Source of the DNA: Neophaeotheca triangularis
Taxonomy: Eukaryota
Length of the DNA: 64,000 nucleotides
Reading direction: 5' to 3'
Assembly (NCBI GenBank): GCA_054600435.1
Contig: BAAIJX010000020.1
Location: 310,001 to 374,000, forward strand
Under the pieces are notes generated by a model. It searched no databases. It was given only the letters and a program-made list of their open reading frames with translations, and had not been told where the DNA came from. The translations under genes and the position numbers were made by a program. Below are positions 1-64,000 of this stretch, piece by piece (positions within the stretch are counted from its first letter, which is position 1; every line of letters begins with the position of its first letter).

Positions 1-1041
1 ACGGTAAAAAGCGAGGGGTAGTTCGATGGGGAGTTGTGCTCATTCGTTTTCTTGAAGCGGAGGGGGTTTGCGAGGGATTCGAGCCAGGAGCCGCTGGGAG
101 ATGGGATAGAGGGAGAGGAAAGGGAAATAGTGGAGGAAGAGGGGAAACAATAGCGGGAGTAAAGGGGGAGGGACGGGGAAAGGTTGGCAGTTGGAGGCTA
201 GTGGTTGAGGGGTGGAGTGAGAGGGAAACAACGATGGGATAGTAGGCGGATATTCCAAGAGACGAGGAGGGAATAGCGGGAAGGCAGGGAGGGGAAAAGG
301 GTGAAGAAAGATGTCTGGAGATGAGACCGTGGAGATGATGGAGTAGAGAAGGTTCAGGGCCAGAGGTGGATCAAAAGAATCCACAGCCGGGTGTACGGGA
401 AACTCGAGTCAACGGTTATAGAAACCCCGAATAGAAAACGAGAGAATCGAGAAGAGAAAAGGGGCATCGTCTTGTGAAGTGAAAAGAAAGCGATGATGGA
501 AGGAAGCCCGGTCGGTTCGCGTGAAGGTTATTATGATATGATGATATACATGCAGCACTACTTGTTCGTAGCGCTCGGTGCTTGGTGGTGCTAGTAGTGC
601 TAGTAGTGCAAATTGCAGGTGCCAGTGTCGGTGCCAATGCCAGTGCGAAAGCGCAGACAAATTGTATCGACGCATGAGCGCCCTCCTGGCTCGCGCGATT
701 GGACATCCATGTGTGCAGTGTGCAGGGCAGTGCGTAGTGTGCAAAGTGCAGAATGCAGCGGATGGGGTGGTGCGGTGTGCTATGATATGCGGAGTGCAAC
801 ATAGGACAGCGCAGTGCTATCCCCCAACCCGGCGCATCCAGCTCTTTCACTTTCCCCATGTTTGAACGCCAAACGCCCCTATTAATGCTTCCGAAGCCCC
901 TCTTAATCCATTCGCATTTCATGAATATCGTGAACATTGTCCACCAAACCATATTCACACCGATTACAACCATGAACAAGCCATTGTAGTGCAATGAGAA
1001 AGGCAGGCAGCCGCAAGGCAGTGCAGTGACAGGAGGAAAAC

Positions 1042-2643
1042 TCACTTCCCGTACCTGAACTCGCCAAAACCGCCTCCAGCACCAGCACCAGGTCCGAAAT
1101 GCACGCCTCCCGGTCCAGGAGTCGTGTTGTTGAGGCCGGCGTGAGTGTTGGTGGGAGTGCTAGGGTTGTTGTGAGGAGTGTAAGCTGCGCTCCCGCCCTG
1201 CAAACCACTGGAGGCAGCAGTAACGCCATTGGGGAGAGGTGTGCCTTGAGCGGCGAAGAACTCGTCGCGGTATTGCTGGGAAGCGGGCGCGGGGACTCCG
1301 TGGAGACCATAGATCTGGTCGGCGAGCTCGAGAGGGAGGTTGTTCTTGAACATCTTCGCGCGCATGGCCCAGAATACGGAGCCCGTGAGCCAAGCGTCGG
1401 AGCCACCAGTGTGGGCGGGCCCGACGCGCTGGCAACCAAGCTCGTCGGCTAAGTCTTGCAGGCCGGACTTTTGTCCTAGAGTTTCGAGGACGCGGACGCC
1501 GTCGGGGGAGAGTTGATTTTGTGCGCGGAGACGTTGTGCGTGGCGGAGGAGGAACTTGATGTCCCAGAGTTTGGGGAAGAAGGTGCGAACTTTGTCGAAG
1601 AAGTCGTCCTGATGAGCGGGCAGGGCGTCGGCGGAGAGGAGTTTGATGAGGTAGCCAAAGTCGTAACCGGAGTGGAAGCTCAGCCAGTTGACGTCGTCCA
1701 TGAAAACTAAACCGGAGTCCATGAGGGTAGCACCGAACGCATTCAGATCGATGCCTTGCTCTGTGTGTTTTTGAAAGTTGACACCGGACTTGGTGAGGAG
1801 ATCGATGGAAGGACCAGAGTACATGTCGTTTTCGAGATCGAACTCAAAGTTGAAGACCCAGGTGCAAGGGATGTACATGAGGTTGTTCTGGTAGTGGGTG
1901 GATTTGGCGTAGCTGCGTGGGAGGATGGATGGGTCGGCTTGATGTGGCGGGAGGTCGCCTTCCGTGGACCAAAGGGTGATGCCAAGTTGGATAGGTTTGA
2001 GGATATCGACATTGCAGCGGAGGGTTTGGTAGTGGTACTCGGCTTTGCTGCCTGCGAAGTTTCCGATTGGACGGGCGACTATGCCTGGGAATTCGGCGTC
2101 CTGAAGGTAACAATTAGCTGCAGTCAATTACTGATGTAGGGTATGTGTACTCACCATAGAAACGTAGGGGTACTTCAGGATGAGCTGCCTGATTATGACC
2201 ATCTCGGCCGCCAAATTGTGCCTCCAGACTTCACGTATCCTTCCAGCAGCACCACTCTTCATCCCCATGCTAGCAGCATCAGCCTGATGCGCCGTGTGTT
2301 CTTGCATCGCTGCTCCTCTGGCGAAACCCTGCTGCGCGGCCACAGAAGCCAGACCTTGTCCTTGACCCCTCACCATACCAGCGGACCCAAAGGAAGCGCT
2401 ACCAGTACCCGCACCAAAGGCTGAACCGCCATAACTACCCGAAGGCGCGAATGGTGATATGCCGCCGTTGAGGGTCGAGCTAGAGAAGCCATTTCCACCG
2501 GCCGGCGCAGCGTTGGCGTTAAAGGGGAGAGATTGCGATGGGTAGTGGGAGCCTTGCTGAGGAACAGAATTTTGCGAAGGGTTCAGGTGGGCGAAAGGGT
2601 TAGACATATGGGAAGGATGCATGCGCCCCAAGGCGGGAGGCAT
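1042..2643 (-). CDS. CAF1: CCR4-NOT deadenylase subunit Caf1/Pop2 (CNOT7-like DEDD nuclease); 2 exons (2643-2155, 2100-1042)
   Basis: Spliced IREVW..NL..E...IRQLI.KYPYVSM|DAEFPG motif, plus YHYQTLRCNVDILK.IQLG, WLSFHSGYDFGYL and H..GSD. GT-AG intron 2154-2101. Confidence 0.95.
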
Positions 2644-3145
2644 GTTGGAGCGGCGTGAACCTAGCCCTGGCAAGCGAAGGGGTTCGCGAAAAGTTTGGGA
2701 CGTTGGTGGGGGTCGGTAGCCTGGGTAGTCGCGGAAGGTGAGGTTGCGGAGTTGCGCTACCCCTTGAGAGGTGGATTCGAAAGCTCCGGTGTGTCGCGGT
2801 ACGTTGGATAGATCAGGTAAATGGAGGTCGTTACTGGAGTAGTCGTCGTCGTCACCTTCGTCGTCTAGCTCTGGCAAGTAGGTGTAACTCCTTGGGTAGT
2901 CGCGGTCGGATACGGAACACGCAGTGGGGGACCCTCTGCTGTTTGGATAGACCGGTAGTGAGGAGTTCCTCGACACTTGGAGTGGTTCGCGGTTAGTGTT
3001 GAGCTAAGAATCGAGTGGACGAGCTGGATGCGGGATGGCCGTCTACTCTTCAAGATGTCGGAGCTGGGCGGAGCTGGGCTGGGCGGAGCGGTGTGAAGGT
3101 GGTGGTGGTGGTGAGCGCAATAGTGATATGGCGACTGTAGAGAAG

Positions 3146-3175
3146 GGTGGTGGTGGTGGTGGTGGTGGTGGTGGT
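3146..3175. repeat. (GGT)10 microsatellite in the CAF1/NDUFB3 divergent intergenic region
   Basis: Ten perfect GGT units read directly. Confidence 0.95.
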
Positions 3176-3517
3176 GGCGGTACTGGAGTGTTGTCGCGGT
3201 AGAAGTGAAGAGGTGCAGGTAAGGTACTAGTAACTAGGCCAGGTAGGTAGCAGTCAGGTAAGCTAGGTAAGTGCCAGGCCAGCAGAGCCGCAAGTCTTGG
3301 CGATCGCGGAGAGAGCAGCTGCGCATCGCCGACGATGTGAGACCGGAGGAAGCCATTGACTACAACTACATAGTACACACACTCGGCCTCGCTGTCGCTA
3401 GATAACCACAAGGTAGGTACGACAGTCAATCACTTCCGGTCTACCTATTCTATACCTTCCAGGTTACCTTGACCACGCAAACACTGACCATCCCTAGTCT
3501 CTTCATCATCATACACA

Positions 3518-3841
3518 ATGCCTCCCCGCCAAAACCTCACCGGCTTCGACCCGCAAAAGTTCGCCGCTTCCTCTGGCCAACCTCGCAACGACCCATGGGC
3601 GAGATAGTACGTCCAAGCTATCTTCTATCTTTCAGCGCGGTTCAACGATCAACGAAATACTAACGCACTCTCCAGCGAAGCATGGCGCTACACAGGCCCT
3701 TTCACACGCTTTAACCGATTCAAGAGCGCTTTCCCGGGACTCGGCATTGCGACGGTGGCTTTTGCCGGGTACTTGGTTGCTGAACAGATCTTCTTCAAGC
3801 CGGAACACCACGGAGAGGGACATGGGGAGGGACACCACTAG
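3518..3841 (+). CDS. NDUFB3: NADH:ubiquinone oxidoreductase B12 subunit (NDUFB3/NB2M); 2 exons (3518-3606, 3676-3841)
   Basis: Manual splicing (GTACGT...CTAAC...CAG) gives MPPRQNLTGFDPQKFAASSGQPRNDPWARYEAWRYTGPFTRFNRFKSAFPGLGIATVAFAGYLVAEQIFFKPEHHGEGHGEGHH. DPW.R.EAWRY and FPG are B12-family hallmarks. Absent from the ORF track. Confidence 0.93.
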
Positions 3842-4675
3842 AATGGTGGAGTTGTAGAGGGAATTGAAGGGGGGAAACGATTGGGGTTTGGGTGTTTACA
3901 TTGCAGGGCGTTTATGGAGTCGGGGGAATTTGCTTGGTAGAAGACGTGATGGATGGTGGGAGGCAGAGGATAAAGACGCTGCGTATGGAAGGTGCAGTAG
4001 GGAGTAGACGAGGCGTGAGGACTACATTAGAGCCGTTGGAATGAGGCTGAAAAAGACGTTGTATGTGTAAAGCGATGCCTGAACTCTCAGCTCGGTGTAC
4101 ACATTGCAAACCCGTGAGCGACGTTTGGTAGACTCTAGGTACTCAAGTCGTCCTCGCGAGAGTAACAACGGCAACATATGGCTTGCGTTGCCGCATGGAT
4201 CAATGAAATATTGATTGAACCCCGTGAATGTTGAATCAATTGCTCGTTCCCCCGCAAAGTCCGAGCCGCCCCCACGCACGAGAGGCGACTTCAAGTGAGA
4301 GCCGAGCGGGAAACTCGACGACCAGCATCAATCGACCAGACGACACAATCAATCTTCACTCACCACTCACCCTCCCTCGCAAGCAGCTTGTTCGCATATC
4401 ATACCTATTCACCGCTATAGCACCTGACGTCAATCCATTCATTCACCCTCCCCCAATGGCCGAACCCTGAACTCACCTTTCCTCTCCGCTCCGGTATGAG
4501 CGCACGACCTCGACGTCCAACCTCACCGACTCGACCCTCGACCCTCCAGTCTGATATCTTAATCGCTTAAGGACGAAAGAAAGACAGCAAGAAAGAAAGA
4601 CAAATTGCCAAATCGCCAAATCTACACAACGAATAACACACTGCCACTACTCCCTCCGCCAATTCCCCCCCAACC

Positions 4676-5701
4676 ATGCCTCGAGTCTACCCACCTCTCG
4701 AAGGGCGGCAACCGACAGTAGCAATATCGCCCTCGCTCGTCGAATCTACCGCCGGCTTCACCGCAGGCATAGTCAGCACGCTCGTCGTCCACCCCTTCGA
4801 CGTGATCAAAACGCGCCTCCAAATCGAAGCCCACAGCCCCTCAACCCCCCACCCACGCAACTCCTGGCACATAATCCGCACCATCGCCTCCGAAGCCCGA
4901 TACGCGCACACTCCAAAACTTGCAACCAGCGACGTCACGCGCGCCTTCTACCGCGGCCTCATGCCCAACATGCTCGGCAACTCCATCAGCTGGGGCCTCT
5001 ACTTCATGTGGTACGGCAAGATCAAAGACCTAATCCGGCAAACCCGCATCGCAACCCACCACCAACACGGCCCCAACAACACCGCCCTCAACAGCAGCGA
5101 CTACTTCCTCGCCTCCGGATTATCCGGCATCCTCACCGCTGTCTTTACAAACCCCATCTGGGTGATCAAAACCCGCATGCTCTCCACGGCCCGCAACACC
5201 CCCGGCGCCTACACCAGCATCCTTCACGGGACCAGCGCTCTCTACGCTTCCGAAGGTCTTCGCGGCTTCTACCGCGGCCTCCTCCCCTCCCTCTTCGGCG
5301 TCTCCCACGGCGCAATCCAGTTCATGGCCTACGAACAGCTCAAAAACCACTGGTCGCACTCCCGATCCAACGGCCTCGCAGGCCTCACAAATCTCGATTT
5401 CCTCACCCTCTCCGCCGTTTCCAAAATGTTCGCCGGCACAATCACATACCCTTACCAAGTCGTGCGGGCGCGCTTGCAGACCTACGACGCTCAGACAAGA
5501 TATCGCGGGGCCGCGGACGTGGTTAAGCAGGTTTGGAGGGCTGAGGGGACGCGCGGGTTTTATAGGGGTTTGGGTCCGAACTTGGTCAGGGTCGTGCCTA
5601 GTACTTGTGTGACGTTTTTGGTTTATGAGAATTGTAAGTTTTATTTGCCAAGGTTTTTCGCAGATGAGGAGGCGGTTGAGGGCTTGGTTGAGGGGGCTTG
5701 A
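4676..5701 (+). CDS. Mitochondrial carrier, FAD/folate transporter (Flx1/SLC25A32-like)
   Basis: Three PxD/ExxK/RxR-type carrier repeats (HPFDVIKTRLQ, NPIWVIKTRM, YPYQVVRARLQ) plus SWGLYF and GVSHGAIQFMAYE. Confidence 0.9.
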   Translation: MPRVYPPLEGRQPTVAISPSLVESTAGFTAGIVSTLVVHPFDVIKTRLQIEAHSPSTPHPRNSWHIIRTIASEARYAHTPKLATSDVTRAFYRGLMPNMLGNSISWGLYFMWYGKIKDLIRQTRIATHHQHGPNNTALNSSDYFLASGLSGILTAVFTNPIWVIKTRMLSTARNTPGAYTSILHGTSALYASEGLRGFYRGLLPSLFGVSHGAIQFMAYEQLKNHWSHSRSNGLAGLTNLDFLTLSAVSKMFAGTITYPYQVVRARLQTYDAQTRYRGAADVVKQVWRAEGTRGFYRGLGPNLVRVVPSTCVTFLVYENCKFYLPRFFADEEAVEGLVEGA

Positions 5702-6431
5702 AGAACGCGCAATGGGAAAGAGGTCCTTTTGGGTGTTTTGATCGATGAGGCGGAGTTGAGGGGGCTCTTTTTTCTTGACATAAATGGCTGTGAAGAATCG
5801 GCGCTGCGGTGTCCAGACTGGGGCTTTGAGTGTTTCGGGGAGGCTGATACCTTCGCGGGTGGAGTTCGAAAGCGCATGGTTACGGCGTTTCTTTTCGCTT
5901 ACCGCTTGAGCGTTTCCGAATCACACGACAGCCGACCGACTTTGTCGACGGCTACTGGCTTTCATTTCCTCCACAATGTAACCCCGAACAGCGAACTGGG
6001 CGCTATTTTCAGTTGGATTTGCACTTGCACATAGATCGACGAACTGCGACGACCACAAGGCAAGAGTGGGATAGACGGCGCTTTTTCTCCTCATCTTTTC
6101 TTTCTCTGTTGAAGGTTTAGCTGGCTAGCTATGAGCTTGGGTGTGCAAAGGAGGGAATGTACATAAGTTTTGTCACTACGAAATGAGGGAGGGAGTCTGC
6201 GTTGATAAGGCAGAGGAGGCGGACTTCGTGGCAAGGGAGATTGACTGCGATGACGGAGGAGTTGTATCAATTTTCGCTTCTCAATTCAAAACGCTGTCCC
6301 TGGTTCTTGAGCAACCGTCTATCTATACCCTCGCTCCAAAGCTGGTAGAAAAGAGCGCCTCTAAACGCCTACGCTGGCTTCGTCCAACACACCTAACACC
6401 CTACTCTCCACCCACAGCCATCTCCCCCAAG

Positions 6432-7539
6432 CTAAGCCTTCTCAAACAAATAATGGCAAACCCCCCACTCTTCACCCCCACCCCAGGCAAATAGCTCCGC
6501 GCAAGCCAAATAAAACACTTGCCAGCGATTCCACCACCTCGCGGCCTCGCCCTCGCCATACGTCTCCACCAACCCGGGCCAAACCTGCTCCTTCCGCTCC
6601 AACATGCGCGCCAACCACTGCTCGCAAGTTTTGGCATAATGCGCGCCGCTGACCCACCACTGTTTGCGCACCGTCAAGTGCTGCTGGAAAAACAACAGCA
6701 AGTCGGCCGAGGGCATGGTGCCGCCGGTGAAGAAGTGCTCGCTCATCCAGCCCGCGGAGAAGTCGTAAGGGGTGCTGCGGTGCGCGAAGAGGTGGACAAA
6801 CAGTTTCCCCCCGCTTTTGAGCAGCGTGTCGCATTTTTGCAACAGCAGCGAGTAGTTCTTCATGTGCTCGAACATTTCCACCGACAGGATGCGATCGTAC
6901 TGGTTCTGGAAGTCCGGGTTGTCGAAGGTGAAGGTGGCAATGTCGCCCGTGACGACGCGGAGGTTGGGCAGGTTCTTCGCTCTGGCCGTCTCGTCAATGT
7001 GCGCTTTCTGGGTGCGGCTGTTGCTGAAAGCGGTGATTTGCGCCGCCGGGAAGATTTCGGCCAGGTACAGGGAGAGACTGCCCCAGCCGCAGCCGAGATC
7101 GAAGATCTTCATGCCGTCGCGCAGTTCGGCTTTGGTCACGTAGTCTTCGAGCATGCGCATTTCGGCCGCGGCGAGGGTTTCGTTGCCTTTGGGGTACAGA
7201 CAGCAGGAGTATTTCATCCGGGGGCCGAGCGTGTTGGATAGCACTGAGGTGCCGACTTCGTAGTGTTGTTCGTTGGCGCTGGCGGTTTCGATGGCGATGG
7301 GCCGTGAGTGTAGGAGCTCGACGTAGCGCATTTTGGACTCGTAGGCTTCGGATAGGGAGGTCGTGGCGATGGATTGTAGGCGTTGGCTTAGTTGTTGTCG
7401 GATTCCGCGGCGGATTACGAAGTGCGGTAGGTAGCCGCCGTCCAGGAGGGTGTCGACTATTGTGTCTAGGGACTTTTGTTAGAGGATGGCATTGCAGGGG
7501 TTTGAAGGGGTGTTAATTGGGCAGCTTACCGTAGTCCAT
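6432..7539 (-). CDS. SAM-dependent methyltransferase, cyclopropane-fatty-acid synthase / coclaurine N-methyltransferase-like; 10-nt first exon (7539-7530), intron 7529-7466
   Basis: ANEQHYE, MKYSCC, DLGCGWGS, SNS..QK and EMFEHMKNY motifs. Splicing restores MDYDTIVDTLLDGGYLP N-terminus. Confidence 0.88.
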
Positions 7540-8019
7540 GTTTGACGATGGTGATTGGGGTCAAGGGGTTTTTGGACAAGGGGAGATTGGACTCGAGATG
7601 TTGTCCCGATTGCAACTGCAGGGTGAATGTAGAGGTCGGTGCCCGGTTTTTGGGTCTTTCAATGGCTAGATTGGTGTCAGGGTTGAGTTTTGGAGAATCT
7701 ATCCAACACATGTCGTCTGGCCTCAGCGCGCAAATTCCACGGTATACCGTGACGTCATGACTTTTCTATCGTGATTCGAATTGGAGTTACTAAACGAGGA
7801 ATCCATGGATAATAGTGAGAATTACAACTACTCCAAGAAGGACGATCGTCCATATCATTCCCTCGCTGCACGTTAAGGGAAAGCTACAACTTCATACAAA
7901 TTATGGGTAGAGTTGCATCAATATTAGGGAAAACCCCCTGTCGATCACTGCCGAGGTTTGAAGGTACTAGTCATGAATTCGTATCTACATATATTTATTA
8001 TCTGTTCAACCCCATAGAG

Positions 8020-9925
8020 TTAAAACGAAGCGTAATAGTCCTCCTTGATCCAATCAGCCGCCCTCTCAGCAATGGCATATACAGTCGTCTGGATGTTGGC
8101 CCGGGGCAGCAAAGGAACGACACTGGCATCCACCACTCTCAGACCCTCGATACCATAGACTTGCAACTTGTTGTTGACCACGCCGCCCTCGTTCTCGGGC
8201 ATCATGGCGCAAGTGCCCGCTGGGTGGTACTCAGACTGCATCAACCTCTTGACCTCGTGCTCGACGTTGTCTTCCGTCAACCAGACGTAGTCCGGCTGCA
8301 GGACGGTACCGTTGAGGGCGAAGTTGTCCGAGAGTGGTGCGGCGGCTCCCACGACGTTTTGAACGTGGAGAGCAATCTTGGACAGCATCTCCAAGTCAGC
8401 GGGATGCTCGAGGTAGTGCGGGTCGATGAGCGGGTGCTCGCTGGCGTTGGCGGAATGGATGTGGACGGTCCCACGTGAGAAGGGGTGTTCGAGGACGCCG
8501 AGGATGGTGAAGTAGTTGCCCTCGGTGGTGGCGGCGAAGAGCTCGGTTGTGTCGGCGGCCGTGGGTGTCATTCCACCTGCCGAGTTCATGTGCTGGGTCA
8601 CGGCTTCGTTGTTGCGGATGTAGTTGAGGATGGCGTCGTGTTGGCTCTTGAGGCCGGGTGTCTCACAGTTTGAGGTGGCGGAGACCGCGGTCTCGATCTC
8701 GTTGAGGAAGGACTCGTATTCGTCCGAGGGGAAGATCTGTTCCAGAGAGAGCAGGGCTCCGCCGAGTGCGACAATGGCAAGGGGACCGGTTGCGTTGCCG
8801 AGGTATTGCTCGTAAGCGGCCTCGTAGACGCTGTCATCGGCAAGGTCATCAAAGGTGAAGATGTCTGGGTTTGACACCTCGAAACCGAGAGGCATGTAGG
8901 GGTGGTCCTGGAGGTTCTCGCCTACGTTCGCGTTCTCGACAATCGTTTCAATGCCGGCATCTGCGAGGATGGTTTTGTTCCCCACGCCACTGAGTTCAAG
9001 TATTTGAGGCGATCCGAAGCTTCCGGCGCTGAGAAGAACTTCGCGAGTCGCTTCCACGCACCAGGTTGTACCGTTAACGATGAACTCGAGGCCTGTCGCT
9101 GCTGGCTTATCTTCGCCAGAGAGTATAATCTTGGATATCAAGGCATCAGTGATGACCTCCAAATTCTTGCGGTCCTTGATGGGGTTGAGGTAAGCGGTGG
9201 CGGAGTAAGAGCGAGTGAAGTTGGCTGCAGCATCAAGGTTGGTCTCGATGGTGTAACCACCGAGAGCAAGACCATCTCTAGGGTCGCCGTTTACTCCCAG
9301 CCCAATATTCTCATACGTCCTCGGCCAGGCCTCATCAAGCACACTATAGTGCGGGGGGAAAGAGTTGTGAATTTCCCCATCAAGCCCGTGAACGTCGATG
9401 TTAATGTAGTCGGTTTGTAGGTCCTCCACCACTCGTTGGGGTGGGCTTGTGAAGTTTTCGCTCTTCACGTAGTAGGGAGCGAGCTCATCCCAGCTCCATC
9501 CCTCGTTTCCGAGTTCACCCCATGAGTCGATGTTGCCTTGGGAAGCGTGCGTGTATGCAAGATAGTTGATGGCACTACTCCCACCCAGCTGCTTGCCGCG
9601 AGGGTGGCCAACGACCCGGTTGAAGATGTGTTCTTGGGGTACTGTGTGGTAGATCCAGTCGTATGTCGGGTCCCCATACAACGATGTCTTTTTTTTTTTT
9701 CACATGATTAGTGAATGTCAAGACAGTAAAGTGGAGGAAAGGGAAGTAACTTACCAAAAGTCCCGGCGCCAGGACATTCAGATCGTCAGAACGATCTACA
9801 CCCGCTTCAACGACCGCAACAGAGACTTCAGGAATCTCTGAGAGTCTTGCGGCGAGTGTGAGGCCAGCGGTGCCACCCCCGGCGATGACATAGTCGAAAG
9901 AGCCAACGGAGACAGCAGTGGACAT
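8020..9925 (-). CDS. GMC oxidoreductase (AA3_2-type, glucose dehydrogenase/aryl-alcohol oxidase-like); intron 9754-9688
   Basis: [15 protein letters not shown] motif, [38 protein letters not shown] and GLRVVDAS. Confidence 0.93.
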
Positions 9926-10159
9926 GATGAGAGGTTGTAAGGAAGGCGAACAAGATGAAGAGACGATCAGTAATGAGGCTCAACAAGAGGAGGAGAGGTG
10001 GAGGTTGATATACTTCAGCTATTAGGAGGTACCGGAGCCCTAGACCGACTAAAGGGTCATTTTGTTAGATGAGCCGCGTTGCTCTCTCATATTGATTGGA
10101 ATACAAGGGTCGCCGATCCTAAAAGCCCTCAATGCACTAACGCAATACCGCCCCTCCAC

Positions 10160-10620
10160 GTGCGTCTCTTCAGTGGGGCGTGATCGGTACACAGTTAGTA
10201 GTAGTTAAGAGGTCAAAGACAGTAATTATATACTAATAGTCCTCAATAATAATACAACGACGACACTGCTTTCATCAATAATGTCGTTAGCCGGCTTTAC
10301 ATGATTCGCCGAGAGGGTCAAAAAGGGAAGAGAGGACGCTACGCCAACGGTAGTAGTAGCAATTGAGCTCGCACGACTACTAGATCCTTCGAGCATGGCA
10401 AGAGAAAGACTACTAGGCCCGGAGCACGCCGAAGAGGGTAAGAATAATAATCTAACAACTACTGCAATCGGTAACTTTTCTTTCATGCCGGCAGTAGTAG
10501 TCTTTACAAATTCGTCCAACTGTCGTTGTTGATTGGGGCGTCGCCAGCCGTTCTACCTCCCCGGCCTGTCGAAGCTGAAGCCAAAATATCCGTCATCGAA
10601 GATATCACAACACACCTCCA
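10160..10620 (-). pseudogene. Possible RIP-degraded coding or repeat remnant
   Basis: TpA-rich patch (ACT ACT, AGT AGT, TTA TTA runs) inside a broken frame (..DIFDDGYFGFSFDRPGR*NGWRRPNQQRQLDEFVK..). No family recognised. Confidence 0.3.
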
Positions 10621-12206
10621 GGGCTACCTTAAGGCTCCCTAACGTTCAACCGAGCGGCAGATGCGCAGCGAGTCGTATCTCAAGTTCAACTTGACAACTA
10701 ATATGTTAGCCATGTAGACAGCAATTAGGTGTAAACATTATTTACAAGCCCTCGTTGTTAGAGGAATTGATGAAAAACCGACGGCGCCGACTGGATGGAA
10801 CGCTTTCCAAATCTCACTCGCATGACTCGCCCGGGGAGAAGCCAATCTGTGAACGAAATCTTTGCGGCAGTGGGCCCCGCAACGCCTTGTCCAAGACTCT
10901 AAGGTTGACTATTGTCCTCGCGTGCCCTTCTAAGACGTAGGTGTAGGTAGCCTCACGTCTATGACAGCAGGTCAGTTTCGACGTCGACTCACGAAGCACG
11001 AATGTCAAGACTTCGGCACACGCAAGTACTACCCAAGTAGACCATTGTTGCCAATGGATTTCCGATGTTGACCGGGAAATGTCTCGTACCGGGACTAGGT
11101 ACCGAAAAGTCGCTTCGCGTTGTAGAAAGAGCCGGACCTCTCCCGGCGTAGTGTGATGGATGAGATAGATTCCGGGCCGAGCACCACACTGATGACCTGA
11201 GTCCTGACCCTCACGCAGACCGACAGTTCGTCTCGCTTTCTAGGATGGACCAAGTTGTGTCATTTAACATTGAGGGCTGTCGGAAATTTCCTCTGCTCGC
11301 CTACGCTTTGCTTTCTCTCCGGTAACAACAAAGCATCCGCTGGGAAATTGGAAGACGCCAAGGTGAACTTGGTGAAGACAGATAATGACAGCGGGTCCTG
11401 CCGGAGTGGAGGAGTTTGAGAATCTTCTGTTAGGCTAGTTAGAGCTAGGATCACTGCCTCCTAACAATGGCGTGAGTCGCGTGGCCTATAGTGGACGAAG
11501 TTCAGACTCCGCACTGTGCAAGTTGCGGCTCATCGATGCTTCCTTTTAGGGTAGGGCCTACATGTATGTCATCAGAAGTTCTGCCGACATCAGGCGATGG
11601 TCCGCTGTTGGAACACTTCCGCTTTCAGGGTATTCTACCCGACATGCTGGGTGTGAGAAAATAGCTGATGCAGTCTTGAAACCTGTACAGCGAGAAAGAG
11701 AGCCTCGCCCTTTCACGATGGCTGTTCTTGAAGTTAGCAATGAGCATGCGAAGCACGATGCGAAAGGGCGACAAGAATAGCAAAGACAAACCCAGCCAGC
11801 TGCCGGGAAATCGTCAAACAGCGACAGCAACGTGAGAGCAAGGTCATGAGTAAAAATTGATAGCTAGTTTCAAGCTACAAAAGTTGAGATTCCAATCCGA
11901 GCTCCTATACCATTGAAGGTAGGCTGTTGTTACATCGTCGTTGCTAATCGTGAGTGGTGAAAGTTGGCCGAACTTTCCGCTATAGTATCATTTGGATATC
12001 AGATACTTGAATCACTAGTCGCCAAATACCACCGTAAGTCTTAAGTCCGTAGCGTCGCGTACTTTTGACGAGCCGCTTGAATAGATGCCAGGACTGCCCA
12101 TACTTCGTCGAATACCAATCTACGTGGAGCTGTTAGGTCCAGCATCGCAAGTTTCGCGGTCTGGAATGACTAGCTGCGACGGTCTTCAGCCCGTAGTGCA
12201 GAAAGT

Positions 12207-13222
12207 TCACCCTGTGTCGACGGGCGCATTAGCATATGGACTCGCCTCGAACGTAGGATCGTACTTACCGTTAGTAGTGTTGTCGCCGTCGGCCATGTCG
12301 CTAAAGCCTTCATCCATTTGGCTCTCTACATACTTTTCTCCTTGAATCACAACAGACACGAAGGACAGCTTCTTCGTCTCGCGGGTCTTTACGGGACAAA
12401 TCATAATTCTTTCCACGAGAGCATTGCTGCCAGACTTGGGCTTGTCGAACCAAATCCGGCGGGGCTTGTGGATGAGCTGGACGTCATTGTTAAACGACAT
12501 GATTTCGGGAATGGTCCTGGGTGCTTCTTTGTGCTGATGTTTGCCCCCAGGTGAGAGATGCTCGATGAAATTGGCGAGCGAGTCGAACACGCCAACCGAG
12601 AAGTCGTCGACACCGTGCGTGTTTGTGACTCGGGCATTCGTCGCGGAGCCTCCAGAATAGATGATCTCGGTGTTCCCCATCGTGCGACGCCAGCTCTCCG
12701 GCCATTTGTCAGGGACATCGCAGTCCATCAGGAGAACTTTGCTAGGGGGGGAGTCGCTGATTGTGCTGACCAAGTCAAACGCATTGATGTTTTTCCTAGG
12801 ATATCCCTTGTACCTACTAATCTAGGTTGTTAGTTAGTCGCTCATGTGTTTCTTGAAGGGCTAGCAACTTACAAACACCACTCGTACCCTAGCTCATTGA
12901 AGTCGTCGTCAGAGGTGTCCAAGACAACGTCGCCGTGGAACCAGATGATGACAAGATCATCGGCAGACTTCGAGGTCATCTCGGTCTTCCAAAAATCGAC
13001 AACGGCCGCAGTCGAGGTGCCTTTCTCGAAACTGACTTCGTGCATCTCTGCATCTACAAAGTCCCCGAAACAAGCTTTGGCAGTCTGGCACTTGAGTTGG
13101 TGGGCGGTTGTTTGACGGACGCCGGAGACGGATGTCGTCGCCTCCTCGTAGTCCATGAGGTACACGTAGACATTCGCAAGAGAGAATTGCGCACACTCGC
13201 TCACTTTCACCTTATCAGGCAT
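12207..13222 (-). CDS. Hypothetical protein with divergent caspase/peptidase-C14-like fold; 2 exons joined across intron ~12872-12817
   Basis: GTAAGT donor, CTAAC branch sites and TAG acceptor join ORFs 12869-13222 and 12207-12773 in frame. Motifs DDLVIIWFHGD and SKVLLMDC resemble fungal LLI.YYAGHG...VLL.LDCC proteins. Confidence 0.55.
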
Positions 13223-13545
13223 GCTCGCGGAAGGCTTGGAAGATCGTGTGCCTAGACCGGTGTGTTGATCAGCATTCGTCTCGGTGTATTGCTAGATTCC
13301 GATGTCAAGGTAAAGATCGTGAGCTGCACGCAGATCAAAGCTCGAAGAGAGGACGGAGTAGCAGGGGCCAGAGTGAAGCTTCTGCAAACCAAGTGCCGCA
13401 ACGTTACAGTAGCCAAGAGCAAAATCTATGAGTTTATGCTTACCTCAAAAGGTAATGGGTCCACCTATAGTGGTACTTGCTATGAAGCTGAGAGTTGATA
13501 TACCGAAGGATAGCGTCTTGTCTGAGTGCTTGTGGAGTCGTATTG

Positions 13546-13577
13546 AGTAGTAGTAGTAGTAGTAGTTGTTGTTGTTG
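13546..13577. repeat. Compound (AGT)n(TGT)n microsatellite
   Basis: agtagtagtagtagtagtagttgttgttgttg read directly. Confidence 0.85.
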
Positions 13578-14868
13578 TGAAAGATGCTGAACAAGATCGG
13601 GGATGTCCGAGACAGCTAAAATTGGTGGTGTTGTTATTAGTAGAAGGGAAGAGGGAGCAGGTTGGAAGGGGAGGTGGTATTTGTAGGAAGCTTGGAGCGG
13701 ACAGAGTCCTTCCCAATTGGGCAACTGCAGGGGCCCTCAGTGCCGACATACTGAATGAGGTTTCGCAGTTTTGCAGTTCTATAGATGATAAGTGTCGGAG
13801 TGAAGAGATTGGTGTTGGCTCGCTGACTTCTTTGAAACGCAATGAGTCCCGGTGAAGGGAGCTCGAAGGATAAGGTGATTGACGTGAAATTTGACTTGAT
13901 CTTGAGATGCCGTTGACATCAACGTCAGAATGATCGGTCTTCTGGAAGGATAGAGCTGGAGAAGGCGATCAAGAGATCCCCGAGGAATAAACAATGGTAC
14001 GGTTCAAGGTGAACGTACTCTTAATAACCAGGAGCTCCAGCATGTGCGCGGCCTCCCCAAGCGCAAAGGGTGCATAGCTATTTCACTTCGTCCCTGATCT
14101 GCCCGTCGTCTGACTGTTGAGGAAAAAGGAACAGCCTCCCAGCCCCTTCATCAATGTCTTTCTATAGCTCAGTCTTAGCTTCGATAGTCAGTGAGAGCCA
14201 CCGCCCCAACTCGATGCCGGTTTGAACCAACTTACTGCTGCCTAGCTTGCCTTAGCAGAGCTAGTTGCCAGCACTACTGGCGTACATACGCTGCTTGACT
14301 ACTCTGATGTTGCACGCATTGCGGGATTGTGGGGATCTGCCTCTTGGCCGCGAGGCCGATGGTTCAAAGGGCCCAGGGACCTCAAGCAACTTCCAAAGTC
14401 TCGATAGGCGGGAAGGGCAACAAGTGTGTGCCTGATTTGCAGCTTCATCCATAGTGTTGCGGTTGGGCGAGGAGGTACCAAGTGCGCATGAGGCGGGTGA
14501 TCAGAAAGGCATGAAGATCTCAGCTAAACGCAATGCATGACCATCAGGTACTTTTGGCGCAGAGCACAAGAGAGTGTGTCGACTTCAGATCAATGGATCA
14601 TGTTACCTTTTGCTGTCGCAGACAACAATCTTCGACAGAGGTGAAGTGGAGTGGCAAGTGGGAGAGAGCACTTGCAGGCGGTCACAGAACGGCATGAGGT
14701 CGGAATTAGCGCCGGTCGGTACGGGACTGACCGAAGCTCCGACATGAAATCTTGGCCGCGCTAGCTTCATATGGGCGAAGGAAAAAGTTCAAGCTCGAGG
14801 ATTCATTCCAGGCAGAAAGGACCTTCCTAGAAATATATCGCACATTTTAAAACGCAACGGACGTCAAA

Positions 14869-17088
14869 ATGGGTGTCGGTAGACGTATGCAAAAGCAGGG
14901 GCCGCCCCCTACACTGGACGAATCCCTTGTCACCAGAAAGCGCAAGTCGGGAGCCCCCACCAACAGCGCCATCAAGAAGCAGAAAACTCAAAAGCCTGCA
15001 CAAAACGGAAAAGCCAATGGTGGACCAAAGCATGCCGCAAATTCGTCTGGAAAAGGCAAGACCAAAGGCGATTTCAAGGTGCAGCAGAAGAGTATCAAAG
15101 GTGCGCCGGCAGGGAAACCCAAGAAGGCACCGATGCCTGCAGTGAAAAACGATATCGTCGAAGATGAGGAGGGAGCTTCAGAAGGCAGCGACTTGGATGC
15201 GGAAGATCTTGAGAGCATGGATGATAGCGACGGCGGCGTGAAAGGACTGGACGTACTCGGCTCGGACGACAACGACGAGATGGACAGCGATGCCGACGAC
15301 TTTGCCAACGCGCCTTCTGACGACGACGACGTGCTGGACTCTGATCAAGAAATTCAAAAGAGGGGCATGTGGTCAGACGATGACGACTCGGATGCGGAAG
15401 AGGCGCTCACTGCAGCGAACATTGCTGGGCTGTCGCAGAGATTGGACACTGAAAGAGCACAAGATGCTGCCGAAGACGAGGCCGAACTTCAAAATGACGC
15501 TATGCAGACCAACATTGCCGACCTGGATGATGATGAGGACGGTGCGAAAGCGAACGCTCTTGCGCCCGACTTGCAAATGCTGCGGACTAGGATTACTGAG
15601 ACTGTTCGTGTGCTCAGCAACTTCAAAGAGCTCCATGACCCTTCAAGGAGCAGGGCCGACTACACCCAGGCGTTGCTGAAGGACATCTGCGCATACTACG
15701 GGTACTCCATGTTCTTGGCCGAGAAGCTGTTTTCGCTCTTTACTCCGCAAGAGGCACTAGCCTTCTTTGACGCCAATGAGTCGCCCAGACCCCTCGTGAT
15801 CCGAACCAACACCCTTCGAACCCACAGAAGAGACTTGGCGCACTCTCTCATCAACCGAGGTGTCACCCTTGAGCCCGTAGGAAAGTGGTCCAAGGTTGGC
15901 TTGCAAGTCTTCGAGTCGCAAGTCCCCTTGGGTGCTACACCCGAGTATCTTGCTGGGCAATACATTCTGCAGGCGGCATCTTCCTTCCTCCCAGTCATGG
16001 CTTTGGCGCCTCAAGAGCACGAGAGAGTCCTGGACATGGCATCTGCTCCAGGTGGAAAAGCCACTCACATGGCCGCGCTTATGCGCAACACCGGTTGCAT
16101 CTTCGCTAACGACAGCAACAAGGACCGTTCCAAGGGTCTGATCGGTAACGTTCACCGCCTAGGTGTGAAGAATACGATCGTCTGCAACTATTCCGCGCTC
16201 GAATTTCCAAAAGTCATGGGCGGTTTCGACAGAGTCTTGCTGGATGCGCCATGCTCTGGTACAGGCGTCATCGCCAAAGACGCTAGTGTCAAGACCAACA
16301 AGACCGAGGCTGACTTCCTCCGCCTGCCTCATCTCCAGAAGCAGCTTCTCCTCGCTGCAATCGACTCGGTCGACCATGCCTCCAAGACCGGAGGTTACAT
16401 TGTCTACTCGACCTGCTCCGTCACAGTGGAGGAAAACGAGCAAGTCGTCCAGTACGCCCTTAACAAGCGCCCTAATGTGAAGCTCGTCTCCACAGGCCTA
16501 ATCTTCGGCAAGGAGGGTTTTGTCAAATACTCGAGCAAGCGCTTCCACCCAAGCATGAAGGATACAAGGCGTTACTACCCTCACGCCTACAACGTCGATG
16601 GGTTCTTCGTCGCCAAATTTAAGAAGACCGGTCCCACGCCTGCGAACGCTGTCAGAGCGCAAGGCAGCGCCGAGTCGAAGGCGCAAAGCCAGCAGGTCGA
16701 CGATGACGAGGACGGCGAGTTGTACGCCGATGCCACTCCTGCCTCTTCCGGCGTCGAAGGCGGCGAGGAAGACGCGTTCGCCGACTTCGACGATGAAGAG
16801 GACGCGGAGATCATGGAGCGCAATCTTAAGAAGCACTTAAGGAGGAAGGGCATTGACCCCAAGGCTTCGAAGAGCAAGGCTGTCAAAAGCTTGAGTGTGG
16901 AAGCTGTGGAAGAGGCTCCCGCCGCGGACGGCGAGGCCGAGACTAAGGCAGCGGCTGTGCCCGGCATCACCGAGGAGAGTGTTACGACCAGCAATGGCGG
17001 TGCTTCGAAGTCTGAGAAGAAGAAGATCAAGAAGACCAAGGCGCCAAAGGATGAGGTCGCCCAGAAGAAGTTGGGGAAGAAGGCTTAG
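14869..17088 (+). CDS. NOP2: 25S rRNA (cytosine-C5)-methyltransferase Nop2
   Basis: MGVGRRMQKQGPP N-terminus, acidic region, RTNTL, GATPEYLAG, VLDMASAPGGK, FDRVLLDAPCSGTG, VYSTCS and DGFFVAK motifs. Confidence 0.97.
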   Translation: MGVGRRMQKQGPPPTLDESLVTRKRKSGAPTNSAIKKQKTQKPAQNGKANGGPKHAANSSGKGKTKGDFKVQQKSIKGAPAGKPKKAPMPAVKNDIVEDEEGASEGSDLDAEDLESMDDSDGGVKGLDVLGSDDNDEMDSDADDFANAPSDDDDVLDSDQEIQKRGMWSDDDDSDAEEALTAANIAGLSQRLDTERAQDAAEDEAELQNDAMQTNIADLDDDEDGAKANALAPDLQMLRTRITETVRVLSNFKELHDPSRSRADYTQALLKDICAYYGYSMFLAEKLFSLFTPQEALAFFDANESPRPLVIRTNTLRTHRRDLAHSLINRGVTLEPVGKWSKVGLQVFESQVPLGATPEYLAGQYILQAASSFLPVMALAPQEHERVLDMASAPGGKATHMAALMRNTGCIFANDSNKDRSKGLIGNVHRLGVKNTIVCNYSALEFPKVMGGFDRVLLDAPCSGTGVIAKDASVKTNKTEADFLRLPHLQKQLLLAAIDSVDHASKTGGYIVYSTCSVTVEENEQVVQYALNKRPNVKLVSTGLIFGKEGFVKYSSKRFHPSMKDTRRYYPHAYNVDGFFVAKFKKTGPTPANAVRAQGSAESKAQSQQVDDDEDGELYADATPASSGVEGGEEDAFADFDDEEDAEIMERNLKKHLRRKGIDPKASKSKAVKSLSVEAVEEAPAADGEAETKAAAVPGITEESVTTSNGGASKSEKKKIKKTKAPKDEVAQKKLGKKA

Positions 17089-18437
17089 TGTAATTGTACG
17101 TATGGATGGTAACTGGAGTTCTTCGCCTTCCATTGATAACGATTATCAAACGGTTTCAGATCTGGCTGACGAGCCGAGAGGAGTAAAGAAGGCCGCGAGG
17201 ATGGCCCTCGTGATTGTAAGAGCTCTCGTTCTGTATGGATTCGATTGCTTAACACGTTCTGTAGCATCAATAGTATCAGGCCACCCTCGTGGCGTACCTG
17301 AACGGCGGTAAGACCATAGGCAAGCATGTACCTGCAGACCGCCACAGGCGCATACGACAGCTGAAGAAGAGCTGAAGAAGACTTTAACTTTTGCACAAGG
17401 CGCTACTAAGCGGAGGCTTTTTCGATTCGAAAATCTTCATTGGTTGCGGATATTGACTTTCTTGGAAGCGAGACCACGTGGATTTCAGAGATCCAGCAAG
17501 GCTTATTTCAGCTCCCAGCTAACCACCGTGCATGCTACTCGACTGCTCCTTACTTTCAAACGCTATCTCCGCAAGCCTGCGTTCACCGAGCACTTACAAC
17601 TTTACGCCTTCGACCCCTCACTGTCTGCTCGCCTAGATCTGTACAATACGAATGGAAGTTTTGCGCCTCCTGTCCACAGCTCTACGCCTTTGTCCATCCT
17701 GGGCTATCGGACTACTTGAATTCAGGACCAACGTTGCCATCTAGACCGCTCCATACGCCACACAGAAGTGTTTCTACCTCGAGCTTGCGCGACTTCCTGT
17801 GAAAAAGGAAGCGCCTGCGAAGTAACTAGGCCGGCGAACGCACGAATGAGTCGGTTCACTGTTCCAAGGCCTGAAGTTGTTGTGACCTAACCCTCTCCAA
17901 CGCGGATTGAAGGTAAAGGAAAGCACTTCGGCCACCACTTCTTCTCTTACATTAGATGGCGACTCAGCACTGTTACTAGCCGTTGCGAGGCTCGAGGGGC
18001 CTTTCTTGAGGTCGAAGTAAATCCAAGGGAGACGTTTTGCTAGCGGAGCTCCCAGCGTTGGCTCAGCTGCCAAACTCTTACCCCAGATCGCACCATGTGG
18101 TAGCGTGGCTACCCGGACTCCTCGCGTGGGTCAAACCACTCCAACTCCCCAGCCAGCCCAAGCCAAAGCATGAAGGTATTATGGTTCAGTAGAACCGTTC
18201 TAAAACACGAGCACCCTGACTTCCCGTTTTGGCGAGCTGAAGATGGCTACATCTTCATGGAGACCGTGACTCTGGGATGCATGCGCTTGACCAAGAGGCC
18301 TAGGATCAGGTGAAGATGAGATCCAGGGTATAAAGTTAGACGAGACGTTCGTCTTTTCATCGTTTTGATCTCCAGCCTTCTAGCGTAACCCCTTCGCAAG
18401 CTACCTGACAGAGACATCAATCGCGCTCAGCTTCACA

Positions 18438-19954
18438 ATGCCCGGAATGCGTTCGCTCGTTGCGACGTCGCTTTTGTTCCTCCGCTTGGCTCTGGCCGCA
18501 CCCAATCCAAACCCTTTGCCGCAAGCTATCGACTTCGATTTGATTGATTCCGTGCCAGACCCCACTGCGCTTGGTCCCGAACCGGATGAAACCATCGACG
18601 TTGTCCCGTATGACAGGAAGTCAGCCTTAGCCGCGGCATCGGCCCAGGTCCTCGCCACTGCAGTACCCGACGTGCCCGCCGGGAAGGTCAAGCGTATCGT
18701 TGTTGCTGATGCCCCGAGCTGTGAACTAGCGGAGTAAGCTTAGAAATGTTCCCATGTCGAGGTTTCTCTTGCTTACACAATATCAGAAGCGACAAGGCAG
18801 CCTACTCTGCAGATGCCCAGGGAGCTGTCGCACCTCAAGGCTACCGCGAATCTTTCCGCGACCTGCAGGCCAGCGTTGAATCAATCGGCTACATGGGCCT
18901 ACGAACGCTCACCGCGTACGATCCAAACCTCTGCGCAGTCCACTGCAAGTCGGGAGAAGGCTGTGTTGCTTTCACCATCTTCCACGAAGACAATACTTGC
19001 TCGAATCCGCCTTCACAGCAAACGAAGTGCACTTTGTACGGCTTCCCCGTCTCTGCCTCCTCGGCTACCAACAAGGGCCAAGGAAGTATCAAGATTGCCG
19101 GCTCCAACGGATACACGCGAGATCCCATCAGCCCAAGCATCACAAAATACCAGCCCCCCACACCACTGACATGCGCCATCAACGCACCTCTGGACCCAGT
19201 CACTGGCAAGAACACTTTCGTAGGCTCCACCGCTTTCAAAACCAACCAGGATCCAGCCCAGTGCGCCGCAGTTTGCAACACTCACAACCAATTCCACGCA
19301 TCCCGGCCCAACCCTACTGACGGAACTTACCCGGCTTGCAACTTCTTCAACTCTTACATCCTATACAAGAACGGCGCTGCCGAAAGCCTCGTCTGCAGCA
19401 TGTACTCCCGCGTCTGGGACAACTCGTTTACAAAAAACTGCGGTCAATTCCGCGGCAAAGACCAATACACCATTGGGCAATCGGCCGGCTATGCTCTCGC
19501 CGAACCTCTACCAGGCGGCTGCAAAGCGCCGCAGACATGGAACGGCAAAGCGTGCGTAGCGCCGCCGCCGCCGCCGTCGCCGCCCACAGGCGAGAACGCA
19601 GCTTGCGTGGGCGCAACGTGCGGTAGCACCCGCTGCAACAGCGACCCCAGCAACTGCTTCTGCGTGGAGACGACCGAGGGCGTTGGACGCTGCTTGAGGA
19701 GCGGAGCGGCGCCCTGCGGAAGGGGCTGCGCCCTTTCGTCGGAATGCTCGTCTGACGAGATATGTGTGCACAATACGTGCTGTGGCTACTCCAACTGCGT
19801 GAAGAACACTGGGCCTCAATGCGGGAATCCTCAGAGGGTGTTCTCCAGGGTCGCGAAGGATCTTTCATCGAGGCAAGAAGGCAGGGACTCTAATTTCGGC
19901 GCTTGGGACGAGGAAGTCGGTGCTATTGTGCCAGGCAAGATGGCCGAGGAGTAG
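18438..19954 (+). CDS. Secreted Cys-rich protein with two PAN/apple-like modules, Pro linker and C-terminal Cys-knot-like domain; intron 18734-18786
   Basis: Signal peptide, KR site, repeated YDP..CA..C....C..F pattern, PPPPPSPP linker and a 14-Cys tail. Splicing joins ORFs 18438 and 18746 in frame. Confidence 0.75.
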
Positions 19955-20565
19955 TGTGTTATGATAAGACACAAAACGCTGGGAGTGGTTTTGCGGCCGT
20001 CTGGCTAGGAGCTGAAGCTCAAGACGGATGATTTGGATGACGGAGTTTCCTCTTTTCAATGTCTCGAACCGATGGGTTCTGTAAGGTTCGTAGTTCTTGC
20101 AACGCAACTTTTACCTGCTATGTACTGTCAGCTCGCTTCACTTTTCTTGGAGGTCGCCACATCTCTCTGAAGAATGGGGCTTTCGCGCTCTAACTCTCTC
20201 GCTCTGCGCCTCTCCACGTTCGTGGCCCATCCCAAATGTTCCCTAGATGATTTGATCTGGGTCCGCCGTACACCTCGGTCTGTCATTACACTGAAACACA
20301 AGGATGAGTAGAGAGACCTACGAATATGCATCCAGAGCAGTAAGACCCTTGTGACCGGGAGACGTTTCAAGAAAGGAATAGAAACAATAGGACAAAGCTC
20401 CCAAAAGCGTCCCCAGCGTCTTGCTCCTCACATGCAAGACGCACGCAAGCAACAAACAAGCAACGCCTATGAGTAAAACGTTCACAGACATGATCGCAGA
20501 CCAAGCCAGATCGGCTTCAAGGCATGCAGGTGCTCCACGAAAGTGCCTGTCCCCCATGACAATAC

Positions 20566-22358
20566 TCAAGCAACCTTGACCCTCATAGGCATCCCCTCTC
20601 TCGGCTTCGCAGTCCCGATCAACACTTGAAAAGCCTCCTCGCCATCAACCACCAACCCACCCTCCCGGAACCTCGGATCCTTGGCAAAAAAGCTCCCATC
20701 CCTCGCCAAACCCCCTCCTCCCTCCACAGCAGCGCCGAAATCCGCTTCAAAGTCAAACTCCCTCGCCAACAAGGCCAAAATCACCTTGGTCTCAATCAAC
20801 GCCAGGTCTTGACCTATGCAGTTTCGCGCGCCCTTTTCAAAAGGCCGCCAGGCGTTTTCGGGCATCAGGTGCGAGTTTTCCGGGAGGAAGCGCTCGGGGA
20901 GGAAGAGCTTGGCGCTTGGGCCGAAGAGGCTCTCGTCGCGGTGCATGGCGTGGTGCACGATCCAGATCAGGGCGCCTTCTGTGGGGAGCGGCTGCCCGGT
21001 TTGCGGGTCGTGGGTCGCGAGGTTCCGGTCGCCTGCGCGCGTCGAAGAGGTCGGGGGGAAGAGGCGGAGCACTTCCTTTGTGACTGCTAGGGTGTATTCG
21101 AGTTTGTTCAGGATGTGGGGGTTGGTTTTGATGGTTTCGGCGGTTGTGGAGACGGGGCCGAGGATCTGGTCGTGTTCGGCGCGGAGGCGGGCTAGGGCCT
21201 TGGGGTTTTTGGAGAGCATGTAGGCGGCGTAGCAGATGGTGCTGCTGGTGGTGTCGTGGCCGGCGAACATGAAGGTGCGGATGTGGACGCAGGCTTTGGC
21301 TTTGAAGGTTTCGTCCATTTTGGGCGGGCCGCTGGTTGGTGGGGCTATACCTTTCTCTTCGAGGTAGGTCTCTAGGGCCAGGTCGATGATCGCACGAGCC
21401 CTTTGCTTATCGCCGCTCTTCTTCTCAGTGCCGGTGTTGGTCTTTTCTTGGACACTGCGTTGCGAGAAGCGCTCTTCTAGTAGGTTGCCAATGTACTCAT
21501 TCATTATCCTGTTATTCCGCCAGCGCTTATAGATTCCCGCTGGGGTGTACATGGAAAAGGGGTTCAACCAGTTATTCGGCAGCAGATGCACTTGCTCCCT
21601 GAGTGCCGTTACGAACGGGTTGTCACCCCTTTGCGTATCGAGGTTAGTATCCAACGTCATGCGTCCGATAATATCAACGGTCAAGCGGGTAGCATCCTCT
21701 TCCATCCTGAAAGGGTTGCCCTCCCCGGCATATTCCCTCATCTTCTCGGTAAAGACAACGCTCGCATCCACAACCATCGGCACGAGCGTCATGAGATGGC
21801 TCGCCGCGAAACCGGGATTGAACACGGATCGCCATTTCTTCCACACGGGCCCATCGCTCGAGACCATATCTTCGGGACCCGCGAGGATGCTCATGAACCA
21901 TTGCATGGCTTTGTGCTTTCGCGCTTCACGCTCGACGGTGATTTGGGCGGCAATGTCCGGGTCAAAGACATAGAAGATTGGATCGGCAAACGGCCAGAGA
22001 TCGACGTAGAAGTAACGGGTTTGGATGCTGTGTTTTTCCTTGAGTAAGAGGCATAGGGAATGTGGATGAGACATGTAGGGCTGTGTGGTTGCTACTTCTC
22101 CCATCACTTTGAGGTGGCCCCAGAGCCAGGAGTGGCCGGGTGGACCGGGCTGATAGTAAATTGCGTTAGTGATGGCTGAGAATCGCTTCTATTGTCGCCG
22201 GAAAACGTAGCTGGACTCACCAGGTTGCGATACTTCTTGCGAATATTGTAGCCCTTTGCCAGCGAGCGAACGAGCGTGGCGACGACGAAGAGCCCAAGGG
22301 CAGAGGCGACACTCAGATACCTCCGTTCCACAAACGTCTCGAATATGGTGATATGCAT
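20566..22358 (-). CDS. Cytochrome P450 (StcS/AflN-like); exons 22358-22221 and 22149-20566
   Basis: N-terminal TM, PGPPGHSWLWGHL, FAGHDTT, KEVLR, PERF and heme motif FEKGARNCIG. Confidence 0.95.
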
Positions 22359-23142
22359 CTTGTCGCCGGCAGTAGCTTCGAACGGGGCAATAGAAAGCAG
22401 TCGATTTTATATATATATAGCCGAGCTGAGGCTGACGTCAAAGTGAGAGTCGGAAGCTTGGGTGAAGGGCAAAGATATACCGCGGATCAGACGAGGCTGA
22501 GAGCAAACAATCAGCGAGCTGGCTGTCAGCAGTTCGCTCGAGCTTTCACTTGCGGGAGTCGAGACAGCCGAAATGCCCAACGCCTAGCATAAGCCCAGGC
22601 TGGCGAGAAGTGACTTGGCGACTTGTGGGCAATCCTCACAGCACCCGACCTCGCCCTCGCGGCGGTCGAGATAGCGTAGGTAGCCTCACGCTCAAGTAAA
22701 GCAGCACAAGGCTGAACCTCTTCTCTGCAGCAAGTCTGCAGTCAGCCAACCAGTCACAACCCTCCACGATTCTTTCCAGCCGCTCGGGAAACGCTTTAGC
22801 GAGCTCGAAGGAATGTGGCTGCTCGCTCTCGGTCACAGAAGAGGGGAGTGGAATCGCGTTCGCGCAATGTCACAGCTCGTAGGCCAGGGGGGTACGAAGG
22901 TGAAGTCTTGAGAATAATACTTGGAACTGGCACTTTTGCACTTTTGTGCGGTCGCTGCGTTTGCTTGGGTGGACCTCACTTTCCTGTATGAACGTTGGAC
23001 CCACCTTTATCGTTATGATGCGTCGGAAACGAGTTTGAAGACCCTAGATATAGTAAGAAGACTCGGTGAACATCGGGCGCCAAAAACATTGCCCTATTAC
23101 TCCTTGATACTTACGTGGAACGAACCACTAGCACCATTCCCC

Positions 23143-25184
<2,042 letters not shown>

Positions 25185-25640
25185 GTTTGCGGATCTTGCT
25201 GAACATCAAGGGGATGGTGGGGGGAGTAATGGGTAGGGGTGTTGGGAATGTACCAAGACGTACCCAAAGGAGGAGCAGAAAGGTACCTGGACAGGGACTG
25301 AAGAGAGAAGAGAGCTGTTGCTGACTTATCGGGTGTAACGTACCTACCTATGGTGCCTAGGTACATCATGAGGTACCTACCTATCTAGGTATATACCTTA
25401 GCAAGAGCATTGTTGATACCCCGCAGGGAAAAGGCATTGTCTGGTCCATCTCGTTAGGCTTACGGTACTTTGAGCTGGTGAAGTCGCAAAGCTGACCCCT
25501 CGCCAAGCGTCGCCTTTGGTGAAGACAGGAGACAGGCTGGACCCTGCAAGGAAGAAGAAGATCCGCAGTAGGCATTGTCTTATCTAATCTCCGTCCATCT
25601 TATCGCTTCCGTTAACGCCCAGGCTTCCAATCCCCAAGCT

Positions 25641-25670
25641 CCACGTCCACGTCCACGTCCACGTCCACGT
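25641..25670. repeat. (CCACGT)5 tandem repeat upstream of TRS33
   Basis: Five perfect units. Confidence 0.95.
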
Positions 25671-25770
25671 CCCATTCATACCCACCGTCTCCACCGCGTC
25701 CATTCGCACCTAGGACATCGACCAGCAGCAAAACACCCCAAAAGTTCCCCCCTAAAAGAAAGCAGGAGAA

Positions 25771-26735
25771 ATGTCCAAAACAACCCCTCTTTCCGACTAC
25801 AGCGACCCTGACCCCAGAGCCTCAGCCACATGCCTCGACCTCCTTCTAATCGAGCTCGTACCCCTCGCATACCGTATAACGGAACAGTTGCACGCGCGGG
25901 ACCAAGCGTTGATCGCGCAATTGCAGCGGAGTAAGCTCGACACCGGCAGCACGCAGTGGGGCGCGAGCGCAGGAGGTTTGGGGGAGAAGGCTGGCGTTGA
26001 GAGTGCGAGGGAATCGGAGGGGATGGGCGGTGCTGGTGGTTTGGGAGAGGGTTTGGAGGGGGAGACCCGCGATAAGGTGTTTTGGCGGTTGGATAACATG
26101 GGGTATCGGGTTGGACAGGGGTTGGCTGAGCGGTAGGTAGGTTCCTGCGAACGACCATGAAAGCACAGCAACGACGACGACACGACACCAGTGAACGAAG
26201 CACAGAGAGAGATAGAGAGAGGTGGGGGGGGGAGAGAAAGAGAGGAAAAGATCCCCACGGCTGATACGTGCCAGTTTCTCAACCAACAAACCCCGCCCCC
26301 AAACCGCTCTCGACGCCATCAAATTCGTCTGCAAAGACCTCTGGCAGCTAATCTTCCGCAAACCAATCGACAATCTCAAAACCAACCACCGCGGCATCTT
26401 CGTGCTGACCGACAATCGTTTCCAACCGCTAAGCCGCATGAGCGTGGACCGCAGGGCCGGGGCTAGAGCTTTTGAGGAAGCCATGAGGATGGCGCAGGCG
26501 GTGAGTTCCTTTGCCAGCTAGCCAGCCTTTTTACCCCTCCCTGCCTGTTGGGTTTGGGCTTTGTGTGTCTGGAGTTTTTGACGTGGCTGACGGCTTGTTT
26601 TAGTACATGTATTTCCCTTGTGGAATCATACGGGGCGCGCTGGCGAGCCTGGGGCTGGATGTTACCGTTACGGCCGAGTCTACTGAGTTGCCCATGGGGA
26701 CTTTTCATATCAAGACTAGAGGGGCTAAGCCGTGA
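25771..26735 (+). CDS. TRS33: TRAPP complex subunit Trs33/TRAPPC6; 3 exons (25771-26132, 26275-26500, 26604-26735)
   Basis: GYRVGQGLAER|FS, IKFVCKDLW...F.KPIDNLKTNHRGIFVLTDNRF and FPCGIIRGAL. Confidence 0.93.
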
Positions 26736-27126
26736 GGACTGGTGTTTTGGTGGGAAATGAGATGATAGCGGTCCGGTAGAAGCTGGCATTTGGTATCAAC
26801 GTGGACTCCAAGCTCCGTCACTTGCTGGAGAGCGCGGGCATGACGGCTGGGAGGGATTGCGCTAGAATGTGAGTTGTTCGGATGGGAGAGGAAGATGGGA
26901 AAATACAGCCAAGCTTCGGGAGATCAGAAAGAATGGCAGGAGCAGACGGATCAAGCAAGGTCTAGCACAAGGCAGAAGGTGAAGTGGACGAGAGTAATGT
27001 ACCATCCAGCGTCCTACAAAAGCACGCACGCTATGCAGAAATAATAGACTAGAAATTGAGATATCATACCGTCATCAGACATCATGTCACCCCTTCTCAA
27101 TCCAACCCCGGCGCAGGCGCAGGCGG

Positions 27127-28235
27127 CTAAGCAGCAGCCGAAGCACCCACGCTCTTCTGCGGCTTCTTCTTGGCGCCGAAAGGATTGTTCCCACCCATGA
27201 GCATATTGCTCATCATATCAAACATCGGGTTTCCCTGCGTGGGTATCTTGATACCAAAGTACATTTCGCCCACCTGTTCCAGCGCTTCCTCCCACCCGGC
27301 TTCTTTCAAATGTCCCGCGTAGTGTTGCTTCAGCTGTTTAAAGAGGTCCGCGCCCCCGCGTTGCACCGCTAGCAGTACCAGGCCGAGGAAATTGAGCAGG
27401 GGTAGGGAGGGGTAGATGCGGATATCGGATGCGGACGAAGAGATGGACTGCACGCCCAGACCCGGGTGCGTGGAGCTGAGTCTGGAAGTGAAGAGCAGCA
27501 GCGCCTTGTTGGCGGCGCGCAGGTTGCCGACGAGGAGGTAGGGCAAGACTGCGCGCGCGGCGTAGGCGGGCGCTTCGCTCGGCTCGTCGCTGCTGTACCA
27601 GGTGTATTCCATGTCGGCGAGGGTGGCGGCGGAGTCGGACGTGCCTAGGGTGAGGTGCCGCTCGGCGTCGTAGGGTTCGCCTTCTTCGGCTGCGAGAGTG
27701 CCGATGGTGTGGTGGAGGTCTGGGTCGCCGGCTGGGTAGGCGCCGTATTTGGCTGACCATCTGAAGGTTTTGTCAGTTCAGCTTGACTTGTCTCGGTTGT
27801 TTTTCCTTGGTCTCGTCCTTACTCCACTATGCCCCCGACAAACTTCTTCTTCGCCGGCTCGTTCGGGGGAAAGGCCCGCAGCAGGCTCACCAAGCGCGCC
27901 TTGTTGCCTACATCTGGCTTGAGCTCGGCTTTGTTGTAAACTTCGATCAGGTACACGCAGAGGTCGGCGCCGGAGCCGCCTTGACCGGCTTTGAGGAGGA
28001 GTGAAGCGCCCGAGGAGAGGAGGTCGATTGCGGAATCGTAGTCGGCGGATTTGATGTTGCGGTTGGCGATGGTGCGGAGCTGTTGGTGAGCCTCGTAGTA
28101 GTCGCCTTCTTCGATTCTGCGGGGGGGAGGGAATTGTTAGTTTGGTCGGGTAAGTACTGGGTATGTATGTCTTTATAGAGGCTGGTCTGACTTTGTTCGC
28201 TGGCGAGCCAGCACTTTCTGGATTTTGGCCGACAT
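27127..28235 (-). CDS. GET4: Golgi-to-ER traffic protein 4 (Get4/TRC35); 3 exons
   Basis: MSAKIQKVLARQRTK|IEEGDYYEAHQQLRTIANR, GDPDLHH.IG, AERHL.LG, PLLNFL and IG/VGEMYFGI. Confidence 0.93.
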
Positions 28236-29214
28236 GGTGGTGTGGTAAATGTGAGGTAAGATAGGTGGAAAGGTAAGGTAGGTAGGTATTATGTACGTCT
28301 AACCTACTAGTACTTAGGTACAGCTCGAAGGCCGACAAGGCAGCTCACTACTCCCGTCACTCGGATGTATATGAATGCCAAGACATCCGTGTCAATGGCT
28401 CCTCACTTCCTCACCTACACTTACTACACCAACACCTTCATACTACGGAGATACAGGTATATCTACGTATGCCTCGAATAGTATGCAATTCACATGCAGC
28501 ATGTCTACAATCAGACGCCTCTCGAACATAGCTTAGGTTTGGTGCGGTTACAACCATCTGTAGCACAAATGCCCGTGGCGGCTAGGGAGGTGGCGAATTC
28601 TGACCATGGACGGCGTCAGCGGCTCTTGTTGTATAAGGTAAATTAAGGCAACGTACCTTACCTAGGTACCTTGGGTGTGGTACGGTACAGTATGTGAGTA
28701 AGGTACCTAAGCAAGTAGGTCTAGAACGAAGCAGGAGGCGTTCATGTGCTGCCACTACCCAGGATCTTCGTTCTCGTTAAACCACAGCAGAGTCGAGTTA
28801 CAAGGCAATAATACCTACTACCTGCTTACTCTACCTACTCCATATCTAATACCTAACACTCATTAGCACTGGACCGTGGACCTGCCATTATCACCGCACT
28901 TGACCTATCAGGCCCAAGGTACGGAAAGGTACTGCAGATATCGCCAAAACGTGGCGACATTACTATGTCCCTACCTTAGGCAGCGTAACAAACACCCGAC
29001 GGCGAGTCTCACCATCGCGCCCAAAACGGCAATTGCCAACAACATCCCATCCCATCCCAAGACATCCCTCCCAGTGCCTTCGCATTCGCATTTTCCACCA
29101 TCATTCAACCACCTCTCATTCCCCTGCAATCACCCCTCACCATGCGCCGTACCTGAAACCGAGCAGCATTCATCAACAAGTACATATCGTGCGGGGTACG
29201 GTAAACCCCCTGTC

Positions 29215-32200
29215 ATGGCGTTCAGACAGGATGAACAACGCCAACGACATCGTCAGCTGTACGAAAACCGCCGAGAAAGAGAATTTTACCGGTACGTCGG
29301 CCGGTGTATGAATGACGAAGCTGGTGGCAATTGCGACTAACAACACTCAGATACTACGAACCCATCCGTGCCCTCTCCGAGTCAGGCCCCTCGTGGACAG
29401 ACCTCCACGATAAAGATGCAATCAAGGCGCATCGTCCGTTTTCTTCACCCGACAAGGCTCTTACCGCCTTCTGCCAGCTCGGCGCACTTCGTTTGGCCGC
29501 CAGGCGTGCTATGCTGTTCTTCTTTGACAGCAACTATGGCTACATCCTAGCTGAAGCAACGCGGAGTCTGAGTTTGCAAGACGATTCGGTCCATGAAATC
29601 GAAGACCACTTATGGCTAGGGCATACCATTATCCCTCGGGGCTGTAAGTTCTGCGTATACAAACGAGCTTTTGGTCTCGCTCTTGCTAATATGGGTGTGC
29701 TTGCTGCAGTCTCAGTTTGTGAGCATACTATCAATCTGCCTTCCAACATGGGCTCGAATCGCGATTTGAGTGAGAGTGCAGATGTCGTACATGTTGTCAA
29801 TGATCTCCAAGATGTGAGGACTTTACCTTTTGTTCGAGCTGGAAGTCTATCCTAATACATAATGCAGGATACCCGCTTTTGCGATCGACCCTATGTCATC
29901 AATGAGCCCAATGCAAGGTTGGTTGCAATCTACTGTCTCTAGCACAATCCAGCTGATGAGATTGAACAGATTCTACGCAGGAGTGCCTATTACAACACCC
30001 AAGGGAATCAACATCGGAGCATACTGCATCCTCGATGACAACGTTCGCAACGGCATCAGCGACAAGGATGTCACATTTTTACGAGACATGGCAGCTACGG
30101 TAATGACACACCTCGATATGGTAAGGGCAAAGGCGGAGCATCAACGCGGCACTCGCATGGTGACTGGGCTCGGGGCCTTTGTTGAAGGCGCCAGCAATTT
30201 CCATGAATGGGAAGCTCGGAATAGTCACCGCGATCGCCAGTTAATGACGTCCTCTCGACTGCCCGACATCAAGACGGCCACGGCAGTCAAAATATCGGAA
30301 GAGACGGAAAGCACCATCAAAGAGAAGAGCAACATTGGGAGCATGACTGCAACTCCGTTGAATAATCTCCAGGTTGCCCTTGAGAAGTCGCTCGAAACGG
30401 ACAGGGTGCCCAGGGTCACTGTTCAATCTCCAAAGCCGTCTCAAATATCAGATCGACATTCACCAAAGCCGCCTGAGCCCCCCGAGCGAACTCCGTCGGC
30501 CTCACCTGTTGACTCCAAGTTGTCTCAAACCAAGCATATTGAAGACTTGCAGGAGGAGACTCTGACGGCGAACGTGCGAACGACGTTCCAACGAGCCGCG
30601 CGCCTGATGCGTGAAGCGGTGGACGTCGATGGCAGCCTTTTTCTAGACGCATCAGTCGCTCGCTTTGGTGGACTGGTACAAGGCCCAGAATTGCCGAGCG
30701 GCTCCGAGCATAATTCCAGTTCTGAGGGTGTTGCTACCACTACCGACAATGCTACCGACTTGGACGAGGGTCTGACGATGTCTGAGCGAATGGGATGCAA
30801 CGATCACAAGCCATGCTCTATCCTAGGCGCTTCTTCCAGTGCCGATAGGGACACCTCGTTCAGCAACAGTCCAGACCGGGGGCCTGCAGCAAAGGAAGTT
30901 ACTGTCTCTGAGACTTTTCTTCGATCTCTACTGCGTAGAGTGAGTTGCAACTTGCCTTCATTACCTCAGATCCACCATGCTAACTACCGCAGCACCAATA
31001 CGGCAAGGTCTGGAACTTTAGCGAAGACGGCTACGCATCGGATGACGGTTCGTCGTCGGAGAACGCAAGCCGACGGAGACCCAAACTATACAAGTCGCCA
31101 CCGCGGTCGGGAGCAAACACGTCGGAGAGCAGTGCTAACGAGAGCTTCACTCCTCGAAAACGGCGTAGACGTAATCGCGCTGGCGACGCTCGGGAGATAC
31201 AACGACTCTTTCCCGGAGTGCGAAGTCTAGCTGTGATGGGCATTTGGGATCACGTTCGAAGCCGATGGTATGGAGCGAACATTATTTGGACGTACTCAGC
31301 GATGCGAGTGCTTTCCGTGGAGGGTGAACTGAGCTACATGGCTGCGTAAGGGCTCTTTCTTTATTGCGGCGAATTTCTACTAACTAAACACAGGTTCTGC
31401 GACGTGGTGATGGCTGAGGTTTCACGGCTCGATGCACAGTCCGCCGACCGCGCGAAAAGCGACTTCATTAGTTCCATCAGCCATGAGCTCCGCTCACCCC
31501 TCCACGGCATGCTCGGATCTGTGGAGTGCCTCCAAGACCAACCTTTTCTCGATTCCTTCAATACCGGCCTGCTTTCTCAAATTGAGACCTGTGGCCGAAC
31601 TTTACTCGACATCATCGATCACCTGCTTGATTTCTCGAAGATCAATTACTACGCCCAACGGGATGCCGCAAAAGCTTCGGATCCAGCGAAGAGGACTTCG
31701 AAAAAGGGCAAGGTCAAACTCAATGGCATGATGGCTTTAGACAGTGATGTCGCACTCGATAATTTGACAGAGGAGATTATTGAGACGGCAGTGTATAGTT
31801 TCTGCTGCAGTCGAGACAAGGGCGTGCTAGAGGCTCGTAACGTGACGGTGATTCTGGATATCGACCGCGCGTGCGAAACTCGATGGAACGTTTACCTCCG
31901 GACTGGTGCCTACAAACGGATCTGCATCAACCTAGTATCCAATGCACTCAAGTATACCGCGGAAGGTTATGTGCTAGTGTCTCTTCGGGCAGCACCAATA
32001 CCGAACAAGAAGAAGAAGTTCAACGCTACACTTACCGTCACTGATAGTGGGAGAGGCATGTCTAAAGATTTTCTGGAGAACGAGCTCTTTCGAGCCTTCT
32101 CGCAGGAGGATAGCCTGGCAGAGGGTACGGGTCTGGGTATGAGCTTGGTCAGCAAGATTGTCAAAGCGAATGGAGGGAGAATTGAAGTGAGGAGCCAAAA

Positions 32201-33653
32201 AGGAGTCGGTACTACTGCATCTGTCATACTCCCGCTAGAATACAGCCGACGGAAGGATGACGAGAACGCGGATGGAAGTGGAAACGTGACGCCCCCGTCG
32301 CGGCCTTTTGGCAATCTTTCCATCGGTCTTATAGGTTTTGCCGATGTCCTGCCCGCCGGTCTTGCGACCGCGAGCCAGCTCTCGCCCTCTGAGACGGCTC
32401 GCGGCCTATTACAATCGACACTGCGCAAGACTCTAGGTGACCTCGGCGTCGAATCACATCTTGTTGGCTGGTCCGTCTCGGCTGAGGTTGACGTCTACCT
32501 TATCACTGAAGTCGATCTCGCTGAGATGCGGGAGCATGTCCGTCAAATGCAATTGTCACCCGGCTCGGCTACGTCCATCCAGATCTTCGTCGCAAAACCG
32601 TTGATCGTGCTGTGCGAGAATGCCATGTCTGCTAGGAGATTGAGGGCTAGCCATATCAAGGACATGGCTGGCTCGCGGATAGCTTATATCTCGCAACCGA
32701 CCGCTCCCGTTGGTCTAAGCAAGGCCCTGCGCGAGTGTATGGAACAAGACACGACGTCCGGTAGTGAGTTTACTCAGCAAGCTGCTTGGAATGGGGCATC
32801 TCCAGCACCTTCTTATACATCACTGGAGCGAGATTCAAAGGCGCTACCACAGCGACCGAGTATGGCCCTCCGGCGACGCACAACCGGACCAAGCACCCGC
32901 CACATCAGGCCCCTCGTCCCTTCCGTCAGCAGCATCCCAGCAACACCTCAAGAAAGGGTTCTCGTTACACCCTTGCTTTCTGGCGCCGCTAGCACTCGTC
33001 TCATAAACCCAGATCTTTCAAGTCCAAACGACGGCTTCCCTTTTCCCCCAGTTGCCCCATCAGCACACAGCACACCAACATCTCCAGACGCCTCCAACAA
33101 CGACCACCTCTCACCCCGCGACATCGAACCCCTCCCAACCCCACTAACCGCACCCCCAGCGCCATCGACGACACCAAAACTCACCCTCCTCCTCGTCGAC
33201 GACAACCGCATCAATCTCCAACTCCTAATAACCTACGCCGACAAAAACCGGCACCCGAAACTCACAGCCAGCGACGGCGCCCAAGCCGTCGAAGTCTACA
33301 AAACCGCTTGCCACCCCCAGAAAACCCCTCTCCAAACCTCCTCCAGACCAACCCCCGCCCCCACCACGGCAAGCACGTCCCACCACCCCCTCCAACCCCC
33401 CGTGACCAAACCCGACGTCATCCTCATGGACATCAACATGCCCAACCTCAACGGTTTCGAAGCCACGCGGCAAATCCGTGCTTTCGAGCTGCAATGGGGT
33501 CTCAAACCTGCTGTTGTTATTGCGCTGACGGGGCTGGGGAGCGCCGATGCCCAGAGGGAGGCTTTTGGTAGTGGGGTTGATTTGTTTTTGACTAAGCCTG
33601 TTGGGTTGAGGGAGTTGACGAGGGTTTTGGAGGGCATTGCTGGTGGGGAATGA
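29215..33653 (+). CDS. Hybrid sensor histidine kinase (GAF-like + HisKA + HATPase + REC); about 6 introns
   Basis: RFYAGVPI GAF signature, H-box FISSISHELRSPLHG, NLVSNALKYT, DSGRGM, GTGLGM, and receiver LLVDDN..N, MDINMP, FLTKP. Confidence 0.92.
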
Positions 33654-34369
33654 GGGGGGGTGGGGTTTGCTGGGTCGGGGGGTCTGTGGGATTGAGGCGG
33701 GGTTGAGGTGGGTGATGTGAGTGAGGTGGGTGAGGTGGGTGGGGTGGGTGGGGTGGGTGAGGTGAGACTGCACAAGGGAGGTGCTGTGAGGTTTGGTGAG
33801 TGAACTGAGATGAGAGCTGAGAAGAACCGAGGTGAGGTGATGAAACGTAAGGCGAGGTTACTTGTCTCTTGAGGTGATCTTAGGTACATGCGTGACCAGG
33901 GATCAAGGGCATTGTCTTGATCGGTGTATCGACGGTTTTTTCGGATGGCGGTGCCGGGCCTGTCGGATGTTTATGATAATCTAGGACATGGTTGGTATGT
34001 CTCATGAAAAAAATTCAGCGTTGAGTAGCTAAGTAAAACTCGCAGCGGCGGATCTCGCAGCGTTCCTCGCCCTTTCCATACATAATACAATGCGACACGC
34101 GCAAACTTGGCTGCGGCCCGAGAAAATCAAAGAGTCTCATGATACTGCGTCTGAAGCATGCGACTAGATGGATATTATAGAAGCGAACCCTTGATCATTC
34201 ATCATCAATCGCTCACCACATGCGCCGTCCACATTGTTCCCAGCTCGAACGACTCAAGCAAGCATTCCGCATCCGTACCCTCCTCATCATAGTTGCTTTG
34301 GCATGAAAGGACTCAAGACGCACAACCCAAGACCCGGAAGCGCTCAAGAGGTCCAAATTCAGCTAAACC

Positions 34370-35142
34370 TCAGTCCTCGCCCTCGTCCTCCTCGCCCTGA
34401 CCCTTACCATCGGCTCCCGACTCCTCCTGAACCTTGGCGGAAACTTTCTTAGCGATCCGTCCACGCTTCTTCGCAGCCGGGGTAGTGGCGGCAACGGAAG
34501 GGGAAGATACCTTGTCCTCGGCGTCTTCACCGTCAGTAGCAGCAGCAGCAGCAGCTTCGACGGCGGCAGCGGCGGCTTTCTTGGAAGGCCTGCCGCGTTT
34601 CTTCTTGGCGGGAGTCTCGGTCGCCTCGACAGCCTCCTCCCCTCCCTCCTCCTCGTCCTCCTCAACCGCAACCTTCTTGGCAGGCCTACCGCGCTTCTTC
34701 TTCGCCGGAGTCTCCTCGCCCTCGGCTGCTTTCTTGCCACCACCGGCTTTGCGTTTCTTGCCACTCGTCGTCGCCGGCGTCTCAACCTCTGCCTCGTCGT
34801 CGTCGTCGTCGGTAGCGGGTGGCGCGTTCTTGATCTTCTTCAGAGTGTTCTGGACGCACTTCTTCATGCTGTCGGCGGAAGCGGCGCCAAAGGCGCTGGT
34901 GGCTTTGGCCCAGTCGATCTAGTAGTGGGTGTGGGATGTTAGCTTCGGGGTATGTAAAAGGTTGCGTGTGCTTATGGGACAGGAAGGTTTGGTTTGGAGA
35001 TGAACAGGCAACGGGGAGAGTGGAAACTTGCCTCTTGGGTTTCGCCGCTGAAGAAGACGGACAGGAGGCGGTTCTTTTCGCCGTCGTTGAGGACGCGCAT
35101 AGCGGTTTTGAAGTCGTAGTCGGAGCCTTTGGTTGTAGCCAT
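34370..35142 (-). CDS. AT-hook / HMGA-like acidic-basic nuclear protein with short N-terminal Myb-like helix region; GC-AG intron 35031-34919
   Basis: KKRGRPAKK, KKRGRPSKK and KKRGRIAKK hooks. Exon 1 MATTKGSDYDF... joins IDWAKAT in frame via a GCAAGT donor. Confidence 0.8.
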
Positions 35143-35966
35143 GGGGGGCGAGTGTTGGCGGGGTTGTAGGTTGAAGAAAAGAGTAAAAGCGTTGGTCTAC
35201 CCTGCTGGTGGAGAAAAGTCTTGAATGCTTGTCAAAGTGGTTGGCAGAGGAATGGAGAAGGTAGAGAAATCCGCAGATGAGAGAAGCAGTCTTTGTAGCG
35301 GTGGAGAGGCTGGAAGAGTCACCATGCGTCAGGTGAGGATTCCAAGCACGTGTCGCGAAAGTGAAGCCATGTCGACAGGTGAGGATGGGTTGCTAACCAG
35401 CCTCGTACAAAAGTGTTTTACTTCTCAACACCTCGGGCATGGCGTGGTTGGGGGTTGTGCAATTGGGGTATTGTGACCCGCTCGTTCACTTTGGAGTTTC
35501 AAGGGTGTACGCGATGGTGATGGATGGGTGGACGTAAGAAATATGGCTGCCTGTTCCCGCGCGACAAAGGAAACTCACATGTCTCGTCTCTGTATTTGAA
35601 AGTGAAGAATTTTGGGTCGGAAAATTTTCGAATTGTATCTGGCACTCGATAGTAACGGCTCGTCGAGCTTCGACCTTACTAGAACTACCTGGTACTGGCC
35701 ATGGAGCACCGGCAAGTGATTTGGGCACGGGCACAACGAACGCGCCATTACCGCTGTACTTTGTTAGATGGTCTCTAGACTCCAGTCCACACTTGGAAAT
35801 GGAGCAGGCGTACCTAGCATACCTCCGCCAAGACGGCTCAAAGGGCCGCTCCCTTGTCAACCCAAATCTCTTGGAATCCCATCAGGCCTTCAACTCCACA
35901 CACTTTACCGAACAACTCCCTCCCCTCGCTCATCCCCTCCCAGCGGACCCAGCCTCATGACCAACC

Positions 35967-38900
35967 TCAACCCCTATCCAAGAAAACCCCCACAAGCTTC
36001 CGTCTCCTCCTATCCCTCTCCATCCTAGCCTTCTCATTCCCACCATCCTTACCCCCACCCTCAGGCACTCGAACCAAACCGGGAGCAAAAACCTCAGCAA
36101 GAGCATCCGCGGCCGTCTCCCTAGAGAAAGAAAGCGGCGGGGGCCGCGAAGCCGAAGAACCGTTGGCATCACCACCCTTGCCCCCAAGCCCAGTCATTCT
36201 CCTAACCACGCCGACGCCCGATCGACTTTTGGAGGGACTCTTAGCGGCATCGGCAGCGGCAGCAGCATTAGCGGAACTCGTGGACATGGCGACGTCCTCG
36301 AGAACACGGCGGAGCATGCTCGTGACCAGGACGAAAGAGATGGAGTGCGGGGGCTCCTGCATGAGGATCTCTTGGAGAGAGTTCTTCTGGTCTTCGAGCG
36401 GGACGTCGCGCTTTTGCATCGTGAGGAGCTGGGTTTCGAGTTCCGGCCAGCGTGCCGAGGGGATGATGCCGTCGGGCATTGCTTGTAGGAAGGTGATGAG
36501 GAGGGAGCAGAGCGCGTAAAGGCGTTGGAGACGGGGGAGTTCTGGGGGCATGCTGGGCTCGAGGGGTGCGTCGGTGTCGAGGGCGTTGAGGGCGTCGCTC
36601 AGGGCATCTGGCCAGAGGTCGGGGTCGCTCGGTTCGTCTGGGCATGTCCAGGCTCCTGGGGCAAAAGGCCAGGCTGGGTGGAGCAGCCAGGGCGCGGGTG
36701 GGGGTTCCGTTGTGTGGTCCTCAAGTTTGATGTCGGGGGAGGTAGAGGAGGAGGTGGAAAGTCTTGGCGCTGTTGGCGCTGCAGGCGCGGTCATCATATC
36801 CCATTCAGCGATTATGCGGGCGCTCAGCTCTTCTATCGCTTCGGTCAGCCGGAACAGCTCGCGCGGCGCAGAGGAACATACTGGATCCTGGTCTTCTCCC
36901 TCCCTCGACGAGACTCTTGACAGTTCATCTTGGCTGGCTACGGAGACGGGTCGGCTGCTTGTGCTGGTTCGGCTGCTGTCGGGTCGTTGGCTTTGCCAGC
37001 GCCTGATGCCGCCTTCAGGGATGCGAATGAGCTTGTTGATGCCCCGACCGAGGCTTGTGTCTTGCCAATTGGCACGGACTGGGATGAAGTGGTCTCTGCC
37101 GCCTTCGACTCGCAGGACGAGAACGTCGTCGAGAGTTGTGAGGCCTCGATTAAGATCATGAACGATATGAGTGTCCCAGATACGGACTTGTAGGTCAACA
37201 TTGCAGGACTCGCCTGGGTCGAGCCACACAGAATGACTGTTGCTGTCGTGGCTGTGGTGGGCGCGGTCGTTGAGTTGAAGATTGATCCACTTGGGCGCTA
37301 TGCCAGGAGGCTGTCCGGGCCCCGCAGGCCTTTCGATCAAGGAGACTTTGGCTTGGACGTGGCCGGTGTTGGCTATGGTAAGGCTGCGGTTCTTTTGCTT
37401 AGCCCAGCGCACATCGCCGAAGAAGACGCCGTCGAACAGCTCTGGGTTCTCGTCCGACTTCTCAATGTCATCTTCGTGGTGCTTATCAACGACGACAGTG
37501 ACGCTAGGGCGAGTCTCGTTCTCGTTCTTATCAAGCTCGCGGGCGACCTCCTGGTGAATCTTCGATTTCAAAGAAGGTACCACGGCATCGTAACGGAGTG
37601 TAAAAATGGCATCGAGGGGTTTGTGGTCGGATGAAAGCACTCGTTGATGTGCGGTGTAGTATTCGAGGTGTAGCTCGTCTTCGAAGCCTTCCTTTGTGAT
37701 GGCCACGCCTTCGCCAGGCGTAGCGTCGTCGTTTTCGTCATAAGCATAATCATCAGCAGCGTCGTTCTCCGGGTCATAATCGTACAGTATATCTTCATCA
37801 ACTGCGGCTTGATCAGTGCCGTTGGCCTTCATCTCTTCATCGCGCTTCCTAGCGTTCTCTTCCTCTGTCATCTTGTGCTCATAAGCTAAGCGGTCACGCC
37901 GAGTTCGGTACAAGATGCGGTCGCACCAGCTCGGTGCGCGCTTCTTTTCACTTGAATCAAAGACACCTACCGTTCCGGCATCGTACTTGTAAGTAGGCAG
38001 AAACGTGACTGGACCCTCTCTCCAGCCATCGTTGAAAGCCTTCCGAGCTGCCATTTGTTGACGAAGCTCATCGTGCGGCAGCAGAGAAGACAGCGTAGTT
38101 TGCAAAGACGTCGGATCGGAGCTCTCCTCGATTTCATCTACCAGTGTGGGTGCCGTGTCTTGCGTGTCCAGGCTCTGTCTATCATAAGATGATCGTCCCG
38201 AAGGCGGAGAGGATTCGGAAGAGCTCATGCTGATGCGATCTTCAACGCGACGCTTGACTGATTCTGTATTGGCTCTCAGCTCCCGTTCTATCTTGAGGGC
38301 CGATCTCTGGCTCAAGTCGTATTCGTTGCGGGTATGCAGCATGAGTATCCGGCGCACGTCATCTCCGGGTATGCCCTCAAGTCTGTAGTTGAGGTCGCCG
38401 ACCCAAAAGGCGAAATCTTCGTCTCCTATCTGCTCACCGGTGTTTTGCGACAGGTCCATGGAGTCGGCAATGGGATCGAATCGAGTACGGCTGACTATCT
38501 GTGAGACGTCCCAGTTGCGGCGTTCTAGCGAAGCCTTGTCTGCTCCAGCAGCCAAATGAGAATTGATGAAAACCAGTCTTGTCGTTTCACCGAGCACTAT
38601 GCGTGCCGTCACAGCGCCCTTGTTCCCCATGTATCCCATGACACCGGTACCCACGCTTGTCGTGCTGACCGATTTGATCTCCTCGGCCACGTCCGGTGCC
38701 GCGAAGATCAGCAACAGCAAGCCGATCAGCTGCTGCTCCGCCACAAACTGGTAACCTTTGGGCAATGCGCTGGAAACGGAGTCTTTCCACTTGTCTGCGA
38801 TTGATGGATCGGCATAAGGTCTCACGGCTTCGGAGAAGGAGTTGACATCCACGACCTCCTGCAGGCCCAGAACATACAGCCCAATGCCGTGCCGGCCGGG

Positions 38901-39308
38901 AAGGGACCCGGGATCTCCACGAGGGATTGTGGTAGACTTGCGTTTGAAGTGCGACTCTTGAGAGCCAGCGTCCTCTCTGCTCTCCATCCTTGCCTGGTGT
39001 CGTTGATCATGATGCTCCGCCTTGCCCTCGTTCGAAATGTCCAAATCGGCCAAATCTTCCGTCACCCCTTTGCCCTCGACGAACCAAGCGCCAATGTCCT
39101 TCTCGGTGCCTTTGAAAGAGGCCACGTTCCAGGTGCCTACTTTGATGCGCACATGTTTGGGTCGCACGTAGTCGGCTCGTCTGGCGTGGACGGCATGGGC
39201 GACACTTTGGAAGCCTGTGCCTTCGTTGTAGTCGACAGGGGGGTAAGCGCCGGGGACATCCTGCATAAGGCTGCTCGAGGCGCTGCTGGTGGGCCTTGAT
39301 CGGGGCAT
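35967..39308 (-). CDS. Inositol polyphosphate 5-phosphatase, OCRL/INPP5B-like (5-phosphatase + ASH-like + RhoGAP-like)
   Basis: GTWNV, GLQE, GNKG, NSHLAA, FWVGDLNYR, PTYKYD, PSWCDRIL and SDHKP. First ATG taken as the start (ORF track begins at a TTG, 39353). Confidence 0.93.
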   Translation of the reverse strand: MPRSRPTSSASSSLMQDVPGAYPPVDYNEGTGFQSVAHAVHARRADYVRPKHVRIKVGTWNVASFKGTEKDIGAWFVEGKGVTEDLADLDISNEGKAEHHDQRHQARMESREDAGSQESHFKRKSTTIPRGDPGSLPGRHGIGLYVLGLQEVVDVNSFSEAVRPYADPSIADKWKDSVSSALPKGYQFVAEQQLIGLLLLIFAAPDVAEEIKSVSTTSVGTGVMGYMGNKGAVTARIVLGETTRLVFINSHLAAGADKASLERRNWDVSQIVSRTRFDPIADSMDLSQNTGEQIGDEDFAFWVGDLNYRLEGIPGDDVRRILMLHTRNEYDLSQRSALKIERELRANTESVKRRVEDRISMSSSESSPPSGRSSYDRQSLDTQDTAPTLVDEIEESSDPTSLQTTLSSLLPHDELRQQMAARKAFNDGWREGPVTFLPTYKYDAGTVGVFDSSEKKRAPSWCDRILYRTRRDRLAYEHKMTEEENARKRDEEMKANGTDQAAVDEDILYDYDPENDAADDYAYDENDDATPGEGVAITKEGFEDELHLEYYTAHQRVLSSDHKPLDAIFTLRYDAVVPSLKSKIHQEVARELDKNENETRPSVTVVVDKHHEDDIEKSDENPELFDGVFFGDVRWAKQKNRSLTIANTGHVQAKVSLIERPAGPGQPPGIAPKWINLQLNDRAHHSHDSNSHSVWLDPGESCNVDLQVRIWDTHIVHDLNRGLTTLDDVLVLRVEGGRDHFIPVRANWQDTSLGRGINKLIRIPEGGIRRWQSQRPDSSRTSTSSRPVSVASQDELSRVSSREGEDQDPVCSSAPRELFRLTEAIEELSARIIAEWDMMTAPAAPTAPRLSTSSSTSPDIKLEDHTTEPPPAPWLLHPAWPFAPGAWTCPDEPSDPDLWPDALSDALNALDTDAPLEPSMPPELPRLQRLYALCSLLITFLQAMPDGIIPSARWPELETQLLTMQKRDVPLEDQKNSLQEILMQEPPHSISFVLVTSMLRRVLEDVAMSTSSANAAAAADAAKSPSKSRSGVGVVRRMTGLGGKGGDANGSSASRPPPLSFSRETAADALAEVFAPGLVRVPEGGGKDGGNEKARMERDRRRRKLVGVFLDRG

Positions 39309-39930
39309 TGTTTCTGGTGATGTGGTAGGAAGTCGGGCGTGATTTTCAATCAAATTGTTCGGTAATCCGGCATGGGGTCAAGCCGCGAACCCAATGGTAC
39401 TGGTATTCTGATGAGGCCGACCATGGTCATCAATTGTTGTACGGCGGTGCAGCGGCAGCGGCAGGGCAAGAGTCTTGGGAGTCTTCCAAGTGGGAATCCT
39501 GAGCTCCACTCCGACTCGGACGTTTCTAGGCGTGGAATGCGACGCATCACACAAGGGAGCCCTCGGAAGCTGCTGCAACATGACGAGACGTCGTGATAAG
39601 GTTAGGTTCTTATCTTATCTCGCTTATCAGTCTACCCACTGGAAAACCATGAGGTGTGACTGTGGATGCCAGGGTTAGAGTTAAGGTTGGTTTGAACAAG
39701 CAAACATGCACGTGTACCTAGGTAGTGATGTGATGCCGACGTAGATAACTAGGACTGCTGCTGCATGCACAATTGCCAACATCCCTCGTCAGGCATGTCC
39801 CTTCTCAGATATGTGCCGTATCCAAAGTCATCTCATCTGCGTCCTGCCAAGTCACTTGTTTCCAACCAAGAACTCTTTCCATTCACAGCCCCAATAACGC
39901 CAGCCAGCAGGACTCGATCCAAACTCTCTC

Positions 39931-41247
39931 TCACCCATCAACCCCCTCGTCCTTGCCATTCATCGTCAAAAAATGTAGCACAACAACCTGAAATGCCACT
40001 GCTCAACCGTAAAATCAAAAAAGTCAGCAACGAGCCACAAAGCCAAACGTCAATCCGCCAAACCCCCTTCCACTTTCCCCTCCTTCACAGTACACTCTTT
40101 AGATCAAAGCGAGGAGGTACTAACTCACCATCAGACATGCAAAGCAAATAACACATCCAGCCCTGCTCCTCCCCGCGAAACCGATACAGTAGCGTCAAAT
40201 TGACAATCGTCGGCACAAGGACGACGATGCCGCCCACGAGAGTGCGAGTGACCAGACTACGCAGACGGTGGTCGCGAGCTTCGCCTGGGCCCGGTCTAGT
40301 GGACGCGGGAGCAATGTCATGGGTCTGGTGGCGAGGTTGTTGTGATGGGGGACCGTGATGGTCATGGAGTGGTAGGAGTTCCACGCAGGTGGGAGGTCTT
40401 GCCGAAGTGTCTGTAGGTGGTTTGGAAGAAGGGGCGGCGGAGGTGCTGCTGCTGCTGCTGTAGCGGCTGGAGCCACCGCGAAGGTTTTGCTGGACAAGCG
40501 GTTGCCGGTGCAGTGTCGGCGCCGCGATGGAAGGGTAGCGTCGGCTTGGGGTTGTGGCGGCGCTTGTGCTCTTCTTGAGTCTGAGCAGTGGCCACAGGAG
40601 CGCGATGAAGACTCCGGTGAGAGCGATGTTGATCAAGATGTCGTAGGTGAGTAGCGGGATGGTAACTCTATAAGGGAGGCCGATGTGGCAGCGGCCATTG
40701 TCGCCACCGGCTAATTTGGCAATGGGGAACAACATGGCGACGATAGTGATGGCGCCGAAACCCAGCACAATGACAGCCGTGCTGGTGACCCACAGCCAGT
40801 CGTCCAGCCGACGGGAGTACTTCCATCGGATAATGTGTAAGCGCTCGAGGAGGAAGAGTTGCATGCATAATTTGGCTATGAAGTAGAAAGGCAGGCAGAC
40901 GTAGATTGCGGCGCGGCAGGCGGCGAGAGAGGTGTTCATTGGCAGTTCGAAGAACAAGATTGTCTGTGTGATGACCATGGAGAGGGCGAAGAGGTTGAGC
41001 AGGAGGACCAAAAGCTGTATGCAGGAGATGTGATGGAGGACATTGGGGCGGGACCGGAGGGCGCGGATACGAGAGCCTGAGAAGTAGAAAGGTTTGGCTG
41101 TTAGTTGGTTTTGGAAGGAAATACTCACAAGGGTGGCGCATCACCAAAAAGACTGGACAGTAGTATAATGTAGACGATTGAGGCTACTGTGAAGGCGACG
41201 GATGCGCTGCGCGATGCGTTTTCTCGATTCTGCCTCTCATCAAGCAT
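39931..41247 (-). CDS. Putative 7-TM integral membrane protein (GPCR-like); 3 exons
   Basis: Seven hydrophobic segments after splicing, FLLER motif, extracellular Cys pair, last exon VAFQVVVLHFLT. Exon-1 donor is ambiguous. Confidence 0.65.
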
Positions 41248-42490
41248 CGCAGAGGCATGGTAGAATCGAGGTGTCGAGCGCGCCTGTCCTTGTACAGAAG
41301 ATATCTGCTGCATGCCAGCCGATACATGTAGAGAGAGGGGGTACTAGTAGTTCTGTGATGCAGCGTCTAGGTAAGGCGAGGTGAGGTATGCGAGGATTGA
41401 AATGCCTTCAGGTCATCGCGTGGCGAGCCTACTGCGAGTTGGACATGATGATCAATCACCTCATGTTCTACTACTACATACCTTAGTATGTAGGTACCTA
41501 GGTGAGGTAAGGTAGGTAGTAGTTCAGATGGGCTGCAAGCGCCCCCCCTCGATAAACCTGGAATGTGCCTGCTATCCTCCCCGTGGCAATAATGGCGGCC
41601 GTATACCCACCTAGATACATGAGGTATGTTTGAGAAAGAGCTGAGGTGTTGCGAGGAGCACCTGGGCTTGTAAGGTGTACTGTACCAGTACTCTCACGTG
41701 ATACAGTATGGCAGGTGAAGCTGGATGCATAAGGTATACCTCCTACATATACACATACATAGTAATGTAATATACCTTGGGTAAGTTATCTTTCCGACAT
41801 CCGGATTCAACTTGTTCTACTGGTCACGACGGAGCCAGGTTGCCAAGAAATCCGCTGATATGGAGTCAGGGGTTAGGAGTCTAGAAGAGAGCTCGAGAAC
41901 TGTTCAACAGTTCTCGCTCCCGAACCGACTCGCCTCGATCAGATCAGTACAAAAAAAACCCCCCATCATCCCAATCTGGCATTGATCACCTTGTCTACCT
42001 TGTTGTTATTCAAGAACGACCCGATCGAAGCGAGACGAGCTGTCATTTCAATGTGAGACGCCACCACGCCGTGCACGGATGCGCTTCATATATCTCACAC
42101 TCGCCTGTACTCTTCTTCTGCGGCACGTGAGGCCCGTCTGGCGGCAACAATATCGCCATATTGCTTTCCCCCACCGCTGAACTTCCTACATCTCCCTACT
42201 ACTCGCGCTGCCAAGCAACCTCCTTTTTCGTGCAAGCATCTCGTCAGCTAAACGAAGCGAATGCCAAGCAAACGACAGCAATAAGACACCATCGAGGCAA
42301 AGATATATATATGTAGGTATACAGATGCAATGGCAACTACTCTCTTGCTTTTGCTCAGACCTACTCTACCATTCCCATTTGATCGCCTTTTCGCGTTTTT
42401 CGCTCAACCACCACTCTTTCATAGTCCTCTGGAGGACGTTACAGTCGTTTACTCAACATCAATCAACCAATCAAACCAATCAACCAAATC

Positions 42491-43876
42491 ATGCCTGCCA
42501 CCACTTCTTATGCCCTGCTGGCCAGCGGCATCGCATCCGTCGCCAATGCCTACACCCAGGTCAACGTTCCCTCTCCGTTCATGTACAAGAACATTGACCC
42601 CATTGTCTTCCCGGGTTCCTACACCAAATCCCACTTGCACTCCTTCTTCGGCTCCGACTCGGTGACGGCTTCCACCACGCAGAGTGAGGAGCTCCGTCAA
42701 GGCTGCTCCAATGCCGAGAACGTTGAGGACTTGTCCGTCTACTGGACACCTACCTTGTTGTACGACAACGGCGGTACCTGGGAGCCTGTACCCATCATGA
42801 GGTTCTCCGCCTACTACGGATTGGGTGACAACGGCGCTGGTAAGGCAGATGTTGCACTGACGCATATCACGCAATCCTAACTTCTTCTTCTAGACGTTCC
42901 GTTCCCCGAGGACTTCCAGATGGTCGCCGGTGATGCCAACGCCCAAACTCCCGAAGACCAGCCAACAGAAGCGGCCAGCGAATGGTTTTGCGAAGGCGAC
43001 GACTGGAAGGGCGCCGACGCGAACGGCTTCCCAGCTGAAGGCTGCTCCGTCAACCTGCAGCAACTCCTCTACTTCCCCCAGTGCGTCAACATGGACACTC
43101 TGGAGTACGCCTACAAGCGCGGCCGTCCCGGTGCCTACTACGAGTGCCCCGATGGCATGCAAGCCGTCCCTCAACTCCGCTTTTCCATCCGCTACGACAT
43201 GCGTGACATCCTGCCCAACGGCTGGTCTGGCGAGGCGCCCCTCATGCTCGCTTCTGGAAACGCCTACTCCAGCCACGGCGACTTCATCAACGGCTGGACC
43301 AAGGCTGGTGGCGAGTCCCTCGTCCAGGCGACGTCCGACAAGCACGACTTCCAGAACATCCTCGGCGGCAGCCAGACCATGAACTGCGACACCCGTGACG
43401 CCGAGCCTGACCAGGGTGTCAGCACCCACGCCGAGTCTGTGCCTTTGATGGAGGGTTCTAGCGATGAGGAGGTCGAGACCAACCAGGCTACTGTCGAGAC
43501 TACTACCGAGACTACCGAAACCACTGAGACCGCTCCTTCTGACGAGGCCACCGCGTCGGCGCCGTCCCCATCGTCTTCGGCTCCTTCCACTGAGGCTCCT
43601 TCTACAGAAGAGCCCGAGGCGCCCTCGAGCGAGGCTCCTTCCACCGAGACTCCCTCCACTGAAGCCCCCTCCACCGAGACTCCCTCTACCGAAGCCCCCT
43701 CTACCGAAGCCCCTTCCACTGAAGCCCCTTCCACCGACTCTAGCAACGAGTCCTCCCCCTCTGGCCCCGCGACCAAATACCACCAGTGCGGCGGCAGCGG
43801 CTACAACGGCCCCACCTCTTGCGAGTCGGGCTGCTCATGCAAGGAAGTCAACGCGTGGTACTCTCAGTGCTTGTAA
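42491..43876 (+). CDS. Secreted DUF1996 protein with Ser/Thr/Pro linker and C-terminal CBM1; intron 42840-42893
   Basis: Signal peptide, IDPIVFPG..SHLHSFFG, DLSVYWTP, FPQC, HGDFINGW, EAPST repeats and QCGGSGYNGPTSC...WYSQCL. Confidence 0.92.
43582..43736 (+). repeat. Degenerate 15-bp coding tandem repeat (E-A/T-P-S-T)n linker
   Basis: About 10 copies of variants of GAAGCCCCYTCYACY. Confidence 0.85.
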
Positions 43877-45119
43877 GGGAAGCGGAGTAACAGGAAGAAG
43901 GTAAACGGGTTAGTGAAAAGCATGTAGACGACTCGGGAGGATCAGGCTGTGTGTGTGCAGTTGATGGATGTGGATACGGAACCAAGTGTGGTGTATAATA
44001 AACATGATAGGGCAGATTTGTTTGTCAGTTTTTTGTCCTTTCTTTTTCACTTGCTCGTTGCCTTCTGGCTCCTCCCAATCGCCATTAAATCCTTACCGAT
44101 TTTCCCATGAAAGTGGAAGCGCATCCATCATCTCATCTCGATGCAGAGGCAGGTTTTCGCACTTCTCTCGGCCCAGAACTAGGTACCAACCTCATGTGCA
44201 AGGCCCATCAAACGCCTCTTCCTCAAGCACGACCTTTTGCAAATGCCGAAGAGCACACTTGTAACTGCCGAAGCCATTTTCACGTTCTTTTGTTATGAGT
44301 TACCTAAAGTAAGGTACCCTGTCAAGTGAACGTTGCTTTTTGGCTTTTGCGGTGCGGGTCGCCACACGCGGTGGCACCGATTTTTTGACTTTACCTTTGG
44401 CTTTGGAAATATCTCCCCGTGGACGGCTCGGCATTTAGGTGACATCTGCCGAGATGACGAACACTTTTTTCTTTCCCCGATGAACCTCAATGTTGATGAA
44501 GCTTTTGTGTCTATATGCCTACCTATCTCCCTATTCATTATTGCAGGTTATGACAGTCACGACAACCTTGACCGACGAGATCAAGGTACGTTTGAGCGTG
44601 AGGCGTTGGCTCGGCCCGTTTTTACGATTTCTTCTAGAGTGCCGAGACTGATGTCGCGGGATACATGTACAGTAGTACCTCCGTACTACGTCCTCCTGCT
44701 CGGGACTACGTCGCCTATATATGCATGTTGATGGACAGGCCCGAGTCGGTACCGTACCGGCAACAATAATGTTAATGTTAATAATGTAGTCCGTTCAGAT
44801 CCCCTGATGCCCTCATCTCGCTTGCTGAATGCTCACTTCCGCATGATTATTACTTCATCGCCTGCTCATTCTTGGTCCCTAGGAGGCAGGTTCCGAGGTA
44901 CGCTCGTCGTCACCTGCATATCGATCTGTATGATGGCCTTGGTGGAGGTAATTTGGTCGAGTGGACCCTCGCAGATCAAGATATCATTAGATATGATTCC
45001 CCTGTTATAAAGATTTGTTTGAATCCTTCGCGCCCTTTCCCACCACCCTTTCTTGTCTTTTGATCGTGTTGCATTGCATATTCACCTCGTGAACTCGCAA
45101 ATTCAATAATAACTCAGTC

Positions 45120-46616
45120 ATGTGGCGTTCACAAATCCTCCCAGCCTTCCTGGCCCTTTCGCAATCATCCTCTGCCGCCATCCTGTACCAAGGCGCCACG
45201 GTCATCTCATACGACCACGAGGCCGACAGGTTTGAGCCTCTCGAGAATGCTTCGCTGCTGATCGAGGGCGACACCATCTCTCAACTATGCGCTGGTCCGC
45301 CCGACTTTGATGTCCCTGGCAACACCACCCACATCAATGCCACGGACAAGATCATTAGCCCAGGCTTCATCGACACCCACCACCATCTTTGGCAAACTGC
45401 TTACAAGACCATTGCATCCAACACCACTCTCGGCGAGTATTTTGACCGCTATGGCGCCTACAGCCCTGCCCAGTTCCAGTTTACGCCAGAGGACAACTAC
45501 CTTGGCCAGCTCGTTGGCAGCTTGGAGTTGTTGTACGATGGTACGACTACCGTCCTGGACCACGCTCACGGTGGTTTCTCCGAGGACCACATCGACGGTA
45601 TGGTAGACGCCATGGTCGAAAGTGGAGTCCGTGCCGTGTATGCGCAGAGTGTAGACCAGTACGAAAACGACTACACCTTTGAGAGGCAGATAGAGAAGCT
45701 CCAGGAGCTCACAAACGACACTCGCTTCGACAATGACCTGTTGGATCTCGGTTTCGCCTTTGACGGCTTCACCACGTATTCTGAGTCGAACGTCAGCACT
45801 GTGTGGGACATTGTCTCCAGCAACAACGTCTCAGCAATCACAACCCACTACCTAGGTGGCCCCTGGTCCTTCGCCAACAGCCCCGAGCTCCTCGACAGCC
45901 TCAACTGGCTCAACACCTCCATCCCCGTCATCTTCTCCCACGCCTCCTTCCTCAACCGCGCCGACGCCCGCCTCCTGCGCTCCACAAACCAATACGTCTC
46001 CACCACCCCCGAGTCCGAACAACACTATGGCCACAACCACCCGCACGCCGAGCAGATCCAAGACCAAGCCGCGCTGGGCATTGACACCCACTTTACCTTC
46101 GGTAGCAGCATGGTGCAGCAAGCGCGCTCCTGGCTGCAAACCCTGCGCGCCCGCGCTTTCGAAAAAGTCGTCGACGGCGAATGGCTGATTCCGCGCAACA
46201 ACCCCATGTCCGTGCACCAAGCTTTCCGCCTCATCACCCGCAGTGGAGGCCTCGCCCTCCGCCGTCCAGACTTAGGCATCATCGCCCCGGGCGCCAAAGC
46301 CGACCTCGTCGTCTTCGACACTAGCGCCCCCAACATGATCGGCTGGAGCGATCCCATCGCCGCTATCATCTTGCACTCTCAGACGGGCGACATGCAGGAC
46401 GTCATGGTTGGCGGCAACTTCGCAAAGCGCGATGGGAAACTCGTCTATCCCGATTATGCTGGCTTGGCTGGGCGTTTCAAGCAGTCCGCTCAGCGTATCC
46501 AGCGCGTCTGGGCCGAGAGGGAGTGGGAGCCGCTTGAGGGCGAGTTCCAGGGCTTTACCCCCTGGGCCGATGTTCCCGAGATTGATGTTCTCAGGGGTGA
46601 GGGGACGGGGTATTAG
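45120..46616 (+). CDS. Secreted amidohydrolase-superfamily protein (MTA/SAH deaminase-like)
   Basis: Signal peptide, PGFIDTHHH metal motif, GTTTVLDHAH, LGIDT and G.IAPGAKADLVV. Confidence 0.88.
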   Translation: MWRSQILPAFLALSQSSSAAILYQGATVISYDHEADRFEPLENASLLIEGDTISQLCAGPPDFDVPGNTTHINATDKIISPGFIDTHHHLWQTAYKTIASNTTLGEYFDRYGAYSPAQFQFTPEDNYLGQLVGSLELLYDGTTTVLDHAHGGFSEDHIDGMVDAMVESGVRAVYAQSVDQYENDYTFERQIEKLQELTNDTRFDNDLLDLGFAFDGFTTYSESNVSTVWDIVSSNNVSAITTHYLGGPWSFANSPELLDSLNWLNTSIPVIFSHASFLNRADARLLRSTNQYVSTTPESEQHYGHNHPHAEQIQDQAALGIDTHFTFGSSMVQQARSWLQTLRARAFEKVVDGEWLIPRNNPMSVHQAFRLITRSGGLALRRPDLGIIAPGAKADLVVFDTSAPNMIGWSDPIAAIILHSQTGDMQDVMVGGNFAKRDGKLVYPDYAGLAGRFKQSAQRIQRVWAEREWEPLEGEFQGFTPWADVPEIDVLRGEGTGY

Positions 46617-47080
46617 GGAGAAGGGTTTAGTGCCCTGTTGTATAAAGTAATACTTTTGTACAAGAGAATACTCACATTAAACAGTTCAAATCTCATCCTC
46701 ACTTAGAACCGCACGGACCGATTCTCATACATGATCGAAGGAGCGGCTTGTAAGGCGCTTTCTTGTAGACAAGTATGGATAACATGTTGTCGAGGTGTGA
46801 AAGGTGCGTCAAGGACGATTCGAGTACTTGTGAAAGATAAAGAACGAGCGGCAAAAACCAAGATGCTTGCCCATCAAGGTGTTGAGAGGACCCGACCATG
46901 ATATAGACTCTGATACCCTAAGAAGTATGGAAAGCCACCACACACATATCTCCCCATTGCTATCGGAAAATCAGGCCGTGGGCATCGGAAAATTCGCTCC
47001 AAAGACGCCAGCCGGTTGAATAGAGACGAGGACCTTCAATGTCATTACCACGTACTTTTCTCACAAAACCCACATCGAAG

Positions 47081-49711
47081 CTAATCCTCCAACAAAGCCT
47101 CAGCATACCTCCTCTCCGCCACCCTCCGCATCACTCCCCTCGGCGCCCGACAGCCGGTGAATAGCTCAAACTGCGCAAAAGCCTGCTCAGGCAGCATATC
47201 AAACCCATCCATCAAAACCCAGCCCTCATCCGCCAAAGGCCGTATTTGCAACACCACGGGCGTCACTGCTGGTTTCTGAGCTAGCTCTACTACCACTCCT
47301 CCCGTTGGACTGTGGAGCCAGTGCTTCGGGAGCGTGAAATTCGGCGCTTCGGAACCGTCGGTGGAGATTGCCGGAATGCCCACGACGATCATTGTCGGGG
47401 GTGCCAAAGCTCGTGGCCAGGCGTCGGTGAGGCTGTCCATGACACGTATCTGTGCGTTTCCGGGCTCGACGCCGGCGAGGGTGCTGCGAGTGGCCACGAG
47501 CTTCGTGTAGTGGTCCACAAGCGCTTGGGCGTTGCTTTTGATGCGGTTCCACACCATCACGTTCTTGACGCCCAGCGAGAGCATCGAGTAGACGGCTGCG
47601 CGCGCCATGCCGCCGGCGCCACAGACTAGGCCCGTGCTGTGAGGCCGGACGGAGTTGGCCGGGGAGAGGCCTTTGCGTAGGCAGGCGCGGATGCCTATCC
47701 AGTCGCTGTTGTCGCCGTAGAGGGCTTTGACCGGGCCGCGACGGTTGCGCTGCTGGATGATGGAGAGTTCAGAGGGGATGGCTTCGGCGCCGTTGGCGTC
47801 TTTCCCGAGCTCGCGGATGGGGATGATGGTGTTGACGGCGCCAATGGCCCGGGCGTGGGGGCTTAGGGCGTCAATGAGAGGGATCACGTTGGCTTTGAAA
47901 GGCTGCGCGATGGCTGCGCCGCCGAACGTCTCGGCTTTCATGATTTTTGTCAGGTCTTTCAGGGTTTGTGAGGAGTGTGCTGCGTATGCGTGCGGCATTC
48001 CACAGGCTTGATATGCGGCGTTGTGCATGGCTGGTGATGTGGAATAGGCGACTCTTGCACCATAGACCGTGAATTGCATTGGCTCCTGCAAAAAGGTAGC
48101 ATATCGAGCCTGGATTAACGATGGTGCGGTGGACAACGCAGTTTCAGGCCCGTCGGTCTGGTCGCTTGAGCGAGGTCGTACTGGTTGCAAGACTTTGTTG
48201 AAACAGCGAGAGCTTCGTCCGTATGACCCGCTACAATAGAGACTAAGCGTAGGCCGCGCATGCTCGCGTTCGATAGATTGCCGGAAAGTATGCATCGTAA
48301 AGCAATCATCGTGCGAATGCGCAGGAAGCACCAATCTCACAACGTCGCAACCAAGACTCAATGCATGCAAGAAGGCTTCGCTGCAGTCTCGACTCAGCCA
48401 GCCTTGGGTAGGTCTTTCAGTCCAAGTCTGCGCGCCAATGATCTTCGTGCCTCCTTTACATCGCAGAAGCCGCCGCAGGCTTTTGGCTTCCATGTCCAAT
48501 GCAACAGTCACAAACTCCGGTCCAAGTCGAAGCGATGTGTCTACAAGACGCAGAGCAGTGGCGTGGTCGTTTTGACTGACAACGGAATCTATCGTCAATG
48601 CAATCGGAAGGATGGTCATGCGTCGTACAATTGCGAAGGCCTTGGAGACTTGCACATCCGAAGATACACGAGAGTCATCGATGGCGATCTCGAGCAAGTC
48701 GCACCCTACTTGAGCGTCCTCGAGATCCAGGGAGCCGGAGAGCAATTCTGAAATGTTCACCCTGAGTGCATGCGTGTAGGACAAGTCCTCCAATGGTATC
48801 TGGGCCAATGGGTAAGCAGAGCGATGGGATGGTCCGCGGCTATGGTCGCCGAAGATATTTCTGAGGAGTTTCAAGAAGTCATGCTCGACACCTTTCAAGG
48901 TCAAAAACGGCTGAACGGAGCGCCTTTGATTCGGAGAGCTTTCGTCATAGTTCTGTTCCGAGGCTGAGGAGGAAGGCTTCTTTTTGGTAGTGTTGAGATA
49001 GCTGAAATTGGAGCATGCTCGCACTCGTTTCATTCGAGATCTGGCTTGCTCCGAACCAGCTCTTTCTCGACCCTCTTCGGCTCCGAGCTCATTGCGCGGG
49101 CCAGTACGATCTGTCGTAACGTGGATAACGGGGTGCTTTTCTGCGAATAACTGGATCTTTTGACAGCTGGCACCGTCCAGATCGGTGAGAGATGCTACAA
49201 TGACAGCATTGGTCTCGTGTGATAGCAGCGTCCTCTCAACGATCTCAGTCCGCTTTCGAGCGTATGTTGAGGGCCCATGCTGCCTGCAAAAGTCATCCGT
49301 TGATGCTCCAGTAGCTTTGGCGAAGGCGTAATCTATTTCGACCACGTTGCGACCATATGCGATTGCCGCTAGTATAGCGAGTGTGCTCTTGCCTACGCGT
49401 CTGTCGCCTACCAGGAGAATAGATGCGTTGGCGTGGAAAGATTCGGGACATGGTCGTTTTAAAACGGCCTCAGCTGTAGAATTCAGTCAGCTGGGAGCTC
49501 GGGGACGGTAATATGGGTCGAGGAGTATACAGGCATTGGTTCCAGATAATACTTCAGGGCTCTTGTCAGGGGTTGTGGGTGAAGAAGTGCGCGAGGGGCG
49601 CCAGGTCGAGGTCGTCGGCGCTGCTGCGGTGTCGATTTGGGTTCCTGGGCTTGCTTCTCGCATTTGCGCGTATGTGCGCTTGAGCGAGCGGGTTTTGCCA
49701 CCGTCGGACAT
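47081..49711 (-). CDS. qutR: Quinate pathway repressor QutR/QA-1S-like (shikimate kinase-like + DHQase I-like + shikimate dehydrogenase-like); probable intron 49530-49474
   Basis: P-loop-like VGDRRVGKST, SPAMHNAAY, QPFK, IGAVNT, DNSDWIGI, GAGGMARAA and PEQAFAQFELFTG. Divergent from a QutA-like gene. Confidence 0.85.
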
Positions 49712-49852
49712 TATGTGTGGATTGTCTGTTCATCCATCGAGTTTTGACAACAGTCGAGAATGACAAACACAGCCTATTAGTGGTCAAGGATAAGGTGGCT
49801 TGCAGACAATCAAGTCAAGTGAACTACTACTGTACTCCCGTCTTTTCTAGCC

Positions 49853-49868
49853 GGGACTGGGTTTACCC
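49853..49868. promoter_or_regulatory. Candidate QA-1F/QutA binding site GGGACTGGGTTTACCC
   Basis: 12/16 match to the Neurospora QA-1F consensus GGRTAARYRYTTAYCC, flanked by CC/GG, in the qutR-qutA divergent promoter. Confidence 0.45.
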
Positions 49869-50063
49869 GGCTTCTCGGCGTACATTATCGATGTTGCGGG
49901 GTTACATGTTGCTGACCGGATATCTCTTCAAGAACCTCATACCTAAGGTATGTTACTGTACCTAGCCTAAGCTAATCCATTCGTCAATTGGCCCCCCGAA
50001 AGTGGGAAATTACTTTGCTGTTTGGTTGGAAGGCTCCTAGTTGGCAGGCAATCGGTCTATATA

Positions 50064-51797
50064 ATGCCAACAACGACCGGAGACAACAACCCACGCACGC
50101 CACGGGGAAGCAAGAGGCCAGCCCCAGATCCCGCACGGAGAGATAGTACGCTCGCCAATTCGCAGGCGAAACGCACGAGAGTGACGAGAGCGTGCGATTC
50201 GTGTCGAGCAACTCGCGAGAAATGTGACGGCAAACGTCCAATGTGCGGCACTTGCGAAACCCAGCAGAGATCCTGCGCCTGGGATGAACCATCAAAGAAG
50301 CGTGGAATCCAACCCAACTACATCAAGTCCCTCGAGTTGACCCTAGCATGGCTCTTCAGCCGATTTCCCGCCTGCGAGGAGCACCTGGCAAAATGCCTTC
50401 CCGATGTTGACGGGCCAGCCTACAAGCTCATCGGCAGCAAGGACGCGGTAGCGGCTGAGGACCTTCACCAAGCCTGGCGCGCTGGTATTGTGAGTAAACA
50501 GTTGGAACAAGTCCTCTCCGGGGCTGCAGTAGACCAGCCCACCCCTATACAGTCCGTTCAAATTTCGGTACCTTCTACACAGAGACTGGACCAAGTGGTC
50601 GCCTCGTCGAATCCTGGAGTCGAGGAGAGTGCGTGCACGCAACCCTCTACAGCAGAGCTGCCCGACAATGCTTGGACGCTGCTCGAATATTACTTTGCGT
50701 ACACCCACAGCTGGCTTCCGTTTGTTGGCAAGCACGAGCTACTAAAGGCAATGTATTCCCTCCCTACTGGAACTCGCCTCGAAGATACCGTTGCCGCGGA
50801 CCACACCGACCTGTTCAGCATCTTTGCCGTAGCAGCAACGCAGATACATCGTGGTCAAGGAGGCACGCCACCAACACAACTGCAAGCGGATGCCAGGAGA
50901 CTCTTGGGCCAGCAGTTCGACCAGACCTCTTCCATCACCAGCTACCTCCTTCATGCGTTACTCGACATGTTGGATAATCGCCATCTAAGCGCATGGCTTC
51001 ATCTCGGGACAGTGCAGCGTCTCTTGTCATATCCACATCCGATCAACAAGGCGAGCTCGTCTCCCCTGGGGGACCGCTACAAGCGGGTCAACATTGCAGC
51101 AGCTTTACTTGAAAATGCGTTGGCTGCAAAATTGTCCACCGTTGCTCAGTTCGGCGTGGCGGAGACTACACAAGCTCATTTTGTTAGCGAAGAAGGAGAT
51201 GAAGAATGGGCACCATGGAAAGACCCACTGTACAATTCGAGTCCGGCTCTGCAAAAGTCCCCAGTGCAATCATGCAGCACTTTCAACCGACTGATCCGCA
51301 TGCTACTGAGCGATCGCGAGCCCTCGGATGACATTCGGACAGCACCCATGAACTCTGCAAGCAACCTTGTCTCACAGCTGTTGCGCAATGCTTGTCAACC
51401 CTGCGATAGACAACGACCAGCCACAATTGTCGCTGGATTTCGAAACACCGACATTCACATTTTCCCAGGCTCCGGTGGTGAGCCCGCCAGTGGACAACAC
51501 CATGAGAGTGGTTCAGCCTCCCGAGACCAGCCCTCACAGCCGGGTTTTGTCGACACGACGATGCTAACCGCTCCTCCAAACATTGACAGTAGTAACGATC
51601 ACATCGAGCCTCAAATGTCGGGAACTGATGATATTGGTATGGCGCAACAAACCGACAACATGGCGTTCCCGGTTCAAGACAATGCCCTCATCGACTTCAC
51701 GAGCTACAATGACATCTTTTGCAACTATACAGATAGCCAATTTCTGAGGAACTTGGGGTTCCGCCCTGACTTCAACGATACGGACTTTCCGGAGTAA
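50064..51797 (+). CDS. qutA: Zn2Cys6 transcription factor, quinate utilisation activator QutA/QA-1F-like
   Basis: RVTRACDSCR..REKCDG..P.C..C......C.....KKRG....YI..LEL and C-terminal SQFLRNLG. Head-to-head with the qutR-like gene. Confidence 0.82.
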   Translation: MPTTTGDNNPRTPRGSKRPAPDPARRDSTLANSQAKRTRVTRACDSCRATREKCDGKRPMCGTCETQQRSCAWDEPSKKRGIQPNYIKSLELTLAWLFSRFPACEEHLAKCLPDVDGPAYKLIGSKDAVAAEDLHQAWRAGIVSKQLEQVLSGAAVDQPTPIQSVQISVPSTQRLDQVVASSNPGVEESACTQPSTAELPDNAWTLLEYYFAYTHSWLPFVGKHELLKAMYSLPTGTRLEDTVAADHTDLFSIFAVAATQIHRGQGGTPPTQLQADARRLLGQQFDQTSSITSYLLHALLDMLDNRHLSAWLHLGTVQRLLSYPHPINKASSSPLGDRYKRVNIAAALLENALAAKLSTVAQFGVAETTQAHFVSEEGDEEWAPWKDPLYNSSPALQKSPVQSCSTFNRLIRMLLSDREPSDDIRTAPMNSASNLVSQLLRNACQPCDRQRPATIVAGFRNTDIHIFPGSGGEPASGQHHESGSASRDQPSQPGFVDTTMLTAPPNIDSSNDHIEPQMSGTDDIGMAQQTDNMAFPVQDNALIDFTSYNDIFCNYTDSQFLRNLGFRPDFNDTDFPE

Positions 51798-52113
51798 ATA
51801 GTGTAGCTTCTTGGCTAGGGATCGAAGGACTGGACTTTTGCCGGTGGTCGCCATTGCCTCGCTCCGTCCGGAATAGTCATACTTCACGCCTGTGAATCTC
51901 TTGCTTCAGTCCATGCTCTTGCTCGCTGTCGATTCGGTCGGCTGTGAGCCTTTACGACGGCATACGACGGCCGAATGACTTTTTTCATTCTCGAAGTATG
52001 AGACGATTTGTCCCATGGAGGCATACACTAACTCTACCACTTCAACGCTGGACCCTGTATGGTAATCCTCTCGATCCGGAACCGCCTTGAAGCGTTCTCG
52101 CTGTTCCAACGCA

Positions 52114-53193
52114 TCAAAGCTGTGCCCTTCCCAGTGGAGCTCCAGTCTCACTCTCGCTCGCTTCCTGTACCGGCTTCTTGGAAAACGAAAACTCCCTATC
52201 GATCATCGCCCGTCCCGCAGCTGCTCTCAGAGCAAGCTTTTGGGGACATTGTGGACTACTGTCAGTCAGATCTCGATGGAAGATCTCTGAGCTGACCCAT
52301 CCGCTGTACTTCTTTTCTTCGAAGAGTACCTTGAGGATGGCATGCACCGGGAGATAGCCGCCCCGGTTCTGCTCGCCGTAGAAGAGACGACAATTCCGCG
52401 ACCAGCTCATGCGTGGGGGCTGGGAAGCCTCATAAAACTCGTTGCCCTCGACCAGCGGCTGCGGAAGGTATTCGGCGTCCGCGATCTGGATGTAGACAAT
52501 CTTGTCAACGTCAACATCGTCGGTCAGTCGACGCATAGAGCTGTCAAAGTCCACTTGGCCGTCGGGGTTGCGCCTATCGCTTGCAGCGGGATCTGCGTAA
52601 ACGCGGCCGGCCATGTTGAAGGTATCAAGGCACAGACCAAAATTCGCACGATCCACAGCCTTCACAATCTCCCACGATTTCTCCCACGTATCAACATACG
52701 TCCCCCAAGCCAGAGCTTCGTAAGCAAACCAAATTTCTGGATCCAAATCCGCCACTTCTCGTAAATCGCCGACAATCAGCTCCATATCCCCACTCGCCTC
52801 GGATTCCTGGAGGAAAGTAGAAGGGATAGCGATAACGTTTGCGCCCAAAATCCTGCACATCCGAACCCACAGATTCATTTCCTCCACTCTGCGGCCGTGC
52901 TCTCGGCGGTCCCTCAGCCCTTCGTAATGCATGAAAGGTTGCAAGCACATGACTGTAAGACCTCGTTCGTCGCACAACGAGCGCACAGCTCGCGCGGCAT
53001 CAATCATCTGGTCCGCTTCTGGGATTGTCGATTGGTCGTTTATTCCTGCTAGTCTTCGAGCAAAATAGAGTAGGTCTTCATAGAAGAGTTCAATATCTAA
53101 GCCGTGGAGGGCAGCTTGGTCCAGTTTGCTTTCTAGGCTGTGCACCCAGGCTCTGCCTAATGAGTGGGAGCATATCGCTGATTGGCAAGGCAT
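52114..53193 (-). CDS. qutC: 3-dehydroshikimate dehydratase QutC/QA-4-like (xylose isomerase-like TIM barrel)
   Basis: SLGR...HSL..KL..A, IELFYEDL, LQPF..YEG, YEALAWGT, GLCLDTFN, QIADAE and RMSWSRNCRLF. Confidence 0.85.
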   Translation of the reverse strand: MPCQSAICSHSLGRAWVHSLESKLDQAALHGLDIELFYEDLLYFARRLAGINDQSTIPEADQMIDAARAVRSLCDERGLTVMCLQPFMHYEGLRDRREHGRRVEEMNLWVRMCRILGANVIAIPSTFLQESEASGDMELIVGDLREVADLDPEIWFAYEALAWGTYVDTWEKSWEIVKAVDRANFGLCLDTFNMAGRVYADPAASDRRNPDGQVDFDSSMRRLTDDVDVDKIVYIQIADAEYLPQPLVEGNEFYEASQPPRMSWSRNCRLFYGEQNRGGYLPVHAILKVLFEEKKYSGWVSSEIFHRDLTDSSPQCPQKLALRAAAGRAMIDREFSFSKKPVQEASESETGAPLGRAQL

Positions 53194-53525
53194 TTGCTTG
53201 GCAGATGCCTGTCGTCGATGGGTTTGCAGATGTGAGAGCTGGCCTCTCGAACGGTGGCGAGGGAGACAGTTGAGCTTTGTAGTCTGGTCAAGCGTGTAAT
53301 ACGAAGTAAATCGATCCGTTGTAGGGTCTTGATCGACTGCCGCACAAGATGAAAGCATCAGAGTATATGTCTCCAATCTAAAAAGGTACGAACCGACCAG
53401 TTGCGTTGGCACATCTAGTCAAATACGCTTCTCCGAGATTACTCGATCAAGACAGGCGGAGGAGAACACTGACCCGGTTGCTAGCCATGTTACTGCTCGA
53501 CGACCCGCCAAGCTCTCGAAGAACC

Positions 53526-53541
53526 GGATGAGACTTTACCC
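53526..53541. promoter_or_regulatory. Candidate QA-1F/QutA binding site GGATGAGACTTTACCC
   Basis: 13/16 match to GGRTAARYRYTTAYCC, about 330 bp upstream of the qutC-like ATG. Confidence 0.55.
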
Positions 53542-53559
53542 AGTGCACTCGCTTACGGC

Positions 53560-53765
53560 CCACCTTGCTTAAATAGCTTGATATTAAGGATATACTACTA
53601 AGTTTATTCTTTATAGCTATGGAGTGTAAAGTGTAAAGTCTACTAGAGAGGCCTAGTAGAGATACCTAAGGTACTACACCGTCTCTACTAATCACGTGTC
53701 TAGCACGTGTCTAGTAATCACGTGTAGCAACTACAGTCATAACAGTTACTTCTAACCTTACATTT
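53560..53765. repeat. AT/TpA-rich patch with short inverted repeats and three CACGTG boxes; possible RIPed TE/MITE remnant
   Basis: TAGTAGAGA/TCTCTACTA inverted repeat, GTGTAAA duplication, and CACGTG at 53693, 53704 and 53719. Confidence 0.4.
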
Positions 53766-53963
53766 CCGTATATGTACCCGTACCTGTACTTATCTCCGCT
53801 TCTTTATCCTTCCCCCACGTCTCCGCACATTACGTCGGCAAATTGTCCGATTCTCCGGAGTCCTAGCAAAGACATTCGACCTCTCTAGCTGCGTCCCACT
53901 CACAACCTCCGAGAATCGCACTCGCATCACCACCACAAGACGTCTAAAGTAGTTCCGGCGACG

Positions 53964-56057
53964 ATGGATGGATATAATCTGCCGGTGGAAAATCTCGATT
54001 CAGGCACCACTGTAGAGTCGATAGGCTCTTCTGCGAACAATGACGATAGACCGGCTGGACTCCATAAACCAGGACCCATCCGTGCTACTGGTGGTGCGGG
54101 AAGGAAGTCACGAGCATGCACAGCTTGCAAGCAGCTCAAAATGAAATGTGAAGTACCTGAAGGATCTCGTAGATGTACTCGATGCGAAAAGCGCGACCTC
54201 GACTGCCGGCTGGCTAGAGGCGTAACCAACCGACACATGCTGCCTTCGGAACATGAACGGAAGATGAACGAGATGTGCGAAGCTGTAGGTCAACTACAGC
54301 AGACCATGAACCTTTTGCTCCAGCAAAAGTATGGTCCGTCACTAAATGCACCACGCGAAAGGTCTGGGCCTTCGATCTCGCCCCGCTCGGTAGTGAGCAA
54401 TCAAGCCTCTGCTCAGCGGTCGCTGGATTTTACGCGAATGGCTATGACTAGAGAGAACTCCCCCGAGGCAACGAATCAAGATCAATCAGGACAGCACTCC
54501 GTACTGGTCACGGAGCCTATGGGAAGCCTCTACGAGATCACAAGGCTAAGGAATCTCAGAAGCAATCAGTCAAAGGTTGCTAGGCCTGCGGGGCAGCGTG
54601 AGCAAGAAGACGACTTCATCTCACGTGGTGTGATAGATGGTGCCGAAGCCGAGGATCTTTTTCAACATTTCCTCGAGTCACTGAACCACTACTTATGGAT
54701 CGGACTGGAAGAGATTCATCCTACTCTCAATTCCGTCCGAAAGTCGTCTTCGCTGCTGACCGCAACGATCTTGACTGTGACAGCTCTGCACAGGCCAACT
54801 AGTGTTGTCACCTTTGACAATTGTTACACGGAATTTCTCGCACTAGTCTCATCATCAATGTTCGACCGCTATCATTCCGTCGACGACGTGAGGGGCTTGT
54901 GCATAGCGGCGTTCTGGCTATCCGACGTGTCCTGGAAATTGTGCGGCCATGCGATTCGGATAGCGACAGAGTTAAACATACATCAATCTTTCTACCGCGC
55001 ACTCGATGGCGACCGTGATCATTTCTTACGGGCCCGGCTCTGGTATATGTTGTACGTTTGCGATCACCACTTCAGCATTGCCTATGGACGTCCTCCCACC
55101 ATTAGCGAAAGCCTTCAGATCCGTGAGCATGAGCTTTTCTTGCAGAGCCCGCTCGCCGGCCCGCTAGATATGCGAATCCTGTCGCAAGTATCGCTTTTCC
55201 AGATCCTCACCAAAGTACATGAACGCTTCGCTGAACAGCGACTACCACATCAGCCCGGACTTGCACTTTTGCCAGAGAGCGCATTCTCCGAGCTTCGCCA
55301 ATTCAATCTGGAGATCGATCAATGGCGCATACACTGGCAAGTTCGTCAAGTTGACAATGCATACATCGGCGCCTTTCCGCCCATGGGCAATGTGCTTTAC
55401 TCGTACTTTGCGAAATTACAACTCAACTCCCTCGCTGTTCGAGGCATTAGCAAAAGTCAAGGTAGCCTTTCTACCGAGCGCAAGGAATTTGCCAACATGG
55501 CAGTGTCAGCCGCAACGAGCGTTCTTACCTACATTCTCGATGAGCCAGATCTTAGGAGATGTCTAGTCGGCACACCTCTTTACGTCCACACGATGATAGC
55601 TTTCGCCTCTGTTTTCCTAATGAAAATGGCGCCGAGGGGCAGAGCAATGGGCGTGCAGCTCGAAATCGAATTTGTATGGAACTTGATTGATCGAATGATC
55701 CACTTGCTGCAGTCCAGCATCACGAGCGATCGACACCTGCTGTATTACATAGCCGCTGGATTAAACAACATGCTTACCAAGCTGAAAGAGACGAGTGTCC
55801 CGGCGCCTACCTGTTCACAGTTTGATGACGCCGGACAGTCTTCAAGAGGCCAAGTCGAGTCCTTCGTTCCGCCGGCAGGTACTTCGTACCGCGCAGACTG
55901 GCAACAATACTTGCCAGAGACCCAGGATGGGACGCTTCTGGAGCAAGATGTTTTAGATGGCAACCACATATACGAGGCTTTCGGGAGCGAGCCAGCTGGT
56001 GGGGTCTACAATCTGCTAGCCAATCAATTCTCGTACCTGGACGGTCTTCAATTCTAG
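53964..56057 (+). CDS. Zn2Cys6 fungal-specific transcription factor
   Basis: RACTACKQLKMKC........C.RC......C zinc cluster and middle-homology region (RARLWYMLYVCDHHFSIAYGRP). Confidence 0.92.
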   Translation: MDGYNLPVENLDSGTTVESIGSSANNDDRPAGLHKPGPIRATGGAGRKSRACTACKQLKMKCEVPEGSRRCTRCEKRDLDCRLARGVTNRHMLPSEHERKMNEMCEAVGQLQQTMNLLLQQKYGPSLNAPRERSGPSISPRSVVSNQASAQRSLDFTRMAMTRENSPEATNQDQSGQHSVLVTEPMGSLYEITRLRNLRSNQSKVARPAGQREQEDDFISRGVIDGAEAEDLFQHFLESLNHYLWIGLEEIHPTLNSVRKSSSLLTATILTVTALHRPTSVVTFDNCYTEFLALVSSSMFDRYHSVDDVRGLCIAAFWLSDVSWKLCGHAIRIATELNIHQSFYRALDGDRDHFLRARLWYMLYVCDHHFSIAYGRPPTISESLQIREHELFLQSPLAGPLDMRILSQVSLFQILTKVHERFAEQRLPHQPGLALLPESAFSELRQFNLEIDQWRIHWQVRQVDNAYIGAFPPMGNVLYSYFAKLQLNSLAVRGISKSQGSLSTERKEFANMAVSAATSVLTYILDEPDLRRCLVGTPLYVHTMIAFASVFLMKMAPRGRAMGVQLEIEFVWNLIDRMIHLLQSSITSDRHLLYYIAAGLNNMLTKLKETSVPAPTCSQFDDAGQSSRGQVESFVPPAGTSYRADWQQYLPETQDGTLLEQDVLDGNHIYEAFGSEPAGGVYNLLANQFSYLDGLQF

Positions 56058-56111
56058 TATGACAAACCGCTATACAGTTGCAAACTGCGCATTCCCGTAG
56101 CTACAGCCTCA

Positions 56112-58042
56112 CTACAGGTCGTACCTGGCCACTTTACCAAGTTTTCGCCCTCCAAGCCTCCTACCGGCAGTCGTATGCTCTCCGTGGTGTTCCACGCAGG
56201 ATACATCCAGTGGCGGGCCTTTGCCGATGTCTACGTGCTCGCTGAGTTCGACGTCGCTCGCATTGCTCTCCAGCTTCTTGTTGGCCCTTCTGAGCGCTAG
56301 ACTCAGGAATGTCGTCGACACCACGATGATAACGCATAGGGCCAAATTCACAGACCATGCTGCCACCCCCTGTCAGTCTTCGCTCATGGCAAGGTTGCGA
56401 TGTTCAGCTTACCCATAGTATACCTTGGGCCGTGACTCTCCGGATAGAGATACGGCGTCCAGACTTGTGCTGAGTTTCCTATCGCATTGTTCATGGCCAG
56501 AGCAATGGCTCGCTTCTTCTGCGGTCGCGCGCTGATGTTGCTCATCCAGGCGTTGCTGATTTGGAAAGCCCCATAGGTGCCGCCTAGCATCAGGAACAAA
56601 GCGAAGTAACGAGCAGCGGTGTTCGTTGTAGCAACGGTAATGACAATACCAACGATGGCGCCCAAAACCGGAAACGTTATATGTGGCGATCGCTTCGAAG
56701 TACGATCCGAGTACCAGGTGTTCAGGATGCAGACCAAAGTCGTGAAGAGGTAAGGCTGCGTGGGTTGGTTAGTTTGGCGGGGCTAGCGGGCGACATCTCT
56801 CGCTTGACACTCCTTTTACTCACCGGAGCCGTAAGCAGGAGGCTGTTGATCGTATTGTAGCCGAAATTATTGACTAGCGTGGGTAGGAAATTGGTCAACG
56901 AAGCCACGGCCTGGAGGCAGAACTGGCCAAGTACGCAAAGCCAGACCCGGTAGTCCTTGACGGCCATCCCAAATGCAGCTTTTGTTCCGATATCTTCCTC
57001 TTCTTCGCCGGCATCCTCCATCAAACGGACAACGCCCAGCGCACGCTCGTCGTCTTTCAGCCATTTTGTCGTCGCCGGCCAGTCGGGTATCAGAAAGGCA
57101 GCCGCAGCGCCGAATACAACGGTAGCGATCCCTTCGGTGATGAACAGCCACCTGAACAGCGTTTCGCATTAGGATCGGACTCTAACTTTCGTTCATGATG
57201 AGTATAAGACGTACCTCCAGCTCGCAATGCGGTGATTCGCAAATGCCGCCGCAATGCCTGCAGCATATAGTCCGGCAAATGCACCAGATAGCATAGCGGC
57301 GCAGAAGAAAGCTCCGAGTCGCAGCCCGAGCTCCTTTCGCGTATACCAACCTAATTGAAAGCGTTAGTTGAGTCGCGTGGTCGGCGCACATGGTACCTAC
57401 CAGAGAAAAGAAAAGCCACGCCGACGAAGAATGGTGCCCTAATGAACCAAATTAGCGACTGGATATCCAGAAGCACCGAGCGGCGAGGTTGCATACTCTG
57501 TAATCCCAAGGAAGAATCGACAAGCCGCTATGCCGGCGAAGTTCTGCACGGCACCACTTAACCCAGAGACCAAACCCCACGCCACCATCCATCCGGAAAG
57601 GTAGTATCGCGGCCGTTTGACCTTGGAGAGAAGCATGTTCGACGGTACTGGTTTCATGTATCAGCACACGAGGCTAGTGAATCCAAGGCCGTCGACGTAC
57701 CTTGGAACAGGACATAGCCGATGAACGTCAGGCTAAGCACGATGTTGTACTGAACTCCTACGAGATTGATGTCATCTTCGATCCCTTGGATACGAGCCTG
57801 TGGAAGGGCGTTCCTAGGCCACCATCAGCAGACGTTGCGCGAAATTGAGGTGGTCTGGTTCTTTACCTGTCGACGTAATTCAAAATGTACATGATGAAAA
57901 GGATCGGGAGCAGCCTCAGATCAATCTTGCGGACCAGCTTCTTCTCTCGGTGCCTTCGCTCTTCCGGTGACCATGCTGCGATCTTTGACGACCATTCAAC
58001 CTCTTGGGTCATGGGAGCGTCGAAGTGATGGTCTGGACCCAT
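56112..58042 (-). CDS. MFS transporter, anion:cation symporter (Dal5/Tna1-like); about 7 introns
   Basis: EKKLVRKIDLRLLP, NYVDR, QVPSNMLL, WRWLFITEG, PD.PATTKWL and WYSDRT. Exon junctions approximate. Confidence 0.9.
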
Positions 58043-58740
58043 GGTGCTAAAAGATCTCTGACTGGTACACTTCTGATGGCTCGAGGCAAGCCTGTCTTGA
58101 ATTGGGAGGGCTGTGATTTAGTTATTCGCAAACAATGCCACTGGGGAGAATGATCTATCTCCTGGAAGGACACGAGGGAAACGGGGCTTCGTTATATCTC
58201 CAAGTACAGCACAGAGCTAGCAACCGGCCTTTCAGCGCATTTTCCGGACCCCAGTAGGCTCCTGACTGGCCTTGGCCCTGCTGACCCAAGTGTTCGAAAT
58301 AGACTCCTTGATACCTGGTCATCAAGGCACATTATACGTTACATTCTGGGTAGGTGGTCCTTGGCCCTCCGCACTGCGCTCCACAAGTTTGACCCTAGTG
58401 GAGTCGAAACGTGGAGAAGTCCAAGTCTCCATGCCGGAGGCATCGGGAAATCGGTCAATAAGCCGGAAGCATGTCAGCAACATCTACTTAGCAACGAGAA
58501 GCCGCGAATAGGTGAGCAATGCCGCTTATATTGTTCAATAAATGCCCAGTCAAATGCCCAGTCGCCGTCGGCAATCCGGCGTACTACGACCGGTCTGTTC
58601 TCGTGATGGTCGATGGCTTTTCCCCTTAACATATAAACACTGCTCGAGAACATATACAAACATTCTTTCCCAGTAACGTACCCACCATTCTACGCCTCTA
58701 GCAACAGACTATTTACAAATCGGAGAAGACTTCTACCACC

Positions 58741-60271
58741 ATGACAAGCCTTTCAACCAAGCTTGACGCCCTCGAGGCAGCTGGCAAGCCCATCCAAGTC
58801 GGCCTCATCGGTGCGGGCAAGTTTGGGTCGATGTTGTGGGTACCATACTGTAGAATCCAATATCCATCGAATGCAGGCCGCTAACAACTCGACAGCTTAT
58901 CTCAATCACATCGGAGCACTGGCATGCGTCTCGCGGCGATTGCAGACCTCTCTGCAGACCGAGCACGAGCAGCCCTGGAACGTGTTGGCTACCCTGCAGA
59001 TCGCTACGATGAAACCGGCACCATGTCTATCGAGGAAGGCATGCGAGCCGGGAAGACTGTCATCACAACCGACTCCGCGGCCTTGATCGCCACTCCGGGC
59101 ATTGATGTCGTTTTGGAAGTCACCGGATCTCCTGCCGCTGGAGTGCGCCATGTCCTACTCTGCTGCGAACACAAGAAGCACATAGTCATGGTAAACGTCG
59201 AGGCCGATGTTCTGGCTGGCCCACTACTCGTAAGGAAAGCTCGGGAAGCTGGTATCATCTACTCAATGGCGTACGGCGACCAACCAGCCCTTATTGCGGA
59301 AATGGTAGACTGGACCAGGACTGCCGGCTTTGATGTTGTGTGTGCTGGCAAGGGCACCAAGCACTTGCCGCAATTCCACCATTCGACGCCGGATACAGTC
59401 TGGTCGCATTACGGCTTTACCGAGGAGCAATTGGCGAATGGTGATTTCAACCCTCAGATGTTCAACTCGTTCCTTGACGGCACGAAAAGCGCGCTCGAGA
59501 TGTCAGCTGTTGCCAACGGTTGCGGGCTGAGTCCCCCCTCTGATGGCTTGGAATTCCCTCCTTGCGGTATTCACGACTTGCCGACCGTACTGCGGCCGAA
59601 GTCCGACGGCGGACATCTGGAGAAGAAGGGCACGGTAGAGGTCGTCTCGTCATTGGAGATCGACGGTCGTCAAGTACAAAACGACATCAGATTCGGCGTT
59701 TTCGTAGTGATCGAAGGTTAGTTTGCACGCTGTTGGGGACCTCCCCCTTTAGTTCATCAACTAACCGCTCCTAGCACCTGGCGACTACCAGCGCGAATGC
59801 TTTGCCCAGTATGGCATGAAGACAGACAGCACAGGACGTTACGCAGCTCAATCGAAACCCTACCACCTGATCGGACTCGAGCTCGGATTTTCAGTTGCCA
59901 GCATCATGTGCCGAGGCGAGCCTACCGGCCAAACGAAGACTTGGGCTGCCGACACGGTAGCAACGGCGAAACGAAATCTCAAAGCCGGGGAAAAGTTGGA
60001 TGGCGAAGGCGGCTTCATGGTCTATGGCCGCATCATGCCCGCGGAAGCTTCGCTCGCCATTGAGGGTTTGCCGATTGGCCTCGCACATGGCTTAGTGCTC
60101 AAAGAAGACGTCAAGCAAGGTCAAGGGCTTAGCTGGCAACATGTCGAATGGAGCGAGAAGAGCCAGGCAGTTGCCGTAAGGAGAGAAATGGAAGCCGTGT
60201 TCCGGAAGGAGATGAAGGGAAGTCAAGTCAACGGCCATACAAACGGCGTCAACGGCGTCAATGGCCACTAA
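58741..60271 (+). CDS. NAD-binding oxidoreductase with C-terminal SAF domain (COG4091-type 'homoserine dehydrogenase-like'); introns 58836-58895 and 59717-59774
   Basis: GKPIQVGLIGAGKFGSMF, VNVEADVLAGP, AYGDQP, AGKGTK, NPQMFNSFLDGTKS, PYHLIGLE and AKRNLKAGEKLDGEGG. Confidence 0.88.
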
Positions 60272-60317
60272 GACCACACTCATCCTGTAACGTAGAGTAG
60301 GTAAGAGCATTCCCATA

Positions 60318-60663
60318 TCATTCAAATATCGCCACTGCCCTGATTGGACTCCTACTCCTACTCCTACCCCTAAACTTTAACGGAAACCTAGCAAACCTAA
60401 ACCGCCCCTTGCCCACAACCTAATCAATACCATTCAAGCCTTCCATATACGTGATACCGCGCTTACTACAAGCATTGTGAGCGAGGAAGTTCAACTCCTC
60501 TTCGGGAGCTGGGGAGACGGCTTCTATGCCGAACATCTTGCAACCTTTATCGGCGAGCTAGTACACGCTTTCAGGTAGAGCTTACGGGAGAGGTCGGTGA
60601 TTTGAGGCTTGCGATGGGACTGCGTAGCGAGCTTTCGGGCGTGGAGGCTGCCACAGCGATTAT
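60318..60663 (-). pseudogene. Internally deleted, RIP-like mutated cyclase / kynurenine formamidase (KynB-like, PF04199-type) pseudogene
   Basis: Manual translation gives N-terminal piece ITDLSRKLY fused out of frame to PESVY*LADKGCKMFGIEAVSPAPEEELNFLAHNACSKRGITYMEGLNGID*VVGKGRFRFARFPLKFRGRSRSRSPIRAVAIFE*. The DLS and PLK..G..SP.RA.A motifs are cyclase-family hallmarks. Confidence 0.8.
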
Positions 60664-60894
60664 ATGTATTTAGTCTACCTAAAATGTTATAAATTGCCTC
60701 CTTCTATAAATTGAACTACCCCCTTGGTCAAAATTTTGCGCTGAAATTCTCACCTTAATTAGACTAAAACGCCTCGCTGTAGTCGTAGTATTGTTAATAG
60801 GCTATAAGGTTTGTAAAATGTTAAAGATGAATTTCAAAGTAATCGAGGTAGTCGACTTGTAGTCTTGTACTCATATCTACATTGTACGATATGA

Positions 60895-62957
60895 TTAACT
60901 CTCCGATAGAGGTACTTCCTCATACTTCGGCTTAGTAGCACGTCTATCCCTGAGTTCCCAAAACTTTTGAACAATAATCTTCCCAATCGCCCACACGCCG
61001 ACTAAACTGAGTAGTGATACTAAACCGAGTAAGATCGGATGCGACGGAGACCCTAACATAGCCTTCTCGGGACGGGTTTGGGGCGCCGCATTCACAGTCG
61101 TACTATTGACCATTTCCACCTTAGCTTCCTCCGAGCGACCTAAGACTTTCTCGTCTTTGTCGAGAGCTTCTGCCCATATCGGTCCAGCCCCGTGAGGAAT
61201 GATGAACACAGTTTCAAAACCGGTTCTGTTAGCTGTGCCTAGGGACCCTCCAGCCTTGGAATGGAAACTCCAGCTTCGATATTCGGTCGCGCCGTTCCAA
61301 GACACGTAAACAGCAGCACTGCCGCCTTCGCCATGGCCCAAGACTCGGATATCAGGCTTCGTGTCGGGCATGCCTACCCAATGCTGTTTGTAGGCGCGAT
61401 AAGTACCGAATCGATCGCTCAGCCATCTTGCTTCCATGATAACCTCATCATCTTCGGTGTGCTCGGAGAGGTACCCGGCATCTGTCCAGGCCATGAAGAC
61501 ATTGCCGTTTGGTAAGATCTGCATTGAACCGCGCCTGTCGGCGTACGCTCCATCTGGCCGTTCATAAGACTTCAACTTCCTAGCCTTGAATTCCTCGCCT
61601 GCCTTGTGGTCGAGTTCGATGGTAAGACCGCGAGAACGGTCGTGAGTAGCTGGCTGATATTCTCTACCTTCTTTGCCCGCGGCGTTGTCTAATATGCTGA
61701 TCACGGACCGATCTTTCGAATGCTCAAGGTAGCGGACGTGGTGCTGCCTGGAGAATGCAAGGTTGTCTTCCATGGTGAAGTCATTCAGCCTACCAGTGCC
61801 GGCTAGTCGCCAGATAACATGGCCGTCTTTCCCGTCTACCAGGAGTAAAGCGTCGAGATATCGAACAGATGCGAGATAGTTGCCCTCCGGGGTTTTGGAC
61901 ACTGAGTTGGCATGGCTGCGAAACGTCAGTTTTCTGGCTTTCCGAGTATGTGCGAGTACTTGTGAAGCAGACTCACAATGCATCCCAAGGACGGCGCTTC
62001 GAGTAATGCGGTGGGTTGGGGGGCCCGGGGTGCTTCGAGCCATGATACGAGCTTTCGTTCAACTTTACATGGTCATGAACCTTCCAGTCAAAGATGATTT
62101 CACCGGTCTGAGTATCCAACTCCCTGAATCCATCGGTGCGGGTCCAAATGTCGCCTTTGAGGCCTAAATCTGCAGCACTGAGTTTCTGCGTGTCGTGGGT
62201 CATGACCAATGTCGTACTGCCGTCATCCTTGCTGCCGTCCGGTAGAACGAAGAATTCATGCTGGTTGAGGAATGTCGCATCTTCCTCGATGAGTATCGAG
62301 TGCTCGATATCGTAGGATTTATTCAGAAAGAATCCCGCGCCACAGTCAGGCTTGGGAAACTCGGCACTTCTGTACAACTTAGACGTTAGCTCGTCAGATC
62401 AAACCAGGCCGTAGCTGCTACCTGGCGAGCGCTTCTTCGGGGTTGACTTGCTTCACGTTGCCCGTCAGAACTGGATGACCTTGATACTCAGCGACGCCAA
62501 AGTCGAATACTATCCGGTTGTTGGTAAGACAAGCACCCGACCAGACGAGCTCCTAATGTGCACACGAATCAGCTCAGCCACCTAATTGGCGACAGTAGTG
62601 CTTGGCGATAGCTTGCATACCCCGTCGTTGTCGTAGATTGTTGGACCGACTTGGCAAGGAACCCATTTGGCATCGTCCAAATGATTTCCAGCGAACCGAT
62701 AAGGTCCGAGGAACCAGAAGCCCGGCGCCACTTTGTCTTTCTGGTGTTTCGTGACTTGCCATCTGGGCGGCATCAAGTCTGGCCGCTGCTCTTGTTGGTC
62801 AGCATGGATTGGGAGGGGCAATGGGGGGAGGTAACCTTGTGTAGAAGGCACCTACAGTCACAAATCTGTGCAGATCATCGGCGGCATGAAGGCCAGTGTC
62901 TGCCACTACCAAAACCAGAGAGAGCGCAAGAACGAAGACCAACGAGTTTGAGTACAT
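60895..62957 (-). CDS. Arylsulfotransferase (ASST-like) with signal peptide and C-terminal TM anchor; multi-exon
   Basis: RPDL.PP, GPTIYDNDG.LVWSG, NQHEF, H.NSV, QHHVR, GSMQILPNGN, YRAYK..W and VSWNGATE. Confidence 0.88.
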
Positions 62958-64000
62958 GGTTTTGATAGACAACAGTAGAGATGTCTCTCCAAATGGCAAT
63001 TCTCAGTGGACTTCGTAAGTTTCCATGTTCTTCCTACAAAAACGACCGACGGGATCCTGACTGATGAGCGCGGGTAAGGCTGATCAACGAACGCTGATGA
63101 TGACATCCATAGATGTTGACTTTCATACCGCCCGAGGGTATCGGGTACGGTACCTCCTCACCTGACCCGCAAGGCACTTCCGCGCGCAGTCCGAGCCAAA
63201 ATATTGTCTCTCCGAGTTCCCAGACGTTACTTCTACAAGCGCTTTCCAAGTAACGCATGGAAAAGCGCCCGGTTGCGACAACACCTACGATATAGACCCT
63301 TGCACTCCCTCTACCGCACCTCCGTACAGTACGACCATGTGAGAAGAGTCCTAAGGATCAAGCTCAAGGTCGTCAGCAACGCGCGCAAGGCTCGAGCTGG
63401 ACGGCACACGTCAACACTGTGCGCCGGATTCAGTTCAGTACAGGGGACTGAGGAGGCATGCAATACGTGAAGAGCAGGGCTCGGAAGACAAGATGAGGTT
63501 CTATGGCCATCACAATGCTTTGCGATCGACGGCTGCACCAGACGGAGCGTTGGCTCAATGCGAGTGCAGTACCAGAACCTGAAACCAAATCTGTTCGGTA
63601 TTATGAGACACCCCGACAACTGGGAGCCGGCGTATACTAGAGACTACCGGCAACATGCAAGGTGTAATAGCTGAGCAGATTGGGAGGTTGTCCTTGTCAA
63701 CGGCAGCCACGGCCTATATCTGACATGCTACGCAACCATGGCTTTTTCTGCCTATTGGACAACACTGACATGGCATGCATCAAGTCTTCACTTCGACCAT
63801 CCACCAAATATTGTCGTCTTTACGTCCTAATTCGATCGAACGTGCTCCGCGGCTACTTCAATCGCTGCCTTGTACCCTACGACGCCCAGCCCACAGACGA
63901 CTCCTACAGCCTTCTCGCTCAAGAAGCTATGATGCCGGAAGTCCTCCCTCGCGTACACGTTGCTGATATGTACCTCGACAAACGGTACCCCGACACCGAC

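What the first reader, a model, noticed from the sequence alone, without database searches (positions are those of the whole stretch)
53964..60663. Candidate uncharacterised catabolic gene cluster: Zn2Cys6 TF + ACS-type MFS + bacterial-type NAD/SAF oxidoreductase + (dead) cyclase-family hydrolase
Seen: four adjacent genes arranged like a fungal nutrient-utilisation cluster. The transporter and oxidoreductase share a ~700-bp divergent promoter rich in CGG/CCG triplets (e.g. CCGGAGGCATCGGGAAATCGG near 58434), a TF lies next door, and a cyclase-family gene is convergent with the oxidoreductase, only ~46 bp from its stop. Established: ACS-family MFS proteins move organic anions, and cyclase/KynB-family proteins are metal-dependent amide or ring hydrolases. 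As far as I know, COG4091 proteins are mainly bacterial and have no assigned reaction. Inference: an uptake-oxidise-hydrolyse pathway for an unknown small acid or heterocycle, possibly acquired from bacteria and since given introns.
Basis: partly seen in the sequence, partly recalled or inferred. Interest (0 to 1): 0.72.

Follow-up and report, generated by a model that had tools for sequence, protein, structure and literature searches.

The report
Fungal acid-uptake cluster with orphan dehydrogenase
Many moulds keep a three-gene kit (regulator, acid transporter and a bacteria-derived enzyme from a family with no known reaction) that probably lets them eat a small sugar acid, while the fourth gene flagged here is only a broken leftover of a neighbour.

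Summary
Three of the four genes form a real, intact unit: a Zn2Cys6 regulator, an ACS-type MFS transporter and a 470-aa oxidoreductase. The enzyme is a DLO2 protein, an uncharacterised sister clade of the isoprenoid enzyme DXR-II (GDQP, not GDEP). Regulator and enzyme lie 2-5 genes apart in 9 named genomes from three fungal classes (pairs partly chosen by shared contig). Fungal copies form one clade nested in Proteobacteria. The promoter is not CGG-rich overall, but the 13-mer ATCGGGAAATCGG recurs in three orthologous promoters.

The cyclase is not a conserved member. It is a deleted, stop-ridden relic, adjacent to the oxidoreductase in 0 of 7 species and 0 of 15 fungal contigs. Its full-length twin lies on contig C8 beside a reciprocal oxidoreductase relic.

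Bacterial DLO2 genes sit with acid transporters and, in 3 of 78 genomes, beside tetronate (OtnK/OtnC/OtnI) operons; an earlier scan note saw a similar link on other, bacterial DNA. Best reading: import and NAD+-oxidation of a small sugar acid (0.6; a tetronate about 0.3). Substrate, expression and binding are untested. New variant of a known kind.

The parts
53964..56057 (+). Zn2Cys6 transcription factor, 697 aa, single exon, intact; presumed activator of the unit
   Evidence: PF00172 + PF04082; 78% to Hortaea KC349_g8502; homologues 2-5 genes from the oxidoreductase in 9 genomes
56112..58042 (-). ACS-type MFS transporter, 510 aa; exons 58042-57867, 57813-57701, 57647-57497, 57438-57401, 57350-57215, 57151-56824, 56755-56413, 56359-56112
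   Evidence: model with 7 GT-AG introns and one terminal stop; MFS_1; TIGR00893; orthologue (66-74% in exon 7) divergent from the oxidoreductase in L087, L088, L146, L147; other genome paralogues at most 41%
58043..58740 (.). divergent promoter of transporter and oxidoreductase
   Evidence: sequence; CGG/CCG count not above shuffles
58442..58454 (+). conserved 13-mer ATCGGGAAATCGG (CGG-N5-CGG direct repeat), candidate TF site
   Evidence: shared with L146, L087, L088 promoters; the 11-mer core occurs in 7 of 166 loci, all fungal; 8 copies in the 25.4-Mb genome vs 7 for the reversed control
58741..60271 (+). DLO2 (DXR-II-like, COG4091) NAD(P) oxidoreductase, 470 aa; exons 58741-58835, 58896-59716, 59775-60271
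   Evidence: PF03447 + PF21135 + PF08666; PDB 3UPY/3UPL E 1e-37; DLO2 signature; single full copy in genome; tree
60031..60572 (.). segment also present on G000 contig C8 (about 78% identity over 560 columns), spanning the 3' ends of both oxidoreductase and cyclase
   Evidence: contigs of runs X1 and X2 carry both copies
60318..60652 (-). cyclase/KynB-fold pseudogene relic: C-terminal part with two TAG stops, an internal deletion of about 478 nt at 60573 (removes the HxGTHxD motif and intron), and a 79-nt 5' remnant
   Evidence: 23 C>T or G>A vs 4 reverse changes relative to the C8 copy
53540..53760 (.). TpA-rich, RIP-like stretch at the left edge of the block
   Evidence: TA 34, AT 12, GC 0.40; no second copy found in genome
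60660..60900 (.). AT-rich stretch at the right edge of the block
   Evidence: GC 0.32, TA 32

Best explanation
A three-gene nutrient-utilisation unit of filamentous ascomycetes. The Zn2Cys6 factor binds the CGG-N5-CGG site in the shared promoter (inferred) and switches on an ACS-type transporter that imports a small, non-phosphorylated polyhydroxy-carboxylate, most likely a four-carbon sugar acid (tetronate) or a close C4-C6 relative (inferred). The DLO2 enzyme, gained once from a proteobacterium by a fungal ancestor (tree shown, direction inferred), oxidises one hydroxyl with NAD(P)+ to an oxo-acid (inferred). One enzyme suffices because housekeeping enzymes take over, for example decarboxylation to dihydroxyacetone and a Dak kinase (speculative). 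The cyclase is a chance neighbour: an ancestral locus with convergent oxidoreductase and cyclase existed in two copies; C20 kept the three-gene unit and C8 kept the cyclase. Shown: gene models, family and clade, linkage, motif footprint, reciprocal relics. Not shown: substrate, reaction, expression, TF binding.
For: Linkage: TF-oxidoreductase 2, 2, 3, 5, 2, 2, 2, 2, 2 genes apart in 9 of 9 named genomes where both numbers were in hand; MFS orthologue divergent in 4 of 17 and TF in 3 of 17 fungal contigs with at least 2.5 kb upstream. Motif footprint. Tree: 32 rows labelled fungal are one clade (SH-aLRT 99), 100 with eukaryotic contig L095, inside proteobacterial DLO2. Bacterial neighbours: LysR, ACS-type MFS, TRAP, TctABC and KdgT acid transporters, class II and HpcH aldolases, AldA, tartronate-semialdehyde-reductase-like enzymes. 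In L228 one same-strand run reads DctP-DctQ-DctM-DLO2-OtnI-OtnK-OtnC-DeoR regulator with the three Otn genes over cut-off, and that genome has no LtnD or DenD over cut-off. DLO2 lies within 3 kb of OtnK in 3 of 78 genomes with both positions listed, with LtnD in the other two. DLO2 and OtnK co-occur in 86 of 401 genomes, odds ratio 2.9, not corrected for kinship or genome size. Lys193 and Thr229, which anchor fosmidomycin in DXR-II (PMC3847144), are Thr and Ser here, fitting an unphosphorylated substrate. The genome has 3 Dak1 loci and no DUF1537 kinase; PMC12994016 discusses dihydroxyacetone from 3-oxo-threonate.
Against: No biochemical or expression data. 75 of 78 genomes have DLO2 far from OtnK; most bacterial DLO2 genes stand alone. 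A second recurring context, GntR + PhyH dioxygenase + DLO2 (6 of 40 loci, plus L062), does not suggest a plain sugar acid. The otn-linked copies are only 51-55% identical to the fungal query, while the nearer bacterial set (54-68%) showed no recurring OtnK cluster. G269 already has LtnD and DenD. 13 of 17 fungal contigs lack the MFS and 14 of 17 lack the TF; Dothistroma, Fulvia, Zymoseptoria and Cercospora have the enzyme but are not among the 120 listed TF hits. PMC12994016 found only a trace of dihydroxyacetone from its 3-dehydrogenase. The 11-mer is present in L087/L088 although no TF orthologue lies in those loci.
Confidence: 0.6

Rival explanations
1. Oxido-isomerase: the enzyme keeps DXR-II-type chemistry in reverse (oxidation plus alpha-ketol rearrangement) on a branched, unphosphorylated acid such as 2-C-methyl-erythronate, apionate or hamamelonate, giving a linear product in one step.
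For: Same fold as DXR-II (TM 0.86, 30% identity); Asp167, Lys191, Lys228 and Glu232 equivalents kept; a one-enzyme cluster suits a two-step enzyme; RuBisCO-like OiaX-type and transketolase genes near L030, L066, L233; ApnO is a precedent in another family (PMC13753588, passages).
Against: Glu168 is Gln here; all 53 DXR-II rows have GDEP. That this Glu is a metal ligand is recalled, not read. Four DLO1/DLO2 proteins failed DXR complementation (PMC3847144). The OiaX hit is below cut-off.
Confidence: 0.15
2. Homoserine-dehydrogenase-like oxidation of a primary alcohol, or of a product of a PhyH dioxygenase, on a small hydroxy acid that is not a sugar acid (for example a dihydroxybutyrate), giving an aldehyde that a general aldehyde dehydrogenase oxidises.
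For: Relatedness to homoserine dehydrogenase; AldA over cut-off downstream in L017 and L047 and aldehyde dehydrogenases in 6 of 79 mapped loci; GntR + PhyH + DLO2 in 6 of 40 loci.
Against: The otn operon placements need an oxo-tetronate product; no PhyH gene was seen beside fungal copies.
Confidence: 0.15
3. First reader's four-gene uptake-oxidise-hydrolyse pathway, now split between C20 and C8, with the C8 cyclase doing the hydrolysis.
For: The two genes were convergent neighbours in both copies, and both copies show mainly third-position differences (19/5/3 and 19/9/3), so both genes stayed functional side by side for a long time. Same chromosome in Dothistroma, Zymoseptoria and P. fuligena (29 accessions apart). 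The three Rhizobiales-order genomes with a close cyclase all also hold DLO2. True KynB lies within 6 kb of DLO2 in 3 of 40 loci.
Against: Adjacent in 0 of 7 species and 0 of 15 fungal contigs; no hit of the fungal cyclase in 160 loci. In those three bacteria the genes are on different contigs, and DLO2 is in 133 of 401 genomes anyway. The KynB cases belong to a kynA/kynU/kynB operon. No motif upstream of the C8 gene. The C8 protein has Gly where 118 of 120 homologues have Glu and an N-terminal extension that bacterial homologues lack.
Confidence: 0.07
4. The unit is an extension of the adjacent quinate (qut) cluster and handles quinate or a derivative.
For: qutR-, qutA- and dehydroshikimate-dehydratase-like genes lie directly upstream.
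Against: No qut hit in any of 160 related loci; in run X3 the qut genes and the oxidoreductase are on different contigs; the unit has its own TF.
Confidence: 0.03

Closest known systems
DXR-II / DRL (Brucella abortus, PDB 3UPL, 3UPY; PF21135, COG4091)
   Same: Rossmann + DRL catalytic + SAF architecture; E 1e-37 by sequence; TM 0.86 for a fungal orthologue model; 33% of P0002 to the NGR234 DXR-II
   Different: GDQP for GDEP, Thr for Lys193, Ser for Thr229; separate clade; fungi use the mevalonate route (PMC3847144); paired with an anion transporter
DLO2 family of Carretero-Paulet et al. 2013 (PMC3847144)
   Same: Signature YGDQPALI.EMVDW...KGTK.LP..H.STPDTVW..YGF......GDFN.QMFN matches the Achromobacter/Bordetella rows; nearest bacteria are Methylobacterium, Herbaspirillum, Polynucleobacter
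   Different: That survey covered bacterial proteomes and gave no function; here the gene is fungal, has introns, and sits in a TF + MFS unit
Bacterial tetronate catabolism (Ltn2D/LtnD, DenD, Ltn3D, OtnI, OtnK, OtnC; PMC12994016)
   Same: DLO2 occupies or flanks the dehydrogenase slot in three such operons
   Different: Known tetronate dehydrogenases are other families (the paper has no mention of SAF, DXR, DRL or COG4091); the fungus has no DUF1537 kinase
Fungal Zn2Cys6 + transporter + enzyme utilisation clusters (qut/qa, DAL; recalled)
   Same: Local zinc-cluster regulator, divergent promoter with CGG site, permease and catabolic enzyme
   Different: Only one enzyme, of a family with no assigned reaction and of bacterial origin
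Cyclase / KynB / isatin hydrolase family (PF04199)
   Same: C8 protein P0162 has HAGTHVD and matches 4COB, 5NMP
   Different: Window copy is a relic; P0162 is only distantly like true KynB (best E 2e-11 to solved structures) and its reaction is unknown

Membership tests
DXR-II (DRL) | Rossmann + DRL catalytic + SAF domains and fold | tested here: met
DXR-II (DRL) | GDEP motif (Asp167-Glu168) and Lys191/Lys193/Thr229 substrate anchors | tested here: not met
   GDQP, Lys191 kept, Thr at 193, Ser at 229
DXR-II (DRL) | Falls in the DXR-II clade | tested here: not met
   GDEP plasmid proteins incl. NGR234 group apart from the 92-row clade holding the window protein
DXR-II (DRL) | Makes MEP from DXP; complements a dxr mutant | not testable with these tools
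   four DLO proteins failed in the literature (PMC3847144)
DLO2 | DLO2 sequence signature (KGTK..., TPDTVW insert, DFN.QMFN) rather than DLO1 (GNIKG) | tested here: met
   by-eye comparison with supplementary alignment, part 5 of 11
DLO2 | Groups with the paper's own DLO2 sequences in a tree | tested here: inconclusive
   tree used same-genus relatives (Methylobacterium, Polynucleobacter, Agrobacterium, Paracoccus), not the paper's accessions
ACS (anion:cation symporter) MFS | Similarity to TIGR00893 / HpaX subfamily | tested here: met
   3 of 4 window exons hit, best E 2e-12; whole-protein cut-off not testable on single exons
ACS (anion:cation symporter) MFS | Transports an organic anion | not testable with these tools
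   family knowledge only
Zn2Cys6 activator | CxxC-x6-C-x5-12-CxxC-x6-8-C cluster and middle homology region | tested here: met
Co-regulated metabolic gene cluster | Conserved linkage across distant genomes | tested here: met
   TF-oxidoreductase in 9 genomes, three classes; MFS identified in window, L087/L088, L146/L147 only
Co-regulated metabolic gene cluster | Co-expression and TF dependence | not testable with these tools
   needs RNA-seq and knock-outs
Tetronate dehydrogenase (LtnD, DenD, Ltn3D) | Sequence membership in these families | tested here: not met
   no NCBIfam ThreonDh or ErythonDh hit for the window exons; 'works like' remains open
Cyclase / KynB (window copy) | Intact frame with HxGTHxD metal motif | tested here: not met
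   two stops, about 478-nt deletion

The most novel reading that the evidence does not exclude
The TF-MFS-DLO2 unit would then be an undescribed fungal route for such acids, acquired from leaf- and soil-dwelling Proteobacteria, and would show the ancestral activity from which DXR-II arose.
Probability: 0.3. Interest if true: 0.78.

Novelty: new variant of a known kind. Interest (0 to 1): 0.56.

Why it matters
DLO2 was named in 2013 without a function, and I found no later assignment. The fungal unit reduces the problem to three genes with a candidate binding site, so a regulator knock-out plus a substrate screen can name the reaction. That would annotate a common bacterial family, add a carbon source to fungal metabolism, and bear on how the alternative isoprenoid enzyme DXR-II evolved. 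The two reciprocal relics also give a clean small example of a duplicated locus resolved by complementary gene loss.

Tried and rejected
CGG/CCG richness of the promoter: at chance level. Cyclase as conserved member: rejected. Link to the qut genes: no support. Catabolic homoserine dehydrogenase AnHSD (10.1101/2021.02.09.430557, parts 1-2 of 4 read): a 348-aa HSD without SAF domain, a different family. Ltn3D and ApnO papers: other folds, no mention of SAF/DXR/DRL/COG4091. Expression: no RNA holder listed, which is no evidence either way. Single-sequence structure prediction failed (pLDDT 34.5); the alignment-based one was used. First clustering of bacterial neighbours chained unrelated ORFs and was redone; ORF calls there are crude and miss some genes. 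Search by locus tags recalled from memory gave only a gene list. A last paper search with fungal genus names returned no listed paper containing 'SAF domain' (25 of 51,490 listed) and is weak. Other genome copies of the 11-mer are at background number and gave no clear downstream enzyme. A looser CGG-N5-CGG pattern occurs upstream of several unlinked fungal copies and of the C8 cyclase, so only the exact core is informative. Supplementary file 5 of PMC3847144 (complementation picture) could not be read.
Full report
Observation. The four elements are in the sequence. The regulator is one 697-aa exon at 53964-56057 with Zn_clus and Fungal_trans. The transporter is 510 aa in 8 exons with 7 GT-AG introns, 58042-56112 on the minus strand, ending 54 bp from the TF stop; 3 of 4 window exons tested match the ACS subfamily model TIGR00893. 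The oxidoreductase is 470 aa in 3 exons, 58741-60271. The cyclase is a relic whose stop lies 46 bp from the oxidoreductase stop; it scores TIGR03035 at E 2e-6 with X at the stops and misses Pfam Cyclase.

The promoter. CGG/CCG triplets are not enriched: 21 observed, 18.7 +/- 3.4 in 1000 dinucleotide shuffles, 297 reaching 21. But the 13-mer ATCGGGAAATCGG at 58442-58454 is shared with the transporter/oxidoreductase promoters of L146, L087 and L088. Its 11-mer core occurs in 7 of 166 loci, all fungal: the window's own, L087, L088, L107, L158 (one group of near relatives) and L146/L147 (a duplicate pair, two copies in the promoter and one upstream of the TF region). That is three independent lineages. 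The genome holds 8 copies in 25.4 Mb against 7 for the reversed control, about 2 in 10,000 per 700-bp promoter by chance. A CGG-N5-CGG direct repeat suits a zinc-cluster protein (family knowledge); binding is untested, and L087/L088 carry the motif without a TF orthologue in the locus.

What the enzyme is. It matches Brucella DXR-II (3UPY/3UPL, E 1e-37), and a model of the Dothistroma orthologue (78-row alignment, pLDDT 96) overlays 3UPL at TM 0.86. So COG4091 has one assigned reaction. PMC3847144 (abstract, background, passages, section 5 part 1, supplement 1 search and part 5 read) splits the family into DXR-II, DLO1 and DLO2 and reports that four DLO proteins failed DXR complementation. Its alignment has 53 GDEP and 71 GDQP occurrences; the window protein has GDQP and the DLO2 signature. 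Against Brucella numbering it keeps Asp167, Glu174, Lys191, Lys228 and Glu232, and changes Glu168 to Gln, Lys193 to Thr and Thr229 to Ser. The paper names Lys191, Lys193 and Thr229 as fosmidomycin anchors; that Asp167/Glu168/Glu232 bind the metal is recalled. It is therefore DLO2, not DXR-II.

Distribution and origin. The 120 best homologues listed (of 8000 scored) are 73-92% identical; the named ones are Dothideomycetes, Eurotiomycetes and Sordariomycetes. The best bacterial loci are 54-68%. In a 107-row tree (quick mode, SH-aLRT only; L145 dropped as short), 32 rows that I labelled fungal (two JGI proteins and two contigs by inference) form one clade at 99, at 100 with L095, a contig with eukaryotic genes, nested among Methylobacterium, Herbaspirillum and Burkholderia relatives. 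The exact donor is unresolved. The window protein is sister to Hortaea (92%). An intron near codon 32 is seen in 11 of 19 fungal contigs tested, one at codon 305 in 3, and several copies have none. One transfer followed by intron gain fits.

Linkage. TF and oxidoreductase numbers are 2 apart in Hortaea KC349, Lithohypha LTR05, Colletotrichum gloeosporioides, C. fructicola, Lophiostoma, Aspergillus unguis and Thozetella, 3 apart in Pestalotiopsis IQ-011 and 5 in Penicillium waksmanii: 9 of 9 pairs for which both numbers were in hand. Eight more pairs share a contig length but were not checked; in C. karsti and Rhizodiscina the listed TF hit (57%, 50%) is on another contig. The gene between them is identified as the MFS only in the window and L146/L147. 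Among 26 fungal metagenome contigs, 17 have at least 2.5 kb upstream: 4 carry the MFS orthologue and 3 the TF; L091 looks like a cluster with its middle deleted. The unit is ancient but patchy, and many fungi hold the enzyme alone.

The cyclase. It has a full-length twin, P0162 (261 aa), at about G000:C8:505396-506252. That twin is convergent with a roughly 200-nt 3' relic of the oxidoreductase, next to a 9-kb AT-rich, RIP-like block. The shared segment is 78% identical. Differences fall mostly at third codon positions (third/first/second 19/5/3 in the oxidoreductase part, 19/9/3 in the cyclase part), so both copies of both genes were under selection for most of their separation and decayed late. 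The window relic has two TAG stops, lost about 478 nt at 60573, and shows 23 C>T or G>A against 4 reverse changes, only 9 of them in the CpA context. Elsewhere the two genes are not neighbours: 917 accessions apart in Dothistroma, 121-125 in four Zymoseptoria strains, 29 in Pseudocercospora fuligena, and on other contigs or thousands of tags apart in P. eumusae, P. waksmanii, Pestalotiopsis 9143b and Friedmanniomyces. P0162 hits none of 160 loci, including 15 fungal contigs with at least 1 kb downstream. A 76% bacterial relative of P0217 sits with an amidohydrolase, an Asp/Glu/hydantoin racemase, a CN hydrolase and a dimethylformamidase-like gene. Against my reading: the adjacency did last in this lineage; all three bacteria with a close cyclase also have DLO2, on other contigs; and true KynB lies within 6 kb of DLO2 in 3 of 40 loci, as part of a kynurenine operon. 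P0162 has Gly where 118 of 120 homologues have Glu, so it may be impaired too.

Substrate clues. DLO2 is in 133 of 401 genomes sampled from the order of G001 and mostly stands alone. Where clustered, the pattern is regulator + acid transporter + DLO2: among 79 mapped loci LysR-type clusters in 14 and 6, ACS-type MFS in 9, TRAP in 8, class II aldolase in 10, aldehyde dehydrogenase in 6; KdgT + HpcH aldolase in L084; TRAP in 4 of 9 plasmid regions viewed with wide flanks, directly beside the gene. The sharpest case is L228: TRAP-DLO2-OtnI-OtnK-OtnC-DeoR regulator, with no LtnD or DenD over cut-off in that genome. L232 has DLO2 ahead of LtnD-OtnK-OtnC-OtnI-like; L233 has it convergent with the same operon. 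These are 3 of 78 genomes with both positions listed (48 OtnK matches were not listed). G269 also has DenD elsewhere, so DLO2 would serve a third acid there, for example D-threonate or L-erythronate (inference). An earlier scan note (e1-2644443) reported a like pairing with a DUF1537 kinase in a mycobacterium; it prompted this line and is not independent proof. A different context, GntR + PhyH dioxygenase + DLO2 in 6 of 40 loci, is unexplained.

Mechanism. The TF senses the acid, binds the 13-mer and induces import and oxidation. The fungus has no DUF1537 kinase but three Dak1 loci. An oxo-tetronate could decarboxylate to dihydroxyacetone; PMC12994016 (part 1, passages, section 6 read) discusses this route and saw only a trace. 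Confidence: unit real and co-regulated about 0.85; small polyhydroxy acid oxidised with NAD(P)+ 0.6; tetronate about 0.3; cyclase involved under 0.1.

Context. Upstream lie qutR-, qutA- and dehydroshikimate-dehydratase-like genes; none recurs near related copies. The block 53.5-60.9 kb has AT-rich edges. In run X2 its contigs have depth 56-65 against 101-112 for long flanking contigs; the tool warns that this is no copy number, so hemizygosity or recent insertion is only a hint.

Novelty. Searches for DXR-II/DLO, COG4091, SAF domain with catabolism, with fungal gene cluster and horizontal, and with sugar-acid terms listed no paper giving DLO2 a function or describing the fungal unit; the library lacks most subscription papers. 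The architecture is a known kind; the enzyme and probable substrate are new. Verdict: new variant of a known kind, interest 0.56.

Noticed in passing
window 47081-53418: Partial quinate cluster: repressor-like (DHquinase_I + shikimate DH domains), Zn2Cys6 activator-like and dehydroshikimate-dehydratase-like genes; no quinate dehydrogenase or permease ORF was recognised among the long ORFs listed.
   Followed up: partly
G000:C8:505091-506252 (L003, L005): Full-length cyclase P0162 with an N-terminal extension resembling a mitochondrial presequence (by eye) and Gly at a position that is Glu in 118 of 120 homologues; fungal homologues are 70-72% like bacterial 229-aa proteins over the exon searched, so a second bacteria-to-fungus transfer is possible.
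   Followed up: partly
G000:C14:230022-230032 (L169, L175): A full copy of the promoter motif lies about 400 bp upstream of a GPR1/FUN34/YaaH carboxylate-transporter gene; could be a regulon member or chance.
   Followed up: partly
window 53400-60865, run X2: About half the contig depth of the flanks over the TF-MFS-oxidoreductase block; possible presence/absence polymorphism.
   Followed up: no
window 58741-60271: The enzyme is 92% identical to Hortaea werneckii but 78-81% to Dothistroma, Fulvia and Zymoseptoria, and the fungal subtree mixes classes (Aspergillus with Ilyonectria/Clonostachys); fungus-to-fungus transfer or hidden paralogy is possible.
   Followed up: no
L197, L200, L202, L203, L204, L205, L062: Recurring GntR + PhyH-family dioxygenase + DLO2 unit, with TctABC in two loci.
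   Followed up: partly
L177, L178, L179, L084: A small ABM/NIPSNAP-type gene (annotated putative quinol monooxygenase) sits next to DLO2 in several acid-uptake operons.
   Followed up: no
L091:5395-7266: TF and oxidoreductase matches abut, both lacking their N-terminal parts, as if transporter and promoter were deleted.
   Followed up: no
window 60895-62950: Arylsulfotransferase (ASST)-family gene on the minus strand right of the block; no hit near related copies.
   Followed up: no
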